Shown piece by piece: positions 1 through 64,000 of a stretch of 64,000 nucleotides of DNA; the first letter of the stretch is position 1, and each line of letters opens with the position of its first letter. The stretch is from contig OZ296658.1 of NCBI GenBank assembly GCA_965655095.1, positions 11,904,001 through 11,968,000 of the forward strand, written 5' to 3'. The DNA comes from Haplodiscus bocki (taxonomy: Eukaryota). The position numbers were made by a program, and so were the translations under genes. The notes below the pieces were generated by a model that saw only the letters and a list, made by a program, of their open reading frames with translations, did no database searches and was not told where the DNA came from.

Positions 1-1649
1 CCTAAGATAATTTCTGAATTTGTGATAATTATCATTGGGAACAATACAAAATTAACGGACGCAGTTTTTTTGAGCGGTGATTTAAGGTTTAAAAAACACT
101 AACAAAATTGACTTTAGTTCTGCTGTAACTGGAATATCCAGCGTCAATTTAGAGTCTTTCAGTACCGCCAGTGGTCTTGTTTTATTTTACAACACTCTGT
201 CACGGCTCCAGAGCCCTTAAATATTTTATACTGCGACAGTAACATCATCAAATTAGTCCAAGATTCAATAAATCATTCTGAAATTCCATCATTGGAACCA
301 AATTCTACCCTAGGGAGATGACAATTAAGCTGTCTGGCGATTTCGACCTCGACACTCTCTACATTGCAGCTTCAAATTTTCGCAGCATAAGTCGGGAGGA
401 AATGTGCAACGGTGGGGAGTTCATTTTTTTCAAAGAGAATTAATTAACGATGCACAGATCCGTCGGAAAAAATTTCGAACATTGCGGTCTCAAATTATTA
501 GTTTTGGGCAAAAACTCACTCCAGGAGATCGTCATACGAAAAATTTTGTTGATCTTTTTGAAAGAAGAAAACTTACCAACCAGTACTGCAAGAAACGTGT
601 TCGTGTAACTAGTAACATGCGCAATACCTTTGGTTATTTAGCGCAGTTCGGTACCTTTTTAGTGTCCTTAGTAATTCTGAGTTCCATGTTTTTTCAGGGT
701 TTCTGTTTTGACTCTCCGCTTTTTGAGACGAGTGTCTTGAAACTATTTTGGAGGCAGTCATTAGTACACTGACTTTCTCTCCCCTTTCCTCACGAAAAAG
801 TTTCAACTGTTTGGCTTCACTTTGCCTCATTCCGACTGCTGTTATCTAAATAAGCAGTTTTTCGAGGTCACCCATCTAAAAAGTAACTTGTTTTCAATGT
901 ATAACAACTTTGTACTCATCAAGGTTTTCTTCTTAACGTCTGACTGTTGTTAGTGGTTTTGATACGCAGTTTAGGGACTTGGGCAACAATGTGAGGTGAA
1001 AGATTACAAAAGAATCTTGAAAAGTCTTCGCATCCCTCGCTGGGAGTCCAAGAACTTTTCTCAATATGGAGCTGTTGTCCAAACTGAGAGGTCTGCTCTT
1101 TTGCAACAGGGTCTTCGTTTTGTTTTCAATTTTTTTTGTCCCCTACTGCTTGGTAAACCGAATACGAATACCACAAAGATAACAGATACAGTGCTGCTGC
1201 TACTTTGTAACCTTTTAGATTGAGCAATTGACTGATGAATCAGACAAAAAAAATGTGTTTATCTCTTGGCTAAAAACACTATGATTTGAGCTAACTGTCA
1301 AATGTGTCGTTGTTGATCCAGATTGCTTTGATGATGTGCATCAAAAGTCAAGATTTTCCTTTCTGTCTTCATGATTAACGCCTACCAACAACATTCTTTT
1401 TAGTTGAATCTTCTTCTTTCAAAAAATAGCAAATTTCGTTTTTGATGGAATTTCCTTCAAGAATTTACCATAAACAGTATAACGGTCATTCGTCTGAAGG
1501 ACTGACAGAAGGAAAAAAACCAAACTCCAAAAAATGTGATTTGTTTTCAAATCATTCAAGATAAAACCATTTAAACCAATTGCCTTTGGCAAGAAGATCA
1601 AGAAATTTGATTAGAAAGCCCCTGAAATAGACTTTTAAAAGTTGCCTCA

Positions 1650-2780
1650 TTTTTTTCGAGAGCCCTTGGAGAAACGAACGTTATCTGAATTCTCATACAC
1701 CGTGATTTTCTTCCTACCTAGTATTGTCTGCAGAAAAGTTCAACTGCTAGACGCTCAACCCAGAGGGTCAGGCATGCACTAGGCCAAGTTGGTTTTACAA
1801 TTTTCGATCCGGACCCATTTGACAGAAACGTGCCCAACAAAAGCGTTTTTTACTCTTTGCCTTTCTAGAGGAAAGCACTCTGGCCATTGTGAAAGAAATG
1901 CTCAACTTTTCAAAACAATGATTAATGCAACTTGTTCTAAAATGGAGCTAGATTTGTGAAACTTTCCCAAAATCTTGTGCCCCGAAAAAAATGGCATTGC
2001 ATTTTAATTCAGATAAGTTAGTGCTGTCGACAAACATTGGCGTTTCGTTGAAAAGAAAAGCAACTCTTCAAATCTCTCTTCCTATCGATCCTCCACTTGC
2101 GAAAAGACGTCAGACCGAAGGAGCTAGTTTGTTTAGGAAAAAAATGGAACGAAAATGTGAAACAAGGGACCTCCTCACATGCCTGGCGCCCATCTTTACA
2201 AAAATCTGAGACAAAGCTGCAAAAGTGAAGTTTGGGCATGACTTTTGCACCTTTGAGATGAGCAATCTGGTGAAATACACTACGGGCGTTGTTCAACTAT
2301 TATAACACCAACAAGCTTTGATGCAACATCAAATGATACCAACCTTCTAATCTTTTGTGACAACAAGGCAGAAATTGGTAAAGTGCATCGATTGCCTCTG
2401 GAGCACATGGAGTCAACTGGACACTTGATGGAGCTCTCCGGACTCTCAGAATGTTTTCTAGACGTTGTTTGTGCACAGAAGGTCTCAGTGATTTTTGAGT
2501 GATCCAAAAGCAAGCGCGGTGCGTTTTTCCGATCATTATTGTCTTCTGCTCATACCAAAACTCATTTACCAGTATATATGGTGATGTCTCTTCGAAAAAT
2601 TTGGAAAAGCATGTATTTCGAACAGTGGTTACTGACATCATATCACAAAACGTTCACCTGTGTGGAGATGAAAGAATTTGTTGGAGGTACACTGTCAAAA
2701 CAATGACGGGACTAAGTCTAGGAAAAGTAGTTTGACCTATTAGCCTATGTGAAGCTTGTTTGTTTGATGGGCAAATGATT
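1650..2780 (+). mobile_element. Highly decayed BEL/Pao-type integrase and C-terminal region
   Basis: Frameshifted remnants occur in the expected order: QVGFTIFDPDPF (~1785, cf. GvDyfGPf), LHFNSDK (cf. IxSDN), DPPLAKRRQTEGASLFR (cf. PPxAPxxGGxwERL), and LCGDERICWRYTVKTMTG...*PISL (cf. GxDGxVRxVxVKT...RPI). Recognised by eye only. Confidence 0.35.
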
Positions 2781-5700
2781 CAAAACTCCGCCCTTTTTTA
2801 TGTATTGTTCTCTTTTCCTGTTGTCAGTTTATGAATCCTGAGCTGCATGTTTCTGAGTGCTTGTCCGTTCCTTTTTCATTTAAAAGGCACTAAGAAGTTT
2901 TGCATTTTCTTGGTTTCCTACTATATTTTCAGAAAAATTTTATTCAGTGGAACCAATTTTGACATTAACGAAACTCGGTTAGAGATTTTACTTGATATAC
3001 AGCTTCTGTCACAAACATGGTTCCGCACCAAACAATTTACGCCAGCTCAGCTAACAGAAACAAACCCAAAGCTGGGCTTTTTATAATTCTAGCAGTTTCT
3101 TTAGACCAATTGGCTTCCTGCTTTTTTTTAAGACACTCCTTCTGAGTGAATTAGCAAGAAAATTTAGCTAAGTCAAGAATTTGCAAAAACCATTGTTTCT
3201 AAGGGATAAATGATCCCGGTAACTCAATCAAGCTGCACAATCAATTCAACAAGTTTTTTGTGTCAATGCCAGTTTCACCGACGCCTACGATTTTACGATG
3301 CAATGTTTTCAGCGGGTCAGTTTGCTAATACGTTTGCGCACTTTGCGATTGTGAACCGTGTTGTGCGTTAGCATGTTTCTCACTTTTTTGATTAAATGTT
3401 CCCTTTTTTGTTTCTGGTTGGTTTTTACATAAACGCAACTAGTGTTTTCCAATGAATTCCCGGTTTCTGGTGTTAAAAACAAGGCGATTGGTTATTACAC
3501 TCTTCACTGTTTCTCTGTGCAACCTTGGCTGTTGGGAACCGAGTAAAATGTTGGATCTGAAACTTCAAAGTTCAAAGATTCTTGACTTTTTTGTGACCTG
3601 CAACACCAATTCTGCTGGTCCCTTTATCAAAACCATTGTTGCTGGACAATTTAGAACTTTCAAACAGGTAGTTACACTCAATGAAGTGGAACAATCAATT
3701 TTGACAAAACTTTGTTGCTTCTGGGATCAAATTTCTACGTTTTACCACAGCGCATCCAAAGCCACTACAATGCCGGAAGTTTTGCATGCATTAGTGCCAC
3801 CATCGATGAGTGAAAACAATTCCGCGTTTCTGCAGCTTAAACAAAAGGCATTTATTGTCTAAATCTGTTTCTAACTCAACGAGAGCAGGCCATAACCCAG
3901 GTGGGTTTCATTTGGGGGTTGTTGCTTGTGACAATTTTCAAGTGCCTCAAATTGCTAATTTTCTTCGAGCAAGTCATGAAAAACATTTCATGACAAAAAT
4001 ATACTTTCCACAAGGCCAGGTTTCTCAGAAAAGTCTGCGCGTAGCTCCGAGAAAAGCATTAACTGTTTAGTGAACTCATGTTGTTTCTTTCTGGTACCTA
4101 CCGTTTCAATTTCGATTGACTTTCAACTGTATCGTTTCACAATTTAGTTCTTTTTTGTGGATGTTCGTCAAAAAAATTTCTTTTTCTGGTGACTTTTGTT
4201 TCATAAATTCTTTGTGTAGTGTTTCGCTCCCCTCTCTGGTTCTGATAGTGTTGCTTTTCAGAGAGAACGGAAAATGCGGAACTACGGTCAACCGACAAGA
4301 AGAAGGAGCAAGGAAAGGCTCTGATAATTCCAAGCGTGCTCATCACAGCCTTCACCGCTCCAGCTCAGTCGCTTAACATGAGAGGAACAACTTGTTTCTA
4401 AATGAAAACTTGACTACTGATTTGTGTTTCCCTCTGGATCTTCTCTTTTGCTCACCACATGAGAAACCTTCACAAAAATCAACAGAAGGCTAACATCAGT
4501 TATATTGATAGTGTAAAAACGCCTGGTACCAATTTAGTCAGTCCGACTTTAACAATAGTTCTGTGTTTAAAAAATTTTAAAGGCAAATTAAAAGTAGTTT
4601 TGGACGGTAATGGATGTCTTCACTGTCAGCCAGAGGAGGTAGAAGAAACTAACTCCAGCATAGGGTTTGAAAACAAATCAAAATAATCGAAAAGCTGTAG
4701 GAAGTAGTTGCTTCGACCGCTACATCGGATGAACTGGCAACAAAGAATGGTGAAAAGGGAACAATTGTCGCTGAGACGGCCTAACGAACCTCGATCTAAA
4801 GGACGGACGAGCCGGTGCGAGCAGGGAGGCCATGCTGGCATTGACTGGTGGCGCTCGCGGAAAACATTTTAAGCCCCTGGTAATATACTTTTTGTTTGTA
4901 GCTTTGTGACACGCGTAGCATATGAAGCATTCTCTGAAAACAGGACTTTGCTAAAGTTTTTTGTTTGCCATTAGTTTTGAGCGTGATGGAAGAAAACAGG
5001 TTCGTTTATTGTAAACACAAAATCAAGATACGAATGCAACGCTGTTGAGTTTGAAAACGTTTTCGAAATTCAACAACCCTCATCAAATAGTTTTTGGGTA
5101 ACGAGGTTAAAATTGATTATCGGAAACGGACAAAAAAGAAACCAGAAGAAGTTTTCTTTCGCCGTTGAAGAACCTCGTCAACACGGATGTCCTTCACATA
5201 CATTACCGGAGCTTGATTTCGAAGTTTTAGACCTACAAGTCGAAAAATTTTACTGAAAGTTTCTTTTCTATTTTTTCGATCTTTCTGTTTAATCAGATTA
5301 GCATCGTCATCTAAAACTGATTATACTGGTGAGGACACACACACAAAAAAAATGGTGAAACCAATTTCATCGATTTTACAATTTGGAGCACAAACTTAGG
5401 GTTTGTTTTGTCTGCAGCAAAAACTAACAACCGGGTCAAAGGTCTCAAAAACGTGTCGGGAGCTTTAAATTTAGAATAATCAACGGCTTTTTTTCCAAGA
5501 ACACCAAAAAAGTGAAAGCAGCAAAAAAAGGTATGATTTTGATTGTAGAAAGGGAAAGGATTCGGAGAGACTCAAGGAAGTATGGTTCCGCGTTCGTCTA
5601 AAACGGAGCCCCGATAGTTCAACAAGGATTTTTTATGCAACTTTGATATGTCATGGGTCCCATAGGTTTTTGTGTGCTCCCGTTGGTTCTCAGAAACGCT

Positions 5701-6399
5701 AATATTGAGAAGAAAACAACCCGTTTCCTGACACTTTTCAATTGCCTCACCTATCCTTCACAATCACTTTCAACTATCAGTATTAAAAAGGCTGTATTCC
5801 ACCAAGAAAAGAGTTCAGTTGTGTACTAGTTGAATTTCTGGTTGGGGTAGAACCTATATACTTTCCTCCAATTTACTTGAACAGAACAAGCTGGGCGGAA
5901 AAGTTCGGTCCATTTATGAGAGGACTTCGTGTCCTAAACGGTTCCGGCAGTCAAATGACAGCACGCTTGTTAAAACCATGAGCAGCAGATTACAATCTGA
6001 AAGTTGTGACACGAATCGCTATGAGAAATTCATCATACATGCAATCGACGCTAGTCTCTTGCAACACTCTATGTCTTGTGAAAAATGAAATTGAGCGAAA
6101 AGTGTTGTTGGTAATCACTGACGACTGCTGTGTTGAAAATATGCAGAGTAATTTTTTTTCTCAAATTGTGCACAGCAAGTCACCATCAAAACATTCACCT
6201 CATTTTTTAAAAAAAAACTTTTGTCAGCAAGGTAAAATTAACGTATAATTTATTGACAAAAACAAAACACACTCAGTCCTGTTGAAGTCACTTCGTGAAA
6301 AAGAAGCAGATAAGATTACTGGGTTATGAAAGATTTTAATGCAGTTTTTTTAGAAGGTTACTTTTTCGCTCGAACGAAGAAATTTTCTGGCCATTTTCT

Positions 6400-8100
6400 T
6401 TCACTAGTTGCTCAATAATTTGAAGTTTTCAAAACCTTTACGATTTATGACGTGTCACTTTTCAAAAGGAAAGCAGCGACAACTGCAGAAACTCTGAGCA
6501 AGAATTTATTAGCCAACAAATTGTCACTTGACCCAAAGACACTCCATTTTGCGCCAAAAAATGTTGCATAGATCCAGTAACACTACAAAATGTTTACCGC
6601 ACGTTGAATGCAATCGATTTGTCCCCGTTATTCATTAAAAATTTTGGAAAGTGATAACTTAAGAAGCTTCACTTGCAATGTTCAGCATTGCTACCGCTTT
6701 TAGGAAAACAAAACGTTCTGCTGTCAAAATGATGGCTTCGACGATGAAATTTTTGCTATGATTCGTTTCCTTCCTTTCATAGAAATAACACTTCGAAAAA
6801 ACAGAAAATGGAGAACGTTGACAGCTTTAGTTTTTCGCAAGATAAACAATTTTTGGAATAACTGAAAGCTGCTTGTGCAACTCCGTCATTGGAACTGCTG
6901 ATTGATGACCTGGATTTTAACAACACAGACTGGCTTCATCTCGAAAGAAAGTTACCGCGAAGAAAGTGTCTCGCATGTTTGCTCAATCAAAGAGAAGCTC
7001 AGTCTCATGATGACTTGAATTATTCAACAAAGATTCTTCAGCTCAGTTAAGCATTATCTGCCAATTCCTGGATTCCTACAAAAGTCCACATTTGGTGACG
7101 TTTTTGAATGATCTTCAGGACAAATTAAAAAAGATCAGGCGATGTAAAATTTTGACCTTTACTTCTTATTTCGTTTCCAAACCAAAAACCAACGAACACA
7201 ATACTGTCTCTGCGGACGAACTAATCAACAACAAATCTGCTCAGGAGTATACCAGAAGCCATGGTCCTCTTCTTTAACTTTAACACGTTACCCTCCTAAG
7301 CATGTATGGTTTAATATTTCAGCCATAGTTTAGAAACTCTAAGGGTATATACACATCACTGAGCAACACAGCTGCTTCGGCAGTGCCAATGACTTACGGA
7401 AAGCATCAGAATTGAGCCGGTACCAAGTACCAAATTTTCTGCGTTACTCAAAGTAATTTTCAAAATTGAAGCATGTTACGAAAAAGTCAAACGGTTAACG
7501 GTTAGGGGAATTGGTATCAACCTTATCTGCTACCAGGATGTAGCCTGTGAAAAAAAACCCGCTAATCAAAAATTCAAAAGAATGGTTATCGATAAGATCG
7601 CCATCGATGCCTTTTTAAGTAAAATCGACGTTCAGCCAATCAAATCAAAATTATGGACAACTGTTAAAGACGCCTTCAGCCAACTGCTTTCGAATGAGCC
7701 TGATTCTTATCCACTTCAAGTTTAAAGGGGTCCACCTTTTGTGTCTGGAGGAGAGTTGAGGGAAGTTTGTGAACAAAAACGCATTGAGATTGACCCCATT
7801 TTCGCTCAAAAAGAAAAGTCACTAGCATAACGTTGCATTCAGAGTTTGAAAAACATTCTCTTTATAAGTTTGAAGAGGATGGATCTAACAAGTACATCAA
7901 GATTTTGCAAATTTTGGGGAAACTTTCGACCGCCCGAGTAAAAGGAAGCTTTGTGGTGAATCCAATTAATATGAAATAGCGAGACAAAGGAAAACAGCTG
8001 CTGGTGCTAAATGCTGATAAATTCTCTCCATACAAAATTGCAGGAAAGGCGAGTTTGAAAAAAAACCCAGTTCAATGTTGGAACTACTGTTCGTATATCA
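6400..8100 (+). mobile_element. Highly decayed BEL/Pao-type RT and Pao-peptidase region
   Basis: Remnants HGPLL (~7260, cf. GPxLL), KGSTFCVW (~7725, cf. GGFxLxKW) and KILQILGKLSTARVKGSFVV (~7900, cf. KRxILSxxxxIFDPLG) occur in BEL/Pao order, with many stops. Confidence 0.35.
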
Positions 8101-9703
8101 AAAATCACCACGCCCTTTGAGAACAGTTACAAAAAAGTATACCAAGCATGCTTTCAAACTCACCACCGCGTCGGAACTAAAAACTACGTACTCAGACCCC
8201 GTCTCCAACAGTTTGAAAGCTTCTGGTGGTTGGAAACTCCAGTGTAGATTCTCAGTCAGGAATCGAAGGCGTTCGAGTATAATGTTTCCCAGCATCGACC
8301 CAGGCAACAAACTGTTTTTTTTCTTCTTGTTGTATTGATTGGCACTGGAAGCAAGCATCTTTGGACAAGTTTGAAAGGAGCCTTTTTGTCTACTATTGGT
8401 CCTAACTATCAATCAAATCACATCACCGCACAAACATCACCCGGAGTTATTTTCTTGTCTAACCTTGGCAACAGTTTAGGAGTGGTATTGCCTAACAATC
8501 AGACTTGAAATGAAAGGCTTTGTATTACCATGGCAAAAAATATGATGTCCCCTGACCAAAGAACTTAATGGATCTGCTGCTCAAGAACTGCTCGAAATAC
8601 TGGAGGGATAAAGTAATCCCAAAACCGCATTTAGTTCAGTTGCGAAGACTAATTTGCGTAAGCAGTTTCGGGGCGGAAGAAGTGGAACTTTCCGAAAGCT
8701 CTGCACCGGCAGAACTTCGTCACGTGGTGTTATTTGCTAGCAACGTACCAAAAACTGTACTGTTCCCGGGTATGAGCATTCCTCTGCCAATCTCTCTCGT
8801 CCAGTTGTCCACCACAACCTCTTCTAAAGCGTTTGAGCCGAGGAAGGTATCAATTTTACCCGGGGTTTTTTGTTTTTTTCAAGAAGATGCAGTTGATTGA
8901 AATTATTTAGTCGGTAAAGGTCTTTTTCCTCGTTGGTAAAGTGTTTTTTTCCGCTAGTATGTAGAGAATATTTTCAAAGAACCCTTTCTGGTCATTCAAA
9001 ATTATGCCGGTTGTCGTTCCCGTTTCATAAGCACGAACTACTGAAATGGGTGTTTTCACTTTGACAGTTGGCAGCATTAATGCTCAGCTTTTGACTCTGT
9101 TATTAAACTGGCTTTCGAGGCAGAATAAAACAGAGCCCGAAATTGAACATTGCTTCACAATCTGTCTCAAAAAAAACGTGAGCAGTTCCAAACAGAATAA
9201 TGCTACAAATTGTGACTGACAGACACACGTAACTAGTTTCATCTAGGTCAACAGTTTCAAAAAAACTGTTGACAACCTGGGATTGAGTAAATTCTTATAC
9301 ATAAAGACAGGTTAACAGCAAATCGATTCATCTTTACTAGGTTGAACTGAGACGGCTTATCTTGAAGTTGTAAGGTACGATGATTTAATTTTCACACTCA
9401 CTACACATGGATTTGGTTATGCAACAGCTTTTGTGTCGGCCGAGTAGCAGGTAATCAAAGCACACTTGGTTCCAAACCGCGATTTCCTTTCTGTCAGATA
9501 TCGATATGATTCTAAATATATGGAAGTGTGCAAATTATGTGTCTTGTTGAACATTTCGCGGCAAACACTCAAATGACAGAAATTCGGCATTTTTGTTCAA
9601 GCTTCGTTGCTATACTTGAGCTTGTTGTTGTTTAGGAACTCTGCTTGCAATAGGCGAGATCCAATGCCACAGCTTTCCTTTCGAAGAAACTTCAAAGGGT
9701 TTC

Positions 9704-10774
9704 TGTCGCAGTATATCCGCGAAGCCTACGAGCATACAGAAATATAACGTGTTCCATAATAACGTGGAACGGGCTAGGAAAAAGCCTAGTTTCGTTCCGA
9801 AAATGGATTAAATCGATGCAATAGTATTACCAAGCATGTAATTATGATTTTCTTTGATTATTTTAGTGTATTTTATTTAATTTTGGTGCATTTCTCAATA
9901 CTTTCCTCTTATGAAAAATCTCTTTGATCATTTGTTTATGTTATTATTTAATGTGTAGGCGCGGGAATAAGCACTTTGATATCCATTTCTGACTGAACAG
10001 ACCCGTATATTTTCCGGGGAAAGATGGAAAAGACGCCGCCTGTAAAGGAAGAAATGGAGGGAAAGTTGTTTATTTCCCGCCAGAGTCGGCATATTTCCTT
10101 TGTAATTATTATGATTAAAGTACTTTTCCGTACTTTGTACCTTTACGTGGCGTGTAAACAATTATGTTTCCCGCCAAGGAGAAGGTATAAATAGGAGAAA
10201 CGAAAGTACTAAGGGGAGATCCATAATGTCACTTTCATTATCAGTTGACTGTACAGATTGCGACTAGTTGTTTATTTTAAAGAATAACATTTTTGTTATA
10301 ATCTCAAGTTGATTAACAAATACAAAATAATTCAGTTTTCATAACTGCGTAGCATTTTCCCTTCAAAAAGATGGCAACTTTGAGAAACAAAACGAAAGTT
10401 GGCAGCCGTTACAAGAGAAACACAAGAGGAAAATCCTAGGAACGGCCAGTCACGAAACACGTCCGTTCCTAGAATTAATGAGGAATATATCGCACAAGTT
10501 TCTGAGGAAATTGAAGGCAGAGTCAGTAAAAAACTGTCCCAGGAGTTCAGCAGGACAGAGTCCCGCATTTTGGGTGCTCTGACTAAATTAGACAATTTTC
10601 TCTCGAACCAACAGATTCGGACGCATTCCGAAACCGTTCCGGGAACATTCCGGAACACAAACGTGGAAAACCAGGGAACGAATGAGGACGACTCCCAGAG
10701 TGATCCTCATCCTGAAGCAGGCATCTTTGGCGACCAGACTACACAAAACTCTGGCCCAAAAGATTGTCGTGACA
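9704..10774 (+). repeat. 5' LTR (internal deletion relative to the 3' LTR)
   Basis: 9704-9742 matches 16494-16532 and 9757-10774 matches 17021-18039. TG...CA termini. TATAAATA at 10186-10193. Confidence 0.92.
10186..10193 (+). promoter_or_regulatory. Putative LTR TATA box
   Basis: TATAAATA about 180 bp upstream of the gag ATG (10371), present in both LTRs. Confidence 0.55.
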
Positions 10775-10929
10775 TGGTGACAGGAGTTACAGGAGAAATT
10801 CGTCACTGTCGTGACATGGTGACAAAAGTTCAAGGAGAGATTCGGTATCGCCCCGACATGGTGACAGGAGGTTCATTAGAGATGCGCAATGGCCTTGACA
10901 TAGTGACAGCAGTTCAAGAAAAGAATTCC
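10762..10929 (+). repeat. Four tandem 42-bp units, each containing LTR-end GACA plus a PBS-like TGGTGACA
   Basis: GACA|TGGTGACA junctions at 10771, 10813, 10855 and 10897 (the last reads TAGTGACA). They encode 14-aa repeats xxDMVTxxxxExRx. Confidence 0.85.
10775..10787 (+). promoter_or_regulatory. Primer-binding site
   Basis: TGGTGACAGGAGT immediately follows the 5' LTR CA end. TGG is complementary to the tRNA CCA. The tRNA identity is not established. Confidence 0.7.
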
Positions 10930-13900
10930 CATACTGCTCCTCTGGAATTTCCTCAGCAAAACAAAAGAAGTCGCGCTCCACAAGTCAGCCACAATTTCGC
11001 AGTGAGAACACCCCTGCGACATTTGAAGCAGACCAGATTTTGTTGGCCCTTCAGCAATTGGGGACGAACAGTAATTCTGTCAATGCCAATAACACTAGTA
11101 ACAGAATCTCGAAACTGCCTAAGTCCCTCACGACAACAATGCCCTTCTGTGACGGGAAATCAGGGAAGTTTGAACTGTTTGAAGATCTATTCCAAACGAG
11201 TTTAAAAATCCACAATCAGCTCACAAAAGGAGACAAAGTAAACTATTTCCACTCTCTCATGCGTGGCGATGTGCTGCAGACGTTCAAAAACATCAGCAGC
11301 CGGAACGGAGAGAATCTGACAGAAATTCTGACTGTGTTCCGTAGGAAATACGTAAAACCCCAGTCAAGGGCTACGGCAAAACATAAATTTCAACAACTAG
11401 TGTTCAATCCAGTGAACCAGAAGTTAATTGATTTTTTGGACGAACTCCAGAAATTGGCAACAGATGCGTTCGGAGTTGCTGCCCAAGCAGTCATTGACCA
11501 ATTCATATATGCCAAGATGCCTCCGCACCTGAAAAAATCAAAAAACCAGGCCCACTTGGAGAACGGCACATATGAACAGATTGTGACACACCTTGAAAGA
11601 GAATTAGAGCTTAACAGTTTGGAATATCTTGATGAAACTCAGATGAACACTGTGACGCACAAACAACAAATTGAAGCCAAGCTAGATAATGCTGGAATTA
11701 TCAACAGTGACACAAACGACTCTAACCCCAACAATCACAAAATTGACAGAAAATCCAGAACTTTCTATCCTCCCTGTGAGACATGTCGCAAAACGAACCA
11801 CTCCACAGAGAGATGTTACGTTGGAGCCAATGCAGCAAACAGGCCACTTCCCTGGAAGAACAAACCTCAAGAACAGGATACACACGACAGTATAACTGGT
11901 TGTGTCCAGGCTACAGCCCAACATTATAACTAGAAATGTCACATTTTCACTCCGGAACAGTGACTTACAGACCGGAGACCAAAAGAAGAATATTCCACCA
12001 TTCCCATGTGTTGTCTGGCAGCAACTTCTGGAGATATTTGTGGATAGTTCAATTTAGCTAATATTCAAAATGACTCTACTGCTGAAACTAATGAAAACAC
12101 ACATACGCCCCAACTAAAACAGAGAAATGATGTAGATTGACAAACGCCGTCATTAAAGGAAACCTCAGTTCAAAATCCGGCACCGCTACGGAACAGTTCC
12201 GAGAAAATGAAACTAGTAGCAAACAAGTACTGTGCCTCCATAACTCCCAGAACTTTCAAAACGAAACCCAAGAAACGGTTCACAGCATCACAGCTGAAAT
12301 GTAATGGAGATGACAATTTTTCCTCTCTCACAAAAACAACTTCAACGTTGTTTGGGAAACGCTTGTGAGAGATGAGGCATGAAAGAGCTCTATATGCCAG
12401 TGTCCTCCATCGTAATTCCTGAAAACTGTAGCTGCCTCTGGATTTCGTAAACTATCTAATTACACAACCCATTTGACCAGGTGTATACTAGGCACAATAC
12501 GAGAAGTTTGCCCACAGAGTCTCTGTAAAAGATCGGATATATGACGGAATGGATACGGACCATGTTTTCAGCTATAAACGGGGCACGAATTGGAAGCATC
12601 AAAACCCTAATTCTACCAAGCCCCGCAGAACTAAATATGATCTACGTCATCACCTGAGGCCGAACTGCAACGAAACTTACAAACATTGAATTTTTGAGTC
12701 TGATCTAGTATGTTCCACGGAACGCCTACGTACACTTTCCGGAAATCCTAGGAACGTGCTATGGAACTCATACGGAGCAAATACGTACCTATTCCTAGAA
12801 GCTCTTGACAGTTCTCCTGGAACAAATATGATCTTTTCACTACTAATTCTCAATGGATTTTGGTGATTGCAATAGTGAGTTTCTAAAATCATTTTCTGAG
12901 GATAATCCTTGTCGACTGACTCATTTCCCACTCATTCTCGCTCAGACTGGATTTCGACGATATTGTGTGCAACTAAAACAATACAGGCAATGAATTGATT
13001 GAATGAGAAAAACCTAGGAACACCCCCAGATAACCCCAGTTTGGGCGACACTAACGACATTACTGCTTCCACCCAGGGAAAAAACACGGAGTGATACGGA
13101 ACAGTTGCGGAAAGTCTACGGAACGTACCACAAAAGTGTCGCAGCTGAACCAGTATTTCATTCAAATCTGCCAACATAAAATATACATTAGACACACAGT
13201 ACTGATTGCGCAAATATAAATCCAACGGGAATGCCCACTTTTCATTAGAGAATTCAGCAACTGAGCCTTTTCCACCTCGCTGACGGAGCGACACAAACAA
13301 ACAATCTGATGCCCAATGGCATGCACAACAATGGCAGCAGGAGTCAGTGACGAATGAATCTAAAAGGCAAAAATGAGGTGAAATCAGGAAACAGTGAGGA
13401 ACAATACCGGTAAATTCCTCATTTGAACATGAATATTACCATCATCAAAAGCCTGCTCCATTAGCTCCAAACTTCGACTACGACTGTGGACAACTTCAGA
13501 GACGTCAGATTGAAGCCCGCAAATAGCGATACCAGGCGTCTGACTATCAGTCTCCACCCCAGTCGATACGTCATCTTTTCCTGATTCTAGGAGCAAATTC
13601 GGCATCACCTGCAAAAACGAGGATAACAAACCACAGCCCCAAAAGCAAATCCACAATGTAGATTCGAGAGAATGCTACTCTCAAGAGCAGCCGTGAGAGA
13701 TCTTTATCTAGAGCCCCCTTTCCGGACATCCCCCTCCGAAGTGGGAGCAACAACTTCAAACTCGGATCACAACCGAGTCAATCCGAGAGGTCCGGAGATA
13801 TCCGGACGAACAAATTGTTCCCAGAACAATTATACACTAAAACACAATGGCCTCACGAAGTCATCTTCATGAAGAGGTGCGCACTGAATACTAGCTTATG

Positions 13901-14745
13901 GAAAATATGAGCGGCCGCCATATTATTCCAGCAAACCAAAAGCTAATGGGTAATGAAGATTTGAGAATTCACATTGCGGAGGTCGAGCGTTGTCAAAAAC
14001 ACACTTAGACAAAATCTGTCCCTCCAGTCCTTTTCCCGGAAAATCTCTGAGAAAATGAAACACTGCAACTCAAACCCGGAGATCGTCAACGCGGGAGCAC
14101 CAAGAACAACAACGACACCCTCACCTTCGATGTCTGCTTATTCCCCGCATCTTCATCAGTTTCGCCATGGTCTCCAACAACAAGGTTTTCCAGAACTACA
14201 CCCGGATTCCCGGACTCTCCTCGCCCATAACGACAAGAATTTTTCTTCAGGGGCACATGGAGGTTGATAGAAATAGCAAAATGAGTTCTGGCAGAACCTA
14301 CAAGTGACACAGCATCTGCTTGAGAAGAAGTGATCTCCTCATGCAGGATCACACTTCTCTCAGACATTCCATGGAATAGCAGCACTTGACTATCAATTGA
14401 TGGATTTACATGCCTAAATCATTAAATACTTACTCATTATAATTTTGATCAATTTGTCTGCCAGCAATGACATCAGCTTGATATTTCAAGGAAACGTTGA
14501 GGAACGAAACTGAACGTTTCTTCATTCCAAAACTTTGCTTTCCTTGACTTGTGTACACAGTAACACCCTCAAATTCTACTCACTAATACTTAACTTCATC
14601 AATTTTACCATTTACTACGGAAACTACGAAGAAATTCCCAGCTGAAGAGAAAACTACGGAGAAATTACGTGTGAAGACTGGCCCGCGACAAACATCCTAC
14701 GCTGCCTCCCATAATATCGACCACTGTTTCCTGTTTGACCCAAAT

Positions 14746-16475
14746 GAAGTTGAGGCACAGTTAGAAAACCAGCTAGGGGCAACGGCGTGGGGACCCACTG
14801 CTGCACAATCAAATTTAACCGGAGTGCTACAAGCGAACACTAATGAGCAACTTCACATGTTGGCAGAGAGGAAAATTCAAGGCAAGAGAATACTCAGCGA
14901 GCAGTCAGTTCTTCCGAGAGAGTTGAGATCAATGGCTGACATTGACACTGCATGTAAAATTGTTGTTCGGAACATGAATGCCAAAAAAGAGTTTGTGAGT
15001 TCGTCGAAAATTGAATTGGCTCTCCTTCAATATTATGGAAAGAGACAACTTAGAGATTTTGGAATTGGCAATGTACGAGCTGCTCATCAAATTGAGACAT
15101 TGAAGAATCTTAACATGAGAGAAAGGAAAGTAGTTCTCTACTTTGAAATTTTCATTAAAGTGCAAAGCGTTTGTACGATACACGAAGTTGAACACCTTCT
15201 GATCAAACTTCAAGTGCCTGACAATGACACTTCTGGGAATATAAATAACAACAACAGTTCGTCTTTTGAAGACTTGTATCAACTTGGACCCCTGTACAGA
15301 CACCTTGTAATATATGACCACTTCAAGTTCCACACGGACGGGTCTGGGCAACCGCGGGAAATCAGTTCATATCATGTGGCTGATATCTTCCGCGAATAAT
15401 TGACCAAGAAGAATCTCTGGCAGAGTCGGGAATTGCAAACTGCTGACATTCTCACATTCTTAGCAGAGACCTTAGACGTTGAAAACCCGTGGAATCTTGG
15501 AGTTAAAATTGTGTCTCTTCCTTTGCTCAAAAGTACCATTTGCAGGGCGCAAGCTGATAGCAAGAAGGAACAAGACAAGTTGATTTTCCAAATTGTAAAT
15601 TCTTTGGTCGAAGATATGCGCGAGGAATCAGACTACCTACGTCAACAAATCGGTAAAACAGTGGGCATTGGCTCGAGCGGAAACCAAAAACATATTAACT
15701 ACATCAAAAGCATGTCAACAACGGAGCTTTTGAAGCACTGCTACAAAGCGTGTCAACCCTTGCTGCAACATGTTGACACCCATACTGCGAATGACTCTAA
15801 ACTGAACGAAAGGAAAAAGGAGAATAATTTCTCGGAAGTTTGTCGCGGTTTCAAATTTCTTTGAAACCTGTCAGAAGCAGCCAGTTGCTCGAGCGATATT
15901 TGAATTGTGCATTCTTAGTAGCTGCAAAATTGGCAACCCAGCGCTTATAAAAGAAGCCATTGGTTTTGTGCTGGACAACCAAAAGTTATGGGAAGATATC
16001 GTACAATTCTGTCCGACTGAGTGTTTACCCCGGAATATGAGCAGTGCTGCAAGCGGGAAACCAGAGGTGTTTGATTTGACGTCGGATTCGTCATTAGAAG
16101 GCGAGTCTGGATTGCCATACAAACAATTGGGGGAAGACAGGGAAAGAAATTTCTTATCTGAGATAGAAGAAAAAGTCGATGAATTGTTGAAACAAGCATT
16201 GCACAGCAGCTCTAATTTTTCCCTCCAAATTTCTATGAATGAACTGGAAGCCATGGAACAGAGCTCATACAAATTTGATTCAGAGAATCTTTTATGGAAC
16301 AGGCATATGATGTCTTTTCTTGGGTTGATCGTATCGAGACCTCTGCTTTTGAGTCAATTCACTTCTGTAATTGGTGGAAGAATATCCAATGACAACGCGG
16401 ATGGAAATTTCCTGAAGTATTCTTCAAGTGCTGAATATGTTAGAAGAGTTTCCCAGTCTGACCATGGGAATGTCC
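14746..16475 (+). pseudogene. Captured intronless fragment of a NO VEIN-like protein (N-terminal region)
   Basis: ERKVVLYFEIFIKVQSVCTIHEVEHLL...FEDLYQLGPLYRHLVIYDHF...FRE*LTKKNLW...FLAETLDVENPWNLGVKIVSL resembles the NO VEIN N-terminal motifs as I recall them (EGKINAFIHCF...LYDLE...FEELGLGPLLRHPLV...LGVRIQNL). One in-frame TAA at 15397-15399 and one frameshift at ~15860. Boundaries are approximate. Confidence 0.72.
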
Positions 16476-16481
16476 TTTCAC

Positions 16482-16493
16482 AAAGAGTGGGAG
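16482..16493 (+). promoter_or_regulatory. Polypurine tract
   Basis: AAAGAGTGGGAG directly abuts the TG start of the 3' LTR. Confidence 0.8.
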
Positions 16494-18039
16494 TGTCGCA
16501 GTATATCCGCGAAGCCTACGAGCATACAGAAAGAAAAGGACATCCCCAAAATGTCTGAAAATTAAAAGAAACTGTATCAATACTTTAGACGTTTCCATTT
16601 CCATTCTTATAATAATATTGCAGTAATATATCATTGCTTTTACATGTAGTTGATACGTATCAAATACGTATCACTCCCCAGTATATTTTCATACAAATTC
16701 TACGTATTTTATACGTAGAACTCCCGTGTACTGAACCAGACTGCGACGGAACTTTTACGTAACGAACACGTACCAACCTAGCAGCTACTCTAAGCTAGGA
16801 ATGAATATTTTGTTACGTGCGCGTTACGTCGCTACCGATCTGGTGACGTCACGAAATTTTCAACCAATACGATTTGCTTTTATGATGTGTCAATTTGGAC
16901 GAACACGGAACTCTACGTGGCCACCAGATTCATTCTCCTCAGTGGCGCTGCGGAGAGCAGTGCTACAAGCGGCCACGTAGCCGTTCCGGAAAACTTTCTC
17001 CAAAATGACGAACCATCCGTTAATAACGTGGAACGGGCTAGGAAAAAGCCTAGTTTCGTTCCGAAAATGGATTAAATCGATGCAATAGTATTACCAAGCA
17101 TGTAATTATGATTTTCTTTGATTATTTTAGTGTATTTTATTTAACTTTGGTGCATTTTTCAAAACTTTCCTCTTATGGAAAATCTTTTTGATCATTTGTT
17201 TATGTTATTATTTAATGTGTCGGCGCTGGAATAAGCACTTTGATATCCATTTCTGACTGATCAGACCCGTATATTTTCCGGGGAAAGACGGAAAAGACGC
17301 CGTCTGTAAACGAAGAAATGGAGGGAAAGTTGTTTATTTCCCGCCAGAATCGGCATATTTCCTTTGTAAGTATTATGATTAAAGTACTTTTCCCTACTTT
17401 GTACCTTTACTTGGTGTTTTAAACAAATATGTTTCCCGCCAAGGAGAAGGTATAAATAGGAGAAACGAAAGTACTAAGGGGAGATCCATAATGTCACTTT
17501 CATTATCAGTTGACTGTACAGATTGCGACTAGTTGTTTATTTTAAAGAATAACATTTTTGTTATAATCTCAAGTTGATTAACAAATACAAAATAATTCAG
17601 TTTTCATAACTGCGTAGCATTTTCCCTTCAAAAAGATGGCAACTTTGAGAAACAAAACGAAAGTTGGCAGCCGTTACAAGAGAAACACAAGAGGAAAATC
17701 CTAGGAACGGCCAGTCACGAAACACGTCCGTTCCTAGAATTAATGAGGAATATATCGCACAAGTTTCTGAGGAAATTGAAGGCAGAGTCAGTAAAAAACT
17801 GTCCCAGGAGTTCAGCAGGACAGAGTCCCGCATTTTGGGTGCTCTGACTAAATTAGACAATTTTCTCTCGAACCAACAGATACGGACGCATTCCGAAACC
17901 GTTCCGGGAACATTCCGGAACACAAACGTGGAAAACCAGGGAACGAATGAGGACGACTCCCAGAGTGATCCTCATCCTGAAGCAGGCATCTTTGGCGACC
18001 AGACTACACAAAACTCTGGCCCAAAAGATTGTCGTGACA
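16494..18039 (+). repeat. 3' LTR (1546 bp), including a copy of the gag 5' end
   Basis: TGTCGCA...CGTGACA followed by the TSD. ORF 17664-18056 repeats the gag N-terminus and runs out into the flank. Confidence 0.92.
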
Positions 18040-20275
18040 GTTTCCTTTTGGAGTAACTATTTTCCTGGTATGACCAGTTGCCATTGTTTTGTAGATTCAC
18101 GGTCAAGCTTCTCTAATTCTTTTAAAAGTCGGTTATTGAACTCTTGCAAGCTTCATTGCGTTACTTGTGGAATTGGTAGAAAGACTAAAAAAATGCATCT
18201 TTTCTGTTGCTTGCGCCCGTCTGTAGGTTTTGATAAAAGACTCGGCACGTGCTGCTAATATTTTTTTGCTTTTTCGTGAAAATCAGAAAATTTTCAGAGT
18301 CAGTTGTTTGGCCTTTTTCCAGCTCATTTAAGAGCTTAAGTTCAGTGTCGTAGCCTTGGACAAGGTTCCACTAGGTTTTCGTTGGGGACAACAGTGTTTC
18401 ACAGAGTTGATCCCGATTTGATATCGTGAGATTGAATGCCCCGTCAATTTTTGGTTCTGCTTTGGTGAATGCACTTTTGTGCCCACCACGATTAAGAAAT
18501 GAACTTTCTATGTCTTGTGTGGCATTAGTGTTGACAACAGTCCTTGATTTTCAATGTTCCCTTTGATTGGATGTTCTGCCTTTTTTTCCTAAAGACAATA
18601 AAGACAAAATTGTGGAAAAATAGAAAGTGAAGTAAACACAAACTTTTTAACTTGACAACAAGCGAGTGGAGAAACACCGAAGAAGTCAGTGAGAAACAGA
18701 GAACCAACCTTCGAGATTGAAGAGGGAACAGGGAAATATGAAAGCTCAAAAAAGAGAAAAATTCTCATTTGAGGACAATCAGTCAGAAAGGCAACGAAGA
18801 AGCCACTAAGTGAGAAAAAGACAAACCTTTGGCGTTAGGAACGTACGCTAATAATTTTCTGGATCCATGTTCAGTTTTTTTGGGACAAGTTTTTCCTGGA
18901 CTTCGAACTTTTCTTCGAAAGTAATCTCGCGATGTCTTTTCCGTGATCCGAACCGGTTTGCTGGAGATGTAGATTGATTCACTCGGAACGATGCACTTTC
19001 TAGAATTTCTCGCTGATTTCCCTGATTTTTCTTTCTGCTCAAGACCAGATGTTTTCTGTCAAAAGGCGTCAACGAACTTCCACTGACTACAATCTTCTAA
19101 ATGTTAAAAGTTCCACTGCACTGCAGTTACAAGATTCTAAGGATTTGTTTCCGAAACCGTTTCAATGTCATGGTTACTGTTTCGAGTGAGGAAATGCAGT
19201 TGCTTTAACTTTTAAAGCAGTTAAGGAGTTGTTTAAGAGATCGTGCCACATGAATCATGATTGTTTCTTTTTCATTTTCTGAGGTTTGTCTTCAGCAAAA
19301 CGTCAAGGTTTTAGAAGTGTTAATGGCAGGAGGATGAGAACAAAGTTCTGAGACAGCAAAGACTTGTCTTTGGAAATGTCTTCTGAAGGAGCATGGAGCT
19401 ACTTCAAAAGGCTGTTTGAAGTCGCTTTCTCAAATTTTGTTGATCATACAAAGACTTCTGATTTTTGTGGCAGACGCAAAACTACAAGCAACCACGTGTT
19501 ACATCAGAAAGTAGTAACGAAAAAAAGTTTTTCAGTCAACAGATGGGCAATCAAGTTCAAAAAAGCTGCGCTTTCAAGTTTTTCGGGTCCCCGACGGACA
19601 AAAATTGCCGTAGCAGTTGAATATAGTTCCTCACTATGTTACGGCTGACGACGTAGACATTTCATGGCATAAATTACAGAAGAACGAAGTGTATGTTACA
19701 TTGTTAATTAGAAGTATTTAGATCAAGCAAATTGAAATTTAGCGGCAGTCTTCGACAACTGAAAAGCTTCAAACTACGGCAAAGAAAAAAGACCAAAGAC
19801 GGACGTATTGCAATTATATTGGTCAAACTGACGTGTCAGAAGAATGCCGGAACAGCTCGAACTTTGAATGATTATATTGCAGCACGAAATACAAAATTCA
19901 GAACAGTTACTTGTCGGCTCGAAATTTCCTATTCTTTCTGCACTTGTTGAAATGGTAATATTTGCAAATATTTTACACATTATAGAATTTGAAAGATTTA
20001 ACTAATGAAATTTCCTATTTCCAGGAAACATGACAGTCAAGCCGCACTAACAGTTATGTCTATGGAGACGATTGTGAAGCAATTCATAAATATTAACTAA
20101 TCCTGAACGAGACAGTAAAAATTGAAAATTGGCTCAATACAAATACAAGGCGGCTTCCTAACTCCGAGGAATTGTATGCCACTCAAATTATCTTGAAAAA
20201 ACGTTGAAAAAACTAAGCTTTTTTCGTTTTAAAACTTTTTTTCCAAAATTCTACCGGAGTTTTTTTCGAATAAAC

Positions 20276-23200
20276 TTAACTTTCCTCATGAAAAACTATC
20301 GTGCATCGTGCAATTGGCAATTTATATGCTGAAAAACTTGAATAAATGATTGTTCCCACTATACATTGAAGATACGTCCTGAAAATGAAATTGGAACTCA
20401 ATAACAAAACATCCTCCTTTTTCAACTGCAAAGATGACATGAAAGCCCTACTACCCACAAATTGACCCGACACTTTTGAAACCAACAGAACGATGGCATG
20501 TAACAGAATAGTTGAAATAACGAGTTCGGCAGCCATTGGAAGTTTGTGTTGGAGGTTACTTGGAGTTGTCAACGGGTTTTGTTCCGAGTTTAGCATCCCG
20601 ACAAAAAAGGAATTTTCCATATCCTAGCACAGTAGGATCACATGGAAAGATTGCTCCAGGACGTTAGTAACAAGGCAGCCATAAAAGTAGACGTCGCAGA
20701 GCACCTCTATGCCCGAAAGGGTGACTGGTTACGCAGACTTTAAAGAAGGCTATCAATCGAGTGTCATTAGGGTACTGATACCCACAATAGCAGTTACTGG
20801 TCGGTCAGAGATCAGTTTCATCCATGTATAAGCAATATTAGTTCATTACCAATAGTTTTCAGGGCAATGAAAAATTGCTGATTTCTGTTATAGTCCTCTG
20901 TCGGGGAACTTCATTTTCTGCTGAATAGTCAAGCACCTACTCGAGCTGTCTCCACGCCTTGCAGCAGTAACTCAAGTAAGCTTTCTCTCGACGTCGTAAT
21001 TGAGGTGCTCGCAAAAAACTGTCGCACCAAGATGTCTCAATGGGTAGTGTTGAAGCAAATTTTGGTGATAGAAGTGATCAGCATATCCTCGTGGTTGGTC
21101 AAGATAGATAGTTGTCGTCATTCTGTTTTCGTGGTACCGTGTGCAGATCTACCAACGTCGTGTCTATTTTTTCCTTCGCATCCCTTTTGAAGTCCAGACA
21201 CTGGTCGATTGTTTAAAGAAGAGTGTTGGGTGCCTATAACTACAACTTCGAGCATATGTGTAGAAGCAAGGTTTAGTGATTTAGGCAAATTGAAAAACGC
21301 CTACATTGGTTGCACGTTCGCTTGACGGTGGTCCACATAGTGTTTGCTATTGTATTCTTCAACTTGAACAGAAAGAGCGAGCTTCATAAGCCCACGATCC
21401 CAACCGGTGTCAGCATCGGCGTGCAAAGCGCTATTTCGATCCTGATTGTATACACCGTTTTAGGGTACACAGCGTCTTTAGTTGCTCAAGCCAATGTTAT
21501 AAGAATGGCAATTTCAATAGTAGAACATGGGTTAAACTGGGAACCGCGAAGGAAATTGGAATTCCATCCTGCCCCTAGTTGTTACGGATATGGGTTGTAC
21601 TCGTTTCCACAGGAGTTCCGGTATTCAGCTTGTCAGGCAGCATTTTGAAAGAAATGACTTTCTATTCCTTCCAGAAACGTCTTCTCGGAGCGAGCTTTGT
21701 CTCATGACCACATTCCACGCCAGGACTACCATTTGGAGTGTAAGCGACGTTGTTTATGTAGTTGTTCACATGTCGCCCATTGAGGAAGTCCTGTTTGATA
21801 TTGAAGGACTCATTCCTATTGATTCAACTTGTCGACAGAAGGATGTGGTTGCTGTTCTTATGAGCAGAGTGTCAACAGCCGCTATTTTTCCGGTTGATAA
21901 CGGCTTCTGTGGCTAATTTTGGCCGCCGTTAACACCCTTATATCGGAAAAATTTCGGCCATTATTTCGACCCGGGCGACAAGACCTGTGTTTTGTTCGCA
22001 CTCCGTCAATGAGAAACAGTTGAAAAACATTGAAATGGTACTTGTTTTTTTTCGGGTACAAGTTTGGAGTTTGATTCGGAGTCAGCAATTCGGTGACAAC
22101 TAGAAAGGTCAATACCATGATATGTTCCTATTGGCTGGTATTCAGGACGCAGCAGACTTGTATGCTGATCTGGTATGAATGTCAACGCAGAAAAAAGGAG
22201 TGAGCATTAGTGGGGTGAGGGGTGTTTCTGAACGACAGAAACCAATCGGCATGCGCTCGAGTGGTCACACTGACAAGAAGCTGAAGTTGCCTTTTCTTTT
22301 GAGCAGGTCTTGGTCGAGTCAGTTTTTCCGTAAGTTCTCGCCTCCCAAACATCTTCATCTAACTTGAATCCGGTCATAAGGAAGAAGGCGTCCCATTTAT
22401 AACCCTCGATAGCTAGCGGTAGGATGTCACATTCTGATTGAGTGATCTTTGTGATTGTCTGTGTAAGAAATGGACGTCCTGAGGTAGCAGAAACTAAGAA
22501 GGTAGTTCGGTTGGTAGGCTCACTATCATTTGCGTATCAAAATGACCAGTTTTGACAATAATGCCACAGGGTATTGTAAGAGTACGCCTAAACTTCCAAT
22601 GCGAAGCAGTGATCAAATTTGAAGTTGGTTCAGTGGAAACCCAAACTCTGGCCTTCTCTTCACTGAAGTATCGAGGAAGTGCATTTCAATGTTGTTTTGT
22701 CTGCGTACGACATGTTCATTCCTTACTTCTTTAAGACTTCATATTAGAGAAGTAGAGAAGGTTGGAAATAGATAGGTCGTGATTTCGCCCCCTAGAAACC
22801 TGGTTGATTAAATTTCGTTTTTGGTAAGGTTTTTAGTGAACTTCTCTTGCGGTCGTGTGGGTCCATGAACTTTGCTGAGCTTGCCGCTTGTCACATTATC
22901 TACTGGTAGATTTGCGTGTCTGGGGCACCTGAATTCAATCAACGGGGGCACAAAGGTAGCCAGTGGGAGTTTCCTTTGTGATGAGTAGATACTGATCCAA
23001 GTCCGCAAGAGAGGTGGAGGGCTTTATTCACGTTTCCGAACAAGGTACGGCATCGCCCACAACAGTGCTGGCAACTGCCATCAGTTGTACGGCAGGGAAA
23101 TTGGCAACGTGTTCATTGGAGCCAGTGTTGGCCGATCCTGCTGCAGAATTTGGCGGACAAGGATCGTCTGGGTAAGTTCTGTTCGAAAGGTGAACAAGTT

Positions 23201-23550
23201 CCACAGTATTTGCTTCGTAGCTGACTTGTTTTCATAAAGCATTGTTGGAAAACAGGAAAACATCAAGTAATGAAACCTCGGACGAACAATGCTTTTCCAC
23301 AAATTCATCCCATCAACATAAAGCGCTTCCTTCAGGGATGCTCTTTTAGTTCAGTGAAGTACTGACAAAATGGTTGGGCAGTTAGCTGTTGGGACACCCA
23401 CTTGAATTCATCCGAATGTCGGTTTGGCATGGGAAATATTTTTGTTTTTACGACGGGTAGGAATAAAATTCAGGTACTTTGATTTTCCTGTCGACTCCCG
23501 GAAATGGCCATCACCTATAATGCACGTTTCTTTCATTGTAGTGTTAAGGC
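20276..23550 (-). pseudogene. Decayed long ORF, possibly an env-like type I membrane glycoprotein
   Basis: Long stop-interrupted coding-like stretches with scattered Cys and N-X-S/T sites (NRT, NES, NGS), ending in the hydrophobic segment LQHKLPMAAELVISTILLHAIVLLVSK. No family recognised. Confidence 0.3.
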
Positions 23551-26279
23551 CAAAAAAGCACATCACGATCACTAGTCGGGTATCGCCGATGTCAGCATGA
23601 TCAAACAGCCAAATGAAATACTTCAGTCAGCATTACTTGGAACTTTTCTTGGTGAAGCGAGTTTTATAAATTCTTTGCGCCTTCACAATGACAATTCTTA
23701 TTGTTAAGTGTTTTCCGAAAACCTCTCGAAAAGCTATCGAAAGGTTGTTCTGGTGTTGCCTGATTCAAACTGTGCCGTTGATGATGGAGAATAGTACAAT
23801 TCAGTTCCTTTGTTCATTGGCCAGAAACAAGGAAACTGTCGGGTATGAGCGTGCAATGAAAGCATCAAAACTAACCGGGAAGGATTTTTCGAAATCTCGG
23901 ATGAAGTCACTGACTTAGAAGTCCATGAATGTAGCTAACTGACTAAATGGTTTTTGTCCTTTGTGAACGAGCCCTCTTTGGTTATCATCGAGACTAGAAC
24001 TAGAAAAGGAGAGAAAGCATGATCTTTTTGATGATCCATTTGTTGAGATCCGTTTTTAGTCAGAGCTTTTACTGAAGGTAAAAAAGCTCACTCTTTTAGT
24101 CACTTTGTTTTTTTAAGACTACAACGAATTGTCTACTTTTCCCCAATTTTTGCCCTGGCACATTATTTTATAGCAGCCAACAACAGTCTATAGCAAGCAT
24201 AGGCAACTACTCAAAAACCCTTCTACCATTTTTCCGGTAATTTGAGATCAACATTTTCGTCGAAAAATTTTGATACCCTTATGCAAAAAATTTTTCTGTA
24301 CCAGAATTTTTCATAAAGACCAAAAAAGCCAGCCTGGCGATTTTTTTTCGTTACTGTAAGACAAAATGATTTTGACATCTTTCTCGTAATACCTACCCCC
24401 TTTATGGTTTATCGAAAATTTGGCGACCGACAGATGGGCAGCGCCGACATTGAGTTTGTTATGGCTACGATAGACTTTCCCTGGAAGTTGAGCTGACGCT
24501 CAGCTATTTTCAGTCGCTTCTGATTGACGTACAATGGCATTTCTTTCGCAATTACGAAGAGGTAATACACTTCTATCCATTTGGAGTCAAAGATACAAGT
24601 TGGTCCTTATTCGAGAGTTTCCCTTCCTATCTTCCTATCTTCCTATCGGAAGTCTGCTCTACAATTACGGCTGATCAGCGGGAACTCTAAGACAATAGCG
24701 GCGTTATCAGTGGAATTGGCGACGATTCCCAAAAATATGGGCTGCTCCACTAAAAGTTTGGTAGCTTACCATAAAAAAACTTTACAAACGCCAAATATTG
24801 GTGACTTGGTAGTGAAAAAGTTTTAATAGGTTATGTTTACAGAACTATGATCTTTTGCCTTGTACAATTAAATTTGAATTTTAATCATTAAAACATATAT
24901 GCGGATACAATTGACAGAAAAAAAGAAAGTAATGAATTCAAAAAGTAAACGTAATTGTGGCAAATTTTGTGCAGTTTTGAGTTTTCCATGCCAAAGTATT
25001 CGAGGAAGGAATTAACCAGTGACTCTCAAAATTTTTGATGACATCTCAATTTTCAACTTGATATATTTGGTATATCTGGCCAAAATTAACTTGATGGGTC
25101 AATTCGTACAGACGATAGCTCGGGACCATATTATACCAATACCCTGAAACGTCCGGAGATGCAGCTTGCTTTAGACTACTTTTGTCAGCTGCCAAGTGCT
25201 CCAAATATTTTCATGATCACAAGTTACCTCCATGCTATATTTTAGCATATTGAAAAATGAGGCACATCCTTAAACCTTTTGGGTCTTGAGAACTTTTCTA
25301 TGACCTTTCACATATCAAAGCCAAATTACTGTCTTTGGAATTGTTTGGTCGAAAGTTTCGGTGCAGACTCTTCTCTTTATATTTTATGAAACTCTAGACG
25401 AGCTTATGAATCATTTCGGTCACGAGGAATAATAATGTTGCAATTGTGTCAAAATGAAGCACACAGTTGACCAAATTGAACGACAACATAATCAAACAAA
25501 AACTACCAAAGGACAATTAATTAATTCCCTCAATGAAAATAGCTTCAAGTTAGTGCCCATTGGGCCCACTAGTTGTTTAATCGGAAGCTTATATGTCAAT
25601 GTTTTTTCAAAAAAACGAACAAGCATACGGAGTGTTATTTTTTATATGCTCGCAATGCAAATGAGCAATCAAAAATGGATATCCCCGGTTGAACCGAAAC
25701 GAATCTGTGTCAAAACAGACTCGCGGGCTCTAAAAACAAGTTGCGAAAAGAGCTGAAACTGATTTAGTACGATTTTGTCTCAAAACTTATGGGTTGGTCA
25801 AACGTGATGTTACGTACTATTCCGTTTTTCCTTGCCAAATTGCAAACGCTTCAGATCTAACTGTGGTGTAGATATAAGTCAAAAGAATAATGTAGGTAGG
25901 TTAGTCTTAGTCTATGCCATTTTCTGTCGGCACCGTTAGTACAAAAAAGGCCCAACTACAAACTGCTCAAAGCGTCCAGGCCCCCAAAATTTTCAGGGTA
26001 CTCGTTCATTTCAGAAAAAGGATTACTGGCAAAGAATAAGAAAACAGCGTATTGAGGAACTAAAAAATTGTTGGAGATTATTTTACGATAACCCCGATGC
26101 GTGTACTAAAAAGAGTACTTCAAACACTCATGCCAGGATTGCTTGAACTAACAACTTTCTCAGAGAGAGATTATCTTAGCTAGAAAATGAAATCAAAATC
26201 ATCCAGGGTTGAGGCTGATACGCCGAATATCATTCCATGAACTTAACAGCGAGCAACTAAATTCAAATGTACATCAACC

Positions 26280-28210
26280 AGAGCTATCTTAGATATTTTC
26301 AACAAACCCTAAATCTTCCAAAACTTTCACATTTGGCACAAAGTGTATTATTCAATTTTACAAAATTTTTCTACTTTGGTTGACTTGGCATCCGCTCAAA
26401 TTAATCTGATAAGTAACCTAACCTCTGAAAAAGATACGGGAGAGAGAAAGTCGGATCTTAAAATTCTGAATTGCCAAGGCATTTGATCAAAAGAACTGAA
26501 AATTCAATCCGTCTTCAAGTTACACCGAGTTTCAAAGCAAACAAAAAATTTGAGGAGAACGAAACTGCAACGAACGCAAACTGATCATTTGTTCTCCCAT
26601 TTTTATTATGACAGGTGTCCAACAGGTTTGGTCTATTGTAAAACATGTGTCCGACAAGTTTGATTTAACATAAGACACCTTTCACATAAATTGGCATCGA
26701 TGCCATGACGAAACTGAAAAGTTTTTTGGTTGTTTTTTTATGATTTTGACAAATTTAATGAACTTTCCCCACAAGTGTTGAAATTTTAATCGGACAAATG
26801 TGTGTCAACACAGATGGGTGATCTAAAAGAACTTCAGTTTTGGTATGCGAAGGACCGCTGAAAACGGCACGGGAAAGATAGAGCAGTCCAGGATTAGCCA
26901 GAAAACTTTCGAATTTTTGAAAACCGTGAACTAATGGGATGCTTTCGAATAGCCGGCCGGACTAATAAATTGATTTTTTTCATTGAGTTTCTTAGGGAAT
27001 ACAGCCAGTTGAAAACTGTGAACTTGACCGGTCAGTCTGGGGAAGTGCTTCAATGTTTGATGCTGTGCTGCATTTTTGAGTTGAAGCAATTCTGGAGGTT
27101 CATATTATTCCTCTGTCTAATTTTTGCTTATTTTGATTGAAAGACCTTTGGTTTTCTTCTGAACTAACTTAAATCAATCGTATTGGGTTGTAATTTGATT
27201 TGAACGTGAGATTGAAACAGAAGTGAAAGTAGGACTTATTTGCATTCTGGTTTAGATTTGCCATTCGCACTTAGTATTACTCTTACGGATGATTTCGGAG
27301 AACAAAATGGCTTTTTGCACATCGGAGTTTTTCTGGCTCAAACTTCTTCATCGCGTTGCAGCATTTTTCAATTGGAGGGTACTACTGTTTCCTAAGGGTC
27401 TTCGAATACAAAATTTTGCTAACCCTGGATGTTGTCTCTTCTAAATTAATGTTTTGGGTCAATTAGATAAATAGCTGGGTTGAAATTGGTGTTCCTGGAT
27501 GATTCAATTCCAAATACTCAAAGCAAACTAGTTTGCCTTTAACTACCACGAGTTTTTTGGTCAGTTTCCTTTAATGATTCTTTTAATGACGTTTTGGCTT
27601 ATTAACATGTGCACCGCTGCAGAGCATTATCAAGTCATCACATAGTGTGTGTCAGTGACAACAACCCGATTGCATAATAGTTTGTTCCCATCGAACTCAT
27701 TGAACTGCTTAGGAGTATTGAAATAAACACATTCTACTCCGGACGGGTAGAAACTCAATAAAAGCCTGCTTAGGTCTTCCTCCACCAAAATATAATTGAA
27801 TGCTGTCAACCCAAAGTCGGTTAGGTACCAACGTAGCATCTCCAGGTTGGAAGCAAATTAGACAATTCATTGTCTGCAGTACTGGCTAATGCATGCTTGT
27901 GAACCGGACGTTTCCTCCTATTCACTAAACACACGAAGTGATTTCGCTCGTAAAAATGTCATGAAATCTTCAACATTTTTTGAAGCTTTCACGTGAGTGT
28001 GTACATGTCAAAGCTATGGACCGACTATGCTCGCTTTCTTTTTTGTTTGAAGAGAAAATTTGGAGCTCCCTATACTTCAGGGCTCTATGCTTTGTTCCTA
28101 CCCAACAGGATTTGTGAGTATCCCAAAAACCTTTCGGGTCGGTAACCCTGCACCCGATGATCTGAACCCCTAATCGGTTGATAGGTGTGAACTTTAAATT
28201 CTCATACAAC
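26280..28210 (-). repeat. Copy A of an unidentified element segment with an unknown ORF relic
   Basis: 26280-26720 aligns by eye with 31660-32020, and 27690-28200 aligns with 33090-33620. Conserved peptides include CRVTDPK and EMLRWYLTxxGLTxF...YPSGVE. Confidence 0.65.
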
Positions 28211-28724
28211 ATATTTTGTACCGAAGAGTCCTTCTTTTAAACTTTGAACCTTTGAACATTTTCAAAATTAAATGGAACGTGATTTTACCACATTTTTTTT
28301 GCAAACTACATTTTTTCAAAAAACACACAGGAACCCCGTGGATAGTTTAGGATTAAGGGGGAGTTGACTTGGGCCATTCTCGCTTGTCAACTTCAACTCG
28401 TTTCTATATTTCCAGGATTTCTCCGTTCTTTGGTTGGATTTTGAAGACTTACTTTGAGCGGTTGAAAGAGACATTGTGAAAAAGAAAGTATTTTTTTCAT
28501 GAGGAATGAGTCGAACTTCCCCCATTAATCAGTCTATACTTTTTAGATGTCTCCTTCTTCCTGCTTCCCTCAAAGACATTTCTTTTGAATTTCCTTTTTG
28601 ACAAACCTGGCTTGCAAAATTCGGATGCCCGTGAATGTCAACTATGGGAGAATCGAAGCTCCCTCAGGCATTGGTTCGCGTCGGTCTCCACCAGTATGGT
28701 TATCCGACTAAAGAATAGCTCCTG

Positions 28725-30137
28725 TATCGGACGACATACCGAGTGTACCAAAAGTAACTTTGGTACTCACCGTTGGGGGGAACATCATCCAATGAGCACG
28801 GGAGATCCCTTGTATCAGCTGAGTCAAATCCTTCCATTTTTCGTCAAGGGAGCAATGTAGTTCTTGATTTGCTCAATCAATGCTTTCTGTGTTAGAATGT
28901 GGCGTTCTGATTTGAAGTCGGAAATTCTTCTGCGTATGTCTTAGAACTCATTAGTTTCAGTGTTGTTGATTTCATTTTTTATTCTATCAGTAAAAGTGTC
29001 CTATCGTTAACCATATCTGAGTTCTCTCTGTGGAGTAGAAACTGGCATGCAAATTATGAAAATTTGAATTTCGTTGAGATGATTTTGGATGAAAGTTTTG
29101 TGACAGTTACAATGAACCTTAAAACTAATCTGAAGCTAACAAGCTGCGTATTTGCATAGCATGAGTGAGGAAAGTATTCTGAGAGTATGGTGGTAGTCTA
29201 CTGACAGCGCTTAGTTTGAGCCGGCACTTGTTGGGGTTTGGTGGTCAAATGAGGGAAAGTAAGATGCAATTTTCACCATCAGAAACTTGTAATTGACTCG
29301 TTATTCGCAATATTATTTACCTAAATAATGCGTGAACGCAAATCCACCGCAAATTGTGATAGTTACCATCATGTAGCATGCCTTCTGATGCAAATTTTGC
29401 ACAATAAAATTGCATCGAATCTTTGTCACGACTGCCCACTGTCTTTATTTTAAGCTTCTCTGTTTTTTCATCAGAATTCGTCGTTCAGTGTAATCATTTT
29501 GTTCAGCTATGCTGTTACTGCTATTTTTGTCATTATTATGTGCGTGTTCCTTAAGTTGGATGAATTTCACTGTAGCTTTAACGAAGTAAAGTAGCTTCAT
29601 AGTAATCCAGCTTCTTTACTTCGTTGTAGTCAATATGAATTGTTGTCTCAAGTGTGTTCAGTGAAAGTATGCTCACGTTACGCAGAAAAAACCAACCGAA
29701 TGAAAACATCGAACAGAAGTTTTCCCATGAAAATGAATTCCGGCTCATTTTCGAGTTTATTCTACTGTAATCAGTCGGGCCGGTACAGAGGCTCTTAGGT
29801 TCTTAGTGTTCCGATTGGAGCTTACCGATATCTTGCATGTCTTTACTTTGCTGCTCCAACATTTTTGAGGCGTCATCGGAATGTCATTTTCATGGATAAA
29901 ACTTTACAAGCAGCTCAGCAATACTTATTCCAAATATTTTCTTTTTATATTACATAGTTTATTCCATAACGCGGGAAGGGAAGTAAAAACTCATAGTTGC
30001 ACTTGTATCTTTATGCACCTTGTGGCTACAGAACTTGCATCAAGATTTTAGTACTACTAATGGCTGCACACAACTGTAACAGAGCGTAACTTTAGGGACA
30101 TGTAAATATCTCATTTTTCTTTCCTGTGGACATAACA
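28725..30137 (-). mobile_element. Solo LTR with internal gag 5' fragment
   Basis: The minus strand starts TGTTATG and ends TCCGATA (CA end mutated). Perfect 5-bp TSD TCCTG at 28720-28724 and 30138-30142. The decayed ORF MVNDRTLL...ILTQKALIEQIKNYIAPLTK...SSD runs to the LTR end. Confidence 0.8.
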
Positions 30138-30769
30138 TCCTGTTAAGATTAAACCGCAAATGGAAGAAGTCTAAATACTTCTGCAAATGATACTGTAGCT
30201 TACAGTGCAGCTACAGCTCATGTTATGGTCCGGCATTCTAATAAAAAACCAATATTTGTCATGACCATCTACAAGATGCTCCTAGTTTTGGTCGCCATAC
30301 ATTCGGAGCCATCTAAGAGGCCCATGTTCATCTACAATGGCCATAATTTTGAAAGTGCACTGTGTAGAACTAGAAGGGCAGTAGTATTGCTTTCCTTGAC
30401 AACCTATCCGAATATTAAGCGTTTAGAAATCAACTCATTGAACAATTTCTGCAAAAAACTGGCCGTAATTCCTGGAAATATGTTCAACAGAAACGAATCC
30501 TAAAGCAAAGTCCCTGACAAAATGATTTTAATTATTGGAGATGTCTATATTTTTTTTCAATTTTTGATTGCATTTCTTTTTCTGGTTTCCTCATTGCAAA
30601 ATGTCATTCTAAACATAATCTCACATGCTGCTAAACTTCAGAGTTTATACTTCGACGATTTATTATGATGGCTCAATTGAGTTATCTTTCAGAGATTATA
30701 AAACGGAACAAGAGTAAAGTAGAGAATTTTTGTGATAGTTTTCATGAATTGGATCTTTTGACAAAAATC

Positions 30770-30990
30770 ACCGCTTGCGTCCAAAAGATTGTCTTGATAT
30801 TGCACCAGAAGAAGTCGACTCTCTTGAACAGATAATACATGTTGTGATGGCAGCTGTAAGAGCCATCAGAGAACCAATAACCAGAATCCAGGCAGGTACT
30901 GAATGATGTGTCAGCACTGATTTGGCGCAACACTCTACAGAGTCTGAAACGTTCGAAAAAGTTAAAGTTTGGTAGTAGATGAACCAGAAA
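30770..30990 (-). pseudogene. C-terminal transmembrane tail fragment (env-like), paralogous to the 20276-20620 tail
   Basis: FSNVSDSVECCAKSVLTHHSVPAWILVIGSLMALTAAITTCIICSRESTSSGAISRQSFGRKR*, in a frame not shown in the ORF track. Confidence 0.35.
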
Positions 30991-31659
30991 AAAACGCTGC
31001 ATGTGAAATGTTTGGATTTTCAAATTAACGGATATTTATGAAAAATGTTAGAATTTTCTCTAAAGTAGTCGTATCTCACCTGCCAATCACCTGTGTTGAC
31101 ACGCCTATTACAAATCAAAGAGTGAGAGAAAATTTTAGATTCGGATCAGGAAAGCTGTAGACTTAGTTGACCGACATTATGCAATGTTTTAGAGACACAT
31201 CACCATCTCTCATAAATGACAAATGAGATAGCAACTTTTTGAACCGTTTTTACAGTTTGCTAACAAATAACAGCTACTTTGAGAACCCGAAACTTTTTAA
31301 GCGTACAATTTTAACCTTTTGGTGGTTCATCATGTATGTCATTTTAATAACTTAAATGAATTAAGTTCTGAATAATTCTCAAATTTCAGGGTGAAGAACA
31401 TCAGATTTTTTTAGTAAGTCTTGAAATCTGGAATTAGCATGATTTTGCCGGGATTTGGCAAACACGGTGGTATTATGAAAACTTCATGTTCGACTAATGA
31501 AGATTGTAAGATTGTTATCTTAAAAAGGAAACTCACCAAAATTTCGCGAAACGGCAACAAGGCTCGAATTAAATTTTCTAATAACGTCTAAATTCGGAAA
31601 GACCATAAATTAGCCGCCAAGCAATTAAAGTCAAACTGATTTCAACCAAAATCAAACGT

Positions 31660-32343
31660 TATGTATTCAACAAACCTCATATCGCCTAGAACTTTCAATT
31701 TTGGCACAGAGTATATTATTCAACCTAACAAAATTTTTAGTTGGGTAGATTTCGAATCCGCTCAAAACATCTTTATGAAGTAACTAACCTCTGGAGAAAA
31801 ATCAAGTAAGCGAGAACTCCAAAACTTGCATTACTGAGTTACTTCAAGATGGTTCGAAAACAAAATGGAACAAAAGTCTCATGAAGACAAAAATAGGTAG
31901 AGTGACAACCAATCTTTCGGTTCCCCATAATTGGGGTGTCAGGTGTCCGCTGGATCCAACGTATCAGGGGACACTTGACAGATAAAAAAGGCATCGATGC
32001 TATTGCCATGATGAAAATGGGAACCACCCCGAATGGTTCCAAAAAGGTTATTTTTGGTAATCTAATGACAAGTGGAGATATTTTTCCCGACGAAAGTTGA
32101 AGTTTTTCTCCAAGACTCGTAAAACAGGTTCGATAACGGTTCTAAAAGAACGATCGGAGGTTTTTCGGACTAAAATCAGTCAGCTGACTTGCACTCAGAC
32201 AAAGACGACAACGAAGACGACAAAGGACGTGCCTTTGGGAACTTTGGGTAGTTCTTTTCTATTCTTCGAAATTATTCGCATCCCTAGTTACCCTGTCAAA
32301 TTTTTTCTGCAGAAAAACTTAAATCCAATTCTTCGTTCTCATA

Positions 32344-32386
<43 letters not shown>

Positions 32387-33630
32387 GTCCATTGGGGCAG
32401 CAGAGGGATTCCTCGACGACTCTGTGGTGCGAGTGTATGTAAGTTTGTAACCTTATCCCACTCAGAGTTTTCTCGTGTGCGCTTTCTAATTGATTTTTCG
32501 TGAAACACAATGGTTTCTTTTGGTTCTATTCCTGCTAAGCTTGTTTGCATTGGACTGAAACTGGAATTCAAAAGTTGAGCTAGATTTCCAACCGGAAGAG
32601 CAACCTCTTTTGCGATTAAGTAAACCAATTGCTTGGTTAAAAAAAGCAGAAGCTGAGAACTTTGCTGTGCGCGCCGCTCAGTAAAAACTGAGAATGTTAC
32701 AGAAACTAAAAGTCTCTATTGCGTTTTGCGCTAAAATCTGAAATTTTTCTCAAAAACACGGTTTTTCTTTGAACTCGCGGTTAATTCTACCTTTCATCGG
32801 CTAAAATTTAGACGTACGTGAATAAAACATTGCTGGTTTCAAGTACCCAACCAACGAAAAGTCGACTGTGAGTTAAATTTAGTTACCTAGTTTTCGTTGC
32901 TTTTCTGTCTGCCTTAATAAGTCGAACGGCAAGACGGGACTTTAATTTAGGCATCGCCGAAGTCCCACCCTATTGAGGATTTTTTAAAGTTTTTGTGTTT
33001 TGGCCCACTGGCAACTTGGTCGTAGCAAAAGAGCTACTGTAGTCATAACTTTATTCAACCCGTTTGCAAAGTGTTGATAATTACTGAAATTCTTCAGGTG
33101 TCTAAGAATAAGAAGAGGGATTTACTCTACCCCGGACGGGTATAAATTAAGGGAAAGCCCGTTTAAGTTCTGGTCTGCCAGAAGCTGTTTGAAATCCGTG
33201 AGCCCAGAGTTGGTAAGGTACCAACGTAGCATCTCCCTGCCGCGGATCAGGTAGACAATCCATGGTCTGCAGTACCCGCTAATGCATGGTTGTGAACTGG
33301 ACGTCTCGTTCTTATCCCTAAGGGTGCAGAGTGATTTCCATTGTACATCTTTTTTGGATAGTTTTTCGCAATAGTCACTAGAGCTAACTATTAAGTGGGT
33401 ATATCTGTTTATTTCAGCTAAGGACCAACTAGTCCCGCTATTCGGTCTTTCCGTAGAGTAACTCCAAAAATTGGTATACCTCGGAGTGCTCTGTTAAGTA
33501 ACCATTTTCCACCAACAGGGTTTTTGAGTATCCCAAAACTTTCGGGTTTGTAACCCTGCACCTAAGGACTATACCCCTCCTTTGCTGATAGGTGCCAATT
33601 TTACAAAGATTTTGGAAAAATTGAGACATC
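31660..33630 (-). repeat. Copy B of the unidentified element segment
   Basis: CRVTNPKVLGYS...ETSSSQPCISGYCRPWIVYLIRGREMLRWYLTNSGLTDF...YPSGVE is homologous to copy A. Confidence 0.65.
32350..32384. repeat. (TC)n microsatellite
   Basis: Directly visible. Confidence 0.95.
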
Positions 33631-33901
33631 GTGCCTATCTTTCAAAGATTTTAGCTAAATATTTAAGAATGGGCTTAAAAAACATAAACAACTCCGAGAT
33701 TTAAAGCAAAGCAATTAAAGCAAAGTAAAGCACAGAACATGTTTTTGATTGTGCTTTGAAAAAAAAACGTTTGACTTGTAGGAGATGAAAGCGGACAGAT
33801 TGATTTTTCCAGCCATTGAGTGTTTAATAATTCTCAATTCGGGAGACTTCCAGGTTGCGACCACAACAAAACCTAAGCTACTCCTCACAAACGGTTCCAC
33901 C

Positions 33902-33943
33902 CCAAAATACCCAAACCCAAAATTTTGGGTTTGGGTATTTTGG
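33902..33943. repeat. Perfect 42-bp palindrome
   Basis: CCAAAATACCCAAACCCAAAA immediately followed by its reverse complement TTTTGGGTTTGGGTATTTTGG. Confidence 0.9.
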
Positions 33944-34780
33944 ATTTGGGTATTTTGTCCTGCCACCAAGCTAAAGATGTCATTTGTACCGAACGCATTC
34001 TTCAGAGATTTTAACCGGCGATTCTGTAAAGTCTCCTTTCGTATTGTATGTCTAAACTGTCGCATCCACACAAAATCAATGAATTCATGCTTCAAATAGT
34101 CAAGCAAACAAATGATCAAGGGCAGGATCCCTTACTCTGCTCGTTTTTCAGCAAAATACATTGAATCCAAAATTAAGTAAGTTTTAATTTTTGCTTCAAA
34201 AATGCTGCCCACGTACACCACTTGATGCACTGCTTGCTAGTCCATCATTCTCTTTTCTTCCATTCCCATGCTTCAAACCTTCTCTACAAGAAGACATTGG
34301 CACAAAAAATTACATCCTCTCAATTGTCCTTGACTAAAACCCATCCTCAACCTGAACAGTTGAGATTTCGTCATAATAATTTCAATCATGGCTTCAGCTG
34401 ATAAAAATTTGGCAAGGCGTAATGCCACTGGACGCCGGTCAGAAGTAACTTAAGCAAAAATTGAGGGCGATAATTTACCTTTCAGAAATGACCCCATAAA
34501 GACAAATTCGTGCGAAGAGCTGCCCCAATCTGAATACGATCGAATCTATCCCCAATCTATGTTCTTGATCTAAATTGAAACTTTGATAATCTTCATGCAT
34601 TAATAACCAATCAAACTCACTCTTCAAATCATATAAAAGTGTTTATGGCATATTGTATAACCAATTTCAGAGCACAGTAATTAATAGTGCAGCTCTTGTA
34701 AACTTTGCATGCTTAGTAGAGGTCTAGAGAATAAGTTTCTATGAAAAACATACCTTTCAAAGAAAACCGGAATAAAACAA

Positions 34781-36061
34781 TGTCGGGCGAGGTTGTCGCG
34801 TGTGGGCAGTGAGCACAAGAACCTGCTGTTGGGGTATTTTTTGCCAAGTTGTCGTTAATCAGTTGATTGAGTAACTGTGTGAGGATCAAGATGAGCGCGT
34901 ATTCCTTCTCCAATCAACTGGGGAAAAATCCGTTCGTTTTCTACGTTGTTTTCTTCGTAGTCAAACTGGTTGCATGCAATAATCATGCTTTTAGCGTCTA
35001 TGGACATTTCAGGATGAATGGCTTGTTTGTACATTTTACTACTTCTCAAAGTTATAGTGCTATGCGAAAAGCTTATACAATTACTAAAGACTTGAAGTTA
35101 GTAGTGAGTTGTATAGTACATAGAAAGTTATACAGAAATTGCATTTATGGATGAGAACGGATGTAAAACGATGTGTCACATGTCAGCAAAGACGAAAATT
35201 ACTGAGCGTAAAGTAATGTCACTAGACTAAATAAGTAACTGCTGCCTTACGCAGAGTTCGATTTTGTCTGAACGTGTGTAGTTTCACCTGTTGCAGACGG
35301 ATTTGGGCAGTTACGTACCTGATCGTTGGACGCAAGTTTTGTAACCGGTGAAATCCTATTGGCTCCATGCCTCTCAAATTTTTCAACTAATAAAGGTGTG
35401 GAACGCAAACCCGTCCCTATGGCGTCCAGTTCATGAAATTTATGCAAATTATTGTAAAAATGTATGAATAATTTAAAAATGGCGAACAAAAACTTTTTTG
35501 TACTGGAAATAGGCTGAAATCATAGAACGAGGGCAGATTTTGTGGTTGATTTAGGAAAAACATGTTCTCCAGCGCAATTTATTCTTTGTATCAGAGAATG
35601 TCTCTGTGTTAGATTAGGCGAAATAGCTTAAATTGTACAGACATCGAAAAATGTCTGTCAGTTGAATTTACAGCTAGTTTCCTTGAAGGTAGCTAATTTT
35701 ACTGTTACAGTTAATCTGGAGCATCGGGAAATGTCTTAGGTATGTTCATCTTTTGTGTAGAAGCTGATAAATCTGGAAAGGTCTGTTGAGCACAGCGAAT
35801 ATTGATNNNNNNNNNNNNNNNNNNNNNNNNNNNNNNNNNNNNNNNNNNNNNNNNNNNNNNNNNNNNNNNNNNNNNNNNNNNNNNNNNNNNNNNNNNNNNN
35901 NNNNNNNNNNNNNNNNNNNNNNNNNNNNNNNNNNNNNNNNNNNNNNNNNNNNNNNNNNNNNNNNNNNNNNNNNNNNNNNNNNNNNNNNNNNNNNNNNNNN
36001 NNNNNNTTCAAGTGATTTGGAATAAATTTTATCAGCAAACTATTGTTTGTCCCTTATGACA
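34781..36061 (-). mobile_element. Probable solo LTR with internal gag 5' fragment (spans the assembly gap)
   Basis: The minus strand ends CCCGACA. The decayed ORF IFPQLIGEGIRAHLDP..LTQLLNQLINDN...TTSPD ends at the terminus. Candidate start TGTCATAAGGG at 36061. The TSD is imperfect (AACAA/AATCA) and the gap intervenes. Confidence 0.55.
35807..36006. other. Assembly gap (200 N)
   Basis: Run of N. Confidence 1.
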
Positions 36062-36107
36062 AATCAAAATTTTAATTTTTCGAAAAACATTTTGAAGTTT
36101 TTTCTAC

Positions 36108-39100
36108 ATGGAAGAAGATATGCATTTCATGTTCGCAAGTCGAACTGTTAGATTTGCTAACAGAAAATGTCATAATTGCAAGAAACAATGCAATATGGAA
36201 TATTACGAGAATCATCTACAATCAAAAATTCATTTCAACAACCTTAATAAACTTAATAGTATCTGGAAGTATTGTGATATTTGCAAGGATGATTTTAAGA
36301 CTTCATGTTAGAGTGCTGACTCACAGAGTCAAACTCGGTCCGGGAAAACGACTGTGAAAAAAACATGAACCTATGTTGCCGAGTGCCGACTCTTCCAATG
36401 CTTTTAATCCGTCATCTAATTCAACATAGGTTCTAACCAATCCTTTAGAATGTGCACATTCGTCTTTCCGTTGTTGTAAAATTTTAGCCCAATTTCTTTT
36501 GGTTTCTTATCTTTTTTGGCTTTCCGTTTTATCTGCATTATCAAAGTAATGAACTAGAACTCTTTCAGTAATATAGTCTTTACATTCTGCGTATTTAAAA
36601 AAAATCTTCGATATGTTTTTCAGTATTACACAAGGTACAAGTTCTACTTTCCTTAATTTTATCAAAACTTCTTGGTGAAAGACTTTTCATTTGAATTTCT
36701 TCCTTATTAAATGGAAGGAGTATTGAAAAAAATCAATTTGCATTGAAGAGATTTAGGAAAAAAATTAAAGTTGAACAGAAACAAGTACAGTTTAAAAAAG
36801 TTTTTGTTAGAAAAGAATGGACTGAGAAAACAAAAAAAAACAAATAGGTAAAACTCTCGCTTTGTCGCAGCGAATAAAGAAAAAAAGGGTTGAAGAAGAG
36901 ATTAAAACAAAACGATATAAGTAGAATTGTGAACTAAGAAATTAAAGAAATGAAACCAAAGTAGGAGTAAAAGATTAAGGAAACGAAATGAAAAAAAATT
37001 AGAAAAAAACATCGCCAGAAAACTAAATGAAGAGAATAAAGAATGAAACCACAAAGATAAAGTTCAAAATACAAGAAACAGAAAGGAATATAAAATTGAC
37101 AGAGGTTGGTTTCTCCAGATAGCAACATCAGTTAATAAAACATTTGTTAGTACCTTAAATTTACATGAAATTAGAATTGAAAACTATTTAGAGTAATTTG
37201 GAGGTTTTGAAATTCTTGGTATTTTTATTATTGGAAAGAACACAAACAGACAACAGCTATGAGATCTCTAAATATCGAACATTACAATTCATAGTATTTC
37301 AACGTTGATATGGATTTTGATGATGATGATACTATGCTCACTGGTTATTTTTATAAATTAAATACACCTGATGTTGTTGAGACTGACAGATCAAGATATA
37401 GCGAAAAAGCTGACTTTAAATAAATTATCGTCGAACTTATTGGTAATAATTGTTATTTTCCTACTAGTGGATTTTGTTTTATAAAATGTATTAAATATTT
37501 GACAGGGAAGGACTATAAAGAAAGTTTTTCACAGTTTATCAGAGATGAAAAAAGATGGAATAATATAGTGACTAAAACTAGATTTCAACTTTTTTGTATC
37601 GCTCACAATATTAACTCTGGTTACTTCAATGGTAAAGAGGATTAGCCTAGGTCTTCTATACAAAGAAATAAAGCCTTTTTAAAATTCAATAACCATTTCT
37701 GCTTAATTTGGAAATCCGGTTGTGTTACTTTTAAAAAAGCTATAGAAGAATTAAAATCAAAATTTATCATAGTTACTAGTTGCATATTACTTGACAAAGC
37801 TAATCGTTTTGTCAAACATGAATATTAGGTTAAATGAGTAAATCTCGGTTAGGTGTTTTTATGGTATACGTCATGGAAACTTCTCATACAGAAAGAGCCG
37901 TTCCATATTGTTTTAGTTTATCGATTGAGTAAATTGGCAAAAAAATATGATCGTGATTTAGCAAAAGAAGAATATCGGAAATGTACAGAACGATACTACT
38001 GTTTTCCGTGGAACTGATTGTTTTACTAAATTTTTAGATTGGCTTGTTACTGTAAAAGAACTTAGAAAGGTAGAAACTAGGATTGTTGAGTAAAAATTAC
38101 AGCTAATAGCTCATATTGGTAGTGCGTTAAATTTGTATGTCGTTTCGAACAGCTTGTCAAATTGGCATAGAATAGTGAATATTGTTAGAAAAGGAGAAGG
38201 CATTTTTTTGAAAATATCTGATAGAAAAAAGAGAGATCTGAAAAGAAGTACGTTCCACAACCTATAAAGTCTAGATGTGGAGTGTCACATATTAAAACAA
38301 GTTTTAAAAAATAGGCACTATTTATAACATACAGAACAATTATTAAAAAAAAGTGAATCAGGACGAAGGTTTTCAACAAACTTGGCAAAATCCAATGGAT
38401 GGGCGGATATGTTATGTAAAAACTGATAATTTTTGTATAACGTTTGGTTACGCTAGATATAGTAAAGGGATAGAACGAAAAACGGGGTTGGGTATGAAGA
38501 AAAGTTTAATTTCACGGTCATTAGGATGGAAGTATTTCAAGAGTTTGAGAGATGAAATTGATGAAGCTATATACAGATTTAAAGATGGATTTATGAGAAG
38601 GTTTGTTAAACAAAATCAAAAAGGAGGTAGAACGATTGCTTTTTATCAAAATTATGAATCTAAATTAGCTGAAAATTTTTTCGAAACTTTATCAGAAGTA
38701 TTAGATGTCAAGGGAAACGTTTGTGGAGTTATTGAAGCATATGTTGAAGACATGAACAAAAAAACAATAGAAAAAAAATTGATTCTCATTTTAATGATTT
38801 CCGTAAAATTATTGAAAAAGACAAACAAATATGTAAAAAACCAACTTAGTGAGTTTCCTCTATTTGAAAAAAACCAAAATTTTTATGGCGAATGTTTTGA
38901 TGGATTTTGATGCAACAAGTTTATATCTTAGCGGCATGTGGGATGAAAAAACAAAATGCCCAAAGATTTAAACGATTTTTGCTTTCACACCGGATATGAT
39001 TGATGCAATTAATAAAAAATTAGCTACTCAAACCTTTATAAGGTAGCGCTAATCTAAAAGTCTTGTTTTGAATCCCTCTGATTTAGTAATTGAACATCTA

Positions 39101-40110
39101 CCAGTTAGAGAGAAAATCAAAAAATCGAGATGAATAGAATGAGAAATGTTTATAATATAGACATATCAAATAGTGTAGATAAACAAAAAATTGTTAAATT
39201 AGGAGGCAGAGTACTAAAACTATGTGAGGGTGTAATATATGGACAATTTTTTAAATTGCCACCGTTTAGAAAAGTTCTTGAAAACAATGTTTACTTTAGG
39301 ATGTCAATGATTTCATTCAAAAATTTTTAAGTTTACCTATGAATAGTTTGTAGGCTGAGAAATATTCATAAATTTATTACAGAGGAATATATATGTAAAT
39401 CGGAATGTTGGACGAGCACAGAATTTCTTGAGAGAGCTTCAGATTACAGGAGATTAACAAATAGAAAATTTATAGTGAAATTGAAACACGATGATTCGGT
39501 TGGAATGTGAAAGGGATTTATAAAACACAATGACGGTTCACTTAGGTAGTTTTATTTTGATCCACAGTCAGAGAAGTGTGAGTAATTTCATACCTGAAAT
39601 TGATGGGCTTAAAATGAAAAATGTATATTATACTGATACGGATAGTCTAAACGTTGAGAAAAAGCATCGGGATGTTTTAGATAAAGGTAAACCTAATGGA
39701 GAAAAATTGTGTCACGGTGAAAACGATTATAGAAAAGGTGGTATTTTTTTCAAGGTTATTTCTTGCACCTAAAATAAAATATTGTCTAACTTCAGATGAA
39801 CATGGTATTATTGATGAACATATATTTTTTTAAGGGTTTCACATCTTCACGTAGACTATTAGATGGGAAACGGAATTTTGAGATGTTAAAAGATAATAAA
39901 AAATATGCCAAACTACCATGAAATTGGAAAAAGGGTTTGACTCTGGTCTTTTCACCCCTGAAAAAAACGAGACTTTGTATAGAGTGTAAAAAAGATTCTA
40001 TTTGTAGTGGATGTGATAAAATAAATTAACCAGATAAAAGAAATTACACCAAATCTCAATGATTTAAAAAGACAACCTGCATATTCATTTGGTCATTTGA
40101 TTCAATGGTG
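36108..40110 (+). mobile_element. Decayed protein-primed family B DNA polymerase (Polinton/Maverick/adintovirus-like)
   Basis: Exo-like VYVMET (~37865) and AHIGS (~38110), motif A DFDATSLY (38903-38926), motif B PMNSL*AE (~39335-39359, cf. KLxMNSLYG), motif C YTDTDS (39629-39646), then APKIKYC. Very AT-rich with many frameshifts. A Cys/His zinc-finger-like segment lies at 36108-36311. Confidence 0.8.
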
Positions 40111-42399
40111 TGTTGATGATTAAGATGAATGAGTACAAAGATTTTCAATTGAATATGTAAAGGACTAATTGCTAATTGAAGGCAGACGTTTGAAATGTTT
40201 TTCTTTAGATTTAGTTTTAATCGTTTTATCACATACATCACAATAGTAATCTATTTAATGACTCTGAAAAGAGTCAGAGTTTACTTTTTGCACTCTCATT
40301 TGTACAAAAATATTTGAAATGAAAATTGAATTCGAAGAAAATTTTCATGCGAAAACGATCTTGCATAGAAAATACCTTTATAACTTTTAAGTTTCCAATT
40401 TTTATTATTTTTCCTCTATACACCCATTGATATGGTCTTCGAAATAATTTTATGAAGAAACGATCTTGCACAATGAATATTTTTATATTTTTCCAGTTTC
40501 AATTTTTGTAATGTTCTCGTAGACACCTATTGATATGATGTTTGGAATAACTTTGTGCAGAAAACATTTTTTCATTGAAAACATTTTTAAAAACCCCACT
40601 GGTCAACTCTTACTCACTTTTTCAAGCAAATCCGAGTGGGCATTCATGGCAGAGTTTGCCCTCGATCAGGTCAATTTTTTCAAGCCTCGAGATATAGACA
40701 ATTCCTGCTATAGCAATATAGCGGTTGTACGGCAAAAACAGTGGGACGTTGGCTTGTAGTGAACCACAAACACTACGACTATTCAATCAAGCATAGTTTT
40801 AACTCTAGCCGATGTCATCCTACAGTGCCAATCTGCTATAAGAATCAAAATAAAGGGAGAAAAACTAGTTTTTGTACACGAAGTGTACTTTCAGCAAATC
40901 TGGCATTTGTACAACAAAGTTTTGTGGTAGTGGTTGTATTTCAGTCTCGCATAGACGTAAAAATGCACGTGCAAATTCATTTTACCATTGCTCCCACAAA
41001 ATTGTTTTGCATGATTTTTCATGCTTTTATGCTTAGTCAACAATTGTTGTTTTGTGGAGAAAAAACGGGTAAGTCAAATGTTTTACTGATTTTTCTATAA
41101 AAATGCGAGGCGACGCCGAGCAAAGTAATAAGCGAGAAGCGAGGCGGAGTTGAGCCGGTGAAGTGAACAAAGCGAACGAGCGAGCGGTAGTGTGTTGTTT
41201 GTTTTCGGTTACATGACTGGCTGACCGAAGGGAAGTTAGTCGTGTATCCGCAAAACACTTTATTTTTACCGTTCGATAACAAATAATAATTGTCGTTTGG
41301 AATGTTTTCTGATAGATCCAAGCTCAGGTAAAAGACACGTGTGGGAAAAAAAGCCTAAATTGGAGTTTAATTTTAATCATTGTTGACAATCTTCTCTCTT
41401 CGTTTGGGTTTGAAAGTAATTGCCAGAATTCATTTTCGAAAAATCAAAATTATTTCTTCTTGTTCGATCAGTCAGTCATGTATCCGCAATACTCAATATT
41501 ATTAACGGCTCTAATTAAATTTCTGATAATTATGGATGAAGTCTGAAAATTATTTCCGCATCTTGTCCCATAAATATTTGCTATAAAATTTTCCCCAAAA
41601 AATACTTTTAGAGGAAAAGTGTTCAAAAATGAACTATTTATGGCAATTATTTATTTTTCCAATAATTTTGCGGCGTCGCTGATTCTCACTGGTTACATCA
41701 TTGGATGTTAGAGATGGAAGAGGAAATTGTTTTGTTTCACATTTAATCTTCCCAAGTTGCTTCTCAATTGAGTCATGCATGATTGAACAGAGAAGTTGCG
41801 AAATGTGAATGCCATCTAATCCACTTTTAAAATACACTTATTACACTTACACTTTTGAATACTTTTATTTTGCGTAAACAAAACTTAAAAAACTAAGAGC
41901 CTATTGGAGTGTGAGAGTACACTTGCAAACACATTTTGGAGGCACTCAGATAAAATTACACGAAAAATTCAATGTAAATTCTCTGAGGTAAAGTTGTAGT
42001 GCACAAAACTAAAACATTACAATTTTTCACTGATGCAAGGTAAAAATTACAATTACTCAAATGTGACTGATTTGACAAGAATAATGTTTAATCATTTTAG
42101 TCCAATTCATCCACGCCTTTTTGAAGTCATCATGAATCATCCACGAGATTTTGAAAAACGGGGACAAATCATTGTTCAATCCATGGCATTAAGTACTGAG
42201 ATTTAATTAGGTTTCTCCCGACAATTACCTTTTTGTTTGAATTTTCTATTATGCAGCGCACAAGAAAAGCAGTAGTTTGCCTTGAATTATAAATTGTAAC
42301 TGATGGCTAGAAAAAGATTAACTATCTACAAAAGGAAACCTTTGTAATAAGTTTGGACTGAGGTTGCAACTTTAGAAAGGTAGCCGTTCCGTGTTGCCC

Positions 42400-45300
42400 G
42401 CTAAAAGTTATTCCTGGACTCGTTATCTTGCATCATTTAGAAATTAGTTAACCAAAGGTTTGACTCGAGAATTGATATTAACTCCAACCGAATCGACAAA
42501 TTGCGCCCACCCGTCACCTAAAAGTTGCAGGATGATGTAATAATGCCAGCGTCATTGCTGAAAAGGTATGATCAATCCTATTTCAGAACTCCCTGATGAA
42601 ATTTTCGGTCCTTGATCTAAGAAATTGATGACAATCACTCCAGCTCTTTAGACAGGGCACTAACTCAGAAGTTGTTCAGGTGCAAATGTTTTTGCCCGTA
42701 GACTGACCACTCCGATAAATTTTCCCGCGAATCATCATGGAATCTTCTCGCAACATCCTCATGGTTTCTTTTGAAGCCCTTAAATCCATGGCCACTTATA
42801 GCGAACGCCTTTTCTCGAAATCGCTCTTCCCCACCTATTGCTCCTCAGTTGGGAAAGCTACAATGCATGTAATTTTAACGAAGACCAGACGAGAAGCTCA
42901 TTTTTACTGCCTTTCTTTGATCCAAAAAGTTGAACCTTTCCACTTGGCGGTGTTTGGGTGAGCGCTGTGCTTTCACCATGTGTTGTTTTGAGTTTTACCG
43001 AGCAAATTTATCCAGCTTTAGTTTGGATAAATTCTACGAGTTAAGGCTCTTTTCCTGTCCTGAAAAGTTTTTTCTCTAATTCATGGTTCTTGTAGAAGTG
43101 AAATTAGCATAAAAGTTCAACTTGTTTAATCTATTTTGAAAACTAGGCCACGTAGTGAGTAGTAGTAGCGAAGCAACTTGGACGGCATTATTTTGATCGA
43201 TTATGCAAGATGGACTTCTTCTTAGAATTTAATGAACAACATGCATGCTTTGTTTTGTAGTAGAAGTAGCAGTAGTAGCAGTAGTACGAGATTTTCCAAT
43301 AACTATATCCTCCTCGCAAAAACCAGGTATTCGAGTTTGAGCCAATCAACAGTTCCAAAGTCTTTCCGGTTCCTTTATTGGGATATGCACTAGGTGAGGT
43401 CCACTTTCGCTTTTAAGTATAATCACCATGAATTTGAGAACGTCTCTGAACGTGGTTCCCTTTTGAAGTAGATGTGCCAAGTGACGTTTTCGATAATTTC
43501 GCTCATATTCAGAGAAGAGTTAGCTAATTGTGACTCCATAGATCTCTTAATTTTGAACTTTTTTGGCTAAAAGTTATTTGAAACACGTCTCAGTTGTTTC
43601 TCTCAAAAACAGCAAGTTTGATCTCAATTCACTCAATAGATACCCATGTCCAAGTGTCGTAATGTAAATTGGGCTCCACGAATGTTTCATAAAAGGAAAG
43701 TTCCTGAGTTTTTTTCCAAACAAAGTCAAGCGGCAAACTTTCTGAAAGCCAACTGGCGGAGAATATCGCAACAGTCCATGACGCTTTCATCATCAAGCAA
43801 TGCTCCCAGCAGTGTGACTTGAGTAAGATCTTTTCCTTGACAAAAAAGGCTATTCTTGTGTTAGTATCTTCCAACTGTAGGTTAAACTCGGCCAAATTTT
43901 TTTCCACGACCTTTATAAGATGATTTAGGTTCAAATCTTCCGTCACAATGACATCAGTATCGACTGCATACTCAATGTGCTGGGATAGATGGTGTCGGCG
44001 GATGGGATAGCTATGTTTGAGTGGTCTCAACATACTCTCAATTCTTGTTAGAGCTGATTTATCATAGAAACTGGAAAACTTAGGGAGTGACGACTTCTGT
44101 GGTACACCCCTTGTCGCGATGAAACTCGTTCCAACGCTTTTCTTGAATCTCACAGCCAAAGTAGTACTAACAATTAAGGTTTCAACCTTTGCAAGATGAG
44201 CTGCGTTGGATAAAGTGCCCAATTAATCAATTAACAGTTTTCTCTGAGTAGTATCAATAGCTTCAGAAATATCGATAACCATAAAACTAGGGGACCTACA
44301 AAAGTCTCTTTCTATGCAGGCAGCGAAAAGTATTTGATGCATTACAATAACGTCACCGTTCGCTTTGCTTCCTAAAAAAGGAAGGATGCCATCTACTGAT
44401 TGAGTGTTCTAGTGCATCTCACAGATATCATTGACAACAATTTTCATTATACTGGGAGAAGAATAAGAGCATTAGTTCTCAAGGAGAACCCTAATTTTGT
44501 TCAGCTTCTAGATTGGTTCAATGTAGCCATGTGTTAGGTTGATGTCTTGGTTCTTCAGCATCCCTCTAAATGGGTCAGCTATTTTTTCCTCAGGCAATTT
44601 TTTGTCTTTTGAGGTACCTTTATCTGTTCATGAGGCGCGTCTCTTTTTCAGCTCAGCTGAAGCTGCTTCCTTTTTCGCAACAAAATGAACGTTTTTGGTT
44701 TTTAATTTTAAGAGTTGGTCAAATCTTGAAAAACAATAATTAAGGTTCCGTGATCAAAGTCAAGCTAGGCGATTCACCAAATTCTTTTGGTTTTCATGGA
44801 CATCCATGAATCTAAATGAAATCTGGTGCGCACCTTCGTTTTGAAGTTTTTCCTACATCAGACGAATTCACGTTATTTCTGCTAGCCTTATTTCGATTCC
44901 ACACTGGAGGATAGCCATACCTTTTCTCCATGCTATAGCAACCATTAGCTTTCTATCTCTATTTAGACGGATTGCTGGGGAATCAGGGCTGAAGTGCAAT
45001 GGTCAGAACGCTAGGTCGCGACTTGGAGGAATAACGTCGAATATTATCAGCTCTTATCATTTGCTTGAGTTTATAGATAGTGTAGTGGCGTGCTATAATG
45101 CTAAGATGTGATCAGAATGAGCAGATGGAAAAATTTTTCCGGCAGTAGCTTTTGTTCTTGAAAGAGCTTTCATTTGATGGAATCTTGGGCAGACTTGCGG
45201 GAGTCGTTTCTGATTTCGGCCGAAGTCCAACCTTCGCCGAATATAGGTTGTCAAAAGTCAGTGATCCAATTCTATCCGATGATTGATATGACTACAGGCG

Positions 45301-45760
45301 TTAATCATCGAATTTTTCCGACTTTGACGGAAAATTAATAACTTAATATCAATTTGCTTGTTCATCATGATTGCCAATTTTTGATTCAAATTCAGATATG
45401 TGGCTAGCGCGTTGCTTGAAAGTTTTCTTGCTTGGTGAAAAATTTCATCAAAAACTCAAAAGCAATTCCCGTTGCTGTTCGTGATTCCTCTGCTGTGATC
45501 ATCGATGCAGAGGGAATTTCCGAATTTTTCCAAATTTGGCGTTAAAATCCCCAAGTCTGCTTTGATCTTTTCATATGTTGGACGATGTTGTTTAGTGTCT
45601 ATAAGCTTTTCCGGCCACTTCCATTTTTCTTTTAGATGTATCCATTTGGGGGCCATGTATATTAATCAGAGCAAGGTCTGAAACAGTTTTCATTGTTCTG
45701 TATACTTTAAAGACATCCTCCGTGACCTTCGTGGCGTCACTATTGCTTCTTTCTGACGAT
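42400..45760 (-). mobile_element. Decayed Gypsy-type pol relic(s) (RNase H and integrase)
   Basis: HLAKVETL (cf. ADxLSR), FVKEKILLKSH...W...FGKKL (integrase zinc region, cf. GKNLK), and LDQGPKIF (~42610, cf. SDQGPxF). Possibly more than one element. Confidence 0.5.
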
Positions 45761-45842
45761 GATATAAGCAATACTGTCATCGCGGGTCGAAGTTTGAGAT
45801 TCGCGGTTATTTTTCTGAAATCGCCGGTAATTCATTTGACGC

Positions 45843-47564
45843 CATCGTACCGGTTGCATGATGGGCTAAAGGATTCGCGGTTGCGGCTCAAACTAGACAA
45901 CTTACCGTTGCCAGAGGATTCCATCTCTGTTCGATTCGCAAGTAGAGTGCACAGTTTTTCTACTCTCCTAAGTTTTGGATCAGTTGCGTGTGTGATCTTT
46001 TCATCGATCGACTGCAAAGTGAGCTCATCAGAGGGTGTTCTGTCTAAGGCAGGCTCCAATTCCATTTCCTGTCTCAATCTTAGCTCAATATTTTCAGAGG
46101 AACTTTCAAGCCAGTGTTTGCGTGCCGATTTCAGTTTCTTCATTCATCAACTGAGGAAAGATTTGTGGGTATTGAAAATATTGATTTTCAGTGTATGCTG
46201 AGGATTAGTTAAAGTGATCTATTAAATGAACAGAGAGTTTAGGTTTACAAAACCAAGTCAAGACTGGTAGCATCAATGCAAGGCTGGAAGTTCTCTTTTC
46301 TCGAAGTTTTATTCTCAACAGAGTATCACGGTTGTATTTTCACTGATGTATTTTCTCGTTCTGTTTCGGGTAGTCGCGCCTAGTCAGTTGTGTCTCCATT
46401 GCGGTCGCAATTAAAATACGTGACTATCGGGGTGCTTTATATTGGACATCATTCTCACATTTATCCTTACACTAAATCAACTAGCACCGAATATCCACAT
46501 TAATTGACGCATTTCTATATCGCACGTTCTTCTGTAATGAACTTTTCATGGATTTGACCGCACGGGTGATGTGAAGGCAGCCTCGTTATTTACGTACTAT
46601 AAGTAACTCACGACCACAAGCACTTCTTCACGTTGACTGTAAATTTTCAAAATGGCTGAACTGAGCTTATGTGCGGCTCACTTTAATCAATCGTGAATAC
46701 TTAGCACTGACTGACTAAGTGGTTGAAATAACGTGGGTAAAACGTCTAATACATATTAAAGCGCTTCCCGCACGTATTTAAATAGATAGCACTCTGGCGA
46801 CGTCTACTAGAACTTACTCTCAACAGTGCAATGCTGCAGCGCGGCGCGGAATATATAAATACTCAAGAGTGAGGTGTGGTACGGCTCACTTCCGATGATG
46901 AATTTTGACGAAGTTCAATATTTGTTGCGCTGTTTTTTGATGTTCATTATGGATAACTTTAAATGATGATTTTAATCAAAGTTACTACAAACGGAATTTT
47001 TTGGGTGAGGTCTTTGTCGGCTCACTCTTATCAGCAGTTTTCAAAGTCGCAATTACAAATTGCACTGAATTGATGCATATGGCAGCTCACTTTCAAAGCA
47101 TAGACATTATTTGACGAATGCGATGGTGATGTAAGGTAAAGGTCATCAAATTTAAAGGTTTACTTCCAGCGTGGATGTACTGCGGTTTAGAATGACGTGT
47201 ACAGTGACTCATTCCATTTTATAACTTAAAAATAGTTCGATTATAGCTGCAATGAGGTGAGTTGTGCTATACCTCACTTCCGGATGATTGTCAATTTCAT
47301 GGCTAATGTGCGTAGCTTAAACAGCATCAAGTGAAGCGTGTTCAAGATCACATTTTCCACTTTTATGAATAATACATAATCGCGTTCATATCGTTGGGAG
47401 AAGAAGTGATAAGTAATTAGTGCGGTTATATCAATTGCATTTAATGCTGCATATGTTCGTTTGTATTAAGTGTTACTAGATATACGTGGAGGCCTCATAA
47501 TAGGACATAGGCTAATCGCATAGTATATTTAAAAAATTCGTATTTCCTTCATGCGAGCCTGACA
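45843..47564 (-). mobile_element. Probable solo LTR with internal gag 5' ORF
   Basis: The minus strand starts TGTCAGG. TATAAA-like box at ~46436-46442. The open 103-aa ORF 46143-45832 (LTLQSIDEKITHATDPKLRRVEKLCTLL...NRYD) crosses the LTR end. The 3' terminus and TSD are degenerate (GAAAC vs GACGC). Confidence 0.6.
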
Positions 47565-47921
47565 GAAACCGCCGCTAATCTTCTAAGAACCGCCGATGCG
47601 CCGTTGTCGTAGAATTTGTCCTGCGAATTGAGGTTGACCGCCACTTATATCCAACGAAAAGCCGTTATTCCCGCCGATGTTTTACAAAACAAAACCGGTA
47701 TTTTTTCTGATACTCTTGCAGAAAGGCGTACCCGTAATGAGACTCCACTGCAGTTCAGTGAAGGTCATTACATTCTCAGGGAACCATCGATGGCCGTGAC
47801 GATCCCATGGCGCTCGTTTCTGGCCAGCAATTGTTCAACGATGGTCCATGGCTCACATGGAAACATTTCAGAAAAAGTTCGCTCAGGTTGAGAATTGAAT
47901 TGTTCATGTGGTGAATTTCTA

Positions 47922-50130
47922 GGGAGAGTAGTATCTAATGGAAAAAATATAAACGAAACTCGGCAATAATATCTAAAATAAACATAGCTGGAATCATTTT
48001 TTGGGAATAATACCTGAAAATTTGGATATTTTTTCTGTTTTTCGATAATTGTTTCTGAGGATGATATCTTAAATTTTAAATTTCATTCCTGTGGTTTTTT
48101 TTCGGGAGTTTTGGAAAACAATAATGTTATCCAATAGCTGTTGTTGTAAATTTGAGTTTTTCAGGACGTCATGAACTATGAAAAACATTAAGGTTGTCGA
48201 AAAGGCTCCAACCTTTTCTGTTGTGATGAGTATATGTATTCAAAACCCTTGAATACAAAAATAAATTTAACTTGCGGTGTGTTCTTCACAAAAAAGACTG
48301 TTCCGGTGCAGCCTACATTGAATTCGTCGGGACGTTTTTTGATAATCAGAAGCACAATCACCCAAAAAGTATTGCGGAGATCGAAAAATTGAAAATTGAA
48401 GCAAAAATAAAGAACGAGTCTGAAACATCATTTCTTTCGCCGAGTGATAATTGTAACAAAAATTTCAACCTCAAAAATGTTGACATAGGTACTTTTACAA
48501 AAATATCGTCAATCATGAGGAAAAGAAGAAAAAACAATTTCCGACCCTTCCCCCGCAAATTTGGGGAATTTGATAAATTGTTGAAAAACCCTGATTTCGG
48601 GGCAATTGATGGCAATATCTTTTACAGAACATTCGCTTCCGCCAACGACGACTTCGCGTTAATATTTCTGGCCGATATGGATTTATCATTTTTGAATAGA
48701 ATCCACAGTTTTCATGTTGATGCAACTTTTAAAACAGTTCCCGTCGATTTCCACCAGCTACTGATCATTCATTGTCTTGTTTTGGACACAATATTACTAG
48801 TGTTTTATGTCTTCATGTCTGGTAAGACAGGTCTTTAATATGATGTTGTGTTTCTTAATATCATTGGCCCCACAATTCAATCCAGAAACATCTGTTTCCG
48901 ATTTCGAGATTGCCCAATGTTCTTCCATCAAGTTTGTATTTGGTTCCAGTTTGCAAGGCTGTTTGTTCCATTACCGCTAAAGTTTGTATCGAAATTGGCA
49001 GCAGCTTGGGCTCAGTTGTTGGCTGAGTCAAACAGCTGATGGCCTTGCCCTTACTTCAACGAATTTAATCCATTCTGTTTTCCATGAGTTGAGCCCGTCC
49101 GTCTTGGAATTCAATGTTCTTGATGCCATGGCAACGTTTTGTTCATATGTTGAAAAGCAATGGGTTCAAGCAGTGAATCCAAAAATGCTCTATGTTCATG
49201 GTAAATTCCGCAGGATTAATTCCGAAATCGAGGGTTTCCATAGCTCTTTCTGCAAACGAGTTGTTCGGAAACGTCCTAATTTCTAGTTTTTTCTTATTAA
49301 GCTGAAAAGTCTTGGAAAAGCTTATCAATTGGAGGCAAATCATTGGGGGGGGATATTAACAAGAAGATACAAGAGAAAATTGTCTAAAGCTTCTGATATA
49401 CTCATTAGCGAAGCTGAGGAAAAATTGGCAACGGGACGTTACACAGCGCTAGAACTTCTACAAATCGTCTCCCAAGTAACAGAGAAACTTTTCGCAAAAA
49501 TGGCAGTTGAGGAAAAAATCACGAAATTATTGAAAATGACGTGCCCCTTATGACATCCGACGATCCCCTCGAATGCTTCCAAGTCGAATGCTATGAAGAT
49601 GAGACAGACTGTACAAAATGTTGCGCTTGTGAATGGGAAAAAAATTAATTATTGTGCGATACCATGTGAGCATTTCATGTGCACATTCTGTATTGAAGAA
49701 GACGAATGTCTGAAAAGCCACCCAAAAATTGTCTCAAAATTGGCAATTTTTTTGAGCTCTGAGTCAGCATAATTCTGTTTCGCGCTCAATTGATTTTTCG
49801 GAAACCTTCCGTTTTGCTTGAGAGTTTAGACGTATTTTGGTCGATTCTAGCGTTTCAGATCTTATTCTCATAATCTGGACGTTTTTTGGTGATTTCTGAC
49901 GTTTTAGATCTTATTCTCGTCTTTTGGGCTGATTTTGGTCGAGTCTCACGTTTTTTTTATTTTTTAGACTTTTTTCTCGACTTTAGATCTTATTCCCGTT
50001 TTTAGATACTATTCAGTTTTTTTAGATTTTATTCCCGTGCTTGAAACTTTAGATATTCTTTTAGATATTTTTCCCGATAGAATTTTAGATCTTTTTAGAT
50101 TTTTTTCCTTAGATACTGTTCCTGGTCCCC
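47922..50130 (+). mobile_element. Mutator-like (MULE) DNA transposon with decayed transposase, N-terminal FLYWCH-like and C-terminal RING-like domains
   Basis: 9-bp TSD GAATTTCTA (47913-47921) / GAATGTCTA (50131-50139). Termini GGGAGAGTAGTATCTAA...TTAGATACTGTTCCTGGTCCCC. Motifs RC..C...HNH, HVDATFK, SDFE, GCLFH, and INSEIEGFH. Subterminal TAGATCTTATTC repeats. Confidence 0.88.
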
Positions 50131-50139
50131 GAATGTCTA

Positions 50140-51320
50140 AAATAAAGATTTTAAGCCTTTATTATTGTGATAAACTGGAGGGTGAATTTGATCTCAAAAG
50201 TAAGATATAAGGAAAATGATCTAAAATTTTGAACCTCAGTTGCACAGTGGCGAAATAAGATCTAAATTGGAATGAGATGTAATGGAATAAGATCTAAAAT
50301 GCAATAGGATATAGAGTTGAAGAAAATCTAATTTATGCTAAGAAAAATGAATTTGTGTAACTTTCTGTGAAATTTCTTGGTGGGAAGTCCAAATTTTCTG
50401 AGGATAAAAAGCAAATGTATAGGTTGAGTCAATTTTTTCCATGAAAATTTTCGTTATAAAAAAGCAACTCCGATGCCTTCACAAAACTAAGATGCCATCA
50501 ATGGCGAAATGACTATGAAGTCACAGCTTTCATCCAGAACAATCACTTTTATATAAATATTGATAACCAATATGAACCTGAAATGTCCGAAGTCACGAAA
50601 AGTTGATAGTGAAATTAAAAACACTCCAGGTACAATTTGCACACCTCTGAGAACAAATATTTACCGCGGAGTTACTTATTCGCGTCGGTGGGGCCACCGA
50701 GAGGTCTTTCAGAAATATTGAATTGATGGAGTTTGAGGAAGAGGATAACGCTCCCATTGATATAGATGATGACAATTATGACAATACTGATCTATTGTAT
50801 GAAGAAGATGATGAAGAATATTACGATTTGTGCTCAAGCTGTGATGAGAATACTTTTGCCCTCGTCCAACCATGCAGACATATGATTTGTACCAACTGTG
50901 TCAAGAATGATAACTGTCAGTTATGTGGATTTCGAAAATCGAATAAGATAACGATTGATTGAGATGATTTTGAATGATATTTTCATGTCTTCCAGTGCTT
51001 TAATATTGATGGTGCACCAGCTGATTTCTCTCCAACTTGTTTCAATTGCTCAATTTTTGTAATATCTTGATATTTTTGTGTTCAATGCATTCAAAGAAAT
51101 TCATTGGTAGTTGATTTTGGCTATTCTTTCTGTTTCTCTCGAAAAGTAAGGTGTCCTATTGTGGAGCATTTGATACATTAGATCTTATTCCCTCGGATCT
51201 CTTTCCATTAGATCTTATTCTCAGTTTTTTCTTCTAGATCTTAATGCATTAGATATTATTCGAGTTTGCCGATTAGATCTTCCTTGATTGGATTTTATTC
51301 TTGTCTCCTGTGATATACTT
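50140..51320 (+). mobile_element. Second, internally deleted MULE of a related family, with RING finger
   Basis: GAATAAGATCTAA repeats (50140-50330) and inverted TAGATCTTATTC repeats (51175-51320). A FLYWCH-like remnant is followed by an acidic tract and CSSC...PCRHMICTNC...CQLC (50723-50962). Confidence 0.7.
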
Positions 51321-53089
51321 ATTGAATAGATGAATTGCCAGAACTGCTCGATGTATTGAATGTGTGGCTTTCCAGTGACAGTGAACATGATCACGCGCTG
51401 CACGTTTTGCCTTTCTAGTGGTCCAGGGGGGCTCATTGGGGAGGCATTAACCATGCCAGTGGACGAAGAGGAAGAGGCCAACAGGTTGATTGATCAAACT
51501 CTTGATCTACAGAAAACTCAAGTTAATTTGACGTCGCAAATGGATGGTGCATGAAAATTTCTTCTTAGCGGTCTTGTAAAAAATACATTGCTCAAATAGT
51601 TCTAAGAAATGCGATTATCATAAATTCTATGTTTTGTCTATGGTAATGCGCGGCAAAATTGTAAGGCTGTCTGTCTTATGTGAAATTAATTGAACCGATC
51701 CAGGGTTTCCTTTCTGTTTTCATTTCTTCAGATCTGTTGATTTGAATAAAGTTACTGAAAGATGTCTCAACGCTCTTACCCTCAACCTTGACTACATGTG
51801 GGCTTGGTCTTTGCTGTTTCATTTGGGTTTTTGTCCGATTTATGTGCAGTAATCTGTGTCAAGAAGTCGGATCTCAGTCAACAGAAACTGTCAAGTTGAG
51901 GTTTTTTTGTATCTTTCTCGGGGTGACTTTCTATAGTTAATTCAATTTTTGAACACATTTGTAAAAAAACTCTTTTTTAGTTTCTTCGTTTGATTTCGTT
52001 GTTTCCTTGCTACATTTTCCCTCTTAGATTTTGGTAATCCAATCTAAGTGTAGAGGAAAGAAACGAAACATTGAGAAACACCAAATTAGATCCTAGAACA
52101 AGGAAGGGTTTTCTCAAAATTTTCCTAGTTGCAGTCAATTTATTCAAAAGTTTACAGCATGAAGACAAAAGTTTATAGGTTTTTCGTGAAAACAGTGGCA
52201 AAGTCCAGATTGATACAAAAGAAAATCGTTTCCATCCGCTCCAACCGTATTCTTGAGAGTGAAGATTGTTCGACAAATTATTCTCCGTGTTTTCAACTCT
52301 GTTTTGGACTAGCTTGTGGAGGAGGTCCAAAATTGAAGATTGTCGCTGTTAATGTTGATTGACAGCGGCAATTTATTATCGGCGAGTTTGCTAAGACTGT
52401 AGCGATTCGAAGTCCGCCGTTATTTTTCTAAGATATGGGTGGTAATTTATGGGAGGAATTATCCTAAGCAACGGCTGTAATCGCTGTTTTTTTTCCAAGA
52501 AACGCCAATAACCGCTGCTAAATTTCTGAGAAACGCCGGTAACCGCCGTTTTTTCTACGAAATACCAGCAGTTTTGTGATTTTTGACCTCCGATCCGCCA
52601 ATTTCGTAAAAAAATTCCAGCCACGAAGTTGATGGGGGATCCACTTGACATATTTCTGCGATTCCAATAGATTTCTGTACAAGTAACCTTTGGCACAGAT
52701 GTTTTGAGCTCCTCGTGAAAAATAGTCTGCTGTGTTCGTTTTCCGGGAGAATTACTTGATCTGTTTTGGCTTCCTAAATAGCGCACACTTTTGAGACGGC
52801 TGTTTGTCTACATCTTCCATTTTAGGTGTCTGTCCTCGTATAATGCATGTTCTGAAAAAGTTAGCTTTTGCTCTGGTTGGCTTTTGGTCGATTTGGGATT
52901 CGGGAGAGAATCCTGGATAGCCATCACACTGTCCATTCTGTTGCTCCGAATTTTGTGACGCTTTTTAATCCGCAGTTTTTCGGGACATTGAGAATTTTCG
53001 TTAAATTCTAAGTGCTATTGTTTTTTACTACTCTTCATACTTAGCGCTTGATGCCTTGCCCATTTGTTTTTCATGCTTCTTGTCTAGTT

Positions 53090-54320
53090 TTCCATATAGA
53101 CTCACCATAAAACCAATCAGCGCTCAACCGTAGAAGCATTGGCTGAATTCACAGAGAAACTTCGACATTAAAATCAATATAGGGAGCAATATTCTGTTAT
53201 TTTAGGTTTTGAAAAGGCTTTCGATACAATGAATCATCAACATTTGCCTATGAAATTGGAACTCAATGTTATCAGAAGATTTGTACTGACAAGGCTACGA
53301 TCCTATCTTCACAACCGACGTCAGTTTGTTAACGTTGATAGAGTTAGGTCCACACTCAGAGAAATTAATTGCGGTGTTCCACAGGGCTGTATTGTAAGAT
53401 TTCTGCTGCTTGTAATCTATATCAATAACCTCCGAATTTTGTGTCGTGTTTTTGATCTGTTTTCTGTTTGCCGATGACACGAATTTGTTGTTTTAAAAAC
53501 AGTGAGGTGGGTTTTGGAATAGCAGATCTTCCTTTAAAACGACTGTCTTCTCGGCTGATTGGCAACAAACTGGCGCTCGGAATTGAGAAAGCGCAATCTT
53601 TTTGCGCTAAAAATGGAAGGTATCCGTTCCTCGATATCAATGGATAAAGTATTTCGGCATGTGAGTCCAGTAAATCTTCGATAATACATCAGGATGCGAA
53701 GTTGCATTTCAACAACCACGTTTTTTCTGTAGTGAAACGAGTGCCGAAACACATCCCAAATATTGCTTTGCTTCGTCCTTATGTGTTAAAAAATGTACCA
53801 CTGAAATTTTACACCTACTATAAGAAACCTTGACTTTTCTATGGAATTTTGATTCACGGTTGCACCAGCAAAAGCACACTTCTGCTGATCGGAGAAGTCA
53901 AGAAAAAATCTCTACGCTTCATCTATTTCGAGAACAAAATGTTTTCCAGCGCTAGTTCATAACAACTAAGTGGATCGCTCAGTTTATTTGAGGTTTATGC
54001 ATTCGAACTTTGTACTGACGTCCATTCGAAGTGAGCATAATTCTATCATTTTAAATTCTCCCTGTCAAAAAAATGTGAATTACTTGTGAACGCGAAGTGT
54101 TGCCTTAGGAAGCTTTAAGGTACCAACAGTGACCAATGCTCTAGTAAAAAATTCACGAAGTACTAGTGGTGCTCGATTACTCAATTTTTTGATTGCTAAT
54201 GAGGAACCGATTGTCAAAGTCAATACTATGCCTCCTTATACTCTTCTAAATTATTGTAGAAAACTGAGAAACAAATTCTCATGTCAACTAATTGCCGAAA
54301 TAATATTATGTTAAAGTACT
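53090..54320 (+). mobile_element. 5'-truncated, decayed LINE (CR1/L2-like) reverse transcriptase
   Basis: FEKAFDTMNH, LRSYLHNRRQFV, CGVPQG, IYINNL and LFADDTN motifs. Confidence 0.85.
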
Positions 54321-54544
54321 CCTTCTCTAATGACTTGTTTGTCGGTCCTCCTTCGACAAGCCAACTTGAGCTTCTGGAGGGTCCCTGTAATGTTATTTTT
54401 TTTTCAAAAAATTGTATGTGATGCTGTTTGAAACAAAGCACATTAGTAAAAATTCTTCTTTTAGACTATCCATTTAACAGTCAATGCAATGTACAATGCT
54501 TTGCACGCGGTCAAATGAAATTTCTTGTGTATTCAGAGGAAGTA

Positions 54545-56864
54545 ATGGTGTCGTGCATGCGTGGGTTGGAACTGAAATACACCAGTGCAATAAAAGTTGA
54601 AAATATTAACGAAACATCCGCACAAGGGGCATTATTTAATATTTATGGTTTGCTAAAAAGTTGTCATGCAGAGATAACAGGTCCTTCGTCTTTGGGACCC
54701 AGAACAAATTTTATTCCTAATGCTGTGCAAAGAAATAGAGAAGAGAAACCCAATGGAAGGATTGAAATCAGTACGGCTAAGATTGGGCGAGTTCATCTTT
54801 TTGGTAATCAAACATCGAGTTTGAAAAACGTCAAAGCAAATGAAGTCACTGCGTTTCAGACTGGATCAAACGAAGGAACTTCGCCCATATCTCAAGGTCA
54901 ATCAAACCCCGGTGTTTTAACATTCGAATGCCACTATTGCGCCGCTGTATTTGCACAGGAGAATTCTCGAATGAACCATGAAAGAAAACACGTTAAACTT
55001 AAACCTTTTGCGTGCAAATTCTGCAATGGAACGTTCTCGTTTTCGCATGAGCTCTACAACCACGAAACAAATTCACATCCACAAAAAGAACAATTCAAAT
55101 GCGATTTGTGTTACGCGAGGTTCAGCATCAAGCAAAAACTGGAAATACACAAGAAACGAGTTCACCAAATTTCACCGAGTAAAGCGGTTCCGGGGAAATC
55201 AGATTGTTGTAAAACAGTTCCAAAGGAACCAAAGGCTTCAAATGGAACCATTTTCTTCGAAAAACTATTACAATGTTTATTTTGCGGCGAAAAGTTCTCT
55301 GAAGACCATGCTTTGTTTGAACATATTAGAACCCACGCCGTCGGAAGTTTTATTGCCCCCGAGAATACAGACAACACATCTCAGCACAAAAGCGAACCGA
55401 ATAACACTATCACGGGTACAGCTTTTAAAGATAAAAAACCTGTTTTTTGTACTTTTTGTCGACAAACCCTGACAGACGAAATCACTTTGAAACCTAAAAA
55501 CGGTGGAAATGTGATCGCAGAATTTCCAGTTTGCAGATTTTGTCATGGAAAGTTCCTTAGCAAAAAACCTGCTATCATTCTGCATCGAGTCAACATAGAA
55601 GATGCTATCACTTGTGATAAATGCAATGCCGTGTTTTTTGAGAAGACAGATTTGGACGGACATCAAGAAATTCATTCAACTGAACAGTGGTTTGCGTGCC
55701 GGTGCTGTGATGCGAGTTTCGCCCATCTGTTTGATATGATTGACCACGAACGATATCACAGGAAACAAAAGTTCTTCGCCTGTTCTTGTTGTCCAGCCAG
55801 GTTGTGTTAGCAACTCATTAAAAATTGTAACTTTTTTCGAATAAAATTTTCGAGAAATGAACGCAAACGTACTTGAAGAATGAGAATTAAAAAAAATCCA
55901 TAAAGTTTCAAAAATGTTTTACGGAGAAAAAAACAAAACTGCGTGGCTATTGCTCCGCAAAGTTCGAACTTGCTGCTTTGCTTCAAAATATTTTCACGGT
56001 TCTGACCGTTTTTTACATATTCTGACTGTAAGAATTTGTGTTGAAACTGGCTCATACTTAGTTTTTATACTGTTCAAAACTTGCATTTTCTGACGTCATC
56101 AGTCTAGTCATCTTTTGTAAACGGTCAAAAACAGTCTTTTTGGCATGTATTTGTTCATTTTCGCATTTTTTACTGTGCAAACTTCTTAAATATTGGGCAG
56201 CAAAATAGCGTAACCTGAAGAGACATGATTGACATATCAATTTTTCGAGTATGAGACCCTGCGACAGGCACTTGTTTCAATTTGAGTTTTTTGAACAAGC
56301 TCTTGATTGACAGCTGATGTCATTTGTAAAAGCTTCAGTCACATCTTCGATCATGATTTCAAATGTCTTTTGAGATCTTTGAACTCAACTGACTAGTCAA
56401 TGTGTTGCTCAGTTTCGCTTCCCGCGTGTTGACCGATCAGCAAGTTTTCAGTTGCTAACACTTTTTCTAGACTTCATTCAAAGAAAGGTCTAGCCCAGCA
56501 CCATGGAAAATTCCATCGAAACGTTAGAAAATACAGATGTGGTATTTGTGACAAAGAGTTTGCTGCTAAAGCTAGCTTCCTGAAACACAAAGGGGCTCAC
56601 GATAGAGTTGGCATCAAGTTTAAATGTCATGTTTGCAAGAAAAGATATACCAAACAGGGCTTCATGAAGCACAAAAGGAAACATTGGAATGGAGATGAGA
56701 AACACTTCCGGTGCAATTTTTGCGATGCTGCTTTTTCCCAGCGATATCGTCTCATCATTCACATTGCTTCTCATACTGGGGATAAGTTTTTTGTGTGCAC
56801 TTGTGGTGCTAAATTTGCAAGTGAAACTTCATTTCGCAATCATGCTAGAGTTCACAAATATTAG
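54545..56864 (+). CDS. C2H2 zinc-finger protein with about 11 fingers; exons 54545-55800 and 56471-56864 (an upstream exon is possible)
   Basis: Splicing the GT-AG intron 55801-56470 restores a split finger CSCCPAR|LHSKKGLAQHHGKFH in frame. No stops. An acceptor-like TTCAG at 54536 suggests a further 5' exon. Confidence 0.85.
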
Positions 56865-57532
56865 GCAGAAACAGCTGAAGTCGGCGATGCTCAAATTATT
56901 CGATCCCTGAAATGTTACATATGAGAATTTCAGAGCTTTGTTTTGAAGAAATCATTTCTGACCAACTCGGTTTCAGAGAAAATTAGCGCTGTTTCAACTC
57001 GAAGAAAATCGGATATGCTTGGAAGCTTTCCACGTGCATTTTAGTTGGGCTCAGAAGTTATTTTATCAAGAGCTGCGTTCAAGTTTAAGATTACAATTGT
57101 ATATACTTTTACCAAGTGTTTATCCATGTGAAATTAATCACCCAGAAATTATTTGCAATAATTATGGGCGAGTCGGTACATATGTAAAATATTTCTAATG
57201 AAAATTTTTGTTTTTTTTGTTTGCTATATTCCTGTTTGCTGCTAAGAGATAGTCAATTAGTATGTATAAACTCTGTAGTTTACTATTTTTGTATTTGTAC
57301 ATAATATAGTTTCGGTGCACTTGGTGTATTTTATTTGAAATCATTTTTTCATTATGTCCTGAATATTCATGGCTCATTTTCTTTGTTTCAACTTTACAAC
57401 TTTCGATTTTTAGAAAGCAGTTTCGAAGGTCTCAAAAATATAAAAACCATCAAAATTTTACTCTTTCATTTCGACTGACGTGGCTGCAAATCTACTAAAT
57501 TGGATTATGAGAGAATATCACTCGAATAAAGA

Positions 57533-57700
57533 TTTGCGGGTCAATCCCAAGATAGCTCCAATCTTTCCGCGGGTGAATCTTCAGTCTCTCTCAATCTTCT
57601 CGCAAGTAAACTTCTACAAGATTCACCTGCGGAAAAGCAGAAGGAGACTGGAGATTCACCCGCGAGAACATTGACGCAATATTAGGATTGACCCGCGAAA
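57533..57700. repeat. Long imperfect palindrome (foldback/MITE-like) built from CGCGGGTGAATC units
   Basis: The left arm GCGGGTCAATC...CGCGGGTGAATCTTCAGTCTC is mirrored by GAGACTGGAGATTCACCCGCG...GATTGACCCGCG. The plus and minus ORF translations are near-identical. Confidence 0.8.
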
Positions 57701-58199
57701 AACCATGTGAGTCCTCATTGGTGAAGAAAAGGTGAGAGTTAGCAAAATAGTCGCGGTAAAATCTAAGAAGACGATTGGTACTGTTTTTATTGCTCCATAA
57801 GTTGTGATTTGGAATATTTATCAAATGAGTACGTTCTCGATAATACACGAATATCTCAAATAGTACAACCGGTTGCTATGGTTCTGAAGGTTGAGGGTTC
57901 GAATCCGAAATGTGACGTTACTTTTAATATGGACTAGCAGTAAAGAAAGTCTAAAGAAACAGTTAAATCAGTTTCCTAGTACCGTGTAGATCAAAATATT
58001 TATTGATTAAGTCGACAACGGGGTGGAGACAGCTGCTTTTCAGGATATTGACAATAACTCTCGCTCTTTTCACAACTTTGGTTTTAATTTATTTGACATA
58101 TCATGACGGAGAAAGAATGAAACCATTAGACTCTGATATGTTTGACTACTACCGACACGAGTTTACAATATCTGTTTAATCGCCAGCCTATGGTAGTTT

Positions 58200-61100
58200 C
58201 TGTCTGATCACGGTTTTTGTTTTTTTTCTCGTAGATGCAAACTGAAATGCTTGCATTTGCCCATAGTCATATGAAGGGTGAAAAACATGCAAAGTATATG
58301 TGGTAAACTGAACTATAGACCCATTGCAGAAACGATAATTTCATCAAGTAATACATGCTTGAACTGTCGAGGAAAACATTATTTTGTCTGATAACGGATT
58401 TTGGAACTAGTTCGCAATAAAAGCATCGGAGGGGGGTTACAGACGACACGTTCCGAGATTACTCCGAGTGATATCAGAGAAAGGCAGACAGTTGAGGAGT
58501 ACAGAAATCGCTACTGAAAGTGGATGAAACTTAAATCGCTGATGCAATCTTATTCACCAATTGTTTGAGATTGAAATTTTACAGAAGGCATTTCCACAAG
58601 TCAGAGAAATGTGATTGGTTGTTCAAAGGGTCTAAAGCCTCTCGACTCTAAAGCCTGTTTCTTGCAAGTTGCCGAAAAGTTGACAACAAATACAGTAAAG
58701 TCAACCGGATTGAATAATTGGAGCAATCATAGGTCATTTTCATTTAGCGTTTTCAACCAGAATAGTACCCCGAAAGTTTTTCACTTTTGTCAGGCTAACT
58801 TTTCAAAGGTTTGTTTTTGATTTCAGTGGATGTTTTTACTCAAATCAACCTTCGCAATCAAAAAGGAATCTTCTTGGGAATTGACTAGAGGGATGCATTT
58901 CTTTCGAGGGCACTGAGAAAGAAATGTTACTTTGTTACTGAGACTGTTCAATGTGAAGTCTCCACGATCATTGTGCAGTCGGAGTACCTTTTTGTCATTC
59001 CCTTGTTGACAATGAATTGGGTGGAATTCGTTGCAAGTGTCGTTAGGATTATCTTCGTGTTGAATTCGATGGGTTACTGGAGAGCCAAGTTCATTATAGA
59101 AATCTTTGTCCCTAGGTTTTTTCTTGTGTTGTAACTGATGTTTCTGGTATTCCTCAACTGTTACGTTTTACCATAGCAATATCCGGGAAAGCAGGATTTC
59201 ATCCTGGAGTCCAGATAACCTTAAGATTTTGGATTTTCATTATGATTACTTGGTACCTGAAGAACCGATGGGACAGTTGTCCTCTACGTCCCCATAAGTA
59301 AAGAATCGGTTTGTGATCACAATGTAGGTAAATAGTAAAAAGAGATCCAATGATGTAGTGTTCGTAGGTTTGTAAGGTTGAAACTATCCCACAAAGTTCT
59401 CGATGAAAAGTGGACATTTTCTGTTCAACTTTGTCGAAAATCCTCGAGTTGAAGGAGATCATTCGTTTTCCCTCAGGAAACTGTTGAATTAAGGTACAAC
59501 CAGTTCCAACGTTTGACGAATCTACGAGAATATGGAGAAGATAGTCAGTTGAGGGCACAGCAAGGATCGTATCTTCACTAATTCTGTCCTTGATTGATTG
59601 AAAGAGTTTCTCGTGTTCGTGTGTCCAGTGGAAGGGAGTCGAGTCCTTAATCAAGTCGTAGAAGGGCTGACTGTCCACATGGAGGTTCCTGATATAGCAA
59701 CTGTAGAATCCAAGGCATCCAAAAATTTTCATGACATCTCGTTTACTTTCGGGTGGTTTGAGATGTTTCAAGTCTTCTCGTTTTGCAATGGGTTGGATTC
59801 CTTCCGGGGATATAACGTGACCAAGAAAATTAGTTTTCTTTGGATAAAAGAATGTTTTGTCAGGAGATGCGCCTCCCTAAGGAGGGTATGGTACTCGTTA
59901 TTGACCGTGAGCATCTCGTTCTTGTTTTGTGACTGCATCATTGTATCATCAATGTACGTGATTGCTTGCTTTTTATGAGCGGATCAAAATGAGTCGCCAT
60001 CAGTCGGCCAAAGAAGTTTGAAAGTCCGCATAACCCATAGGAACCACGCGTGTAGGTGTACGGCTCTCCACCGATTATGAAACTAGTTACTTTTTGTTTT
60101 TCTGAGTTCAATGGAACTTGATGACAGGCACAAGAGAGATCACTTGCTGAGAAAACCTAACCGTTGATCCTAGTCATGATCATCTGGTTTGGTTCTAAGG
60201 GCCAGGAATAGTTTTTAAGATCTGATACTGAGTTGAGATATCTCGCGTCAATTACTAACTTCACTTAGTCGTTTTTAGGCATTAGGATGATCGTGTTAAC
60301 AAATAATGATCCCATCTTGTCGTCGTCGCCCTTTTCGCGAATGATATCTGCCTCTTTTAGTTGTGTGAATAGTTTTTCCAGTTCCTCCTTCAAATGCAAC
60401 AGATCCTTGCTCGTTCCGTTCAACTTTTGGTTTCAGAGCGACATGGAATCTTTGACGAGTTTTACCCACATCAACATTATGTTGAGAATAGACATCCTGC
60501 GTATCAACTAACATGTCAGTCAGGAGTATCATTTCTTCATCGGTGATGTCTGAGTACTGGAAGTTGAATTCTTCTACAAATTTGATCAGTTCTTTTGGCT
60601 GCTACTGAAGGTAGTGATCAATGAGTCGAACATTGTGATCTTTTCGCGAAGGACCGGGAATTGTTCGTCACAGGTCGGTTGGCAGGATTTGGAATCTTTC
60701 GTAAAGTCTGTTTCTGACTCATTGTTTTCAAGTAAGAGCTCTTCACACTACCGTTCTATCTCGTCGTCAGCATAGAACGCAGCATCGTCTTCAGCGGACA
60801 GCGCGTGAACTCCAATTTCGTCAAGAGTTTATACTACAATTTGCACGTCGGCATAGGCGAAGATATCACGAAGTAGTTTCACAACCTCGTGCCAATTTTT
60901 GATCCGTCTACAGCCAAGTTTGGGTATAGCGATTGCAGAAACACTTTTCGTACTTGCATGAATCTTCATTGCTTCTAATGTTTTAGAAAGCGTCGATAGG
61001 TTGAGTTTGTCGCAAAACCTCTCTTTAGTCACAAGGTTGTAGTAATATAACATTATCCTGTTGAATACCAGAAGAGGTAGACATGTGCCATGAGCAGTCT

Positions 61101-63586
61101 TGCTTTGCAGCATGCTGATTTAAGACCAGAGATTCTGTGAGATAAGAGGTTGGCAAAACCTTTGCTCATTCGAGCGTCAGCATTGATGCAATGTCCATTT
61201 GAATTAGGTTGTTGAAGGAGCGAATCTTCTGTACCATAGATGAATTGTAGAACTTCGTCACTGCTCTGAGCTGGAACTGTTGAATAAAAAGAAGCAATCG
61301 TTGTGTCGTTCATCAGTAGGGATGATAGCGTTCGTTAACTCATAAGGACACCGTGTTTGATATTTGGGTTCATCTCGATCAATCATGTCGAGAGAAGAGA
61401 ATCCGGTTCGCCCCTTTGGTAGTGTTATCTGATGGTTTTTGTTGTTTTCCATCAGTATCGGGAGAATAGTTCGGATCGAGTGCACAAGGTGTTTATAAGG
61501 AACAGGCCGGTAGCCACAGCGTTCCATTTCGGTTGAAAAGTTGAGCCTGGTGGAAAGTGTGTATGAGTGTCTGCGAGAGAATACTTTCAACAACGGGAAC
61601 TTTTAGCGTCAATACACATCGTATAAAGGGTTCTAATTGTCAAAATTTGTGCTAATTGAGGGTAGGATTTGTTTTGTTGAAAGCTGCCATAGCATATTGA
61701 CTTCGGAGGGTTCTCAATTCCAGGTAGATCAAAATGAATTCCTGAAACTCGTTTTTGGCAGACGTCCATTCCAAGGAGGTTCTGAGTCCTCATCTCAGTG
61801 ATCCATACTGTTAGTGGGAAGATAAATTGTCCATCTGTGTCATAACTAAAAGTTATAGTTGAGTTGCCAATCATAGGAACTTTTTGTCCTGAGTATGTCT
61901 TCATTACTTTGGTACTTTTTTGTATGGTAAATGCGTGCTGTAACTGACAGGTCTCTCAAAAAGGTTCGGTAATTGAATATTGAACAAGATGCTCCTGTAT
62001 CCAACACAATTTTAATCTCCAAACAACTATGTTTTTGGGTGTTTCCAGGGGTGAAGTAGAAGATATTGAGGCTAAATCTGGAATTCCGAGATTTGTCGAT
62101 GTTCGAGTTCGGAGACCTTAGTAGCTTAACGGACAGAGGTCTGATAATTCTTTTTTGGTATCGTCGGTTGTGGTGAAGCGAACCACATTAGAAGAGGTCT
62201 GGTTGTTGTTTTGTGGAAATTTTTGTTCGTAGGGTGTAAACCCGGTCGTAGGTCGATTGTCAGATCTTCGGAAAGAAGAATTAATACGCTGATCCCTTCT
62301 TGACTGGTGGTATGAACTACTTTGTGATGAGTCTCTCCTTTGAGTCGATGGAGAACGAGAGCAGTTCCTATTGTTTCACCAGTTCCAATGTGATTATTGA
62401 AAGATCCATTTCGGGATCGATTTCCATCGCTTCTTTTAAATGACTGATTTGGGCGTTGATCATATGATGTTCCTTTGTTCGGATGGTTATTCCCATATGC
62501 GAGGTTTCGCATTGGAAAAAATTGTGATAAGTTGTAGAAAAATTTCCTATAGGTCCATCATTATGGCAATTCTGATTTTTCTTCTGCAAATTTTGGCCTC
62601 TTGTCCATTGTTTTGATATATGCTCTTGTCCTCGTTTTTTGTTGTAGTCCTGAGTAAACGTAACCTTTTTCTCAGCTGTTCTTTCGTTCTTGATTCGTTT
62701 CAGTTCTTCGCCTCGTATCTTTTTGCGGCATCAACTTGGGGTATGTCCTTTTGTACGTCAAATTTTGCAAAATCGGGTTGCAATTTGTTTTCTTTGGTGG
62801 TTTGGGTCTACAGTTCGAGGATTTCCTTCTACAGCATTAACTCGCTGTTCCTGTAATTCTGATCGTAGGTTTTTCATTTCCTGTCCCTTTGTAGCCATCT
62901 GGGTTTTGGTTTGTTCTTCATCGTTCAAGAAATTAGAACAGACGTGGAAGCACACGTCTCTCTGAATTATTTGGGCTGAGAAGTCATTCCACGTAGCATT
63001 CGGGTTTTCCATCAGATATTCTTGTGCTTTTCGTTGTAGGTATCTAAGTCTGAGTCCCTTTAGTGAGTAGTCTTTTTTGTCGTCCTTGAGCTTCTCGTTC
63101 TGCATTATGTTGAGCGGCCTCAGTACCGTTCAGATCATCGGCCAGCCTTTATCAACCGTTCGTTTGATACGGTGTGAGAATTTTCGAATTTCTTCTCCAT
63201 CTCCTCTATTACAATGTTCCTTTTTCCATGCGGTACCGGAATTTTTTTCGTCCATCTGAAAATCTAGTGATGAAATTTGTTCGAACATTCTCCCAGGTGG
63301 TAGCGTTGGTAATGTTATTCTGATACCACTCAGCGGCTGGTCCTCGGAGTGAAGAAAAAAACAGCGCTTTCTTCCTGAAAGTGTAAGTTGCCAGTTCACC
63401 AGCATCTCCAGGTGCGTCTCCAACAGCGAAGTTGATTTTTCGTTCGATTAGTTGGAATAAAGATTGGCCGTCTTGATCAGGATCTGTGCCAGAAAAATTG
63501 TCGATGGCTAGATCAGGATAAAGAAGATGAGTATTGGCCATTGTGGGGGTTCTATCTTCAAAAAAGGAAGTGTAATAGTTCTCCAA
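58200..63586 (-). mobile_element. Decayed Gypsy LTR retrotransposon: gag, protease, macrodomain, RT, RNase H
   Basis: gag FSGTDPDQD...LRGPAAEWY; protease VLDTGASCS (~62000) and NLLGMD; RT YIDD (~59945-59956); RNase H VDSSNVGTGC, RELCGIV and CDHKPI. The integrase is largely missing. Confidence 0.92.
60829..61257 (-). pseudogene. TARG1/OARD1 (Poa1-like) macrodomain within Gypsy pol
   Basis: GHCINADARMSKGFA...YYYNLVTKERF...LSKTLEAMKIHA...IAIPKLGC..NWHEVVKLLRDIFAYADVQIVV parallels TARG1 as recalled (AHCISEDCRMGAGIA...YYLITK...LQKSLEAMKSH...MPRIGCGLDRLQW...IEEVF...IKITVY). Confidence 0.85.
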
Positions 63587-64000
63587 GAATGTGAAAAAGA
63601 TAAGAGTTCAAGTGGGGTTCAGGAAATTCCTCGTAATCGTTTAGAGCCCCTGATGGAGATACAAGTACGGAATGATGCTTTTTAATATCTATTTATTTCG
63701 AAATATTTGGTTTACTTTCTGGATGGGCAGTCACTTTTATGCAAAAGTCATAGCTGAAAGTCTATTTCAAGCATATAATGACAACTGTTAGAGTTTCGCT
63801 GTCAGGGGTGATGGTCCACAGACAATTCGATGGAATATGCTGGCATTCATCTTCGATATCACCCCAGTTTCGTGGAAGAATCTCAAATTTTCATGGCATT
63901 TATTGTTTAGTTAAATTTAGCAATAATGTATAGATTGAAAAGTATAGGTACTAGCAACAAAAACAGTTATAGTATTCAATTTCCAGAAGTTCGGTTGCAA

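Follow-up and report, generated by a model that had tools for sequence, protein, structure and literature searches.

A non-autonomous gypsy-type LTR retrotransposon in the genome of Haplodiscus bocki holds, in a slot ahead of its polypurine tract (PPT), an intron-free piece of a NO VEIN-like host gene, which was probably acquired by a switch of the reverse transcriptase (RT) onto a co-packaged host mRNA; a probability of about 0.88 is assigned to this reading. Across the family, at least eight different inserts occur in this slot, with one nested in another, and it is likely that the family picks up and swaps host mRNAs repeatedly while copying itself. The window that was analysed is a stretch of 64,000 nucleotides (assembly GCA_965655095.1, contig OZ296658.1, positions 11,904,001–11,968,000 of the forward strand). 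All positions below are those of the window unless another sequence is named, and all features of the element lie on the + strand.

The element occupies 9704–18039. Direct comparison of both flanks yields a 5-bp target site duplication (TSD), GTTTC, at 9699–9703 and 18040–18044, in agreement with an earlier note on this DNA. The note had also taken the LTRs to be intact. This holds for the TG...CA ends and for the 3' LTR of 1546 bp (16494–18039), but not for the 5' LTR (9704–10774), which is only 1071 bp long because of a 475-bp internal deletion placed near 9745. The alignable parts of the two LTRs diverge by 1.8%. Directly behind the LTR end, in the position of the primer site, lie three to four TGG-led 42-bp repeats (10771–10924), to which no tRNA was matched. 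Gag is present as two frame pieces (10384–11933; PF03732, E = 8e-4, and DUF1759), at 54–64% to the gag of a pol-bearing relative. Its frame begins within the 1.5-kb LTR and crosses the tandem primer-site-like repeats (9704–10924; the LTR is also found at 16494–18039). Pol is almost wholly missing, as had been stated. Its remnants (12303–12686) consist of a protease-like scrap (12303–12458, E = 0.002) and a C-terminal integrase tail (12594–12686), whereas the RT, the RNase H and the integrase core are absent from the window element in the comparison with the pol-bearing relative. The 3' backbone common to the family (12700–14668) then stops at the cargo slot, whose 5' edge is fixed. On the far side of the slot, the backbone resumes at 16459 and ends with the PPT (16482–16493), which adjoins the 3' LTR. 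DNA contigs of two sequencing runs, one study possibly being the source, cover 30 of 30 bins of the stretch with none spanning it, and were not counted as support; loose ends occur at 14670, beside the slot edge at 14668. Elsewhere in the window are found diverged direct repeats (26252–28196 and 31620–33603, 67–74%) and a 78-nt inverted repeat (57533–57699).

The interval 14746–16475 had been assigned to a NO VEIN-like gene fragment standing directly before the PPT. Both statements needed correction: the fragment itself, a captured piece of spliced mRNA of 1.64 kb, extends from 14794 to 16436, the first 48 nt of the interval belonging to an older cargo, and it is separated from the PPT by a 22-nt filler (16437–16458) and by the backbone starting at 16459. 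The gene assignment was borne out, with the identity reached via homologs of the large exon of the parent gene. A genome search recovered the segment undivided as well as divided into four exons, the latter at two places on C12. These two parents (47.995–48.023 Mb on the + strand and 47.755–47.833 Mb on the − strand) are both intact, and their four exons match 14794–16436 with 91–95% identity. The three introns, of 1185, 4397 and 641 bp and all GT-AG, are exactly removed in the cargo (3/3), at 15159/15160, 15534/15535 and 16154/16155; the joins were exact in 16, 13 and 15 copies scored at the three sites. Both parents have open frames across the captured region, and the dN/dS between them is 0.14. 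NO VEIN is duplicated in this genome: two full inverted copies (C12:47.75–48.03 Mb) evolve under purifying selection, and two others are 3' partial copies. The NOV_C loci at C12:48.85 Mb and on C74 were rejected as sources of the cargo, as only the 3' part was present in the stretches fetched.

The fourth exon of the parent is a 1662-aa frame encoding a Sacsin domain (PF25794, E = 2.5e-12), the named relatives of which are NO VEIN proteins, and a NOV_C domain lies 13 kb beyond it. The parent is therefore predicted to be a NO VEIN-like gene with a conserved N-terminal region, a Sacsin-type ATPase and NOV_C, of which the cargo has about 550 codons, all from the N-terminal region and including neither ATPase nor nuclease. 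The cargo itself matches the N-terminal region of NO VEIN proteins: its first piece (201 aa) matched 38 of 117 named homologs at E ≤ 1e-3, with a best value of 7.6e-13 against 0.021 for the best of 20 shuffles, and 86 of 117 were matched when the in-frame stop was read as X. The third cargo ORF alone matched none of the 117, a Pfam search with the cargo ORFs alone gave no family at the cut-off, and a word-based homolog search of the cargo against longer proteins returned 0 of 4475 candidates. The single stop (15397–15399) and the single frameshift that had been described are present, the latter consisting of two single-base gaps against the parent near 15845–15855. The last ORF (15806–16558) does cross the PPT into the 3' LTR, yet this is a trait of the backbone rather than of the cargo, as the same frame into the LTR is open in a cargo-free copy and in the pol-bearing relative.

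The earlier note had suggested looking for a parent gene whose introns are missing here, for microhomology at the junctions and for further copies with the same junctions and different TSDs. Beside the parents described above, a microhomology of 10 nt that the NO VEIN parent shares with the older cargo was found at the 5' join (14794–14803), as the sequence shared by the family runs to 14803 and the parent match starts at 14794; the chance of such an overlap is about 5e-6 per random pair of positions. The 22-nt filler at the 3' junction is partly similar to the continuation of the parent and is common to the NO VEIN-type and Dscam-type copies. The 5' junction was spanned by 23 of the 40 matches scored. 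Both outer ends could be located in 16 of the 26 NO VEIN-bearing loci fetched, one end being truncated or not located in the other 10, and they showed 15 perfect and one near-perfect 5-bp TSDs. The copies with a TSD occupy 15 distinct sites, which amounts to at least 15 independent insertions.

Intron loss and the 10-nt microhomology thus support the capture of an mRNA by template switching, as had been proposed, but with a switch onto an earlier cargo rather than pol. In the mechanism favoured here, host mRNA would be packaged together with the element RNA in virus-like particles, and the reverse transcriptase would switch onto it, replacing the contents of the slot. The NO VEIN cargo, like a Miro cargo presented below, entered by microhomology within an older cargo, in line with the template-switch model of Tan et al. 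(2016, PMC5131818). The defective chimera would then have been copied in trans by a pol-bearing relative. A relative with the gypsy domain order PR-RT-RH-IN is located at C12:48.818–48.833 Mb. It is 67–84% identical to the window element at the DNA level and is itself broken; no helper element was identified, this being the one pol-bearing relative examined. Since many TSD-flanked copies are devoid of pol, the family was presumably mobilised in trans by an autonomous pol-bearing partner.

The slot is not reserved for NO VEIN. Ten family members matching only up to 14803, and supposed to be empty, carried other inserts; cargo-free copies have only about 135 nt in the slot and continue past the edge at 14668 with a donor-like GT. 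Intron-bearing parents were found for four of the cargos. The first one, cargo (a), derives from a peptidase-C39-like gene and consists of 1.24 kb in eight exon pieces with permuted exons. Its stump, an exon piece, remains in the window at 14669–14803, and its parent lies with introns at C3:35.80–35.82 Mb. The gene, which came from an ESM Atlas lead, has shark homologs and 498 relatives at E ≤ 0.001, with no Pfam family at the cut-off. Cargo (b) is Miro: 23 of 24 PF08356 matches belong to this family. It is joined to cargo (a) by a 7-nt microhomology at its 5' join, and an intact Miro parent with introns was not found in the genome searches. The sole Miro EF-hand match outside the family is a degenerate non-LTR locus (L114, C3:21.19 Mb). 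Cargo (c) is NO VEIN, joined onto the stump of (a). Cargo (d) comprises about 925 nt of Dscam, Ig1–Ig3 from the ATG, in six exons with a parent on C10, and is joined onto the last ~90 nt of cargo (c). Its 308-aa frame is open in four of the five copies checked; one Dscam join uses a donor inside an exon, which shifts the frame. A 241-nt probe for the Dscam subfamily (loci L177, L178, L180, L181, L191–L194, L197, L228–L231, L233–L235, L239 and L241; window equivalent 14669–16347) gave 98–100% identity in 40 of the 40 matches scored, among 216 candidates. Cargo (e) comes from a gene at C11:87.92 Mb, with one intron removed, and ends on a Miro relic. Cargos (f–h) are three inserts of about 740, 1000 and 750 nt with no parent assigned (L200, L195, L196, L198, L199; L238; L240). 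Those of L238 and L240 end on a 95-nt piece that comes after Miro, and the ~740-nt insert contains a tRNA-like word, in which ARAGORN found no tRNA.

The junction relics give an order of loading: (a) before (b) and (c), (c) before (d), and (b) before (e). The divergence between LTRs agrees loosely with this order, with medians of 0.046 for (a) (n = 5), 0.039 for (b) (n = 18), and 0.022 and 0.006 for the long (n = 6) and deleted (n = 16) forms of (c); for (d) and its derivatives, the LTR pairs differ at 2–11 of about 1270–1525 sites (n = 8, without a pair whose 3' LTR is disrupted). The youngest subfamily, which is also the largest, is the Dscam-bearing one, and it keeps only ~90 nt of NO VEIN. 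In a tree of the backbone (49 rows, leaving out one duplicate and the copies with less than 95% of the backbone probe), the peptidase type is separated with full support, the NO VEIN and Miro types are interleaved with five changes each, and the single cargo-free copy is not basal under midpoint rooting. The tree gives no clean order, so that the order rests on the junction relics. Miro also occurs behind a cargo-free 5' end, the two overlapping by 6 nt, and this join makes recombination between sister RNAs directly visible. The frequent reloading could be due to the slot being dispensable, to its location where minus-strand synthesis would enter the internal region, and to recombination between co-packaged sister RNAs.

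Although NO VEIN and Miro entered inside older cargos, the Dscam and peptidase cargos start at the 5' edge of the slot, and for these two the edge may act as a splice donor of the element that joins host 3' splice sites, in trans or by read-through, with the RT making only the 3' join. This is given slightly less than even odds. The cargo-free slots start with GT in a donor-like word. In the single non-element match that a search returned, the start of the Dscam cargo coincides exactly with a canonical 3' splice site, a pyrimidine-rich AG acceptor (C10:34684625) located two bases ahead of the ATG; the idea of splicing had been set down before this result was obtained. In the peptidase cargo, the same backbone position is followed by sequence that lies, in the parent, behind a pyrimidine-rich CAG. 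The spliced-leader word of acoels (PMC9911081) has 1818 matches in the genome against 0 in the control, and mRNA-like sequence came next at all four loci read (L218–L221), which indicates that the host trans-splices. As no donor follows the word at these four loci, many of the 1818 dispersed matches could have arisen by the retrocopying of trans-spliced mRNAs. The absence of any sense-oriented family copy within 120 kb upstream of the Dscam exon disfavours read-through from a fixed copy. Against splicing, 3 of the 20 non-G edges read in cargo-free or other copies already have ATATG, so that a 5-nt microhomology explains the Dscam edge without it. A clean splice would have put the peptidase join one base away, at an acceptor that is itself cryptic, and no third cargo starts at the donor among the 20 edges read. 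The reading of the slot as an intron spliced to the PPT was rejected, as a donor joined directly to the PPT gave 0 matches. A subgenomic acceptor near 14560 was discarded because its AG is lost in Dscam-type copies, and the spliced-leader locus L219, which abuts an LTR start without a PPT, was not counted as a cargo. That the family uses its own donor in the manner of a spliced leader, trans-joined to host 3' splice sites, and that the slot is then reshuffled by the RT, is a tentative proposition and one rather doubted here. If it is true, the element is a splicing-fed gene-capture cassette that samples host transcripts into a fixed slot.

The permuted order of the peptidase cargo could mean that a circular RNA was copied. 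The 3' exons precede the 5' exons, both ends fall within one exon at a distance of 6 nt (L102, L109 and L136), no second copy of the gene was found within 50 kb, and LTR-associated pseudogenes of circular RNAs have been described in the part of PMC4897178 considered here. The scrambled join, however, lies inside exons, with no GT donor and an overlap of only 2 nt. It is not a canonical back-splice, which would join a splice donor to an upstream acceptor, and a canonical circular origin was rejected; a copied circle of any kind is judged improbable. A double switch of the RT on one linear mRNA cut by RNase H would explain the order better and is preferred. The RT would enter the linear mRNA, copy its 5' part, jump forward within that mRNA and reach the end of its template at the RNase H cut through which it had come in.

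The NO VEIN piece could have been retained for a benefit to the element, either as a decoy protein or by giving rise to small RNAs against an antiviral host gene. Two 2026 preprints (bioRxiv 10.64898/2026.09.30.755639 and.754977), in the parts considered here, report NO VEIN to be homologous to the antiphage protein Tiamat and to have an antiviral role in plants. What was captured is the N-terminal region specific to eukaryotes, both NO VEIN joins are in frame, and new stops are somewhat rare (5 against 10.9 expected, P ~0.03, uncorrected), a deficit that departs from what pure neutrality predicts. The amino-acid changes are nevertheless neutral: among the private changes of 16 copies, 59 are synonymous against 68 expected under a context-matched neutral model, and the stops and frameshifts are each private to one copy. 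The truncated protein suggested in the earlier note is unsupported because of this neutral decay. The whole cargo is kept in five copies, nine have a common 1-kb deletion and others have lost more. The common deletion is not GT-AG, so splicing was rejected as the cause of the internal deletions; several of the others have short direct repeats. The youngest and largest subfamily keeps just ~90 nt, unrelated genes occupy the same slot, and no link between NO VEIN and transposons was found in the portions of the two preprints considered. Retention for such a benefit is accordingly held to be quite improbable, and a conserved protein role appears unlikely; the recent link of NO VEIN with antiviral defence makes it worth testing whether the cargo acts as a decoy or in silencing. 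The reading frame is kept at seven of nine junctions examined (~0.008, hand binomial at one third), which is weak evidence because codon periodicity favours in-frame microhomology. Together with the stop deficit, the in-frame junctions hint that premature stops may be selected against at the level of the RNA. Captured in frame and neutrally decayed since then, the NO VEIN piece is most likely a passenger.

That the segment is a LINE-made retrocopy which entered the element as DNA, or that it belongs to the family as a normal accessory gene, is scarcely credible and is refuted by replacement-type junctions with microhomology, at which backbone or older cargo is replaced and not interrupted, by the lack of a poly(A) or TSD of its own around the segment, and by its absence from most family members and from the pol-bearing relative, so that none of the grounds on which the earlier note would have withdrawn its proposal was found.

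Within one animal genome, this retrotransposon family offers a record of host-mRNA captures one after another, in which parents, junction relics and relative ages can all be read. The record allows tests of how 5' joins are made, by splicing or by a template switch, of whether the cargo affects the expansion of a subfamily and of whether the copies silence their parents. It is also a warning for annotation: dozens of loci in this genome that look like "paralogs" of Miro, Dscam and NO VEIN are transposon cargo.

In retroviral oncogene transduction, a defective genome carrying host mRNA is mobilised by a helper; in the model for it, the 5' join arises by read-through and splicing and the 3' join by a template switch. 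The family resembles this system in that a defective genome carries host mRNA, and probably in its mobilisation by a helper. It differs by having no env and no selected cargo function, and by the microhomology at the NO VEIN 5' join. With respect to the NO VEIN/Tiamat family, as far as it is covered in the parts of the two preprints considered, the C12 parent has the N-terminal region, the Sacsin-type ATPase and NOV_C, whereas the cargo is confined to the ~550 N-terminal codons. The pseudogenes derived from circular RNAs of Dong et al. (2016, PMC4897178), in the part considered here, have a non-colinear exon order and LTR flanks. The peptidase cargo shares both traits, but its join is not at splice sites.

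The closest relatives are the retrocopies mediated by LTR elements, a class of which the NO VEIN segment is clearly a member. According to the part of Tan et al. (2016, PMC5131818) considered here, LTR elements of animals capture partial spliced mRNAs that replace internal sequence, the joins showing microsimilarity or a short filler made de novo, and they form chimeras of two to four genes that undergo further non-autonomous rounds. The removal of introns, the replacement of sequence, the microhomology and filler, and the further transposition are all found here. Maize Bs1, as treated in the parts of PMC5131818 and PMC7264820 considered, is a non-autonomous LTR element with pieces of several unlinked host genes; it is one chimera of three genes, whereas here subfamilies with different cargos coexist. 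These two sources, to the extent considered, thus already document LTR elements that capture pieces of spliced mRNA, form chimeras of several genes and transpose further. Among the entries that a literature search listed, none concerned a serially reloaded slot or capture by trans-splicing, although the supplements of PMC5131818 may hold similar cases. In the portions of the sources considered, the retrocopies of PMC5131818 are mostly single events at one or few sites, and transduced ORFs occur in one or few copies (PMC7264820). Here, one fixed slot has been reloaded with at least eight nested inserts, several of them at tens of copies, one permuted and two starting from one donor-like site, and such a serially reloaded slot in a single amplifying family appears to be new.
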